A stretch of DNA of 62,908 nucleotides, counting the filler, from Choristocarpus tenellus KU-1152 (Eukaryota; Protista; Phaeophyceae): NCBI GenBank assembly GCA_964200185.2. It is 9 parts of 9 records of this genome, joined end to end, with 100 filler letters (N's around TTAATTAATTAA, not from the genome) between each part and the next. Parts side by side here need not be neighbours in the genome. Positions count along the whole stretch, not along the records: positions 34,768 to 38,826 come from CAXNAD020016427.1; 8 more parts are not named here. One strand, written 5' to 3'. The notes beneath the pieces were generated by a model, which saw nothing but the letters and a program-made list of their open reading frames with translations, had not been told where the DNA came from and ran no database searches. The position numbers and the translations under genes are program-made. Shown piece after piece: positions 1 to 62,908 of this stretch (position 1 is the first letter of the stretch; every line of letters starts with the position of its first letter).

Positions 1-1177
1 CGGGTGGGTGGTGGGTTGGTGGGGGGGGGGGGGGGGGGGCGGGCTCCTGTGTGGATTGCCATAGCGGGCGATGTGAACAGCCCCGCCATCGATGTCATCC
101 GTGAGGACTGTCGCACAGGCGCATGCACGACTCATCTCTGGTCCTGTACTGCACCCATGCGGACTTGCCTCACCGATGTAGAGTACTAAACTGTGCATCT
201 GGTGTGTGCATCACTTCTGCAGCATTGTCGCTATATGGTACGGCTACGCCCCTGACCCCTTGGTGGGGTACACGGGCTTCACCATGTTACACTCCTCTCT
301 CAATCTCCTTCCTACCACCATCGTATCCCACGCCGTCTCGATCCCAACGCCGCCTGCTCATCCATGAGAACTCCTCCTCGTTGTCGCTCAGCAAGGAGCC
401 TTGAAACGGGGAATGCTCTTCTGAGGCTGACGATTCTTCTCCCCCCCCTGCTCCAAAAGCTGGCATTGGATGTGCACTGCTGTGGTTGACGCGATTGGGG
501 GAGAGCGTCTGCTCAGAAATTGCAGCAAGCTGAACAGCCTTTCCTGCCCTGCTTCTAAGTGTAAGCTGTTTGCCAGGATCACGAGCATTGCCACCATAAA
601 TTCCTGCCATGTAGCTTCCATGGTCTGGAAGGGAGTCGGTGGATGAGACCCCTTGGGTGGGTGGGGCTGTCTGGCCAAGGTAGGAGAGAAGCAGATCCTT
701 GAAAGCTGCCCATGCTGCCCTCGCAAGCTTTGGGACTGCAGGGTCCTGGAAAAGGGAAGGGATTAGTAACATGGTGCATTGTGGGTTAGTTGTGCATTGC
801 GACCACACAGTAGAAGTTCCTAGATAGTGTGTTCCCTCTCTGCGACTCTGCGTTGGATGAGAATGTTCCTTTTTATTCCTACTTAAAAGGGCTTGATATT
901 GCTTGCCGCTCCTCACTTTCTGAGAACTCTCTTTGGAGCTGTGAAACCGAACGAGGGTGTCTGTTGTTACGATTCAGCTTTTTTGAGGCCGCCATGATTG
1001 TTGTTGTCATGGCAGCTAGTCCCGTAGGGTTCATTCTCTACCTTACTGAAATGAAATATTTTATTTGTTTGTTTGTTTGAGTGCCTGTGTATCATCGCAT
1101 CCTGCTTGAAAGCACAGCAAACTGTACTTGAGTTGTATTTTGTGTGTTACTGTATACTAAAACGGAATCAAAGCAAA

Positions 1178-1416
1178 CGAGAGGTACCCACAGTTGCACT
1201 TTAAGGATGCTAACAAATACGTGCCAATTCAGGCGGGGGTTTTTTCGGGTGTGTATAGGATATCTTCTGAATTGTGTCAGAATATTTTCAAAACAATAGA
1301 GAAATAAACACTCTCAAGTCAAACTTAGAACTTCATCTGTAGAAAGTATGGGTGAACTACAACAGATTGAAAAACAGACTTCAAAGACTAAGTGGACAAA
1401 ACCTGGGTACCTCTCG
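1178..1416. mobile_element. MITE-like element (~239 bp)
   Basis: Perfect 13-bp terminal inverted repeat CGAGAGGTACCCA (1178-1190) / TGGGTACCTCTCG (1404-1416) around an AT-rich non-coding interior. No clear TSD. Confidence 0.55.
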
Positions 1417-1609
1417 CTTACTTTAGCTCTCTTCCAGGTCACTTTAACTAGTGCAGGGTGGGTCTGTATTTTGCTTCTCACAGCCCCCCGATTTTTTTTT
1501 TAATGCTTCTATCTGGAAAAATGCTGTGCATCACACCCACCTAATTAGTCTTATTTATTTCTGTGCATCGGCATGAGATTGCATTGATTCAGCAACACAA
1601 GGAGTTTTC

Positions 1610-2430
1610 CACACTGTAGACGACATCGCATTTGTAATAACCGCTACAATGTCCTGCCCAAATCCCCTGCTATTGCTCGACGATCTTAGTGTCAATCTTT
1701 GCTGGCAGATGACTGGTTACCAGGATCCTTTTTAAGATGCAGAAATTCCGCTCAGGAGGTATGGCATACTGTAGCAGTTCCTATCAAATCAATGTAACTC
1801 TCATTTCCTTTGTTTTGTGGTCTAAATTCCAAATTTCAAACAGCCAACCTCAATGATGATACAGGATGTTATCGAGGTGGAGCTTTCCCACCTTGTACTT
1901 GTGTGCTGTAGGACTTTATCTTTACAGCCAAAGCACTGTAGGACTATGTCAATTGATTGTGTAGAGGTCGATGCGAACCATTTGAAATCACTTTGTCGTA
2001 TGTAACATATGGTGTTTTCCCCCTGTAACATGGTCGTATTGGTTTGGAAAACATGAGTTCCCAAAATGTGATTCTCCAGAATTATCAAACGAATTAAAAT
2101 TTGTTGTGATTAGTCACATTGAACCAATCGTGAGGGCTATTCAAGTCTCTGCCCTACAGCTCCCATGTTGCACCCTTGGGCAACTACTGTCCATGTCGGG
2201 GTGACATATACGATATTCCAACAGGAAAATCTCAATCCAAATCCCACGGATGTGTTACCCCTCAATTTATTTGAAAGTAGCATACTCGGATTATATCTTG
2301 CCCGGTCTTATCAGAATTAAATTTGACAATGTTCCGAACTCTACAAGCGAAATTTTGTATGTGGTATATATACCAGAACCCCATTAATCGATTCATCGCC
2401 AAGCATTTTGCTGGAAGATTACACCAGGTT
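1610..2430 (-). pseudogene. Possible decayed Ulp1/C48 SUMO-protease-like remnant, probably transposon-borne
   Basis: Minus-strand fragments in shifting frames with stops occur in Ulp1 motif order: KMLGDESINGVLVYI (cf. WLNDEVIN), HILGTHVFQT (cf. HxFNTFF), HH*GWLFEIW..KTK / SYIDLIG (cf. HW..YYDS), SGYYKCDVV (cf. NGYDCGVF). Recognised by eye only. Confidence 0.3.
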
Positions 2431-5400
2431 GGTAAAAGCAATCACTGTTGCTTTCTTGTTGCAATACACAATGTTGCTGAATGGTCAGGTTGTTGTCACA
2501 GTGCCGACTTGTGTTCATTGTGGTGATCGGGAAGGCGTGATCACCGTGGTTGTGATAAGGATGGTGTCCGTACATAGAAGACTTTGGGTCACCAACTAGC
2601 CTTCTCAATTCATATTTAGCCAAAACATCACGGTTCTTTTGCTTGTCGGAGATACGTGCATAGCTGACCTTATAGAGGGAGTGAAGGAACAGTAGGAAGA
2701 CGGGCGCAATTACGCATGTCATTATAGCAGCGATCACCCTCAGGAACTCTGAAAAATCTTTGCCCACCCCTCGCCGATGCTTCCTGCGGGTGGTCCTTCG
2801 TCTTGGCAGACGCGAGTAGGTGGAAGGAATGGGTTGTTAGAAAAGTTGTTACATTTTTCAAAGTACCATGGCTTTGTTGAGTTCCAATCTTCCATGGTTA
2901 GTGTTTACAGGACATGCATTTGGACGCATCCACATCCACGGAAAGGGAAAGCCACGCTTACTGGGGTTGTGGCCGCCCAATTTCTGCGAAAGTTTACTCT
3001 CATCACTTTACCGCAAGGGGTTTCTCCATGTGTACGTTCTACATTCCATCCAAACTCCTTAACTTAAGTAAACTGACTGGGGATATACGTCAGATGTCTG
3101 GATATCTTTGAGAAAGGGAATGTACTTACCATTCTAACCACTCGGAAACAGTTAGCGTGTTGCGCCAACACGATTACTCGTTCAAGAACTATCTTCCACC
3201 ATCAACAATCGAATGTCGAGGATGGAGTGGAAACTGTGAAACAACGTTGTGACTCTAATAGAGAAGATGAGTGATTGGACAATTGTCCCTGATCCAGCGC
3301 TTACGATTCTTACGATTGTCTCTCCTTTCCCTCGACCATCTCGACCATCTCGAGCGTCAGCACCAATACAGTCACCAGGATAAGCACGACTCTAGCATCC
3401 ACGTGCCCCTTTGTGCGACCCATGCCGAAAAAATTAAGGGGAAATGGTCGTACTGGCGAAGTTAATGTAGGGATACTCATGGCCCTCACATACAGATTTT
3501 GGTAAGGATTAATCTTCACGTGACTATATTCCATATCCGTTTCGGGGCGTTGGTATTCTTGCGAAGGCGGTGTATCGTAGGTTCCTGAGAGGGGTGTGTG
3601 TTGTGGATGAAATAAGTAGAACGGATTGGGAAAGGCAACGATTTGGAGCCATGGAGGGAGGAAGCGGGGGAAACATTGGAGGTGATGGAAGGCCGGAGCA
3701 GCACACTCATACTATCATCAACAGCATCGCTTCTGAAGGCCCTCTCCGTAGTATTTCCAGCCCACCCTTTGGAGGGTGAGTTTTTGTACTCAAGTAGTAG
3801 CACCTGTTCAGATTGAATGCTCCAAGTCAATACTTCCACAATGATGGATGAGACGACCTTCTGCAATCAAATTATAATTTCGATCGCCGACCTGGATGAT
3901 GGCCTCTAAGTCCCCTCCTGATAATGACGAAGAAAACTGGCACAACTTCCTCTCTGCACTACATCCTGTTGCCCTAGATGTGTGATGGAGTCATCATTCG
4001 AAGAGAAAAAAGGATGTAGAGTATCTTCCGTCAGTTTTCGTATTAGAAGTACGGCGGGTGTTGGTGACAGTGACACTTTGCACATTGTTCTCTTAGGTGG
4101 ATTGTTGAAGAACGATTTTGCACACAGAACAACGATGCAGACTCCTGCTTTTCGTTATCGTCATCTGCATGGTGAATGTATGCAATCGCATTTGGGAACA
4201 GTCAATGGAAATTTCGCCCCCCACCCTGTTGCCTTCACACCATTGTGCCATTGAACACGTTCCCACACAGGCCTGTAGACTTCAGGAACACTGGCCCCCT
4301 CGCCCATACCAATGCGGCACATCACGCTCCAACAGGTCATCCTACGCATTCCTCCGGCATGAGCGCCCCCCAGACCACATTGAATCAATCAATGGTGCAT
4401 TCCGTGACCCCGGTCGCCACCAACTCACCCACCACTGGAAGGCAGGCTTGCCCACTACCGATTAGCCCACCTCACCAGCCACAACCGTCAGATGCACACG
4501 CCCCTGCCTCAATTGCGCCCCCTGCTGTAGAACCTGCCTTCTCCCAGCCAGCAGTGTATGCGCAACCCTCTCCCGAGAAGGGGCCTTTCGCCGGCAATCA
4601 ACCGCCTCCAACAGAACTGTTGGCACCAAGAATGACCACTACAGACCCCCTAGGTTTGGGTTCGAATTCTCACGTGGTGCAAAATGCTCCACCATGGAGC
4701 AGTGCTGCTTCAGTTGGGGCGGGAGTGGAGGTATCTAGCGCGCTTAATGGGCCTAGTGCATCAATGCCCAGATCCGGGGTGTCACTGGGAGGTGGGGTGG
4801 AGGTGAGCACACTTGTAAACAAATAGCTCCGAACGAAAAAAGGCGGCTCAGATAGCCCTGACATTATTGGTATTTCGTGTTCAGGTCACAAGGCCTCTGT
4901 GGTGTTAGGGAATACCTTCCAGCAGCATCATAGAGCCTTCCTTGGTATCTGGATATAACCCTTAATGAGAATGTGAAGTAGTGAGTACAAGAGTATCATT
5001 GATGCACAATATACTTCAGTTCTCCTGACGAAACACTCCTTCCCAACTGCCACAGAGCTCAATGCCCTCGATGATGGTCCGGCCACCGCCGCCCCCTATA
5101 CCAGTAGCTCCACCTGTGACCCAAGAACCACAGCAGTTGCCAATGCCAGCACTCCCACCCCCACCTCCTGGAGCATCACGTGAGGATGGAAGGATTGCAA
5201 TGTTGATGTTGGTACTCTTTCCCTGTTTTGGTAGCCTTCCGCCTTTGAAGGTGTTTGATTTCTGTGGGTAACAAGCATGTCTGAGATAGAAGTCTTCAGT
5301 AATGTTTTTCTAAGTGCATGTTCTTTGTCTACGTGCGATTCCTTTCTGTGATGAGGTTTTGTGAGAGTTGGATAGACTGTTTAGTTGATATCGGAGAACT

Positions 5401-5923
5401 GGTGTACTGTTCAAAATTTTCCTCCCAATTGTTGTTTTGATGCTATTGATTTGAGTGGTGATTCTGAAGATGGTTGTGCAGTGTCGAGTGCTGTTTTACA
5501 CTTCACCACTTGCTTCTCGACGATTCCATTCAGCATATTGTGATTGTGGTGTATTGTGGGAGTATGGAAGGTGCCTCTTCCTACAGTATGAATCAGTGAG
5601 GGAAGGCAGATTGTTGAACCACCGCCTATGTTGGAATACACACAGTGTAGGAATGATAGAGGGTGAACCATTACAATTCTTCCGTGTAGTAGTAAAGATC
5701 CCAAGTGAAAATTTTACCCCATTTTTCTTAACGAGGTGAAAGAGAACCATTATTATTCTTCCCTTGCTGTCCAAGAACAGTCTTCCACATGCAAACCGAG
5801 CACCAAATAAAAACTCACTACTCACTCACTACATTTTCCTCCCCTCCAATTCATCCTCTCATTCCCCGCTCTGTTTCCCTCCCCCCTCTGCATGTATGTT
5901 TTGTTGCTATGTTTGAGTAACAG

Positions 5924-6216
5924 CTCCTTTTCCAGTTGCTGCATTGATCCCAGAACCTGTCACAAAGGATATCCTTACCCCAAAGAGAGACACGTTGGAT
6001 GATCTTGTTGATGACTTCTTAGCCCCATCCACTGCCATACCTCCTGGCCCCTTGGAGCTGAAAGTGGAACTGGGGCTGTTGGGGGCTGGAGGGGGTTGGG
6101 TGGAAGACCTTCGGCGACTAGCTAAACTACGGGCTTGGGATGTGTTTGTTTCAACCACTGAGGGCATCATGGAGGCGTATGCACAGGGCAGGGCAGGAGA
6201 GATGTCGCCTTCCCAG
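5924..6216 (+). CDS. Internal exon of a partial gene, possibly TRAPPC12-like
   Basis: Pyrimidine tract + CAG acceptor (5923, alternative 5935) and CAG|GTGAGA donor at 6217. Open frame ..WVEDLRRLAKLRAWDVFVSTTEGIMEAY.. resembles the L-x-x-LA-x-x-x-x-W helix at the start of the TRAPPC12 conserved region. The exon is likelier than the family call. Confidence 0.45.
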
Positions 6217-6494
6217 GTGAGAAAAGCTGATGCCGTTAAGATTAAGGAATGAGTGTATCAATCAACATATTTTAAGGGGGCAGAACCGAGAAGGCGAGCA
6301 AAGCAGATTGTGACTAACTAGGTGCTGTCTTGGGTGCAGGGAAAGAGGGCGGAGAAGTAAGGGTGACGACAAGTTAAGCTTGTGTTTGCAGCAAGGCATC
6401 CATGAGCGTGAGTGTCCTTCACCAGCAAGAGAGTTGTCCTGGGGGGGGGGGGGGGGGGGGGGCTGAATGTAGGGTTATATATAAAAAATGGGGT

Positions 6495-6594
6495 NNNNNN
6501 NNNNNNNNNNNNNNNNNNNNNNNNNNNNNNNNNNNNNNTTAATTAATTAANNNNNNNNNNNNNNNNNNNNNNNNNNNNNNNNNNNNNNNNNNNN
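6495..6594. other. Artificial contig spacer
   Basis: 44 N + TTAATTAATTAA (stops in all six frames) + 44 N. Confidence 0.98.
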
Positions 6595-7512
6595 GTTGCT
6601 TGTATTTACTCCATAATTTCAACTATAGTGGTGTTGCAAACACAACTCTGTGGGAGGGGGTGGGGTGAGGGGGGGGGGGAGTGAGGGTAACGCAGCTGTT
6701 GGATACTTTCAAGGCCCCATGTGGATATGATAGTCAATGGAAATGAGGATAGTGCCAGGTTTACTTTATTTTGTACAAAAAACCTGTAAGGAGTATTTGT
6801 GCCATGTATGGGGAAAACACCGAAGGGTTGGGTTGCTGTGTTGATCTTTAGCCATCCCTCGTGTTGACACCTCTATCATCCTTTGGAGTATAACATTCAG
6901 TGTTAAAAATACGAAATTCCTTGATTCTTACCTTTCCTACACTAGCACTTGCTCATGATTGCATGAGGGGTGGTCATTATATGATTGATAGAAAGTGAAG
7001 TGCCAATAGTGAGCACTTGAGAGTCCCTCCATCCCACACAAGGCAACGGTGTGTTACAATGAGGAGTCTGCATGCTCACTGACAAAATACTCAAGTCAGG
7101 CTTTAAATGCCATCTGGTATGCCCAACCTGCGAGAAGACAGTTTTTTACAGTCCTTACCATGTAGAAGTAGGTTTACTACATATGCTCTTCTGTGGAGCA
7201 TGAATTACACTATACAGCAGCTTACATACAGTTTGAGTGTTCTTTATACATACACACAGACATGCCGCTCTACACGCAGAACAAGACCTCACGTATGTGT
7301 GTTTAAGGATACTGCCCCCAAGAAGGCAGACAGGAGATACCCCAAACACTTTCACTCTTTCCTGCAGTCTACCCTTGCTGCTACCAACACGGTAACCCCG
7401 TGAAGTTCAAAAAAAGTTCCAGAAGCTGAGCTGTGAAGCGTCAGATCCCAACCTACCAAAGCTATTATTTGATTCAAGTCAAGTCTCATACAAAGGTCTC
7501 ACTATCCCTCTG

Positions 7513-10500
7513 TCAGGAAACAGCAGGGACTGCCTTACATATATCTTCATACTCCACTCTCTTCAGAGTTTTCCCCTCCTCCACTCCGTCCATCAAAAGC
7601 ACAGAGGCTGAAAAGTTATCGGTGTCCAGGGACAGAAGCTTGCCCCGACAACCACGACCCATTCCGTTCACCACAAGAACCTCCCCCCCCACTGCAGGGA
7701 TGACCTACGATACAATTTTGAAAATGCATTTCGTATCATACAAGTGTTGCGTTATGATAGTAGGTACGGTGGGGTGGGGTTAGGGTTCAAGAGTGAAAAT
7801 CACGAGATCCACGGGGTGCAAGTGGGTGACCTTGTGCTTAAGATGGGCAGTAGTAGGTCCAAACAATGCAAACATGTCAAAATTTTTCGTATCAAGTTTG
7901 AAATCCAAGTATACAGTAGGAGGACTACAGGCATTCTCATTCCACATGAGGTTATGAGACACATTATGGGATTGGTTCATCAATGTGAAGGGGGTTTTCA
8001 GCTCTACCTGGGCTGTTGGGTTTCTTCCCAATACAATCAACACGTATGAACAGTGTTGGACAGGTTCACTCAAATGTGACCTCATGTACTTGAATGCTGT
8101 GTTTGCAACCAAACAATGCTGCCTATCTCAACACAAAAGAAACTTCAGGTAGCATTACAACCACTTTCAGCGCACCTCTTGACCAAAGTAATTTTAATCA
8201 AAGTTGCTTCTCACACTTAACCCACACCATAGCCATGTGAGCGTGTTGCTGGAGAACAATGCATGTATACACAAATACAGAATAGTTCCGTACTTGAAAA
8301 TATTACACTTGAACAGAACAAAGTCACTGTTAGCAAGATGAATTCCCCTGACACTAACCCCATCTTTAACACACCTCACTATTACTTAAAACCAACCGAA
8401 TCAAACCCACGTACCCAATTACGCAGTCAATCTATTTCTGCATAGACTTCCACCAAAAAATAGCACCAATTAAAACCCAAGTTAGCCGTCTGCACATAGA
8501 TACACGAGGCAGTTTTAACAGAAATACGTGTAACTCCATGGTATCAGCATAAGGCAGTTTTAACAGAAATACATATGACTCCATTGGTATCAGCCACTGC
8601 CACAAAGCTATTCTCAACTTACCTCCTCTCCCTCACCTCCCCCCCTTCCCAGTCCATTTCCACAGCTACTGAAAGCTCACCGTCTCTAGGTCGTCCTGGT
8701 CAACCCGAAGCCGATCTCCTTCATCAATTATCTTCACCTCCGCCACATATCGCTCCACCACCTTACGGACCACAGCCTTCCTCTTGTAGTACCGGCCTTC
8801 CCCTACCTTCTTGTTCAACACCTTCACCACAATGCCTGGTCGAAGCCAGTAATCAAAGCGATCCCCCCCCCCCTCCCCTAGTACCCCCTCCCCCCCCCCC
8901 GCCCCCGCCTTCCCATCCCCCGCGCCGCCCCCTTCTGCTCCTCTNNNNNNNNNNGGTCGAAGCCAGTAATCAAAGCGATTCCCCCCCCCTCCACTTGGTC
9001 CGCTTCCTCCCCCTGCAGCCACTGCTACTGATGCGGCTGATGCCTCTGCCTGCGCCTTAGCCTCCTTCCGCTTCCGATCCTCATCCATCAGCACCTCCAA
9101 TGTGCTTCTCTTGCCCTTACCCTTACCCTTACCCTTTCCTCCCGAGTCAAGCCGGCCCCCTTCCTCCATTCCACCGAAAACATCTGCTGTTGCTACAGGC
9201 GGTCGTGGTCGTTTCAAGCTTGTAACAGAGCCGCCCCCCAATCCCAGCTTCATACTCACAGTGCCATCACCCTCCTCCCGTTTGAGCTCTGTGGGGCCCA
9301 GAGCCTCTTTTGAGCCACGCTCCGCTTCTCGTGCTTGTGCTGCACGTACCTGCTGCTCAATAACCTTTGCCTAAAGGGCACCAAGCAATGTGGAGAGGGG
9401 TTTGGGGAAGGAGGTCATGGGGTGAAGTAAGAGCTTGTTCAATTTCAGTTGTTTAAGTATGTTGCTGTGACAGTGGGCATGTGGGGGTCCTCATACTTGG
9501 AGGGGTAGATGCCATTTCATAACCTAGGGGATGAACTGCTTGTGTTAGAGTAAGGCTAACTAAGAAAATCAAAATCTCAGCAAAAGGCTTCCTGCAGTTT
9601 TACAGGGGACTATGTTCATAGACAACTCACAAAGGCTGATGAAATGCCTTGGAGGAATTCTGAAGCATTCCCTTCCCCATCTAGCAACAGCAATCAACTC
9701 CTAACCTTGGTGAACAGAAATAGTTATCACAAAATACTAAGCAGGCAAAGAAAAGTGATGGTCCCAAATGTACATCTTTGAGAAGTTCACTCCCATAGTT
9801 TCCGACAGGCCGAGGACCCCTCGAACGTACTTACACCTATCTTCAATCTTTCTCCAAAAGTCTCATTCGGGGGCTTCTTAAATATGAGTGTTTTCGCATC
9901 CAAAAGGCATCACCACACCTGCATTTCCTCATCATCAAGGTCGGCCTTTTCCCTCTTGGCTGCGGCCTCTTGCATTGCAACAAGACGAGGATCTCTGTCT
10001 ATCCACTTTATGTACCACCCCTTCTCCGTCTCGTCTACTACACATTTTCCCGTCTTCCCGAGGTAGAGCACGAAGGCCGTAAGTGTCTCAAAGTGGGTCG
10101 AGTTCATGTGCGTATGGGTCTTGTGGGCGATGAATTCGTTGTAAACCAGCGAAGCACGGATGCGCTTGGTTCCATGCCTGCGACTGAGCACCTCAAGGAA
10201 CTCCTCCTCGAACACTCTCGAATACTGCCAATCGTCACGGAAAGTTTGGCACGGAAAGTGGATTGAAGCGAAGGCATATGTCGCAAAGGCTGGAAAGAGA
10301 TAAATTGATGCATGTCCCAAAACGGGTAGGGGGGAAGGGTAGGGGTGGTCCTTCTCAGGCGGTGTTGTTCAACGTGCTGAGATTATGATGATGAAAAAAA
10401 CAATACGGATGTCTCAGATATGCCATTCCCTAAGAAATGTGTCCAAAATTACAGAGAGACTGCAATCCACCCACTACAAGCACGAAGAAGAGGAGAGGAT

Positions 10501-10809
10501 GTGTTGAATTGCAACTGGTTGAACCCCACAAGTAAAGGGTGTAAGCTACAGGAAAACAGTCGGAACATTAAGGACGCTGTAGCCTCATATGTAGACAAAA
10601 AACCCTACCTCTTCCATCACAGCCTCCGGGTTGTCAGCGAAGATTCGCATCTGTCTCAGGTGTCCCTCACTTGTCTGGTGACACTTGAAACCATTCTCAT
10701 CTCGACACTGCTTCTGGCACATCTCACAGTACCAGCGCAGCTTCTGCAAACCCTTAGCCTTGATGCGGTTTCCGATCGCCTTAGGTGTGAGAAAGCCATG
10801 TTTGGGCAT
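7513..10809 (-). CDS. KIN17: DNA/RNA-binding protein KIN17, complete, 4 exons
   Basis: Exons 10809-10609, 10224-9919, 9370-8681, 7704-7513; all introns GT-AG, phase 0. N-terminus MPKHGFLTPKAIGNRIKAKGLQKLRWYCEMCQKQCRDENGFKCH (C2H2 finger), winged-helix HMNST..GKCVVDETEKGWYI, C-terminal KOW/SH3-like WLRPGIVVKV..VEYEDICK. 8838-8954 is an assembly duplication plus gap; about 423 aa without it. Confidence 0.96.
8507..8594. repeat. 45-bp tandem duplication in KIN17 intron 3
   Basis: AGGCAGTTTTAACAGAAATAC...ACTCCAT(T)GGTATCAGC occurs twice. Confidence 0.8.
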
Positions 10810-11697
10810 AGCTCCCTGCGACTACCTCGCCTGCCAAAACTGAGGACGACCCCTACAAGAAAGGCAAATGTTGATTTATACCACAATACAATACTATAAT
10901 TACCATTTATATATCCAGCACGTCCTGCGCGTTTCCAAGAGCGCGCACAGGAACTGCTGTTTCGTTTTGTAGTTTGGCGTTATGACCATCACGACAACCT
11001 CTTGAGGGAACAACTGTGTATCCATCTTGGTCGGCAGGCCCCAAAGGGGGAGATATATCCTCCGTAAAGTGTGGTGTTAGAGGAGGGATATCATTGGTGA
11101 TTCAGGATTTGCTTTGGTGACACGGTTTCTTTCCGCCACCAGGTATCACACTTTTGAGTAGCCCAGAGTTGTTTTGGTGTCAGGTGATGGCTTCATCGAT
11201 GATTTAACCTGCATGTTATCCTTCAAGTGCGCTGGATATCTATAACCACCACTGTAACTAATCACCATCTCCCTGCCGTGATTTACCATACTCCTCCCCG
11301 AATCACGGACCCTGCTGTGGTTCCCCTTTCCCCTCATGGTACACCTTCCTCCATCCACCTGTGACATGGCCCTGGCCACATATCTATATCAACCTATCAT
11401 CTTAGGTACGGTCTGACTAAACAACACCATGATACTATTGCTGAAGGATCCAAGTATTTCTTTTTGGTGCTTCCTCCTGGTGGCATAGTTAAACTGGAGA
11501 AGAGTTCCCAATGCCCTTTGATTTTTTTTATCTAGGAAGGTTTTATTGTCCCCTTCCCGTCCCGTTTGCTTCCTTCATTGAACCCTCCTTCCCCAATCTT
11601 CTACCTAGGTGCAAAGGGCCTGGGCGCACAGGTTCCAACACCACCTTGAGCTGCTTAAAAGAGTAAAGGAGGTGGGGGGGGGGGTCGCAGGGACGAT
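10810..11697. promoter_or_regulatory. Divergent (head-to-head) promoter region of KIN17 and HSF
   Basis: 888 bp between opposed start codons; CpG-rich near both first exons compared with the CpG-poor introns. Confidence 0.55.
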
Positions 11698-14435
11698 ATG
11701 CCCACATGTGGCGACTATACGATGCGCGCTCCGCCAAGGAGACGCAAGGAGGACCGCGAGGAACCCATCTTCCTGCGCAAAACTTATGAGATGATCAACA
11801 CATGCAACCCCGCCTACGCGTGCTGGTCAGCGCGCGGAGATACTTTCACAATCAAGGACCCTGACGCTTTCGCCGAGAACGAGATACCCAAGTTCTTCAA
11901 ACGTTAGTGAAATCCTACACACTGCATCCAATCTCCGCTCAGTATATGTCGTGGCATGATTCCGCATTCATGTGACTGCATTGTTTCGCCAAATCCACGT
12001 AGAACTGATGCAACATGCACCCTCTCTGGCGGTGTGATCTGCTTTTTCATAGGACACAAGATAATTGAGTGCTCTTTCCTTGCCTCTTTGGTGGCACGAT
12101 CTTCTTTTTGACAGGGTAGACACTTACTCATGTGCCCCTTCCTTGATCTCAAGACATGCTTTGGCCTGACTCTCCCAAACAAACGCTCTCCGTCTCATGT
12201 TCTGCTGCCGCTCAAAACCGCAGACAACAAGTTCTCATCTTTTGTTCGTCAACTCAACTTCTATGGGTTCCGCAAGGTCAAGTCCAATGTTACAGTAGAG
12301 GAGACAGACAGCAAGTGGTGGGAATTCAAGGTGGGGGATGCTGCACATTGTTTTATCTTTGTGAGCTGAGCCGCTCCCATTACACTTGGCTTTACCATTT
12401 CCTTGGTGTGAATATTGGCATGTACCTGTCAGATGTAATTCTTGTCAAGGCGCATTTTCAGTTTCAAAAGAACGCAAACACTCGACCCTAACCAGTTTTT
12501 CAGCACCACACTTGTATCATCTCAAGACTTGTTGCAGATGAAGCCCTTTAAAGATGTCTTACACCTCAGATCCTCTGCTGTCTGCTGTTCGATCCCCATT
12601 TCTGTACCTTCTTGACAGCATGACCTCTTCCAGAGGGGCAAAGACGATCTCCTCATTGACATCAAACGAGCTACGCACTACGGGGTGACGGCTGAAAAGC
12701 AAGAGGTGGATCACCTCAGATCCGAGGTTACTCATTTGCGTAGCCACATCTCTGACATGGATGACAAGATTGGCTACCTAACTTCTCTCGTCGAAACTCT
12801 CATGGTTGACAACAAGCCCTTTCCTCCTGCAGTGTTGAAGAAGGTGACAATAGAGAGCAAAGGCAGCACCATCAGGGCCAAAAACGAAATTGCCCCCAGC
12901 GATGCACTAGAAACAGCAGTGATCGTACCAAATTTGAACCCTCCACTCAAGAGGCAGAGACTGGTAGTAGCTGGTGCGGAATCACAGACCTCCAAGTACC
13001 ATAATGTGGACAGTCCCTCTCCCAACAGCCTGGGTGATGCTGCTGCTCCATGGGCTGGAGCAGAAGGCTTGCGCCAGCTTGGCCCGCCAGCAGCGGTAGG
13101 GCCCTTGTCGCCGACAACGCCACGGTGTGGAACAATGCCAAAGGTGAAGATGGAATTGTTGGACTCCCCAACACCGTCCTACCTTTGGGGTAGCCCTTCC
13201 AAGTCTACGAATGGGACAAGTCTTACATCGCCTCGCTCGCCCACCACATCCTTCCTCAATTTGGACTCTGCCATGAGCACAGGGGACAGCGTTGAATTCC
13301 CCCCCGGATTTGCTGACCAGTTTCTCGCGTTTGAGCCGGTGTCTGCAGCAACCCTGCCTTTCCCGCCTTCCTGTAGTGATGAGGGCGATGGTAGAGATGA
13401 GGCTGGAAAGGGGGATTGTGTCGATGTAGCTGGAGTGGGTTGTCCTAGGTCTGAGCAAGTATTGGATGAGAACCAGGAATGCAGAGTCAGCAGGGCTAGC
13501 AGCAGCAGCAGCATTAATGTTGGTATTGAGGTTGGAGGAGGCTGTGAGGGCGAAGAGTCATCGTGTGGGGCTCCACTTCCTGTTTGTGGTGGGAAAGTGG
13601 ATAATGGTCATGTCACTAGTGCCTCGGTGTCCCTTGCCAGGGTGGGTAGGGAGGGCTCCCCAGAATCTGCACCAGCTGAGGCGGGGTCAAGTCCTTTGTC
13701 GCCCCGACTGTCTGAACTGCACCTTAGCTTGGACTCCATGCAGCCTGATTGCAGGTCGAAGGCAAGTTGTGCTTGGCCCATCCCCTCTGTTGCATCTATC
13801 ACTCTCAGTTGTCATTTTGTTTGCTATGTTGCGCGCCTCACATCATCGCCACAACCAACATGTGAAGTGAAACGTTATGGAGGAGTTTGTATTGGTTTTC
13901 AGGCATGTTTATTGTTCAGAGGTAGATGCGATTGGCAGTGCTTCCCTCTGTATTAGGTCTTGTCGAGGACACGGTTGTTGACTGCCTGTTGACGGCCTGG
14001 CTGGGGTTGGTGGGGGGGGGGGGGGGGGGGGGGGGGGCCCCCCTGCCCCCCTTGCCAAGGTGGGCTGGGCAGCACATCTGCCCCACTTGACAAGGTGGAC
14101 TCTGATGCTGCCTACACTGTACAATTCGCACTTTACCAAATACTTTCCTGCTCCATACCCCCTCAAACAAGGGATAAAATGTGAACAAATGTATATATGC
14201 CTGGGGTATCTTTTATTGCACTTGAATATGAAATCTTGGCTAGGTGTTAATCCTCTACCTAGCCATATATATGCAGCTTAGGGGTCTGTTCTGTTCGTGG
14301 CATGTTGCTCCCGCTTACCTGTGGCAAAGTGCCTTGTGCCCCCTTTACCTATCCCTTTTTCAAAGACCATGTTCGTCCTCACCTTCACACTTCTCATGAG
14401 CATTTTTTGTGAGCATGCTTACACACAGCCTCACC

Positions 14436-14466
<31 letters not shown>

Positions 14467-14883
14467 TAAACCTTGCTCACGCCCTATGTTCCGCCCCCCT
14501 GCTGTCCAATCTCTTTGCCTCAGCTCGCTGAAGGGCTATCGGCACTCATGCAAAACCCACACTTTCTCAGTGCCCTTGTGGGAAAGTCTAGTACGCCGGC
14601 TGGAATTGCAATAGCTGAGGGAGGGGAGAGGGAGGGCGAGGTAGAAGGGACTGGGTTGTGGAATGCTCAGGGAGGAGCTGGAGGCAAGGAATCTGGGGAT
14701 ACCTGGGGAGAAACTGATACATTGATGGGGACAGGGGGTAGGACGGGCGGTAAGTCACCTGTGGCAGGAGCTGCAGGGGGAGGGAATGCTTGTTCCAACA
14801 TTGAGGGAAAATTATCAGGATGTGCCACTCCAGCACATTCCTCACTTGAGAAGCTGCCCTCCTCTGAGGCAGTTTTTGGGTGA
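11698..14883 (+). CDS. HSF: Heat shock transcription factor (HSF-type DNA-binding domain), 4 exons, about 604 aa
   Basis: Exons 11698-11902 (alternative ATG 11722), 12224-12330, 12619-13761, 14524-14883; total 1815 nt. DBD: [60 protein letters not shown]. Heptad repeat EVDHLRSEVTHLRSHISDMDDKIGYLTSLV; basic NLS-like PPLKRQR. Intron 3 needs a GC donor. Confidence 0.93.
14436..14464. repeat. (AAT)n microsatellite
   Basis: Direct reading, HSF intron 3. Confidence 0.9.
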
Positions 14884-17586
14884 CTCTCTGTGGTGGAGGT
14901 CGGGGGTGGACTTGTGCACCAGGATGTTAGTGTGACTTTTAAACAGCACTGTACAGCTCGCAGGAGCGCACTCCTCCTCCAATGTATGTTTATGTGTGTA
15001 TGTGTATGTGTTTGTGTTTGTGTTTGTATGTACTTGGTATTTGTGGGAGAAGACTTTTGTGGGGGGGGGGGCTCTGGTGGCATCGTAGAGTCCCATCTCT
15101 GTTTGGGCTGTGAGACTGATTCCTGTGAGGCGTGGTGCTCTCTCAGGCTGCAACTGCTGCTTGGGTGAGAAGACCCCAGTAGGTTGGTCAAAGCGGGCGG
15201 GATTGGCTGGTGGTAGTGTGTGAGTATTGTTGAGTGAGTGGTGATTGAACTGTTGCTTTTCTGTGCTCGACACAACAGGACTCCTGCAGATATTGAATTG
15301 GCATTGATGAGAATAGGGGTTTGTAGAGGTTTGGGGTATCATGACAGGTGAAGGGAGAGGGAGGGAGAGTACGTGAAGGTGCTGAGACTGTGTGCTACAT
15401 GTCCATTATTCGAAGTGGGAAAACTACGCTGAGGATGCCGACTTCTCTGACTGAGCTGCAAAGTGGTGTGTGCAACCAATTGGGATGCCTGCTGGTGGCC
15501 CTATTGACACCCATGTGCCCTGTCCTGTCGATTTGTTTGTGAAGAATGAAATGGCTTGAGATAGGGCTTTGGTGAAAGAAGACTGGGGGTGGAGGGGGGC
15601 AAGGGGGCACTATGCTGCCAACCTCACAGCATGTGGATACTAATTGAGCTTCCACCGCACTGTTATGTTTGATTGTTGTGAGACTTTTAGGTTAGAGCCC
15701 ATGCAGGTATTTCCTTATCCTCTGTTGAGGGTGTAACGTTCTTGGCTGAGTGAGATGACTTGAACTGCTGAATTGTTCGTAAGGTGCTATCCTTTTCATT
15801 GCACCGTTGTAGACCCCCAAAGTTTGTTTCTCATACTCTCATGGTGAACTTGACTTCCTTGGACTGACTTTCTTGTGTGTGAACCTCGAGTGGAGGAGGA
15901 GTGGCTTGTTCAACCGTGAGAATTAGGAGGGGGGCAAGAGAAGATGCTGTTGTAAAGCGCACCATTTCGATCGAGACCTTTCATGAGATGATTTCTTCTG
16001 TAGTTCTTGGTGCTCACACAGTGCACCAAGGACCCGTTCTTGTGTGTGCGTATTGTATTGATGGAAGAGTGGTGCTCTCCAGCGACATGACTGGCATGGG
16101 TATGTGAGTGCGTTTTTGTGCACTAGTGTGCATGTAGTCCTGCTGCACTGAGCACATGGGCGGGGGGGGGGGGCAATAGTATCAATTTCAAGAAGCGGCT
16201 CGTGTGTGTGAAGTTCAACTTCAACTTTTTTTTTCTCGTGAAGTGTAGGACATTCTATATTGAAGGGGGTGTTGGCTCAACAACCACAAGAAATGTGTAG
16301 ACAGCGTATGGCTCATTGAGTGCCCATCTAAATGTAATTCGAAGTTTGATTCTCTTTTTGTATGCAATGCATTGGGCACCCTAGGCTCGTGTAGTGCTTG
16401 AGACCAATGAGGAAGCACAAGGGCCGGTGCTTGTACAATCCTTTGTGGCAATGATGACTGGGGATTGAAACAGTTTTTGTTGGTTGAAGCCATTACGATT
16501 CTTTTGCAGAAAAGTCTTACGTTTAAGCTCTGCTTTGGGGTGTTCATTCATTGTATGGGTAGATGAACCTAGCACAGTTGCAGTTCCCTCCTATCAATCA
16601 AATACTCCCAGAGGCTTCTCTCTTTAAGCACTGCAATAGTTCCAATATATCTCCAACAAGAGAGGAAAGGTTCAAGGTGAGTACGTCTTTGTCACTCTTT
16701 GACAGAGCACACCATCAATAGCAATGAACCAAGTATCATGGTACTAAACTACATGTTTGTAGTTCAGCCGTGGTCAGTCATCATCTCTATCTGCCATGAG
16801 TGTCTCTAGACCCTTTGACACTCTTGTTCATGAATTTGACAACCTGATGGCGTATCGACCCTAGCTAACATCTACAGTTTCTTCGCCTTCGCAGAGTGCA
16901 TGGTAAACCCAAACTGACTTACCCCTTTATCAACCCTGAACAACAAATGGTTATGGTAGGAGGCACAGAAAAAACTAGGTGATTTAACTACAGGGGATGA
17001 CACTCTAGACTACACTGAACAAGTGAGTGACATAAAAGACACATACCTACCTCGTGCCACCCACCATAGCTACCCACCTAACCTGTCGACCATCAATGAG
17101 TAGTTAACAAGAATATTGACCTTCACATTCATTTCACTCCTTTCCTTTGTCCTTGCCTATTGATGAGGTGTTGGGTTTCTTCTCACCCTTTCACCTGACG
17201 CAAAACACTTCATCTCACCCCCTTTCCGTTCATCGCACTTCTACAGCCCAAGACTATTTATTTTGTTACCATTGTTGTGGTTCAAATGATATTTATGTCA
17301 TACAAAGTTACCATACGCATTAGTTACTCTCAACAGCAGATGTAACAATGCTCCGAGCGTCTTGTCAGCAGTGACCTTGTCCCATCACAGGTTCCACACT
17401 TTTGATATACTCGACACCTACCACCCATAGTGCAACACCCCCTCCAGGAGAAGGCCAAGGAACATACCATACTACGATAGCACCTAATAAAGAGCATCCC
17501 AATACTTCAAAAATTCAAACAATCAGACCACCCCCCTCCCCTCCTTTGTAAAACCCGGCCAAGGGTCAAGGGTCGCATGATGAACT

Positions 17587-18928
17587 TCAGTAAGGTGGAT
17601 ACAATGTTGGTCCACTTGAACTACCACTCGTGTACAAGCACTCTAAGAAGCGGTCACAGGTGACAGTTTCCTCATCAGTCCGTGCCATCTCAGTGAGGTT
17701 CAGCAGCTGTTTAATGCCGATGGGGCTTGTAATAGCCGCAGCAATACCATCCATATCCGCCTGAATGGACGTGGGCACCACCCCCCAGGGCATGCGTGAT
17801 AGAGGAGTAGCTAGGGTGAGATATCAGGGAGAGTCTATTAGGAGAGGGTTATATGGTGCCATGGCTTTCAAAGAGAGACACGGCGAGGAGGGATAAGGGT
17901 CTGGAAAGGGGGGGACATGAGCTTCACTTGTGGTAAACAGAAGCCAGGCTACACTGACTGCCCGCAACACCTCTAAGTGGTCAAAACCTAACGGTTGCTA
18001 GACTTCAAGGCTAGAGGAAGAGTACAAGAGGATCAAAGGAGAGGACCACAAAGGGTTCAGGGTGTCATACATATACATACCCTTTTGTAGGAGGAGAGCA
18101 AGTCACAGGTAGAAACGCATAAGACATCCACTTCGTAACCAACAAAATGACCAAGGTGGAAAATCGATTTCATGAGGTGCAGTGAGGGTAAATGTTGCAC
18201 ACACTAGTGTAGGGCTCTGCTGCTGGTCAGACTCTCCGATTCTTGATGCCCCCACCCAACCCCCCTACCAAGCATCCCGAGTGTGTCACGGTAAGTCGAG
18301 GTAAGCACAAACAAAAAAGAGGGACGGGGGTTCCAACGTAAGACAGCCCTCCTTCGTAACTGCCAACGGTGCAAGAAGGTTCATCCGTATACACTAAAAA
18401 AAAAATCCCACTTGCCTTGGACATGGGGACAAGTTCGTGCAGGACCGCTTTGATATCTTCCGCCTTGCTAAGCTGGGGAACATCCAGAACCACGTTGAAA
18501 TGGTCTACAAGAGATAGATCTGCCAGCTGAGATGGAACTGCAGTAGTGGCCATGACAATCAAGCGGTGTCCCACCGGGGGAGCCTGCCCTCGCAAAAGAC
18601 ATCAAGACAGCCAGAGCCCGAATTGCACAGAAGCACATTTAGATACTGTGTTTTACGAGGGGGCTCAGACGCGATGGATAGTGGGATCAGGGGGTCCAGA
18701 AACTTCGGTTTCGGAGGTAGGGGTCGAGGTTGGAAAGAGGAGGGGAGGGGAGGGTCTCTATCGTACCTTCTTGAGCAGAACAAGAAGGGTCTGCAGTACT
18801 GTGTTGGAGAACCGTGGTCCAATCCTTGCGTACTCAATGATGCGCTCAAGGTTGTCGATCATGATGAACGACAACGGGGACTTGTAGCTGTCCATGAACA
18901 CTTTAGATATGTAGTTTGCCCTCGACAT
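17587..18928 (-). CDS. NSF: Vesicle-fusing ATPase NSF/Sec18, last three exons (5' part outside contig)
   Basis: Exons 18928-18767, 18583-18416, 17760-17587. [67 protein letters not shown] is the NSF D2 domain signature. Confidence 0.95.
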
Positions 18929-19516
18929 CTGCCACAGGCGATGGACGGGGGGAGGGCGCCAGGCGCCACAGAGTGATAGATAGGTAGGGTGAGACAGACG
19001 CTCACGAAAGGCAGGCGTACAATGGTGAGAACTGTTAGTGTAGGCAAAGATGCATCTCCAATAGGAAAGAGAGGGATTGGAGAGGAACTGAAGAGTTTAA
19101 GCAGCGGAGCACGGTTTGCCGTTGTACGTGTGAGGTACTAGGTAGCACATTTCAGAATACTTTCATTAAGAAGTGGAAGCTATTGGCAGCCTCATCTACA
19201 GTCCGTACTCTAGAAAAGTGATCGGGTGCATATGGGAGGACGTGTGTGTGTGAGGGGATGATCAGTTGGGAAGTTGGGGTGTGTGTGTGGTTGATTAAGC
19301 ACGAAATAGGTCGAGAGGAATGAGGAGGAATGAGATGTGCTGCAGGCAGGACAGGGCAGGGAGGGAAGCAAGGCTTCAGGGTGCCCATGAAGGAGATAAC
19401 ACTTAACATCTGATCTAGTCCAGCAAAGGTCACACAGCTTATTATCACACACAGCTTATTAGGTGTGTGTCGTGAAGGAATAACAGGAGCCAAGGGCAAG
19501 GCCGGGTGTGTGGCAG

Positions 19517-19616
19517 NNNNNNNNNNNNNNNNNNNNNNNNNNNNNNNNNNNNNNNNNNNNTTAATTAATTAANNNNNNNNNNNNNNNNNNNNNNNNNNNN
19601 NNNNNNNNNNNNNNNN
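19517..19616. other. Artificial contig spacer
   Basis: 44 N + TTAATTAATTAA + 44 N. Confidence 0.98.
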
Positions 19617-20425
19617 CCCCCCCCAACCGCCCCAACGGGCCATGTAAAAACCCAAGCCGGGCCTATGGGGAAAGGCAGAGGGGGGTGATACGGGGGGGGG
19701 GGGGGGGGTAGTGTGAGGGGCAGGAGGGATTCAGAAAGGAGTAGATGTATGAGAGAGTTGGTACAAGGGAGTTATAGGCGGAGGGGGGATATAAAGACGA
19801 AAATCATTTATCTTAGGGTGTTTTCCTGTGTCCTAGTAAAATAAAAAAAATGTGCAGATGAATAATCACACTGTTGCATCACAATGTGAAGATGAGAAGC
19901 ACTTCTATCGGGGCATTTTCCTTTTGTCATAGTTCAAAGTACAACGTGCGTTACATAGATAGCTATCACACAATTCCATTACTAATAAACTGAATATTAC
20001 CAGCAACACAATAACGCCCACACAGCATAGCATTGTGCAAATAAACATAACATCATTCTTTCTGACAACAAATAAGACACTACTGCCCATTCTCACACTG
20101 CCTCTATGTATCTCCTCATATGTACCTCGAAGAAACAATCAACATGTCCAGAAAAAAAAAATTCTACACACCCGCTACCAAACTACAAATCCCTCTCAAA
20201 CTCCACACACACCACCCCAATTTAGACACACAAGGCCAAAACTAATTTCTAACATCACAGCTTCTAATCTTATTATCATGCACACCCTCTTGCACAGAGC
20301 AAACACCATCGGCAAAACAGATGCGCACACAGGGGTAGTGCAAGGAGGGTAAAATAACCAGCCAATCACTACAAGGGTAGGACCAGCAGGGAAAATAACC
20401 AGCCAATTAAATTAATACAAGGCAC

Positions 20426-23400
20426 CTGATAAGCACAAACCACTGACAATTTCTTCATGCTCCCCAGGGCGTGTCGCACTCGAGGAACAATCTCCAACAG
20501 CACCTCAGGGTTGGCACCCTCGCGGACCTCAAGGGGGAGGTCCTTTACCTCCTTGAGGAATGCCTTGTGGGGGGTGTTCACATAGAGGAGGCGTAACAAA
20601 TCAAAGCACACGAGCATCAGACGAAAAACAAGATGCGGGCAGTACATGTAGAATTGAAAGAGGATAGTTATGTTATGTTATGCCTGTCAGAGCTGAGTTG
20701 ATACAGATTTGAAGGTGTACCTACATACATCCTGCTGGTTACATACAACATATCATAACTATAGCAGATTGCATTGCCACGATCAATTAAAAACTGAGAC
20801 ATGCAAACTCAGACGGGAAGGGGTGTACCTTCAACTGATATCATTTCCTCAGGAGTAACACGTGTTGCACACACTCTTCTCAAATATCCTCACTGAACCT
20901 CATGACACTCAACAATCCATATGCTTTGCTTTGTGCACTGCACTCACATTTTAATCTTTTAGCAATCTCTTCCAAGTATTTTCAGACAAATTTAGGACAA
21001 AAACAAAGGACACATGAACCAACTCTGTAGCTAAAATACGTTGGATTTTGTACTAGTTCACGTTATGTTACCCGAAGCTCAGTCTGTGCATATTGTACCA
21101 CAACTCACCCCTCCCAGCTTGAACAAAACTAAAAAATAGGAAATCTGATGAAAAACAATAGCAATGGACCCTACTGCAATCATACTTTTGACAAATACCT
21201 TCATGTTCTACTTATCCAACACGCCTTTTGCATGTAAGGATTCCATTCTTTCTCTTCACACCCACCTTCATAGTCCTTTACATCAAGGTACTTGATGAGG
21301 AAACTGTTGAGGCAGTCTTTACTACAATCAATTCTCCCATGAAACCCACCCTCAATGGTGACAAATATCGCACTTAACATGAACTCACTGCAAGCAACAA
21401 CTGTGCCATCCAATACAACAACAAAAAAATGCCTAGACCTGCAACCTCTCCATAGAGTCAACAGATATATCAACAACACATTCTCCCTACCAGATCCCCC
21501 CCCTCCACCCCCTATCTGCCTTACCCTCTCATAGTCACAGAGGAGCAGCACTCCATGACCATTTTTTCCAGCCCTAGCTGTTCGACCAAGGCGATGAATA
21601 TATTGGGCGCGGTCAGTTGGCAGACCAACCTGGAAGGGGGGGAAGGGGAGGGGAAGAAAGGTCACTGGTCAGATGTGTTCTGCAAGTGAATACTTGTACA
21701 CCCTGGAGGGAGTTCCACATGACACAAAATGGGACTGGTGTAGGAAGTTCAGCGGATGTTCAGCATGTGCCATGGTACATCTCCTGCAGCATAGTGAGAA
21801 ACAGAAGGCAGTCATTGTGACAGGCTTACAGCAGAGTGAGAAACAGAAGGCAGTCATTGTGACAGCCATCACACCTGAAGAAGTTACAAATCGTCATTCT
21901 GACTCAAATAACAAAAAATATGCACAACCTGACCTGCTCATCACAAAAAAAACGTCTCTAAAACTGCAAAAGCCCCTTCCCAACCCCCTCTACCTCACCT
22001 CCTCCACGACAAGCAAAGCAGAACTTCTCAAAACTCCCCCCTTCTCAATTGGCCCAGTCAACAAAATCACCCCAGCATGCAATCGACCTCAAAGGTTTTG
22101 CCCTCTCCTTCTTTAATCACGTTGGTTACACCTGGCAGGTGCAAACACCTCTTCTCTAACATCCAACAAGCCAAGCCTAAACTTCCCTTCCCAAGCACAA
22201 ACACACCACAGACCTTTACACACATCGCCATCCCTACTCTTACCTGGATCACCCCTGACACATCCGGGTAGTCCATGCCACGGGCAGACACATCACTGGT
22301 GAACATCACCAACCCTCTCCCATTACGGAACGTGTTGCTGACCTTAGTTCGGTGACCTTGACTCTTTCTAGAATGGATCTCAAGCACACTGAACCCCTGC
22401 AAAAAGAACCCCCCCCCCCCAGTACATGCAAGTGTTAACATTGAACAGGGAACAGGGAAATGGGATACATCGGGATTGTTATCTTCAATTTGCGACCACA
22501 TGAGTTCAAAGAAACAAACGCACCCAGAGTGGAGGATCGCTGTCAAAGCTAACATCAACATCACTTCTTCATCCCCTCAAAACCATTTCCGATCCTTGGT
22601 GCACGTATGAGGGGAGGGGGGGGGGCAGGGGGATAAATAATGCCTCGGGAGGCACACATACCGGAAGAGAAAGAAGTAGAACAGGGATAGAGGGATCTGA
22701 TTGTACATGCACAGGTCACATTCAATGCACCTTTGTTTACTAATGGGAGGAATTGTTCTTGCTAGAAGGGTAACACGTGATGCAGGTAGGTCAAAGTGCA
22801 AGTGGGAGGAGGGAGGAGATCGGGTCAGACTCGCCGCAACGTTAAATAGAGACTTGCCAAGAGGTTAAACAGCTCGGCGTAGAACTGTGTGAGCCGTGCT
22901 GTGGTGAAAAAAACAATAATTTTGTGCCCAGACGGGTCCTCCACCATCCCCTCCTGAAGCAGGTGGCACAATTCCTCGACCTGCAGAAAAGAGATCCAAA
23001 GGGGGTAGGGGAGGAGGAGGTAGCCATCACCCCGATGCAGTAACGGTAGATTGTAAGGGGAGGGGGTGCACTGCTGGTCAGTTAAGCAAGACGGCAACAT
23101 GCCCAATCAAAATCCCAAGTCAAGAGAGAGGAGCCATGCTAAAGGAAAAAGCCGGAGTGACACGGTAGAGCTCAAAAAGACAAAAACAAAATCAAAGCCG
23201 CACACCACTACAAACAGGGAGAGGGGTTGCAAATTTCACCACATTCTAGAGTGCGCTCCATCATGACCGGGGGGNNNNNNNNNNGGGGGGTTGCAAATTT
23301 CACGGTGTGTGAGGTGGGGCGCCGTATTGAGGGGGGGGGGGGGGGAGGCATAACGAAGCAAAACATTTTCGGGAAAATCATGACTCAACGTTCATCTACA

Positions 23401-23729
23401 GACACACATCAGCGAGAGGCCAGTCGCAGCAAGGCAACGGATGCCACGCAATTCTGTGTGCCTGCATTTATTTGCCCACAAGGGGTACCAATCGTACTCG
23501 CCTGGTTCTCCTGCGTAGAGATCATGTACTTTTGAGGAACGTGCTGGTGTGTGCTCTCCTCTTCTCCGACACAGTCCACGTACTCGTACTTCTCCCTGAG
23601 GGCGACTTCCGCAATCTTCCTAACGTCCCCGGGCATTGTAGCCGAGAACAGTAGGGTCTGCCGAAGGTTCTTGTCAGGCAGTCGACGCATGATGGCTTCA
23701 ATCGCAGGCCGGAAACCCATCTCCAGGAG
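20426..23729 (-). CDS. DEAD-box RNA helicase, Mss116/RH31-like, five internal exons (partial both ends)
   Basis: Exons 23729-23502, 22980-22858, 22396-22244, 21629-21525, 20563-20426, all phase 0. Motifs LLEMGF, QTLLFSAT (III), KIIVFF (IV), EIHSRKSQ..R, SDVSARGMDYPDV (V), YIHRLGRTARAGK (VI), ..AYQ. Confidence 0.94.
21794..21864. repeat. 42-bp tandem duplication in helicase intron
   Basis: GTGAGAAACAGAAGGCAGTCATTGTGACAG occurs twice. Confidence 0.8.
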
Positions 23730-23830
23730 CTGCCATGTGAAGTGCAAACAAGCAATGTCATGGTAGCGTTATTACTACTGGTATTATTATTGTTGTTGTT
23801 GTCTTCACATTAGTGTGGGGATGGGGGGTG

Positions 23831-23930
23831 NNNNNNNNNNNNNNNNNNNNNNNNNNNNNNNNNNNNNNNNNNNNTTAATTAATTAANNNNNNNNNNNNNN
23901 NNNNNNNNNNNNNNNNNNNNNNNNNNNNNN
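23831..23930. other. Artificial contig spacer
   Basis: 44 N + TTAATTAATTAA + 44 N. Confidence 0.98.
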
Positions 23931-24391
23931 CTACGCAGGGGGTGGGGGGGGGGGGACAAATCACAAGAAGACAATGACTGGGATCAGCGATGACTCCACA
24001 GTACCAACGAGCTGATCTTTCGCTAGAACACTGTGAAGTCATGGCAGTCAGGTAATGATGTCCCAACGCATTACTTTCCCCGAACCTCAGCAGCATTAGA
24101 CAACATGACGGTGATCTTGCAAATAAGATCATTGCCAGGGCTAGGGACAGGACAACTTCCGATTGCTTTGCAGTGTAGCAAGTACTCCATTCCTCACAAA
24201 AATTGTTTCGAACCTGACCAAGGTGAACGAACACCACAAACCTTCGTCCGGACAAACTATCTCCCTCCATTAGCTAGAGGGAGTGGGGGGTGGGGGGTGG
24301 AGTACTACAGAAAAATGCCTACTTGTTATTGCACTCTCTAGTGAAAACTAACTATAGCACTGACAACAACAGATGCAGACATCAAATTCAC

Positions 24392-27215
24392 CTCTGCCCT
24401 GTTGGCGACACGTGGGTGTTTCCAGCTACTGTCCGTCATAAATATAACGCCTGAAGCAAAATGGATCCGTGTACACACACACACACACACACACACACAT
24501 GTTAGTTGGTGTAAGTTTTGAGAGCAGCTGGTCACAAAAAAGCAAAACGTAGTCTACTGGAGATGCCAACCAATTTTTGCCTTAGAAGTAGGCATCGAGC
24601 ACAACATGTCTTTAGATGTTACAAAAGCATGGACCAGAAGCTGATCACTCCCGCCCTCCGCAGAACAACACTATACTGTTTCTATTTTCATTTTTTCCAA
24701 AAGGAGTTGTAAGAAAACGCACTGGACCCCATCAGCCCCATCCATCCTTCCACGCACTATGACGGTCAACGGAGGAGTGCTGGAGTATGGGATAATCAGG
24801 AAATCCAGACCTTCCTCAACAATAGTCTCAATTTTGAGCTGTAGCATCCGTTTCCAGGCTTGGCTACATGCTGGTGTAGCAAATTCATCGTTGGTTGAAT
24901 ACAAATCAACATCTCCGCCATCTGTTGTTGCCCTGTCAGTTTCATCCCACAGTCACTAAGGCCAGACGTCTACCGCATGCACCAAGCAGTGTAATGACCA
25001 AAGATAGGCCTCTCTTTGTAAAGAAACCCCAAGTCTTCACCAAAATCAGCAAGGGATCTTCTTGCCCCTACTCACCACGTTCAAACGTCCTCGGCCAGGT
25101 TATCACGAGATCGACAGAGTGGGAAACTTCAACGGCCGAGTCTACTCCCTGACGACAAGTCTTACAATGAGAAAGAGTTATCATCAAGAGGAGGTTTGAA
25201 ATATACCAGATTGTCACGAGATCTACACATTGGAATTTCTACGACCGAGTCTACTCCCCAACGACAAGTCTTACAACAAGAAAGAGTTATCATCAAGAGG
25301 AGGTTCGAAATATACCAGATCGAGTCAGGCTATTGAGGTACATTGAAGGGGGAAACGTTCCACTTTGTACTTCGTAATGTATTCAAAAAGAGGGGAACAT
25401 GCCATTACTATCGTATCAACGAGATCAAGGACCTGATATAGTATCAACTAATCACGGAGTCTTCTTCCCAACATGATTTTGAATGAGGATATCTCGACTT
25501 CGCCTTTGTCGCTGTAGTAATAGACCTTACCTGAGGCACAACCAAAACATACCATGTCAGGCTTCATTCGTAGTAAGAGCAAAGGTAATATCAAAAGTTA
25601 ATGTCTTACCTGTCTCCGAGATGTCCAGGTCATTCAAGAAGCGCATGGGCTTTTCAACCTCTGGGGCCACTCCGCCAGCTGGCTTTCCCATGGCAGAAGG
25701 CAAATCTGTTAGTGAATTGACCTGCCAAGCGTTTGAATAAACTGTACATATTGAGTAATAATAGTTTGTTGTCATGCATTGCAGAGGTCAGTTGTGCAAT
25801 ACATGAAGTTGACTCTTCCTCGACGTGAACTATGGTGGTACTTGGTTGTCGTCAAAAGAACGAATATTTGATGCCATGATCTTGTGACTAAGAAAGGAAA
25901 AATATAGTGACATGGCGCTAGAGATTCCTTAATATAGGGAAGTTGCAACGCAAAGGGAAAAGGTCTTTGCGTGGCAAAAGTGTGGCGAAACTCTACCAGC
26001 TGTTTAGCGTAACCACCAGGCGAAAGATCCATGACAAAGAGGCCATGGTAGGCATCGAGAATATACAGCATCTTATCCTGTAGCCGCAGTCCTAATGGCC
26101 GACCACAGGCAGCCTCGTCTTCTGGAGAGAGCTCCTTGTCTCGAGCCTAGCACGGGTCGGGAAGAACCAGTATTAGAAATATTTTTGAAGCTGTGCAAGA
26201 TTGTCCAGGTTGGAGAGAGAGCGGGGAGTGCAGTGGCATGCGCGAGCTAAATCTGCGTGATAGCATGCTCGAGACAAGTGCACTGTTTGTCACATATGCA
26301 AAACAAAGCCCTGTCCCTCAGTAATGATATCCACCGACAATGCAGGGCGCGCCCTGCCATACTTAGCCTTGGGATGCCAGATATTTCTCCCGTTGCTATC
26401 GGCGATATTGTGTTGCCCATGAACTTCACAATTAGTTACATATTGCGAGACGTGGTTGGCACACACACCAGTTGCTGGCATGTTGTAAGCAGCTTGGATT
26501 GATAATCCAGACCATTCTTCGACTCAACAGCCCTCCCAGCTGCCGCAACAAAGCCCCCAGTGAAGAAAACCGACTTTGGATTTTCGCCTTGGGAGTCTAG
26601 GGCAATAACTCTCCCATCCCAAAGCCCTGTGTATATGGTATCATCTTGACCTGGTGGAGTGCGCAAGAATGAAAGAGCATCAAGAAAATTTGAGCCTCTA
26701 GGTTTGTTCGAGACGAGTCCATCCACAAATCTTGCCAGCCCTTGGGTGATGAAATACTCAAGGCATTGTCGTCAAACAGGGAAACAGGTAGCTCGCGCTC
26801 GGAGGGAGGAGACCGTCCTCACCAATGACAAATGCCTCTGGTGCAATTACATCTCCCTCGTGCAGGTGTACGGTCTCGAGAAGAGCATCATTTGGAGTCA
26901 AGGCTGCTTCCATCAACCGCAGAGGTGGTGGCTTCTCGGTCGGAGACGGTACGGCATGCATTGGTAGTATCGGTTAGTACGCAGAAATTCCTGTGCCATG
27001 TGCATCTCTCCGACGTATTGAGAACGGGGCAAGGCAAACCAGTAGTGATCTGTTGTATATACATGCAGAACATCGCTTTGCAATCGTAATATAGTCAAAC
27101 GTACATTTGCCCAACGGGTAGGCTCTAATGGGGTATGGGCTACAGCAAAGAAGATCGCCAGTGCAGCTGCGACAACAATGGGCACCAAAGCAGTCTTGTT
27201 ATCACCAGAGCCCAT
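24392..27215 (-). CDS. APMAP / strictosidine synthase-like beta-propeller protein, first six exons (3' truncated)
   Basis: Exons 27215-27105, 26934(or 26931)-26823, 26650-26469, 26146-25997, 25721-25610, 24450-24392. N-terminal signal anchor, then APEAF..IYTGLWDGRV, CGRPLGLR, LYILDAYHGL, RFLNDLDI..G.IFMTDSS family motifs. Confidence 0.92.
25103..25321. repeat. ~111-bp tandem duplication inside an intron
   Basis: TCACGAGATC..CCGAGTCTACTCCCC..GACAAGTCTTACAA..AGAAAGAGTTATCATCAAGAGGAGGTT.GAAATATACCAGAT occurs twice. Confidence 0.85.
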
Positions 27216-30200
27216 GGTTTCTTCGCCTCCCACTCTCCTCTAGAGGTACAACTATAATCCAAAAGTGTTTTGCAATTTTCTTTTTTACAGATGCGCGATT
27301 GTGTAGGATACCCACACAAGATTGGTGTCCCTAACTCCCTCCTTACAACTTAACGAGCCCTACCTACCTCTTACATGTATCTCTACTACCGAATAGAGCC
27401 AGTTTTCGGATATTTTTATGTCCGCAATTGCACGATGGCGAGCGAGTGGCGCGAACGATTTTGTGAGAGGGTTATTGTTATTTATTTTAGACATACAGCA
27501 AACAAGTGTCTTAATGATACTCTCAAGCCACCTCCCTCCTCTCCACGACTATTTGAGTTCAGTACTTGAATCCCACTTCATACCGTCGGCAATCGATGTT
27601 TATAGTCTGGCATTGTTTTCCTCAAAAATAGTACCCATTGTTCCCAGTGCGATGAGGTCCCTCAGGATGTTCGAGAAAGTGGGTTTATAGGCAATCGTAC
27701 CAAGGAAACCATTTTTTTTTCACGTTGTTCCTGTCACACAAAGTGCACAACATGGGTGGGGTTGTGGTCCAAAGTCAATGTGGGCGCATAGGGGGGTAAG
27801 GAATTCACTTTCCTCGGAAATTACGACGCGTAAAAGATGTGGGTGGTTTTGAGCTGCGGGATCCAAGGGAAGGAGGTGGGAGTGTAGCCTGCTATCCATT
27901 TGTGTTGCCGTGTTCGTATCTGTGCCTCAGACTCCCGTGCAGCAAATATGCCATTTCTGTTTTCCGTGGTTTTCCCCTCGCAACAATATCCTCTTGTGTG
28001 CTCGACCCCAGTATCTCAACTTGCAAGTTAGTTCATTGCCTTTTGTCAACAATATTGCACCCGTCTCGAGAGCTACACGCACGCACAACATATGACAATG
28101 GTGTGGAGTGATAATCTTGCCAAGTATTCCTGAGTCTCGTCTCACTTGCAACGACTATAATGAATTACTGGCGATTTTCAATGGCCAGGATGTGGTACTG
28201 CAGATTTCAATGCTGTAAGTGGATAACAGTCAAGGGTATGGGAGAAGAGAAGAGGATGACCCGTCAGGTAGTACCCTCAGAGCAGTCCTTGGAGGAAAGA
28301 AACAATGGGAGGGTTGTGCTGGGGTAAACCCGTGGGGGCTATGCAGGAGGAAAAAGAGACAACAACCGCCACTAGGCAGGAGCCGCGCGAGGAGGAAAGG
28401 TACAGCGTGGGGGCTCTATGATCTGTGCCTCGGAAAAAAGAGGGAAAGCTTCGTTAGCCAGCAGTCATGGTGCTCCCACAACCCCTGGAGGAATGGCACG
28501 AGGTGGGGCTATGCTAGGGTAGAAGGAGTAAGCTGTGCCGGGAGGGTGTTTGTGTATGCCTGTATAAAATGTAATGATCGAGCTAAGCGCGTATGTATAG
28601 TTATGGCCATACACGTAAATTTGACCTTCAAAGTGACAAACAAGGAATTCTAAACTACTACAGAGTCATAACAGGCCAGGGCCCTGTCAGGCAGTATGTA
28701 AACACAAGTCACACTCTGTACCATCCCCTCAACAACGCGAAAAAAATAAACTGTTGGTGTTGAGGTTAAAGTTAGGGTTAGGATAGGAATGTCAGGGGAG
28801 ACCAATGAGCAGAGCTCAACCTTGGAAGAATGGAGTGTGGTCCTTCCAGCAGAAAATGAATGCAACAACCTGTGCGAGACTGGAACATATGCCTGAATCT
28901 GCTTGAGGTTACAATAATTCTTCTGTCACAGCATGAGTACAAATGTGAAATGCTTTCGTCACAACCATACCTACCTGTACATTCAACATCTTAACATCTT
29001 CAACTGATCAAGAATTGTCTGGTCATAATCAACCTCCTCGAAACAACCGAACACACTCAACCCTGTCAACTAATGAGCCCAACATGCCAACCAGTTGAAA
29101 AGTTCAAAATACGGTTTCCACACAATAAAGGCACGCTCCTTAGTACCACTACTACCACACATTAAAACTTACCGTTAGCATCTATCTGACTGAAGATCAC
29201 GATACCAAACCTTCAACTTCAATCCTCTTCACCCCCGCAATCCATACCTATTGTCCAATAACACATACCAAGGGAAATTTATACACACCTAACTTTTTCT
29301 TTTTTCGCAGTGGTCTAACTCAGGCAAATGCCCTTGGATTGAAGAAGCAATGACATAGAAATAGGGTGGATTTCGTCTCACTCAGAGTCTGTTGTTTTTG
29401 TCTCTGATTTCGTGATCCCATGGAGATGAACCCACATGATCTATATAGCTACTCAATTCCTCTCTTTTATTTTTCGTTAATGAGCACGGAATTCAAAACT
29501 AACCAAGTACTCCGGAGTAGTTGTTAGTCCGAGAAGTATTAGTGCAGTGTGTGGTGGTTTTGGTCACGTGATGGGATACCTTTAGACTCCTGGAGTGTCA
29601 TTTACCACTACTTACTGCAATCAACCTGTTAAGAGTATGTTCTACAACTAATTGCAGGAGTTCGTCAAGTGCATCAATGAACGCATGCAAGGATGGCGAC
29701 CGCACCTATCTGCAACATCTACAATCAATGCAATAGCACATCTCCGCTTGACCAAAGCTTCTATCCACAATTTCAACCTGCTTACCCTAACCAGCCCCCG
29801 CAATTCCATCCATGGATCCTACAACTCATTCAATAATACAACTGCATACCGCAGTAGGGTAGCGTACATTCTTTAGTCAATGTAGGACTAACCATCAGTA
29901 TGTCGTTAAGAACCTCAAGACCAATCCTTCAACTTCAACCTTCCTTAACCCTTCTCCTCATACCTCCATGTTAATCTGTCTTTGTTTGTACCTGATTTTG
30001 TGACCCCTTGTAGATGACAGAATAGATGACAAAACCACTTCTATGTGGACTTCCCATTTCTTGTTTAGTTTTTCCTTTGTATATTCAACCTGTACTGCTG
30101 CTTTAACACTGTGTGGAAGCATGGTAAGGCCAAAGGGGATCCTGTTGTATTGTCTCGCCCATGGGCTTGGTTGAGTTATAAGTACAACAGCACAACGCGA

Positions 30201-33200
30201 TAGTCATCAACTTGAATCACACTCAGCATTGAGCGCTTCTTCTGTATCTGTTGAACTAGACAGGTGGAATCGAATGTCCCTCCCAGGTTTATCGATTTCT
30301 GAATGCTGCTGGGTACTAATTAGGCCAAAACATACACTGGCATGTAGAAGCAGCACTTCACACACACCAGAGTGGCATAGGATAGTGCTTGAATGAGTGG
30401 AGCATAGCATTGAAGCAGCGTGCTGCAAGGAGTAAGGGTCACATTCCCAACTTTTTGTGGGTGGTTTTGTAGTAGTATTCAAGCTATGTAAGCGAGGTAC
30501 CAGTCCAAACCTGGTGAGTGCTTGGACTGGGCCGAGGTGAGTGGTCGCTACAGAGACCCCCCACGTTTAGCGGGTCCAGAATATCATTTCTGGAGCAGAT
30601 AGGGATGTAAGTGTGCCCCGCCTGTGATTTTATACCAACTTCGCATTGAATGTCGCCATACATTTGAAGGAGTAATTTCAATATGTGAATAACCAGGGAG
30701 AAAAGACTGCCGTTCTGGATGTACGTAGAACAGGGGCCAGTTATGAGGTGTTTGTAGGCTGGATTAGATTTGGAGAAAATGAAAGGTCATGTATAACTCT
30801 ACCTTCTGTTCTAGAGGATGCCCCTACAATACATTTTAGGAAGCAGTAGAAGCACACCAAAGTGTGCAAGGCTATTCAATGTCTTCATTGGATTGATATT
30901 TGGTTTGAGTCTGTCTTTTGCAGTGAGTGTGAGCATTCAGTTTGGTCTTTCAATCGAGTCTACATGCTGTAGTACCTTTATTTTTCAATATTACGCATCT
31001 GTGGTTCTTTTTCAACCCCAAGAAGAGGTTGTTTGTCATATGTGCTTGTCAATACTGGTTCTCAAATAGTTGTGGTATTGAAAAGGTTTACTGTATTGCG
31101 TTTGTGTGACTGAGATAGAGGACGTGACAATAATACCTGTAGTCAATAGTGAAGCATTAGGTTTTGGCTGAGGATTGACTAGACATTATGGGTGGAGGAG
31201 ATGAGTCGCTTGTGCCCACCTGATTCATGCTCTCCTCAAGATTGTTTGGATATCGGAGACTATTAGTACAACTACTACTGTGATATTGGGTTTATCCTGG
31301 ACACATTAGTCCACTTTGACATGCTATCTAGCACTCGTTGAGTGCATTGTAAAGCCAGTTGTGTTATAGCTGCCTTGGGAGATTGTCCAGTGATGGAAAG
31401 AAGCAAGGAACCTACTTAAATGACACCACCGCAGATGGTCTTGGACACCAATTTTTCTTCGACAAGAGTGCTTGAGATTGAGCTAGTTGGCGGTAGCAAT
31501 GGTGAAGGTTAAGTGAAACTCAAGGATATTGATGGTACCTTTCGAGATAGTCTCAGGGAAAGGTGGTGAAGGACCATGTTCTGCACTATTGCCAAGAGAT
31601 TGGAGGCGGCAGCAGCTAACAGGGGATGGTTGCGAGGTTTAATGACCAGGCGACCAAGTATAATTCTTGGTCAGACCCAAAGCATTTAAGGGGGGTAGAA
31701 ATTTACCCCTCTTTGTCCACTCGGAGCTTGGCTTTCCAAAGGTTTTTATTCCTTTTTCGGTTTTCTATGTGAACACAGATAAAATGTTCACAATTATGAA
31801 CGGTGTGTCCAGAGTCGTCACGGCTTCGATGATTCGAGATACGGTATCTACTCACACACGTATGTGGTCAATTTCCGAGTATGGTATCTGCTTCCAAACC
31901 AATGCGACTGATTTGCGCGTATCCATTCCCACAACACTGATCCTCCCAAAAAGCTCCATCTCCATCCAGAATAATACTTTCATCCTATGACACCCCGAAT
32001 AGATCCAAAACACTCCACATTCATTCACTCCTATACCATGCCTTTGAGCTAGAAGACATCTGCCCCCCCCAAGCTTGACCTTCCCCACCAGCATCGCCCC
32101 TCTCGTTCATGAGTAATCAAGAGGGTGGGTGGGCGGGAAAGATTGCACAGTAATTGCCTTGAGCCTACCCCCTAGGTTCTTTCCAAGAGTATGCATTTTT
32201 TCTTTCCGTTTTTGTTCTGTCCACTCTCATCCTACCCTTTGCATTTCAATGCCGCTCATTCCATTAACTTTCTCGATTACAAGATCTCTGCCCTAAAGCC
32301 GTCCAAGGTTCAACCTTTTGTCTACTCTCCCTACATTTCTTCTTTTCCTCCTATAGAAAGTCAGCTGGTTTATTCATCTACCATGTCGAATTTTCCAGCG
32401 CACAAAACTCAGGATACTTCATGAACTTTCACTTTATTTTTCAAGTTTAGTACTTCGAGTAGTCTACTTTTTCACCACTACAACAGGTAAGAGTGTGTAC
32501 AGTCTGTGCCAAAACAATTTCTGTCTGTGCTCCTCGCACAGGTGGCATGTTGGAATGTGATCCTTGAAGCTCTTGGATCACTGTATTGTTGATGTTGGAT
32601 TTGCTTTGATCCTTACGCAAGTATCATTTTATCATTTTTAATTGTTATCTTCTTGGCCCACCTTGGGGCCAGGTGTCTACATGGATCAATTCTTCAAGAC
32701 TAAGCTATCATCAAGCACCAACCAAGAAATGGAGGACAAAAAAGGAGACGGATATTTTTTATGTTTTCTTCTGACAATGTTTTGAAAAATCCGTCACAAC
32801 AAAAATGATATATTGATGGATTAAGGTAAATCCAATACCAGCTGCTGCCCAGCCGCAATATGATTTAAGCATTGACACGTTTTTGTATTTGAAACCCTCT
32901 TCTTTGCCGTTTGTTTATAATTTTCATATCGACACCCTAGTGAAAATTACTCCTATATTTCTGTATTTGTTCAACTCCTTACCTACAGGAGTATCGGTAA
33001 TGTAAATTTACTAACAGATGGATTCCTTTGTTTGAAGTATGCATGGTGAGGAAAAACTCCATTCCACTGATATTAGCTTAGTCTAACATGCCTAGACATG
33101 AACATCGCTTGTCTTTGGTGCAAACATCACCTCTTTGTGGCAAAGAAGAATAGACTAGGGAAAAATAAATCAAACTGCAATATGATGAACCTTGCGCATA

Positions 33201-34667
33201 ACAACTGCACACTATTAGCCACCAGTACCTTGTTCTAGAAAAAAGGAAGATTTGAAAAGCTACACGAAAGGTTAGTAGGTGGGCCCATCAGTTTTTTTGG
33301 AGCTTTAGAATTAGTATTGTCTTGCGGATGAGGAATGTTGATCATTTACTTTTAGAACATTGTCTGTGTTACTCATTGCATGGAACAAATCAACGCGTTC
33401 AATATGAAATTCAAGGGTTCTCCGTGATCATAACTCTCTCTAAGACAACTGCTCATGTCACCATGTGGAATTCCCTCCTACCACCACACTTCCAGCGCCT
33501 TGTTTATGCATTGAAGGATAAGAGTATCAGCCTAATGCTTCTGTTTTTAAGACTTCACTCGCAGTAGAGTTGCGTTGGGCACACACGCACATCCTGGCCT
33601 GGACCATGAATGTTCTGGGACAACAATCAGTCCCCAATCAAACAAACTCCCTACCATATCTCTCCTCTCTTTCAAACCACTCTGCCCCCCCCAATAAAGA
33701 CCTCAATTAACCCCTTCATCGGGGTAGGCATTTTTCCATTCTTGAAGTCATGGGCCCATCGAAGGGGTTTCATTTATAGGGCAAAAGTGCATGACTAAAT
33801 GCTGCAAGACTCAGACACATAACTATGCAATCAAATGACTCCTGGATGATTCCTCCCTCAACTGACCACCCACTGATGCCCATCCCGGTCCCCACCACCC
33901 ACCCTCACCCCCCTCCACTTGTCTGCCTTCCCATAGTCAACGCACAACCACCTCCCCTCACACAGCGGTTCAAACATCTGAGCTATGTTAGTAATTTCTT
34001 CATTAGGGCAGGGGATGAGGGAACATGTGAGGCAAGGGAAGAGTGAGGGGCGGTGGGAGCACAGACCACAGACATAATACTAATGCCCTTCACCCTTTCC
34101 CCAATGCACAACACAAGCCCATAACTAAAAGTAAATAAAGGGAGGTGGAGCTCAACTCACAGCCCCCCCACCCCTCCCCACCATGACAAGCTTCAACTCC
34201 ATAAGACACTTGCAGTATGGTTGAGACCCTACAGTTGCCACAATCACCACAGCAGTGAAAAGCAATGCTACACCACAAACCACACGTCACATCACCCCCC
34301 CCCCTCCCCCCTTCCCCCCTCCTCCTTCCAGCTCCACTTAGGTAATTCTCATGCAAGATTGACCCCACCACATGGCCAAATCCAAAGGCGAACAGCCCAG
34401 CATCGCCTTTCCATCCCCCGCTCTTACTCAGTGCATGATGATCATCAGACACAATGAGTATTTTGCCTGTACTTTTAACCCAGCTTGTGAAACACCACCC
34501 TGCTTCACTTACTCTCCCCTCCACCCTGCTACTCCGCTATGCCTACAATAGTGGCTGCAAAGTCTGACCCCAACAGCCTTCACTCCCCTCCCCCACACCC
34601 CACCCCTCCACTCCCCCACTTGGTCTCATCCTTCTATATGCCCATATCACCGCTTGCTGTGGGTGTA

Positions 34668-34767
34668 NNNNNNNNNNNNNNNNNNNNNNNNNNNNNNNNN
34701 NNNNNNNNNNNTTAATTAATTAANNNNNNNNNNNNNNNNNNNNNNNNNNNNNNNNNNNNNNNNNNNN
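34668..34767. other. Artificial contig spacer
   Basis: 44 N + TTAATTAATTAA + 44 N. Confidence 0.98.
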
Positions 34768-34791
34768 TTTTTTTTTTTGATGAGCTTGGGT

Positions 34792-34834
<43 letters not shown>

Positions 34835-36145
34835 AGGAGGGATGCCCATGGGAAGCCCATGAAGGTGAGATTCTTCTTTACTCAGTCAGTAGGTATCAGT
34901 CAATTAGAAATAAAAGAGGAGCTCGAACAACCAGATTAAAGCCACTCCAGTATGAATAGGACCACGAGAGGAATTGTTGTACACAGATCCCCTATGCTCA
35001 ACAACTAGGTGTTCGGAGTAAGGATGTAGAAGCTTTGCATCATGGGGTGCACAAGAATCTGAGAATGAATGGAAAGGGGGATGATGTGTGAGGGTCGTTG
35101 AGAGGGATTAAGTTTCAAAGACACCATCCACTCCTGCGCTGAAAGCCTGTGCTTGTCCATTTGGAATACGAATCAGGTCAGCCCTTAGTTCAATATTAGA
35201 TAGGACAAGACATACTTGAGTGGGGTTTTAAAAAAAGAAAATCCATACGGGTTAGGGACATCAACAAAACATTTTAAAATGTTAAAAAAAGAATCTAAGT
35301 AAAATGGATTTCAGTCTGCCATACAATATAAATCAACCTCGATTGACTGTACAGTGTGTTTGATAGGGCTGGGTAAACCAAAAAAAATGTTGAAATGGTT
35401 CCACTACTGGAATAGGCTTTGGACCCATCATTTGACTGAAATATCCACGAAAATATATATATTGATGAGAATACCAGGGTCAGGGCTCACATGAAGACAA
35501 TGTATATAAGGTCATCTGAGTAGGCTCAGACTGTCGACGATTTCCAAGCACATATGTTAAAAATAAATAAAAAAAAAAAAGGACAGCAATCAATAACAGT
35601 CACCTTAAGTCAAACCAGACCCATTTCACCAAGTATTGGACACTGTCTGGTTTGTGGTAAAACTGTCTGGACAGGTTACAATACTTTCTGAAATGTTCAG
35701 ACCAGGGTTACCAGATGTTGTGCTCGGTTCAGGGTCAATCTCCATTCACGTGAATATTAATATTAAAATAGTCAGAAAGGTTTTTGACTATTTAAGGGTG
35801 AAACCGCTCTACATTGTTTCTGACTTGTGACAGGAAGTGGCTGTGGTCGGTGACTTGAAGGAATGTGTAAGAAAACACCTGGCCATTCAAACATGCACTC
35901 TGGGTTAAAAAATGGAGTATTTCAGATTAATTGAAAAATATTTTTCATTATTTATATTCTTATTATTGTTGATATTCGTCTGAAAGGTCCCAGATCCATG
36001 GTCAAAAGAAAGCAATACGCACTGCTTTAGAAATACAAACACCAGCTAAGAAAAACAGTTAAGAGAACCAAGAAGAGGGTTTATCCATGGCTATCGACTA
36101 TTTAGACATGGATGGGACACAGATCGGTCTGGTACTGATAAGTAA

Positions 36146-36312
36146 CTGTCAACATTTCCAGACCATAGGCTGTCCTGGTCTACCACTATATTCTAACAAA
36201 GCTGGTCCATGACTCTCAACTGTCTGTTTCAACATGTCATGGCCACAGGTCACCCAGTGGCCATGACCTGGACCCCAACCATCCTCACTGCCCAGACTTT
36301 TGAAAAGTCCTG
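36146..36312 (-). repeat. Dispersed repeat, homologous to 61785-61970
   Basis: Its reverse complement (CAGGAC.TTTCA..ATGGTTGGGGTC..CATGGCCAC..CCTGTGG..GACATGTTGAAA..CATGGAC..AAATGTTGACAG) aligns with the copy on the last contig. Confidence 0.7.
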
Positions 36313-37552
36313 AAAAAAGTGAGTTTGGAATGCCTTTCTCATTGGGATACAATAGGGGCAAAATGGACCCCGGCACCCCCCCCCCCAGATACTCTGAGCC
36401 AATACTCTATGGGCTGACATGTGGCTGACAGAGGGGGGCCTAGCAATGTGAAATAGGGAGGGTTTTCATATGCATGCAATCATCCACAGCCAACTATGAG
36501 ATGATAAGGGGTGATAGATGTCCTCCACTCAGTAAAGACATCTACAAGAGCAATTATATCGGAGCTATTGCTCTCGCCTGCACTCACAGACCAGCGTATG
36601 TGTGCATGGTTGACCCAATGTACCACCTTGAACATGAGAAAAAGCACAACCACCCTCTTCTGGTTCTAAGTAGAGGCTGAGTCCAGCCTCAAGTCTCTCC
36701 TATGGTCCCCGTTGTTATGGGTCGTACAATGCACTACAAAGTATACAATGTATAACAATCTCCTTGAGAGTTGTGACCTTGCCAACATATTGGTCGAATG
36801 GGAATATGTCCCCCAGCCCGCCTTCCACCTTCAATCACAGCACATGTTGAATGAACTGTGACAACATCAAACCTCCCACAAAGTTGATGGAACATACGAT
36901 AATCATCATACAGGTAGAGTACCTCATGGATATGTTTAGAGTTAGGGTCAGGGATAGGGTTGTACCAAGTTACAAGCATCAAACTTCAAGTTACAACCAT
37001 TGCGCAAGGAGTCACAAGTCCCTCGCAAACTCATGTACAAAAATACAACACAAGGGTGCATCCAGCATCTTCAGCGAGAAGGATGTAGCAAACGTACAAA
37101 CTCGCATGCATCAGGACAAATCAGTAGTATAGATTGTACTCTCTGGATTACACAAAAAGTCCTCTATCAATCAGCAGGGAGGTTATGAAAAAAAAAAACT
37201 CGAATGCAAAAAAGTATTTCCTGTGGAAAAAAATAAATCAGGAGGTGCCACACCTTTGTTGCACAAAATTTTAAATGAACACCAGCATAAAAGGGGGCGA
37301 ATCTTGCTTTCGACATTGTAGTGGGGAAGGGGTGGAACAATGGTAACTACTCTAAATATTTGTGACGTACGAGAGTCGCTTCTTCATATCTACCGTTGTA
37401 CTTCGAACAAAAAAAAGTGCAGTAGAGAGTGCAATTGAACCATTCCAATCAAATGCTGTTCTACAACCTCTCGTAAGAGCAGAAAACAAAAATGATCAAA
37501 TAAATTACTCTGGAGGAATATTATACAATCAAAGAGGTTGTAGCGCAATTGA

Positions 37553-38520
37553 TCACCTCCGATATACCAAGGATCTCATGCCACACATTACTATCCCTAC
37601 AACAAACCCTGTGGCGTTCCCCATCAGTAGCCCCCCCAGCACAGCTGGAAGTGAATCCCCCCTTGATTCTGCAAGCAGCGATGCCGTTGCAGCAGAAGCG
37701 AAGCAACCAAGACCCCATCCTCTTACACCAAAGGCGCCAAACGTCCGACCCAGCTGCATTAGAACACATCCCCCTGCAGAGATGGCGAGGGGTACCAGCC
37801 GCCCCACAGTTCCAGCTCCTATAAGATGTCCTGGGGACGGGCTAAGGGAGGGGCCATACTCATCATACCTTTGATTAATGCAAGGATGAGGAGGTAATCG
37901 CATACGAATGTGGTCAGCGTTTGTTGAAGTAGGCAGGAATGGAACGGGCTCACAGGTTATTGTGCTATGTTTCATTACAAAAATTCTTCCACAGCACCTC
38001 CAGGTCGCAGGGGGTTCACCTAAGATCAAAATTAAGCAAATCAAGCAAACCATTGCCACAACATTGGGGCTCACCTCTTCCGAAGCTTAGGATCGCGCAG
38101 AACCTCGTGGGCCTTCTTCAAGTGACGGAAGACCTCAGGGTCCCCGCCTTTGTCTGGATGTGCTCGAAGACTCGCCTTTCGGTACGCCCTGACCAGCCAT
38201 ATTTGAGGAAGGAGGTCGAGACAACGAAGGAGAAAGAAGGATACAAGCGCCACCCATCAACATCTCCTAGCACTGGCGAGGGTTTAAAGAGATGGAAAAG
38301 AAGCACAACAGGCAACAAGAAATGAATTCTAAGATGAGTTGTTACCCAGCTCAAAGAGGAGCAGAAGGGAGCTGGAAACATCGCATTGATCAATCTATTT
38401 GTAGTCGACGGAATCCATGGCTTCTTGACTGATAAACATCCCATACCTGTCGATATCCTCTGTCGTTGCCATGTGGCATACTCCTAGGGAATCGTAGTAA
38501 CTCACGAACTGTTGAGACAT
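37553..38520 (-). CDS. Small J-domain (DnaJ class C) protein with hydrophobic Gly-rich C-terminus, 3 exons, 167 aa
   Basis: Exons 38520-38447, 38188-38075, 37868-37553 (504 nt). MSQQFVSYYDSLGV..EDIDRAYRKASLRAHPDKGGDPEVFRHLKKAHEVLRDPKLRKRYDEYG with an intact HPD motif. Confidence 0.9.
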
Positions 38521-38706
38521 AGCTCACTGAGGGGGGAACGCAAGCACTCCCTTCCTTTCAATAGTTGCGATGAGGGTGTGTTGAGTATGTGGGTATTATG
38601 GAACGCATGTTTGTCTGTTATTATACCGTTATTGCCGTATGCGATATACCGTTATACCGTGGTACTGAGTGAGGTTCCCAGTCAAGAGTCCATGATTTCA
38701 CATTGA

Positions 38707-38765
38707 CGAGCTTGCTAAGTTCGTGTGCATTGCACGCGTGAGTTCGAATCTCACCGGTGTCGCCA
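38707..38765 (+). tRNA. tRNA-Ser(GCT) 3' fragment (canonical positions 27-76, with CCA); pseudogene/retrocopy
   Basis: Anticodon arm CGAGC-TTGCTAA-GTTCG, long variable arm GTGC-ATT-GCAC, T arm GTGAG-TTCGAAT-CTCAC, 3' acceptor strand CGGTGTC, discriminator G, CCA. No proper D arm or 5' acceptor strand adjacent. Confidence 0.85.
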
Positions 38766-38826
38766 ATGTGAATCGTGTGATTCTGTGGCGGCGTGGTTCA
38801 CTCAGGTAAGGGTGGCGAAGAGAATC

Positions 38827-38926
38827 NNNNNNNNNNNNNNNNNNNNNNNNNNNNNNNNNNNNNNNNNNNNTTAATTAATTAANNNNNNNNNNNNNNNNNN
38901 NNNNNNNNNNNNNNNNNNNNNNNNNN
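38827..38926. other. Artificial contig spacer
   Basis: 44 N + TTAATTAATTAA + 44 N. Confidence 0.98.
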
Positions 38927-39057
38927 CCCCCCCTTCAGTAGTTGGTTTTGACTTTTTTATGTACTTGTGGTGAGGTGATCTTTGCCGTCTCTTCTGTATG
39001 AAAAAAAATGTCTTCCATTTTTTGTGTTTTTGTTTGAAATCGACCTATTTTGTGCAG

Positions 39058-42000
39058 GTTGTACAAGACCGGAAGGGTCAGTTGTCTCTTGCTGTGAACT
39101 TTGACGAGACGACCACCCAGCTCTTCAAGGAGGTAGGTACTGCACTGTGTACATGGGTGTTTGTGGTTGTCTAGTGCTACGTGGTACCCTGCTGTGGATA
39201 AACTGATTGTAACTGCCACTGCAGCCATCGTTGTTGTAACTGTTGAAATTGTCGTTGGACATGCGCTGCAAATAAGATTGAGGAAAAAAAAGCACGGCCT
39301 GGTCAGTCAGTCAGTCAGCCAGCCAGCCAGTCAGCCAGGTGGAGACAAAAATAGTCATGGACTGAAGTATATTTGGTGCCTGGTCCAGCTTTTTAAGGAT
39401 ACTATGTAGCCCTGGAGAGAGAGTGGAGAGTGAGCTGTATGTGTATGGGTGCAAGGCCTCTAAGTGCCTTGCACCCATGGTGGCAGGCAGGTATGGACTC
39501 TAAAATTGCACAGTTGGTAGTGCTGTGAGTCTTGTATTTGATTCAATTGTTATGATTGGATAACGTTTCGATCAATGAAAATCGAAAAATGGAGGGGCAA
39601 TTTTTTATTGTTATTTTTTGTGCGACTGCGAGCTGCGAGTTCTGCCCGCCGAGGTGGGTGGGGTGAATTTTGTGTATGTCGGTTTCTTTTACCAGTGTGT
39701 ATGTGTGTATGTGTTTGGTTATTGACTGCATCGGAGTACATGTATGTGGAGTTTCCTTTTTGAAGCAATTGATCTCGCTCTCATGTAAAAGTTTAATTTT
39801 GATTTTGCAGAACTAAGGAGAGTTAGTTGCCCTGCAATCTTTTCTCAAGACAGAAACCTTGCCTGCCAGGGGGCTAGGTTTTAAGGTTTGTTTTTGTTAT
39901 ATTATTAGAGTTGGGGGTTAGGGGCAGGGGCAGGGGCAGGGTCTTCCTTTTGATTTTTTTTATGGCTTCTGTACATTTTCTTATGAATCCTTAGGATGAT
40001 TGAGGTGAATCGATTGAGGTGAAGCGATTGAGGTGAATCTCAATGTGTGGGTTTTTTGATGGTGTTTTATGGATCCTACTGGCATCAAAGTCGGTTTCTT
40101 GTAGGTATTTTCTACTATATGAATTATCATTATAATAATTATTATGTATTATTATTGTTACTATTATTAGTATTATTATTGCTATTGCTATTATTATTAA
40201 AATTATTATTATTTTTGTTATTATTTTTGTTATTGTTATCATTATTATCATCATTATTATTGTTGTTGCTATTATTTCTCTCTCTTGCACAGTTGACCAA
40301 CAACCCTAATCCTATATTAAAAACAAAAACTGCTTGGTTAAATGAGCGCATACCTATCATCCTTCAGCCGGATTGCTGTCAGCAAGTTTGCTCTTCCACA
40401 TATGCTAGAAACAAAAATGATGTTTTGAAATGTTTTTATTTTTATAAGTATGTTTGTATGTATCAATTGAGAAGAATGGCAGTGCTGTATAATGGTGCAT
40501 ACTTTGCATGAAGCAATGACAACGCCTCCAACAACCCGAAAATGTCATCACCGTAGAACTTTCAAAGCCTATATTTTTTTATATAAACTTATTCATGAGT
40601 GTAAAAAGAACCTTTGCCAGGTCTCCTGTTATACATACTACTAACATATAGTTTTCCAATATATATTTATGGATATGGATGCCTGTATTTTTTTTTTCAT
40701 CACTAATTGCAACTTTTCCTCTGCGGTTCTTTTTTCTGATACATCAATCACTATCTGTTTACACATACACACTTCATTTCTTTTTTTTTCTTCTTCTTCT
40801 TATTTTTATTTTTTTTATTATTATTATTTTTATTATTATTATTAATATTATTTTTATTATTTTTCCAGGTGCGACACCTGCGATACCTTGGCCTCCTCTC
40901 TGCAGAGGGTGCGGACTCAGGAGGTATGTCTAAAATTCAACGGATGGCTTCCAAGGCGCAGACAAGGTACCCGACTGCCATGGCGATGCAGGCTGTGCTC
41001 CGGACTTACGCACAGACAAGGTGGGTGAAAAATATATTAAAAAAAGGAGACAGACTAACACGATAAAAAAAGGTATAATAAGCTCAATCTTTTTGCTGGC
41101 ACAGCACCACACCGCTGGGAAATTTCTGTTACTTTTGAAGGATAGTGCTTATTTTATTTTTTTTTGATAAACCGGGAAGGCGTGTTCTGGGTAGGGGAGA
41201 GAATAAAAAAGGGGTTGGTGCAGCGCTGATGCCACCGGGAAAATTTCTGTTATTTAATTAAAGAATAGTATCGCTTTAAAAAAATAAAAACGAGAACGGT
41301 TTGTGTTGCAGGTAATTAACACTGTTAGGTAGGAAAAAGAGAAAAGATTGATGCAGCACTGATGTCACCATGAATTTTCTGTTCACTTACAGAATGGTAC
41401 TATTTTTTTCTTGAGGAAGAAAGATGTGTTACGACTGGTAAAAGGCATAGAACATGATGCAGCGCTCACACCACCAGGAATTTTCTGTTGTGTAAAATGG
41501 CGCCCTATTTTTGGTACCTGTTTAGGTTGTGTTACAGGTAGAGTAGGAGAAACAGTGTAATGCAACAATGAAACCACCAGGAATATTCTGTGGGTAGTGA
41601 GGACCATCGTGTGATACTACTCTGAAGATTGGTAGGTATGTTGTGCCTTGATTTACTAGAGGGTGTGATATTTTTGTTTCAAATGTACTTACCTCTCTGG
41701 AGGAAGTGCATGTAGTATTTAAAAAAAGAAAAACCCTGGTCAAGTCAAATGTACTGTTTTGCTAACCTTTTATTTTGCATTGGGCTTTCTGATCACTGCA
41801 GTGCATTGTGTCACTATTTTGATAATGCTTGAAAAAAATACTGTTCAGTCCACAGGGGTACTGGTAGTGAGTGTAGTGGTGGCGTTACTTCGAACGAGTG
41901 TACTTTTTTATTTTTAATTATGCTTTACTTCTAAAAAAGATTTTACTCATTAAATTAAAATTGAACTTGATATAACATAATATGTAATAAATATTATAAT

Positions 42001-43787
42001 ATGTATGTATGTGGAAGACTTTTTATTATTTTCATTAGTGTTTGTACTCTTGTAGGCGAATACTCAATACCCCCAGTTTGTACTTTTCTGAATTTTTTGT
42101 TTGTATTATTGTAATATATATTATTATATATTGGAATTATTGTACTGCAATATCGTACATTTTTTCTTCTTGTGTTTTATTTTATTTTGTTCTAGTTTTT
42201 TTTTTACTACAGTGTGACTATTTCTTGTGAATGTTTGTTCCTAACCATACTACATACATAAACGCCACATACCTCAACCCATGGTAACGATACAGAAATA
42301 TTTTATATTTGATACAGAAATATTTTATATTTGATACAGAAATATTTTTTTGTTTTCCGTTGGGAACAAGACACAAAAGAAACTTGATTGGTCACAGTGC
42401 TGACTGATGTTGTGTGTTCCCCAGCCCTAACTCCCCTTCTTAACTAGGAGAATGAACTGCATGGTGAGGAAAGCAAAAGGGGGGGGGGAGATGAAGGGTT
42501 CCAAAAGTTTACGGTTTGTTATCGTTGCTCAAATACGATGGCCTAGATTTTGTTTATCCTCTCATGATTTTGTACCTTTCAATTCGTCTCGAATATTCAA
42601 GGGTTAGGGTTGAAGAACAGCATTGTGATGCTCGATATGTGTGTATATATATATGTGGATGGGCAGGAATCATTGAAAGAGTCGGAGGCTTAAGAATTGC
42701 TCTTGTACTATTAGTTGTTTTTGTGCTTATCTATGTATATTATTGTTATTGTTATTGTTATTGTTATTGTTACTGCTATTGCCATAGTTTTGTGAAATGT
42801 GTGGGTGCTGAAATTTATGCCGTTTGCCCATCCAAGTAAATAGGATAGTTGTAAGGTCTGTTGGAAATAAGGAATATATATATATATATGTAGTTCTAGA
42901 AATCTTGATTTTATGGATCAAAAAACAGTCGATACTGCTCTATTATCTCCAATCGTTGTAGGATTAGACATTTTGTTAACCTTGGGCCTGCAAAACGTTT
43001 TTCCTGTTGAAAGCCTGGATGAACTTGTATACTACCATAGTCAAGTCAATATTATTATCATTACTATTGGTGATACATCTATATTTATAATTCAGAACAC
43101 TTTATTGTCGAATAAAAAAAATAAGGAGAGTATTTTCAATAAAAATATACCAGTAAAAATAATAATACTCCCTGCGCTCCGATAGTACAATTCAATATGT
43201 AACTCATCAAACCAACCCCCCCCCCCATCCATCCATCCATCCATCCATCCACGCCTCTGGTGTGATTGGAACTCCTCCTGTTTTCTATTTTGTTCCCATT
43301 GCCCCCACTGCTGTAGGGCCCTGATGACACCGGAGACAGACCTGCTGCTGGTGATCCCGTTGCATGCGGTGAGGTCTCACATCAAAGAGGCGTTTCTTCT
43401 CCAGCGAAAGCGGCAGGCAGGGCCAATGCAGAAGGGCAGCGTGGACAGAATGGACAGAATGGACTGGAGTAGGGAGGGGCTGAGCGATTGGGTCGCGCTA
43501 CTGGCAGAGCAGGTGAGTTGACCAGCAGGTGGTGGACTTTTGTGTTTGTGTTGGACTGGACGGTGGGTTTGTAGTAAGAGGCGATGGCTTGATATTTTGC
43601 AGGGTTGTGTGTGCGTTTTGATGATAATCTGAGGTTGTTGCTGTACGGGCACTGGGGGGTGTAGGTGGATTGATTTGGTGTTCTTTAAGGTATAGAACAG
43701 TCGATGTTACCTCTCTTTTTCTTTTTAATTTTTTTTTCCCCTGTAATTGCTTTGTTTATTGTACTTTTTAATATATTTTCTTGAGAG

Positions 43788-43826
<39 letters not shown>

Positions 43827-45611
43827 TGTGTGTGTGTTATTTGTTAGCGATGATGTGGTGGTCTCTTAGAGAGCGGTTTTGTTTCCAGCATGGGAGGAAC
43901 TGCCTCCCCTTTTTGGTGATGTTGATTAAAACCACCTGTAATAGAATAGCCTCTCCTTTTATTTCGGTTGGTGTACTCTCTACACAAACCGCTTCCTTGA
44001 TCATGTTGTCAAAATCAAATCCCAATATTAACAATCTACTGCACTTAGCACTGTACTTGGTAAGGCCTTGAAGCACTGCTGGCAATGGTATTGATAGGGA
44101 TAACTTTGTTAGCGATACCTGATAGTCTATTTGAGGTATACCCTCTGATGGTATGAGCTGAATCCATCATACCGTCATCTGTCACTCTTGCAGTTACATT
44201 TTACTGCCACCTACACTAGAAATCCGTTTGCATTCCTATTAGTCATGAGGGTGTGTGATGCTCTTTGCCATATAGTGTTGCTTTTCAAAGAGGACATGTT
44301 TTGCTCTGGAGCAATCTTCTTTGACCTTGGGCACTCTTCTCAATTAGCAATAGTGATTTTGTTGCTTTGGTTTGCTCTGGAGCCATCTCCTTTGTGCTAG
44401 GCCTATTTTTGGTCCATAGTGCTCTTCTTTGTGAAATATATTTGCACTTTGGTTGGTTTGACTGCTCTGGTGCAATCTAGTAGGGCCCAGAGCTTTGTTT
44501 GTAGCTCTAGAGCTATCAACATTTTGCACAATAGTTACATTTACTTTGTTTGCTTTGACTGCTCTGAAGCAGTCTCCTCTGCCCAAGACATTATTTTTAG
44601 CTCTAGGGCAGAGAATATACAACTTTGGTCACTGTGAAGTACACTTACACTGCGTTTGATTCTAGACTACATCTCTTTTTCTCCTGAGTCACTCTTCTAC
44701 ATATATTTAGTTATTCTGCTCTGGAGCACTCCTGTTTGTCCTAGTTGTTTTTTGCTCTTTGAGTTAGTCTTTTTATTCCTGTGACTAAGAGGTATGCTCT
44801 GTTCTGAGTCCAATTTTTTGCCCTAGAGCACTTTATCTTTTTCTCAACACAGTATAGAGTATTGTGGAGGGCAGAAGAAGTTGCTCCCCCTGCTTTGGTT
44901 CAAAGGCATGGTTCATTTATTTTTTGAGCTTGTTTGTAGTCAGGATTTTCTATGTCTCCTTCACTGCGTAGGGTGCAATGAGCATGCAATATAGCCAACC
45001 TTTGAACAATGCTCTCCTTAGGAGGGGACTATTCCCCTGCGATAAAGTGTTAGGGTTAGGGACCAGTGATCCACCAGAACCTGTGTAGATGTTGTGTTCA
45101 ATCTTACATATATATACATATATTCATATTTAATTCCCCTACGGATGTGGTTAATACTTCAAGTTGGGAACACTTCTTTTTTCTTTATTCCTTACTAGTA
45201 TTTTTATTGTGGATGAGAGCCTTCAGGGAAGATATAGCTTGTCCTGTTTGAAGAGACTTTCTTAGCAAGGATGTTAAGTATAATATATATATATATATAT
45301 ATTATGGAGTGTTGTGTGATATTATTAAGTGCTGTATGATATTACTAAGTGTTGTGTGATATTTTTCTGCTTCTCCCCCCGTACACCCTTTTTTCTGCCC
45401 TAGAGCGCGTCTCAAAAGCTCTGGAGTGCTCTTCTTGGGTGACTGTTATTTTTTGCACCTGAACCTTCCTCTCTCTCTACAGGTGTTCACCCTGCAGGAG
45501 AAGTCCACTGACGTGTCGGAATTGGTTGTAAAGGCGGAGGAGAGACTCAAGGCCCTGGACAAGTGTCCCTACCAAGCAGAGGCCATGGGAGAGGCCTTGT
45601 CCTCATTACAG
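39058..45611 (+). CDS. DYNC1H1: Cytoplasmic dynein 1 heavy chain, four internal exons of the N-terminal tail
   Basis: Exons 39058-39132, 40869-41020, 43317-43512, 45483-45611; GT-AG and phase-compatible. LSLAVNFDETTTQLFKEVRHLRYLG..YPTAMAMQAVLRTY..W..LSDWVALLAEQVFTLQEK..LKALDKCPY matches the cytoplasmic dynein tail pattern (VNF..LxKEVRNLxWLG..YP.A..VRTY..LAExVxxFQEK..LExCxY). Confidence 0.9.
40123..40275. repeat. Degenerate (TAT/TGT)n microsatellite in dynein intron
   Basis: Direct reading; it produces the spurious poly-L/I/N ORFs in the track. Confidence 0.9.
41099..41592. repeat. Degenerate minisatellite, 5 units of ~105-130 bp
   Basis: Core GCAGCRCTSAYRCCACCRGGAAWTTTCTGTT near 41103, 41220, 41353, 41459, 41562. 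Confidence 0.8.
42289..42347. repeat. 22-bp tandem repeat x~2.7
   Basis: GATACAGAAATATTTTATATTT repeated. Confidence 0.85.
44300..44835. repeat. Degenerate minisatellite built on palindromic GCTCTRGAGC motif
   Basis: At least eight variants of TGCTCTGGAGC/GCTCTAGAGC at irregular ~40-90 bp spacing, and again near 45400-45430. Confidence 0.6.
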
Positions 45612-46862
45612 GTCAGCGTCTCTTTTGTTTTTATTTATGTGCCTTTAAAAAAAAATATATAATTGTTGTTGTAATGTGTGCCTCTGCCAGTAGAATGCGC
45701 CCCTGTTTGTTTGTTCTAACTGACTCTTCCATCCATACCCCCATTTCCAGTGAGATACTCCAGTCCTTTGAGGGGGAGAGAAATAAAAGGGAAGGGTAGG
45801 AGGAATGTGAGCGTAGAATAGAAGCTCGTGGTATGCACTGTTCCAAGATGGTATGCATTCTTGTGGGGATATACCTACAGAAGGATATGTACTGACATAT
45901 GTGGAAGTGTTGCCCTCTCTTGACTATAGTATCAATATCAAGCACTAGTACTGATTACAATAGTACTAGTGATAGTGATAGTGACAGTGAAATTTGATTG
46001 ATGATTAAAATAATATGGAGGGGGGTAGTGCACACGTTACAAGGATCAAACTTGTTGGTTTGAAATTAATAGAAGTATTTTCATTTTTCAGCATTGGTTT
46101 AGACTTGGTACTGCACTGCAGGGGAGAGGCGGTGGAATCCCCCACCCAGTGTCAATATCCCCACCCAGCCCCATGGGGCCTAGAGTTCGTTCACTGTATC
46201 TAAACCAATAAACAGTTTATTGGTCCAGGGCCCCCATACCCTTCAGGTGTTGGCCAGTAATGATGGCTTACTGATATTGGTGAATGGACAGTGGGGGTAT
46301 TGATGTATACGCCCGCCCCCACTTGTAGGCCTGAATAATGATGTGTCTCCTGTTGCATGTAAGATTCATTATTGCTGCAAGGATATCATACTCCCCCCCT
46401 CCCCCAGGGTTACTGGATCTCTGAGATAGTGGAAGGCACTCTTATGTTTTGTGGTTTGTGTGTTTGTGTGTACATACGTCCCAGCTTTTTTTTTTTGGAG
46501 TTAAAAAAAATGTGATTGAGGATGGTGATTGGTCAGATATAGTACAAAATGATTTTTGTGTGCATTTTTTATTTGTTTTGAAAATTTTGTGAAATTGAAT
46601 ACTGCTTTTTTTATTTTGTGTCATCGTTTGTCATTTCATAGTTACCGCATTCATTTTGTTTAATTTATTTTCTCCTTTTTTGGGGGGGGGGAGGGGCAGT
46701 CATTGTCTATTTTTTCATGAATTCTCCTGACTAATGCTGTTTTTTATTCTGTCAACACCTTTTAATTTACAACATATAGTGTATAGTGTGTATGGTGCGA
46801 CCTTGATGCCGATGCGTATGCTTGTTGAAGCTTGGAAGGTCTGGACTGTAAGTGCCATCCCC

Positions 46863-46962
46863 NNNNNNNNNNNNNNNNNNNNNNNNNNNNNNNNNNNNNN
46901 NNNNNNTTAATTAATTAANNNNNNNNNNNNNNNNNNNNNNNNNNNNNNNNNNNNNNNNNNNN
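46863..46962. other. Artificial contig spacer
   Basis: 44 N + TTAATTAATTAA + 44 N. Confidence 0.98.
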
Positions 46963-47791
46963 TGTATAGCTCCAATCTACAGGCCTATAGATGGCACTAA
47001 TACACGTATAGGACTCCTGATGGACAAGTCGTCAAGTATGCTGAATCTCTCACTTAGATTGTCATCAATATCATCGTATATAAAGGAACTGGTCAATGAT
47101 GTTTTATCACAATCGGGGACCATAATGACCAAATAATAAATAAATAATCAAGAAGTACAAATATATCAAATCTAGAACTTCAATGCCATAATGGTGTTTA
47201 TGAAACCGCCCCTAAGACACATCGCCTGTAACATACATACCATATTCTATTGCCAAGGATACTGACTCGCTGGTGTCAGCATAACAGATAACATGAGCCC
47301 TCTGCTTCTTGTCATGCCGTCTCCTTCATCACCTTGAAACCCAGAAACTAGTGGATGAATATCTTCTGGCCCTTCACCAAGGCGAGTCAAGCAAGGAGAA
47401 GGAGGGGTCAAAATGGAAACAGAAAAGGAGGCAGGCACCAGCGTAAGTAGACAAGGAATACATAGGTTGCAAGCTGAGAAGTGGTGGAGATGGATCTGCA
47501 ACATGTAGCTTAGGAGTCCGCAATGGGTATAACCAAGAATATACTGAGTACTTCATTTCATGGACAAAACCTCCAGGTGTCCCTTTTGACTCTCTGATGG
47601 TGTCGAAGTAAGTACCAGTGGGTCACATTGTATCCTCCAGAACTTTACCCTTTCGAATCGTTTCAAATACAAGAGTAGAGGGTGCACAATATCTTCTGGA
47701 ACCTGAATGTAATTTTGATGGGTAAGAAGAGTATATGATTGCTATATATTCGAGGACGTATGGCAAAGAGTGGATTGTCTTCTGAACAAAA

Positions 47792-48053
47792 GAGTGAAAG
47801 TATCTTAGAGGGTACGAGTTTTTTCCTGTTTGCCCATTATTTGAGGCTTAACTGCCCACGTGTTTTTAATGACATTTTACCTGCTCCAAAATGTTTCGGA
47901 GTAGGTAAAATGTGTAAATTATGAAAAGGAGTGTCCGGAACAGGGATATTGACATCTCCTGACAAAAATGATAGCCAAGATCACATCAAATTTCCGACAT
48001 TGGATTTTGCTCCCCAAATGGACGCGGATCTACACTCTAAGATACTTTGGCTC
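47792..48053 (+). mobile_element. MITE family A copy 1 (262 bp, PIF/Harbinger-Tourist-like)
   Basis: TIR GAGTGAAAGTATCTTAGAGGGTA / TACACTCTAAGATACTTTGGCTC, flanked by AAA on both sides; internal hairpin CATTTTACCTGCTCC..GGAGTAGGTAAAATG. Confidence 0.88.
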
Positions 48054-49313
48054 AAAACCCCTTTTGAGCCTTTGTATATAGTCCGATTTTTTACCGATTT
48101 ACGATCAAATTTGATGCCCTTAGAAGCAATTCAATGCCTTCAATTCTAAAACCAGAAATAGGTAGAGGATTCTATTATGCACTGATAGTCCAAGCTACTC
48201 GTATCTACCTGTCTCAAAAGCGCTTGAAACTTTACATAAAACATTATTATGCGTTACAGTGAAAATCAGAGTAGGATAAAGCCTATATAAGCTGCAAATA
48301 CTCTTAACATTATAGCATTTTTTATTAATAATGATCGGAGTATTGTTCAGTAATTACGGAAAAGATTATAAAAAAAATTACATCATTTTTTTCTTGGTGA
48401 CATAGTTCGCAATCTGTCTACAGTACTAATTCTGCTGTTTTTTAGTTTGAAATAATACCACACAATACAAAATACACTATAATAGAAAATTATTTCAATT
48501 CTCCTCTTTATAAACAAATCGTTTTTATTAATACACTTAAATATGTTAAACATCTTCAGAACAAGACTCTTTAAAGTGTGAAAAGATATATATATGGTCA
48601 AGAATATTTACACAATACTATGTAAGACTAAAACCTCAGAAGAACTGATGAAAAATAAAATAGGATCAAAAATGTACGTGCACTGACTTGACTTCAGCCT
48701 TGCTTGACTGACAAGTATTCTTCCCCAAGATGGTATGCTTTTTCGTTTCGCATACGTTCGTACCCCTGCCAAGAAGGTGCGACTAGATGAGGACGAAGAA
48801 GAAGAGACGGATTACAGATTGAATATTTCGAGACGGAGACTGATAAGATCTGGCAAGTCATTGGTTGCCACTTTTGGGAAGAAGCGAACAGGAAAGAACA
48901 TGTTTGGGATGGTAAACTGTGGGAAAGGTTATTGGGCATTGATGGAAGAGCACCGGAGTTTGAGGGACAGTGGTTTACAATGAGGAGAGAGTTATAATGT
49001 GACAATATCCTATTTTGGCATGATTTTATGGTCTATAGCCGTTTTCTTAGTGTGTGAGACGGCACTAAACAGTTTCCCACTCTACATAAATATGATGAGG
49101 GGAGAGCCTTTGTATGACTGTACCTTATTTCTATGTAACTATATTAATCCTGGTGTATTGGTTGTTGCACTTTATAGATGTGTAAAGCTCTTCTTCAGAA
49201 ATGAAGAAATAGCACACATCGCATGTGCTTTTGATCATATTTTTCTGTACAGGAGGAGGGCATAGTGAATGACATACACATTCATATACAGGTGCGATGT
49301 GTTGCGTTGTTAT

Positions 49314-49573
49314 GAGTGAAAGTATCTTTGAGGGTACGAGTTTTGCCCTGTTTGTCCATTTAGGGCTTGGCTTCCCATGTTTTTTTTGTGGCATTTTCCT
49401 ACTCCAAAATGTTTAGGAGTAGGTAAAATATATACGTTATGAAGAGGTGTGTCTGGAACAAGGATACTGACACTTCCTAACAATCACGATAGCCAAAATT
49501 ACATCAAAATCTCAACATTAGATTTTGGACCCAAATAATGGACGTGGCCCTACCCTCTAAGATACTTTGGCTC
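49314..49573 (+). mobile_element. MITE family A copy 2 (260 bp)
   Basis: Colinear with copy 1, same TIRs, 3-bp TSD TAT. Confidence 0.9.
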
Positions 49574-51021
49574 TATCCGACAAGAGTCACCACCACTCAC
49601 TCTCTTCAAGATCATCAGCTGAAATTGACCACAAGTTTAGATGTTAAGAAGTTGCAGGCTTCCACGTTACAACATCCATCTTTACTATCTGGAGTCAAAG
49701 GGACAGAATTTGACACTAAATAGAAAGTGCAGATAGGTAGGAGCAAGCAAATACAAACATTCCAATAGTGCTGAATAAACCACTATTGTGAATCATAGCT
49801 ATTCAATGGGGTAGCTTGATTGATGTTAGTTGGAGGATCGTCAGAATTACTATTGAAGATGATACTTGTTAATTTGTTTCCACTATTAATTTGGACCTTG
49901 AGCTGCTCCCAGCAGCCCTTTCGCATCCAAATAGCCTAAAGTTCCTTCCTCGGCCAGCCATGAACTGCCCGAGGACTATATGAGGACACTGGGGGTGAGT
50001 TCCTAGACCATGGATATGGCATTTATTGATCTACTGGGTGTACCCTCCCACACGAGGAGGATGACAAGATATGTGAAGGGAGGAATGAGAACGAGCAGAG
50101 GAAACGGTATCTTCGGTTCAGATCAACCCAGCAGGAAAATGAGAAAAATATCCTGCAGTGGATCAAAAAATGCTGTTCCTTGAGTTGAAGGCTCTCCTTT
50201 TGCCCTTCTTCGATGTATAGACCAGCGGAAGATTTCCTCACCTAGAGTACAGATCATACATTCCTCATGCCAAGAGTTGGCAACATTGCCCGAGGAGGCA
50301 GGAAAGGTTCGCAAAAGCTTCCCTTATTATGTGTACGGGATTTCCATTCATATCCTAGCAACTGGTGCGTGGTGGTACCCAGGACTAAGGAGCACATGCG
50401 ATAGACAGTACAAGTGGGGATTGAGATCCCCTAGAGAGGGAAGAAATTCAATCCAAGTGGGGGGTGCATGGCAGGCAGTGGTAGAGGTCAGGTTCCATTC
50501 GGCTATGTTCAGGTTAAGGATCGGTGAGGGGGTACACACACTACTGTGGTAATGTGGTCATATTGTGCACTTTGAGGAAGATGCCTCGTTTTAAAATGTG
50601 CTCGCATGCTACCAAAGAGTGTCCTGCTTCACCAAAACGATGATGGTATAGAATGTGTTTTATTAAGTTACAACGAAGAGTGAGTGTGCGTAGAATCAAC
50701 ATGTTTTGCAGACTGACTGACAGGCGTAAGGCGAAGTGTGTTGCATATTGATATTGCTTCGATCTGTTAATTTTTATTATGCGAGCGGTTGTTGTAGGGG
50801 AACCTATCTGGAGGAGACATACAAATTAATGAGCTAAACCTACAATAAGGTACAATATTGCTAATTTAGAAAAAAATAGAAAACAGGTTGCGAGTTTGTT
50901 TGGGATCACGAAATCAAGCAGTAACACAAAATCCCTCTACTTAAAACTGTTTCGATCGTTGAATAGTATACCTGCTTCAGACCATAGCAAAAAAGTTGTG
51001 TCAATTCTCCCTTAGTTTAGA

Positions 51022-51062
<41 letters not shown>

Positions 51063-51228
51063 GTATGATGTATGATGTATGGAGTGAGGGGGTGAGGTAC
51101 ATTGAACCAGGTGAACTCACCGGATAAGTCCACAGATGCACACCATATTATACCAATTGTGTGTGTGTATTTGCTTGGTATATATTACGTAGTATGTTGT
51201 ACGACGAAGGTGTCAGGCAGTTGTGATG

Positions 51229-51293
51229 GGACCCAAAGTATCTGGGAGGGGGGGGGGGTCTAGACCAGGGTGTCCATTTGAACCAAAATCAGG
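51229..51293 (+). mobile_element. Terminus of repeat/MITE family B at contig end
   Basis: CAAAGTATCTGGGAGGGGG..TGTCCATTTG, also at 36360-36400(-), 51411-51452, 56199-56231(-), 62869-62908. Confidence 0.7.
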
Positions 51294-51393
51294 NNNNNNN
51301 NNNNNNNNNNNNNNNNNNNNNNNNNNNNNNNNNNNNNTTAATTAATTAANNNNNNNNNNNNNNNNNNNNNNNNNNNNNNNNNNNNNNNNNNNN
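51294..51393. other. Artificial contig spacer
   Basis: 44 N + TTAATTAATTAA + 44 N. Confidence 0.98.
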
Positions 51394-53336
51394 TTATTGT
51401 ACTAGCCGATGGCGCAAAGGATCTGGGGGGGGGTTGGCGGCTGTCCATTTGGGGTCAATTTTTTCATATCGCGATTTTTGTGTGATTTGGTTGCATACGT
51501 CGAGTGGATAATGTTAATGCACTTTTCCCGATTTTGGTCCAAAGGGACACCCTTTGTTCCAATGTTTCCTTCCCCTGCACCCTGTACCCTGCACCTGCCC
51601 CCCAAAATTCAAGATGCAAAGCAAGTTAAAGCCCCATGTCCTTGGGATACTTGCCGTGGCGAGGCATAAGCACTCCCATCACTCCAGGTGAGGGCCGATG
51701 AGCAGTACCGCAAACAAAGAGGTTGATGAGTGTTGAACTGATTTCCTTGAACTACTTTTTTTTCCCCTATGGATTAAATCCTTCCACAACTTATTTTTGT
51801 TGACATTGTAAGCTACAGAGTATCCTTGTTCAATGCATGAAACGTACACTTTGAAGGTATATCTCTTTGCTTGGATGTGAATAGTACCTCAGATGCATCC
51901 AGATTTTCAATTAACATTTCATAACCTGTGGGATCTCTCATTCATGCTTTGAATATGGCCATGCTTTATACCATACACTGTTCTTCATCGCTTGACAATG
52001 ATTGTGTCTTTCTCCAGTGAAATGGAAGTGATCCACTCTTGCTGATCCTCAAACAGGGTGATGCCGACTTTTCACCGTAAGCCATACACTGCAATCTCTG
52101 CAATTCGACCAAGAGATTACTGGCGAGAATGGGAGTTGGAGAGCAGGTAAGCAGATAGATATCAGTGCAAGAATTTTAAGAGAGAACCAAGGGTATTTCG
52201 GAACCGTGCTTATGCGCTGGTAAGGGAATTGCTACACTGCTCTTTTCAAAACGATTCAATTTGACACAAAATTGACATGAGGTACCTATTGCAAGAGATC
52301 TTCCTCAGAAACCAGCAGATAGCTGCATAGTGGGAAGACTTGAAAGTGGAAGGGAGAAGTTTAGCTAGTGTCAGGATCTATTGTTCATCACATTAGACAA
52401 ACCTACCGGATTTGGTGCAATATTGTATAGAGACTAAAATCTTGCTGTAATTTCAACTATCTTGATTGGTAAATCAGAAAGAGCTGATGGGAGATTCTAG
52501 TGGTGGTAATGACGTCTTGTGTGAGTATTTTTTTTTGTGGAATTTTTGCTTGTGATTGTTCTGGTCTGGTCTAGAATGGTTCTCAAACTGTGTAGGTTTT
52601 GCAATGAAAATGTGTTGATACTATCAATTCTATCAAAATTGCACCACAATTCCTAGTGTGGCAAACTGTGAAGGTTTGATTGGTGTCGTTCAATTTATTG
52701 GGAGATATCAGAGTATCTTGAGATCGATACTGAAAACTTTCATTTACTCAGTTCTGTTTCTGTTTCTGTTTCTGTATCTGTTACATACCTATCACCGGAA
52801 TCATTATTCCTGTACTACGTATGGCTTATCGCCATTTGTTTCCTTGGTCTTTGTTTGCACTGTTGTGAAGTTGCATGCAATTATATTTCTGTCTGATTGT
52901 TGTTGCTGTGTTATTGTTGTCAATGCTCTCCTGTATGTATACGTCCCAGCCTTTCTTTGTCTAAGAGAGTTGTCTTTGACATCATAATATCTATTTGTCC
53001 ATCTTTGCTCTTTGCAGTCAACACCTTGCAGCCCTCGGGTACGTATGTTTTGGTTTTCTTTGAGCAAAACATGAGCGATAGTCTGTCTAAGATAAAATAT
53101 TGCAGAACATCATGCTTCTGGCGACAGAGAAAGGGAGGACAGTAAGAAACTGGAAGTAAAAAAATTGCACCTCCTCCAGCTTGGCTCACTCACCAACTTG
53201 AGAGCCCCCTACCCTACGGCGCTTATGCCTCTCAGAGCTCGGTATGATTCGTAGATTCTCATCACACCTAGTTAAAATACTGACACACGTGTGTATTCTC
53301 AAGCAGATTTCAACCAATTCACCTCTCATTCTAATT

Positions 53337-53505
53337 CCAATTGCGGATCATTCCTGCATTTTTTGCTTCTCTGTTATTCCATAGTTTTTCAGCGTGCAAA
53401 ATTAATATATAACAGCAACCCCAATTGCGGATCATTCCTGCATTTTTTGCTTCTCTGTTATTCCATAGTTTTTCAGCGTGCAAAATTAATATATAACAGC
53501 AACCC
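53337..53505. repeat. Perfect 84-bp tandem duplication
   Basis: CCAATTGCGGATCATTCC..TATATAACAGCAACC at 53337 and 53421. Confidence 0.92.
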
Positions 53506-54535
53506 ACTCCCTGGCCCATTACAGAGTGTTCCTGCTTCTTTGCTGTCTTTGATAGTGCAAAAGAAATAAATTTCTACATGACATCAAAAGCCCCCCTAGA
53601 GTCATGAAACCATAGAATATATGGGTATGACCACGAGCCATCAAATTGAAATTGCCTCTCTGTTGTCCTTAACAGATATGAAAAATTCCTGGTCAAAACT
53701 ACGATGGAGCGAAAGAGACATGAACTCACAGTGGCTCTTCAGGTAGATAAGAGTACTGAGTTAGATTATCAAGAGGAAGTTACTTCAAGTCATGCATCCA
53801 ACAGTGGCATTAAGAAGAGGTTGTGAGTGTGCTCTTGTTTAAGAATAAAATAGGGGTGCAAGGCATGAAATATTTGTGGAACCGGATTTGAAGAGGAAGG
53901 AAGGGAACCTTTGCACTGGATATTCAAGAAGGATGATGAAAGGGAAAAAATCACATAGCGAGGTACATGTGAAGATTACCATACACAAAATACATGGTGA
54001 AGAATATATACATTGCGAAAAAGAATAATATCTCAGCAAGAGAGCGATGATAAATCGATGAGGTGATACATGTAGGACAGTAGCAAAACAAATAGAATCC
54101 TTCAGATGCGGTAAGCCTTCTAGGTATATATAAAAAGGATACATCCCACATAAACTTTAGTAAAAAGCAAATATCCATGCCCCCAACTTGAACCAAACAC
54201 CTTCAACCTGAAACTCACTCACTGCCTTCATTCATCGCCCACCCCCACTCCCTCACAATCTAAGAAAATATACAACAATAACAACCACAAAATGTAATAA
54301 TAATGACAACCACAATCACAATAAAGATAAGAATAACATTAATACTAACAATAACAAAAACAAAATTGAATTAACAATAACAATAATCTCCTTGTTAGTT
54401 GCAACTCCCATTGCACCGTTTGCAACAATGTTGCAGGATAGTGTCCACAATTCCACGAATTTCTGTCATCTACCCTGCCTCCTCGAATACCCACTTCACT
54501 AACGCCATTCAAACACGCTCCCAACCCATGAACAG

Positions 54536-54648
54536 ACGGCTGCAATGGTGGCGGCAGCAAGAATATTCCTCGCCAAGGCCAAGGACGCTGTTGCTAAGAT
54601 GCAGGCCCTGGTGAAGAGGAGAATGTTAGCAACGCGGATCCGGGAGAG
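54536..54648 (+). CDS. Probable isolated exon with an IQ-like helix, unknown gene
   Basis: Branch-point CACTAAC (~54497), CAG acceptor, frame TAAMVAAARIFLAKAKDAVAKMQALVKRRMLATRIRE, donor AG|GTGATT (or in-frame TGA). Confidence 0.4.
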
Positions 54649-55180
54649 GTGATTTTGCATTGGGGAGTTATTGCTACGAAGGTTGAGCCATGCTGATTGA
54701 AGGTGGAAAGTATGGAAATGTCACAGAGTAGAAGGGAGAAGGTGAAAGAGCAGGAGTGTAGCTCAACTCCTGTTTGGCGATGGAAAGGTTGGTTCAGCAT
54801 TGTGATGATAGATTGCGAACATCCATCATTATGCACGCCTACGTATCCACACTCCTGATAGAAATGCTATGAATTGAGCACATTTGCTGCCGTAGAATGG
54901 ATGTCTTGCAAACCCCGCATTTCTACTAATCAATTACCGATGGTTGGCCAAAGTGATACACGAGAGGGACGCAGCGTTGAATTTGAGGGATGTTGACAAA
55001 TACGAACAAAATTCGTCACCTTATACAAATGCATACAGGGATTTGTTTATTTTTCTTCTGTATTTTCCAGGACATTTTCAAACAACAGAGAAATCAAATA
55101 CCCCTCAGGTCAATCTTAGCCACTAGTCTATGGGAAGAAGGGTGAATTGAAAATGATAAAGAGAGTGACTGAGAATGCAA

Positions 55181-55232
55181 ACCCCTAACCCTGACCTTAC
55201 CATGACCCTGACCCTGACCCTGACCCTAAACC
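55181..55232 (-). repeat. Interstitial telomere-like (CCCTAA/CCCTGA)n tract
   Basis: ACCCCTAACCCTGACC..GACCCTGACCCTGACCCTGACCCTAAACC. Confidence 0.75.
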
Positions 55233-56098
55233 AAACCGACCGAGAGGTAGGCAATGTTGTGTCTCAAGGACCAAGAGAAAGAAAAAGGAAATTGCCATCT
55301 TGTACAGTTGCAGGAAGAGCCTTTGCTGAATTGTAGCGCCACGCTGGGTGTGGAAAGGGGCGATGTCAATTTTGCATACAATAATATTGTTCGCGTAAGG
55401 AAATGAAATGGAGTCTATTTTATTGTACGGCGTAAGAATGATGGCTTAGGACGCAAACGGCTCCAAAACTACCTACCTCTCAATTGGCAGTTGGTTTGAC
55501 TTGAAAGGGGAAGAGAAGAAACTGGGTACACCTCGCTTGCCTTGGCTCTGTGTCCCACGGGGAAAATTCCCATGTATCTTGTTCACAGTTCACAACTGTA
55601 GGAGATGCGTTCAATTCCAACAGACAAATGATTGCGCCGCGGGTCGGTGGGTCACGGTGTTTGGATCCTCCATGCAAATGTACCGAGTGGTAGTGGGTAC
55701 TACCAATGCCTGTTGCACCTGCCGCGTATGGTGGTAGATATCTGTGTTTGAAGATGATTTTGAGCATGTTCACATCTACACATTTGCTGCCAATAGATGG
55801 CAAAGCTCTCCTCTATGGAACTGACTTCTACACAGGGTATGGGTGATGAGTGTTTGGCCTACTTGATACTTGTAGGTACTATTTATAGTATCGTGCGTAC
55901 AAAGGGATGTGTAATCTCCCACCGCCCTTCTGTATCCTGCTTGGCAGAGCCTACGACAAGATGGCTACATTGTCCATATTTTCTTCTAAAGTCACCTCTC
56001 TCTATATATATATATCTCTCTTCGTGTGTATGTGACGTGGCATCACCGCTGGTCCCACTGCCTCTACCCTTGTCTGTCCGAGATGTAGGTCTCTTGCG

Positions 56099-56198
56099 NN
56101 NNNNNNNNNNNNNNNNNNNNNNNNNNNNNNNNNNNNNNNNNNTTAATTAATTAANNNNNNNNNNNNNNNNNNNNNNNNNNNNNNNNNNNNNNNNNNNN
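56099..56198. other. Artificial contig spacer
   Basis: 44 N + TTAATTAATTAA + 44 N. Confidence 0.98.
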
Positions 56199-56231
56199 AC
56201 AGTCGCCACCCCCTCCCAGATACTTTGAGCC
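56199..56231 (-). mobile_element. Terminus of repeat/MITE family B at contig start
   Basis: Reverse complement GGCTCAAAGTATCTGGGAGGGGGTGGCGACTGT. Confidence 0.7.
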
Positions 56232-58456
56232 AGAGATATATATTGGTGTGGGATATATGCTTCTTTAGGGGCATACTCAAAGTGCTTGAAGCATGTTTTT
56301 TTTGTGAGAGTCGCTCAGCTTCAGCTAGAGGTCGTAACAGTCCTGATTCAAGCCAAGTACGGAGTCTCAATACAACGCGTGAAATGTTCACACATACTCC
56401 AGTTTGGAATATTTCGAAGCTCCCTGTGTTGAGAAGACCCCACCGTTGGCAAGGGCAGAAGCTGTGAGTTAAGTCACGAACACAATGAACGAAGTTATTG
56501 TAATCGAAACATTTTAGCGTGTGTACTAGTTCCTTTATTTTAGCAGACAACCGAGAACTCGCCGTGCAAATTTTACTTTGCAATTAGTCGCTTGCAGTAA
56601 GAGAACCGTGTGGGTAGATGGACGTCCACACACACACACACACAGAGTTTTGCTACCTTTACAATTCATTATCCTGTGTGCTAGTTGGAAAAAATGCAAC
56701 TTTGACGGGTGGAGGGGTTCCCCTCTGTGTTATAATACTCCTCTATTTAGTCCACAAGAATATTGTACTGTCATAACTCTATCAGAATATAGTGCGCAGT
56801 CAGTTATCTTGTATTCCTCATCAGTACAATCCATCATGTCTACAAGGACCTATCAAAGAACAACCTGAAATATTAGCAGTATGATACCCGTAACTTCTTC
56901 GAACCCAATACAATCCCATACTTCGGAAGTACTTCACACTTAACATATCAGATGTGGAGGATGTAGGGAGCACTGTGTACAATATTTCTGTATTGTTCCC
57001 ACTGACATTTTGCATATGTGTCAGGGGAGGGATAAGACAAAGACCAAAACTGCAAGAGCTTCCATAATCGTATTTGTCGTTTCCAACCTGGCATACTGCA
57101 GGGTAGTATTGTAGTACTGTATTATTTCTGTACTTCCAGTGTAAGAAAGTCTTCTCACTGCACATATACAAGCAGGAGCAACAGTGCTAAGGCGAAGGAC
57201 CTCATGGTACAGGGCTCGACCAGCACGAAAGGGCAACACAGCTCTGTGCTGCTAATCTCCATTCTGCACCTCTTCAACGTCCTAAATAGTTGCGTGAAAA
57301 GCGTGAGTGCTTGGTTGACAGGTTGTGTGCATGTAAAGAAGTTAAGTGAAGTGAAGTATGTCAGCAGCATGAGAGGAAGGTTATGCAGTCCCTATAGGGT
57401 AGACGGGGCAAGAAATTATTCCTCTACCCCTCCAAGTCAGCAAGTCTTCCGTCAAGGAATGGTGAAAGTGCTCCTCCTTTCTCCAAATGGTTGATTTTAT
57501 TCTGTTGTGATGAACTCCCCAGTGTTTTGAAGTGCCTCATATTTGGCATTGTATGTTCCACGCAATGGTTCTGTATGTGGGCTGTTCGTGATACAATAGT
57601 TATCAGACCTTTCCGATTGGGTCATTGTCATACGGTGAGGGATACAAAAAGCGGGGCATTCTGAGTCGAGGTCTGTAAAAGGTTTTTACGGTTTGTGGAT
57701 TCTACAAGCCCCCATCGAATGATCACAATTCAATCATTACCTTTACCTCTGAAACATATTTCATTCTAAAAAATAAAAATACGAGCCAAGTAACCCAGTT
57801 ATATAAAAGGCTTGGCTATCCTTCAGACCATCACCAAGGTCTGTCCACCTTGAGCACTGAGGCTGATATATTGTCCCATCAAGGCGAGCTATCTCGGCAC
57901 TGTAGCAAGTACTACACACACATTATACGAGTAACATATCACTGAGCAGATTTAGGTGCAGAAGATTGAGATACACTACTTACTTACATTCTGTCCATAT
58001 CTGTAAAGTGCTGATGAAACTCATGGAAGGATTAAGCATTTAGTATAGGAAGTCACCAAAGATCTTTCTGGAACGAATGATGATAGTTCTGTTCCAATCT
58101 ACCTTACCTACCTGTTGTGATAATATTTATTGTGAGCATAAGTTCAAAATACAAGAAACAGAGGATAAGCCTGAGATGCTTTAGCTTAGTACTTTGTTCT
58201 GAATTTGAACAATAGATTCCAGAGGGTTAGTCAGGCGTCCACGCAGGGCCTGTGTGGATCCGTTGTGAATCAGTTGTGATTTTCCCGTCATCTGAGTGAA
58301 CGTGTCAGACGTAAGGGTAATTTCCTTCACCTGAACACACCTCCCTTTTTCATCTCCCCACCTGAACTAAATTTGAAGGAAAATCATTTGCAAAACGGGC
58401 ATCAAACTGGGGTATCTTACAACACCTTATCAAGCCCTGGCTGGGTTAATCACCAC

Positions 58457-58710
58457 GAGTGAAAGTATCTTAGAGGGTACAAGTTTTGCCCGGTTTGTTT
58501 GTTTGGAGCTTGGCTTCCCACGTTTTATTTATGACATTAAACCTACTACAAAAAAAATTGGAGTAGGTGGAATGTAGATGTTATTGAAAGTTGTGTCCGG
58601 AACATGGATATTGACACGTCCTAACAAACACGATAGCCTAAATTACATCAAAATCGCAACCTTGAATTTTGGACCCCAAAGGGACGTGACTCTACCCTCT
58701 AAGACACCTT
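58457..58710 (+). mobile_element. MITE family A copy 3 (right TIR eroded)
   Basis: Starts GAGTGAAAGTATCTTAGAGGGTAC, colinear with copies 1-2, ends TACCCTCTAAGACACCTT. Confidence 0.85.
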
Positions 58711-59907
58711 GAGGGGTGCCCCTCAAGATGCAATGGGCCTTACACACCAATGCTAAGAAGTGTCTACCTCCAAAGACTACCAAACAATCTTTGCTAATTC
58801 TCCTACTAATTCGGAAATTGATTAAATGATTGAAGAGTCAATAGGTCTGCCTTGTTGCCAAACAAGCTTGGCTGTAAAATATACTCCGTATATACATAAT
58901 CTATATATTTATGTAAGTACCTTGAGGTATTTCACCTTCAATCTAGTGATACCACATATAAACAATACATTGTTCTTGGGTGAGGGTGTAGGTTTCAAAG
59001 GTGAAAGAAAGAGGGAGGGTATGTGTATGTGGAGAATGGGGTGCAAAAAGGGTCCTTCCAGTACACATACGAACACAACTAGGAGGCTGATATCATGTGA
59101 GCCGTGCAAACTCGATCGTTTCCTTGTTTATGCCAAGGCTTGACCATTCTCCATTCTCTACAGAGGATAGTGAACAGATTTACTCTAACACAAGAGTGTG
59201 CCGGCAATCTCAGGTATGCGTTAAGTGGTGTGGTGTCTGTCCCCACTCCCATAATCCGTGGAATTAAAGCATATCATTGATGCACTGTTTGTTGGACAAG
59301 GAAACAACAGGTACATGTCACCAAAGGTACTCTCTCCCCAGAAGAGTTTTTTGTTTCTGCTCCTTTCCTGTGGTCAATATCCTTCGAAATAAACCAGATT
59401 GTCTATCCCAAGACAAACAGGTGGTACCATGAAAAAGCATTCATGAGCCGAAATTTTAACAACCACAGGAGTTGGGCGCGATGTGCGCGCGATGTGTGCT
59501 CTATGTTCGAGTGCACTCTCTTTCCAACTTTTCGGATAATCATACTATTAGTACTACTACTAGTAGTACAGTCTATGTGGAGTCAGTGTACTACAGTTGC
59601 TGGTTGGTAAACCCAGAACTGTTCTAGCACATATGACTGGGTGGGTGGGAGAAAATACTCCCCATATTAGCAGGTGCCCTCGTGCCCTCACCTCATCTAA
59701 ACTTACCAACCTCTTACAACATCACACGAAGCAGGCTATACCTTTATACCCTGTGTAGGACCGCCTCTTTCTCTCCCTCTCTCCCTTCCCCTTGTACATT
59801 TTGTGGACCAGGAACAATGAAACAGTAACACCCAGCAAACACCATCGTTCTGAAGTAGACAATTACACATCATTCCTCCATGGGGAGGAGGACTCAAAGT
59901 AAACCCC

Positions 59908-60160
59908 GAGCCAAAGTACCCTAGAGAGGGAGATGGACTTTGACCATATTGAACCTAAAGGGGCTTGCCAACACGATGTCTGATACCCCACTTTCATTAC
60001 CCAAATTCTCATGACCCCCGTCAGGAGTCTGTGGATGTAGAAGGAAGGACCCTGCGGATGGATGTTTTTCATTAGATTGGAGAATGTAGGGACGTAAAGA
60101 TGCAAATCAGAAAAAATCACAGACCAAACAATGGCACACGCCTCTAGGACACTTCAGCTC
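59908..60160 (-). mobile_element. Diverged MITE family A relative, inverted (253 bp)
   Basis: Ends GAGCCAAAGTACCCTAGAG / CCTCTAGGACACTTCAGCTC, same length class as family A. Confidence 0.6.
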
Positions 60161-61784
60161 TCCCCTATCACGTATAACACCTTCTATTTTGCGGATGACC
60201 CAATTGTCATCCCGTTGTAGTACTGCCTCTACAAGGCTGTACATCCCCCATCACCTCATAATTATATTCCAATCCCTGTGTCCAAGTCTATCTCTTTTTG
60301 CTACTGATACCTTTGTGGTTTACCGTTCTGTTGCTTCCCATGTACCACATTTGCCCACTACTTAGAACTTGAACCTTCACAAATACCCACTTCTATTCTG
60401 TGGTGACTAAGTCCTCCTTGTAGTCTCGTGCTTGGGCTGTGCTTTCCCCCTCTGCCTGTGTTTTGAAGCTGCTGAGGGTGTCTGTAGTACGGTTGAGATC
60501 AATGGTTCTGCTGTGGGAGTTCAACGCCCAAAATGAAGGATGTCTGTGTACAATAAACTCCCACACAATTGTGGTAGGCAGAGGGGCATTGAAATGGGTG
60601 AGACGCTACTAAGTGGAGATGATATATGTTATCTGCATGTGTTTCAAGGTTCTCCCTGAAGGTCAGAGTGAAATGCTCCTATCTCCACCTAGAATCTAGC
60701 ATGTTGTAAGTAGCCTTCCAGTGCGCCAAGTACTCAACAGCACCTGGATTTGTCGTTCATCCTTGTCTTGAAGTAGTAGCGTAATGCGGGATACTACTTT
60801 TCTTCTAATTTTTCCTTCCAAGGAGAACCTTTGGGAAGAAAACATTGTTTCGCCAAGGATAATGGCAATAGTATAAAAAAGAGAATCACTGTCCCATGCC
60901 ATCAAAATCAAAAACGCATTAGACTTGGCAGGAACTATTAACCAAGACTGGGTAGACTGGGCAGGAACAACAACCCCTACCCTTATCCCAGTGGTTTACA
61001 CGGTAGTAGCTCATGATGCCAGGATTATGAGGGCACAGCGCAAGATCACCTGCCTTCTGAATAGAATACATTTTGGCCCTGTTGGTGGAACTGGCTACCT
61101 TTCCAGATGATGCACAGGAACAAGGGAGGGTGCAGCCTTAGACGATTTCCTCGTCCCCTTCTGTACGGGGGGCATGGTGACAACAACCCCAATTCAACAG
61201 AAGGAAGAATTGTACAGTCTGGGCAAAGCAGGCACACCAAGGTTAACTTTGAATCACGGCTACCCAGCCAGTATCAATAGTCTAGTTGCATCACAAGAAC
61301 TCGTCCTGTCCTGTATGTGATGGAGGTTTATCGTAGCTCTACAAGTCCAACATTTCTTGTTATTTTATTGGGTCATCTCCTTCGTGTGTACCTGCCTACC
61401 CATCCCCATGGAGACACATTTCTCTGGTTGCCCAACTGTGGACAACAGCTTTGAAGTATTTTTTTCTATCAAAAGATTGCTGCCCTGCAATTCATGCATG
61501 GGATGGATGAATCCAACAGCTAGCACGGCATGTGTTGGGTTTTACAATTCTTTTAAGAAACGAGATGGAAATTCGGGACATTTTTGTTGCAGACAGAGGC
61601 AAAAGATATCAAGACATGATGGTGAAACCTCTTCCTCGAAAGTACTGGCGGGTAAGGACTGAACCACACTGAGCCCTTCACCTGTTCCTTCTGAAGAGGA
61701 ATGGCCTTTGACGTCAATTTTCACTCATGAGAACATTTTAAAGTACAGTTACTTTTTCATCTCGAGTTCTCTACACTAACAACC

Positions 61785-61970
61785 AGGACGTTTCATTTGC
61801 CCAGGCCGATAGCATGGTTGGGGTCTGGCCCATGGCCACAGGTCAGCCTGTGGTCCAGACATGTTGAAAGAGTTGGTAGCCATGGACTGGCCCCTGGCCC
61901 TTATTGAACATACCAGTACCAGGGATGCTAGTAGTCTTACCATGTTGAAAATGTTGACAGCCATGGACCT
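61785..61970 (+). repeat. Dispersed repeat, homologous to 36146-36312
   Basis: See partner copy; internal GTTGAAA..GCCATGGAC duplication. Confidence 0.7.
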
Positions 61971-62268
61971 ACCCTGGTAAAACCCACGGCCCAACCGTGT
62001 TAAATAGTTGATGTTCATGATAGAAAAAAAAAAGTATCCTGTACCTGTCAAGCCTGATCAAGAGGGGTTGGGCTGGCCCCGTAATAATAGTATTCAATTA
62101 ATCCCAAAACCATGTGGGAATAAAATCGTATATTTTGTTTATTAATCCCATCACCCTGATATTGGCTGTTGTTGCAGTAAATTTAACTGAAAAGTTGCTG
62201 GATCTGTGCTACTCTAATGAGGCGGCAGGTCAGCCTGCAGCGCGGTTAGAGTACAACCTCTAACAGCC

Positions 62269-62472
62269 CTGGTCCGAAAATATCGGGAAATATTGGAATC
62301 TGTTCAACCTGCGAACTGGACACAGGTTTCAATACTTGATGGACTTGGTACAGACATGCCAGAAAATATTGGAACCTGTCCGACCTGTGGAAATGGACAG
62401 GTTCAGGTACTTTGAGGACCTGGTCTGCAAATGGTAGAAAGTATTGGAACTAGTCCTGCCCGTGGACTGGTC
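62269..62472. repeat. Degenerate ~75-bp tandem repeat with internal hairpin
   Basis: GAAA(A/G)TATTGGAA..GT.C..CC.G..GA..TGG recurs three times; the middle unit holds ACCTGTCC..GGACAGGT inverted repeat. Confidence 0.65.
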
Positions 62473-62868
62473 GCTTCACATTTGCCCGGACAGATGAGAA
62501 GTCCTGCCATCAACTACATCTCACACAGTACCAGACTCTTTGAGAGATTTCTAGGTACTACCAAAAAGGAAGTACATGGATTAGGATATATACCAGAGTA
62601 CACTCCAAATATACCCTGAGTTGTCCAAGGGTGTGCATTTTAATATCTTAGGTGACTGCAACGAGGTAGCTTGGGTGATGGGGAAGATCATTGGACAATA
62701 ACATCACTTTGACAAACTTGACCACAAAATATATGGGACGGCATAGTAACCTGAGCAATGCTACAATGTACAGGGTGGTCTGACCATACATACATGCATG
62801 GGTAATGATCGAAGATGGTTGACTAGAGGGTATGCCATTCTAGCCGCTGTCATTGCGAGGTCACTTCA

Positions 62869-62908
62869 GGCTATAAGTATCTGGGAGGGGGTGGCGGCTG
62901 TCCATTTG
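62869..62908 (+). mobile_element. Terminus of repeat/MITE family B at window end
   Basis: GGCTATAAGTATCTGGGAGGGGGTGGCGGCTGTCCATTTG. Confidence 0.7.

Follow-up and report, generated by a model that had tools for sequence, protein, structure and literature searches.

A CCA-tailed 3' part of tRNA-Ser(GCU) at the centre of a palindrome in the brown alga Choristocarpus tenellus: a possible insertion scar

Upstream of a DnaJ-domain gene of Choristocarpus tenellus lies the 3' part of a tRNA-Ser(GCU), followed by CCA and flanked by the arms of an imperfect inverted repeat, whose innermost palindrome runs into both ends of the tRNA. The tRNA piece is missing from the orthologous locus of Discosporangium mesarthrocarpum. 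I propose, tentatively, that the locus is a non-functional insertion scar, derived from a mature tRNA-Ser(GCU) by a one-off event of reverse transcription or DNA repair.

The locus and its setting

All coordinates are those of the window, that is, the whole stretch of DNA that was analysed (62,908 nucleotides, filler included). Positions 34768 to 38826 of the window are the entire contig CAXNAD020016427.1 (4,059 nt; C. tenellus, assembly GCA_964200185.2). The features on which the argument turns are these:

37553-38514, minus strand: spliced gene for a DnaJ-domain protein of 167 aa (GenBank annotation; Pfam DnaJ match)
38622-38663, plus strand: TATACCGT(T/G) repeated three times in direct orientation, the third copy bordering on the left arm (repeat search)
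38663-38705, plus strand: left arm, pairing with 38764-38808; an outer block TACTGAGTGA, then a divergent middle, then an inner block with CACATTG at its end
38697-38772, no strand: core palindrome with 13-nt arms, the best ungapped inverted repeat of the repeat search
38706-38762, plus strand: tRNA-Ser(GCU), positions 26/27 to 73 (5'-truncated match to the Rfam tRNA model; alignment to metagenome genes)
38763-38765, plus strand: CCA after the discriminator (read from the sequence), of which CA (38764-38765) pairs with TG of the left arm
38764-38808, plus strand: right arm; inner block CAATGTGAATCGTG, middle, outer block TCACTCAGGTA
38779-38804, plus strand: degenerate stretch like positions 1-26 of tRNA-Ser (17/26, ungapped, to intact genes)
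38803-38810, plus strand: splice-donor-like CAG/GTAAGG at the foot of the right arm (sequence alone)

The DnaJ gene runs from a start codon at 38514 to a stop at 37553, and its product (P0001) is 100% identical to a record from this same contig. The feature under study is placed 149-294 nt upstream of the start codon, on the opposite strand, 149 nt separating the start codon from the left arm, so that the promoter of the host DnaJ gene borders on that arm. Beyond the right arm 18 nt of the contig remain. Comparison of 14 open reading frames of at least 60 aa with Pfam gave a single match, DnaJ, and none to domains of reverse transcriptase, integrase, gag or transposase. A 42-aa open frame that spans the element has no words in common with any protein. 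The tail of the DnaJ protein is hydrophobic and rich in glycine and alanine, and relatives of the same length and layout occur in Discosporangium (63% identity) and in Logan run SRR23274482 (55%).

Other peculiarities of the contig may be recorded here. It begins (34768-34833) with 11 T, a few bases and then a run of about 50 G, which looks like an artefact of sequencing or polishing rather than biology. There is a tract of 12 C at 36375-36386. The triplet of TATACCGT(T/G) outside the left arm is possibly a promoter motif, or else a marker of the insertion's left junction. A 21-nt stretch of the first DnaJ intron (38411-38431) is an 81% inverted match to 38679-38699 in the left arm, probably by chance. 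A match to the start of the plant C/D snoRNA R12 at 38806-38826 on the plus strand was rejected (11.4 bits, E 8, with a poor C box); it spans the last 21 nt, is cut by the contig end, and is probably also due to chance.

A faithful but truncated tRNA-Ser

The tRNA piece comprises the anticodon arm, a variable arm, the T arm, the 3' acceptor strand and the discriminator G, and has neither a D arm nor a 5' acceptor strand. The anticodon stem CGAGC/GTTCG encloses the loop TTGCTAA, with the anticodon GCT (serine AGY). The variable arm is short, as in eukaryotes, with a stem of 4 bp, the T arm GTGAG/TTCGAAT/CTCAC is canonical, with a perfect B box intact, and the acceptor strand CGGTGTC leads to discriminator G73 and then to CCA. 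Given 38706-38765 alone, the Rfam tRNA model matches from model position 25 to 71 with 23.5 bits (E 0.0018 for the stretch). Run over the whole contig, the model scores 20.4 bits, and that only by forcing a 36-nt insert at the place of the D arm; both scores fall short of the model's gathering score of 29. ARAGORN finds 0 tRNA genes in the contig.

Intact counterparts came from metagenome contigs, scanned with the last 21 nt of the tRNA piece: 12 tRNA-Ser(GCT) genes on 10 marine contigs. From 38738 to 38762, that is, over T arm and acceptor strand, the piece is identical to them in 25 of 25 nt. All five pairs of the anticodon stem differ from those of the metagenome genes, every one of them compensated, and two pairs of the variable stem differ with pairing kept. 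Because of this identity, and because the stems have changed only in compensated fashion, the piece appears to be a true copy of a functioning tRNA from its own lineage. An earlier note on this DNA had seen in it a 3' fragment of tRNA-Ser(GCT) with anticodon, variable and T arms and no D arm, and the Rfam match and the metagenome genes confirm this. The span that the note assigned to it, 38707-38765, is also borne out, apart from the start, which is corrected to 38706/38707.

Beyond its 3' end the piece departs from the genes. The intact metagenome genes are followed by 3' flanks that are for the most part T-rich and whose first base is T or A; the flank of the piece is CCAATGTG, with no T-run terminator. 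The metagenome relatives offer some further observations: one contig (L010, 109-353) carries tRNA-Ser(GCT) genes in tandem, 81 nt apart, another (L005) carries an inverted pair at 1496-1577 and 8919-9000, 7.3 kb apart, and all of these genes are identical, from which it follows that the gene is multi-copy in that organism. The tRNA-Ser of a third (L011) has a variant D loop.

Several identities for the piece were tried and rejected. It is not a functional tRNA gene, given that it has no complete cloverleaf in normal order and no T-run, draws no call from ARAGORN and scores with Rfam below the gathering score. A tRNA in normal order whose D arm and anticodon stem are separated by an insert is called by ARAGORN only at its default threshold, which accepts one third of random segments, and so is called no differently from random DNA. 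A tRNA-derived SINE does not fit, as the B box (38742-38752) lies upstream of the sole A-box-like site (38786-38796) and there is no tail. Nor is it a fragment of a bacterial gene, because the tRNA 3' end with CCA has 0 matches across the prokaryotic genomes of 185,579 species. Viral contigs gave 0 matches to the tRNA end with CCA and 0 to the inner block of the arms.

A palindrome that reaches into the tRNA

As DNA, the arms are identical at 36 of 50 positions when the left is compared with the reverse complement of the right, making an imperfect repeat of about 47 bases. The similarity is uneven: the inner block is about 81% identical, the outer block is perfect over 10 nt, and a middle of about 13 nt is unrelated. 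The minimum-energy fold joins the arms by 42 pairs, 36 Watson-Crick and 6 G-U, in agreement with the imperfect inverted arms and the several G-U pairs that the first description had reported. On the plus strand, 38655-38815 folds with -69.5 kcal/mol (z -5.5, with 0 of 200 dinucleotide shuffles as good), as against -47.5 kcal/mol on the minus strand (z -3.2 against such shuffles). With the tRNA head swapped for a tetraloop, the arms give -42.8 kcal/mol (z -5.8) on the plus strand and -26.5 (z -3.6) on the minus. A comparison of the arms with shuffled controls had been asked of this locus from the start, and they fold far better than the controls do.

The strand difference invites the thought that the locus makes an RNA. 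Transition mismatches between the arms, read on the plus strand, are 5 G-U against 1 A-C (p ~0.06-0.2). As proof of an RNA this bias was rejected, 5 against 1 not being significant, and the better plus-strand fold is at most suggestive of an RNA or of mutation linked to transcription. A putative functional element, RNA from the plus strand or DNA, seems to me improbable. It might be a long hairpin with a tRNA-like head, serving as a small-RNA precursor or as a structure in the 5'-UTR of a divergent neighbour, or it might be a B-box/TFIIIC site that has been retained to insulate divergent genes from each other. Such a role would suit the superior fold of the plus strand, the intact T arm with its B box and the splice-donor-like site at the hairpin foot. 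It is countered by the insignificance of the G-U excess and by the lack of the structure at the Discosporangium locus.

The core palindrome bears more directly on origin. Its halves, 38697-38709 and 38760-38772, are complementary at 12 of 13 positions, and they do not stop at the borders of the tRNA: CGA (tRNA positions 27-29) faces TCG (71-73), and the CA of the CCA is paired with TG of the left arm. The junctions of the tRNA piece look like microhomology joints, or like a 3' end folded back on itself. Since CA belongs to the palindrome, only C74 is independent evidence of a CCA tail. The earlier note had concluded from the encoded CCA and the lack of a terminator that a mature tRNA was copied; this is reasonable, though weakened by the fact that CA is palindromic. 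The reach of the palindrome into the ends of the tRNA, together with the 5'-like stretch described next, is an anatomical detail new beyond that note.

A degenerate 5'-like stretch

The right arm contains, 13 nt after the CCA, a stretch that resembles positions 1-26 of tRNA-Ser. Its ungapped score of 17/26 is the unique maximum in the contig on both strands (the runner-up has 14), and a score of 17 is reached nowhere in 54 kb of two other algal loci. The stretch includes an A-box-like TGGCGGCGTGG, one base off consensus (10/11) by eye, and its 12-23 pair is changed on both sides. A gapped local score of 18 occurs about once per 7.7 kb of background, giving p ~0.01-0.02 in a neighbourhood of 120 nt. 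The Rfam tRNA model has no match on it. When the 3' part is joined to the 5'-like stretch in a permuted construct, ARAGORN reports a tRNA-Ser with its threshold raised to 105% of the default, and none at 110%; at 105%, 7% of random segments give at least one call and <2% give as many calls. No working tRNA can come of the 5'-like stretch, because it would have a U4-U69 mismatch and C11-U24, and because A14 and A21 are both replaced. The left arm has a weaker 5'-like stretch, which does not surpass random DNA.

It is conceivable, if quite unlikely, that the locus is a rearranged tRNA-Ser locus in decay, made from tandem genes or from a circular or dimeric tRNA that was copied back into DNA, its outer parts since lost. 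The remnant (3' part, 16 nt, 5' part) would then have the order of a circularly permuted tRNA gene that no longer works. The arrangement 38706-38762, 16 nt, 38779-38804 is indeed all on one strand. The 5'-like stretch stands in the right place, with its 17/26, its A box and its compensated 12-23 pair, and ARAGORN accepts the construct at the 105% threshold. Tandem tRNA-Ser genes are known in a metagenome relative (L010), and an origin of permuted genes by duplication and loss has been published as a model (PMC3978253). Against this stand the U-U mismatch in the acceptor stem, the broken 11-24 pair and the lost A14 and A21. The partners of the leader are the linker and the 5' part instead of a trailer, no bulge-helix-bulge (BHB) motif is evident, and the trailer is only 22 nt long before the contig ends. 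The 3' part is intact and the 5' part 35% diverged, Rfam sees no 5' part at all, the gapped match reaches no better than p ~0.01-0.02, and both the CCA and the palindrome go unexplained.

The orthologous locus in Discosporangium

The closest relative of the DnaJ protein is that of Discosporangium mesarthrocarpum, whose gene faces a kinesin gene across 409 nt. Neither this locus (L001) nor the Logan contig with a more distant DnaJ homologue has a tRNA-like match. The intergenic regions of Choristocarpus and Discosporangium have no overall alignment, and the sole word of at least 8 nt that they have in common is GTGAATCGTG, from the inner block of the right arm, in the same orientation. Its 8-nt core, GAATCGTG, occurs twice in L001 (9631-9638 and 9874-9881, minus strand), both times between the DnaJ and kinesin genes and nowhere else in the 18.7 kb of that locus, and once at the equivalent place in Choristocarpus (38770-38777 of the window, plus strand). 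It is a candidate for a cis-element common to the divergent promoter. Because GTGAATCGTG recurs in the Discosporangium intergenic region in the same orientation, the comparison is weak evidence for native promoter DNA in the right arm, with the left arm and the tRNA piece as a later insertion. In reverse complement, the left arm too can be aligned to that place in L001 (p ~0.03).

A possible insertion scar

How might such a structure have arisen? I suppose that a break occurred in the region upstream of DnaJ, leaving a DNA 3' end complementary to the last six bases of the tRNA (UCGCCA). This end would anneal to a CCA-tailed mature tRNA-Ser, and a polymerase capable of reverse transcription would extend it from position 70 down to 27, where N2,N2-dimethyl-G26 would halt synthesis. 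Two outcomes can be imagined. The new end, ..TCG, may snap back on CGA and copy about 45 nt of the flank in inverted form, producing the left arm; or it may join, by 3 nt of microhomology, to the other half of a pre-existing palindrome that had been broken at its centre. In either case the arms would since have diverged to 72% identity. What is observed is the identity and limits of the tRNA piece, the inverted repeat, its reach into the tRNA ends and the lack of the piece in the related genus; the RNA template, the stop at a modified base, the priming end and the snap-back are inferred. The base m2,2G26 is present in human tRNA-Ser and blocks reverse transcriptases (PMC11831618). In HIV-1, DNA synthesis runs deep into the primer tRNA when the usual stop at m1A58 is missing (PMC8599865).

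This reading is favoured by the identity of the tRNA piece to intact genes in 25 of 25 nt and its compensated stems, by the lack of its CCA-bearing 3' end in the prokaryotic genomes searched, by where the tRNA piece begins, at position 27, directly after the putative m2,2G block, and by what it contains: no D arm, 5' strand or T-run, and C(CA) where genes have T/A-rich flanks. It is favoured as well by the core palindrome, complementary at 12 of 13 positions as microhomology or snap-back predicts, by the lack of the tRNA piece at the Discosporangium ortholog, by the GTGAATCGTG that this locus has in common with the right arm, and by a contig without proteins of mobile elements. It also accounts for the position of the tRNA piece at the exact centre of the palindrome.

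Much can be said on the other side. There is a single locus, and the account was constructed after the fact. The 5'-like stretch (p ~0.01-0.02) is left over, as chance or a later patch, and a single snap-back does not predict arms with unrelated middles. That the tRNA part should be intact between arms with 16-28% difference would have p ~0.05-0.1 if decay were equal. A stop at m2,2G26 is an assumption, both as regards brown algae and as regards the native base 26. The homology to Discosporangium is weak (p ~0.03-0.1). Finally, the C. tenellus DNA examined for further copies was this one contig, which stops 18 nt past the right arm, and the structure may yet belong to a repeat family.

Mobile elements and artefacts

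The earlier note had offered three origins: an LTR junction, an element that captures or targets tRNA, and a structured RNA with a tRNA-like head. None of the three was demonstrated. The junction of two LTRs I regard as unlikely. On the minus strand an LTR would end in ..ATTCACA and be followed by a T, a primer-binding site extended to 59 nt and the start of a second LTR, TGTGAAATC..; plus-strand strong-stop synthesis would have read through the tRNA-Ser primer to position 27, and what is seen would be the junction of an integrated circle, a tandem junction or captured strong-stop DNA. Copies beside gag/pol, with a short TGGCGACACCGG site, are then to be expected. The TG..CA ends are there, with a terminal inverted repeat of 8-9 bp, and so is TGG one base after the CA (..ATTCACA T TGGCGACACC.. 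on the minus strand), and the contig breaks off 18 nt past the arm, much as assemblies do at repeats. Where m1A58 is lacking, synthesis is known to continue beyond the usual stop (PMC8599865), and an end at 27 fits the next hard block (PMC11831618). The rest of an LTR element was not seen: neither the arms nor their flanks are repeated directly in 4 kb, in a contig that ends shortly past the arm, Pfam finds no gag/pol domain in the 14 reading frames of the contig, and there is no polypurine tract, as had been noted before, the bases ahead of TGTGAAATC on the minus strand being mixed (AGCTCGTCAA). Furthermore, an inverted repeat of 45 nt or more that runs into the primer-binding site is foreign to LTR ends, there would be room for no more than 190 nt of left LTR ahead of the start codon of the host DnaJ gene, and the motif that the right arm has in common with the orthologous promoter of Discosporangium argues for native DNA. 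Alternatively, the arms may be the ends of a short foldback element, like a TIR element or MITE, with a tRNA core, or facing termini of elements (CAATGTGAA..) that flank a piece of a target tRNA gene, which I consider improbable. In the arms the inner block is well preserved and the outer block perfect over 10 nt, and GTA stands directly outside both outer blocks as a possible 3-bp target duplication. CAATGTGAA occurs three times in the contig (0.11 expected), and at 36444 it is again followed downstream by CACTCAGTA on the same strand: the exact inner 11-mer CAATGTGAAAT lies at 36444-36454 and the outer 9-mer CACTCAGTA at 36526-36534, plus strand, in the order and orientation of an arm. However, the spacing at this third site is 82 nt rather than 34 and its alignment is not significant (32 of 500 shuffles); an element from 36444 to 38705 would enclose the conserved host DnaJ gene, without a target-site duplication; and the contig encodes no transposase.

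Two ideas about this neighbourhood were discarded: a second palindrome at 36344/36444 folds no better than shuffles, and the 5' part of the tRNA, looked for left of 36444 as the other half of a gene split by an element, gives an ordinary local score of 11. It would be very surprising if the whole were an assembly artefact at a contig end, from a chimeric or foldback read. An artefact might well leave a short contig that opens on poly-T and a 50-nt poly-G and breaks off 18 nt past the arm, as this one does. Foldback artefacts are perfect palindromes about a sharp centre; the arms here are 72% identical around a unique core of 57 nt.

What the locus may mean

If the locus is a scar, it is probably a single neutral event. 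It would nonetheless document, on a small scale, how a polymerase brought a mature, modified tRNA into a chromosome, with a copy that begins where m2,2G26 would halt synthesis and with microhomology and an inverted copy of the flank at the junctions. Students of DNA repair and reverse transcription would find this of some interest in brown algae, where, to my knowledge, neither has been described. It would matter much more if it proved to be a family of repeats, an expressed RNA, or a lineage of permuted tRNAs outside red and green algae. There is a slim chance that the 3' part of tRNA-Ser, the CCA, the 13 nt and the degenerate 5' part, all within a plus-strand hairpin, make up an expressed tRNA-derived element of brown algae, either a permuted tRNA-like RNA or a mobile family of hairpins that uses or mimics tRNA-Ser, or else belong to a retroelement whose primer site extends to position 27. 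An expressed element or a retroelement with so long a primer site would be the first such in stramenopiles. For annotation the consequence is simple: the locus is not a tRNA gene and ought not to be counted as one.

Comparison with known systems

Permuted tRNA genes have the same order, 3' part, short spacer and 5' part, and class II tRNAs, Ser included, are among the cases. They are known only from Cyanidioschyzon merolae, prasinophytes, the Bigelowiella nucleomorph and Thermofilum pendens (PMC3978253), and not from stramenopiles. Their known breaks fall at 20/21, 37/38, 50/51 and 59/60, unlike the 26/27 that a break would have here, and in eukaryotes they have no CCA, whereas the present locus has CCA, a degenerate 5' part and no evident BHB motif. 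The tailless tRNA retropseudogenes of mammals are similar in being partial reverse-transcribed copies of tRNAs, truncated at structural landmarks (PMC5322556). Yet those copies keep the 5' end whole, lack part of the 3' end and lie between target-site duplications (PMC5322556); in the piece here it is the 3' end that is whole and the 5' end that is cut short, and no duplications are evident.

The copy of a primer-binding site is normally made by copying the 3' end of the tRNA up to a modified base (PMC8599865). In retroviruses and Ty elements, as here, the complement of the tRNA 3' end, CCA included, starts one base after CA. The site is at most 18 nt long in those elements and 59 nt here, and where they have an LTR repeat, a polypurine tract and gag/pol, none of these was found here, the flanks being a 45-nt inverted repeat that takes in the ends of the tRNA.

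The insertion scar proposed here also has analogues in DNA repair. Filler insertions at repaired breaks include the capture of cDNA in yeast and the snap-back templated insertions made by polymerase theta. For brown algae I know of nothing comparable. As proposed for the present case, foreign sequence is brought in through microhomologies of 3-6 nt, along with an inverted copy of the adjacent flank; with a tRNA as template, an insert of 57 nt and an inverted copy of 45 nt, the locus would stand at the long end of the range that has been described.
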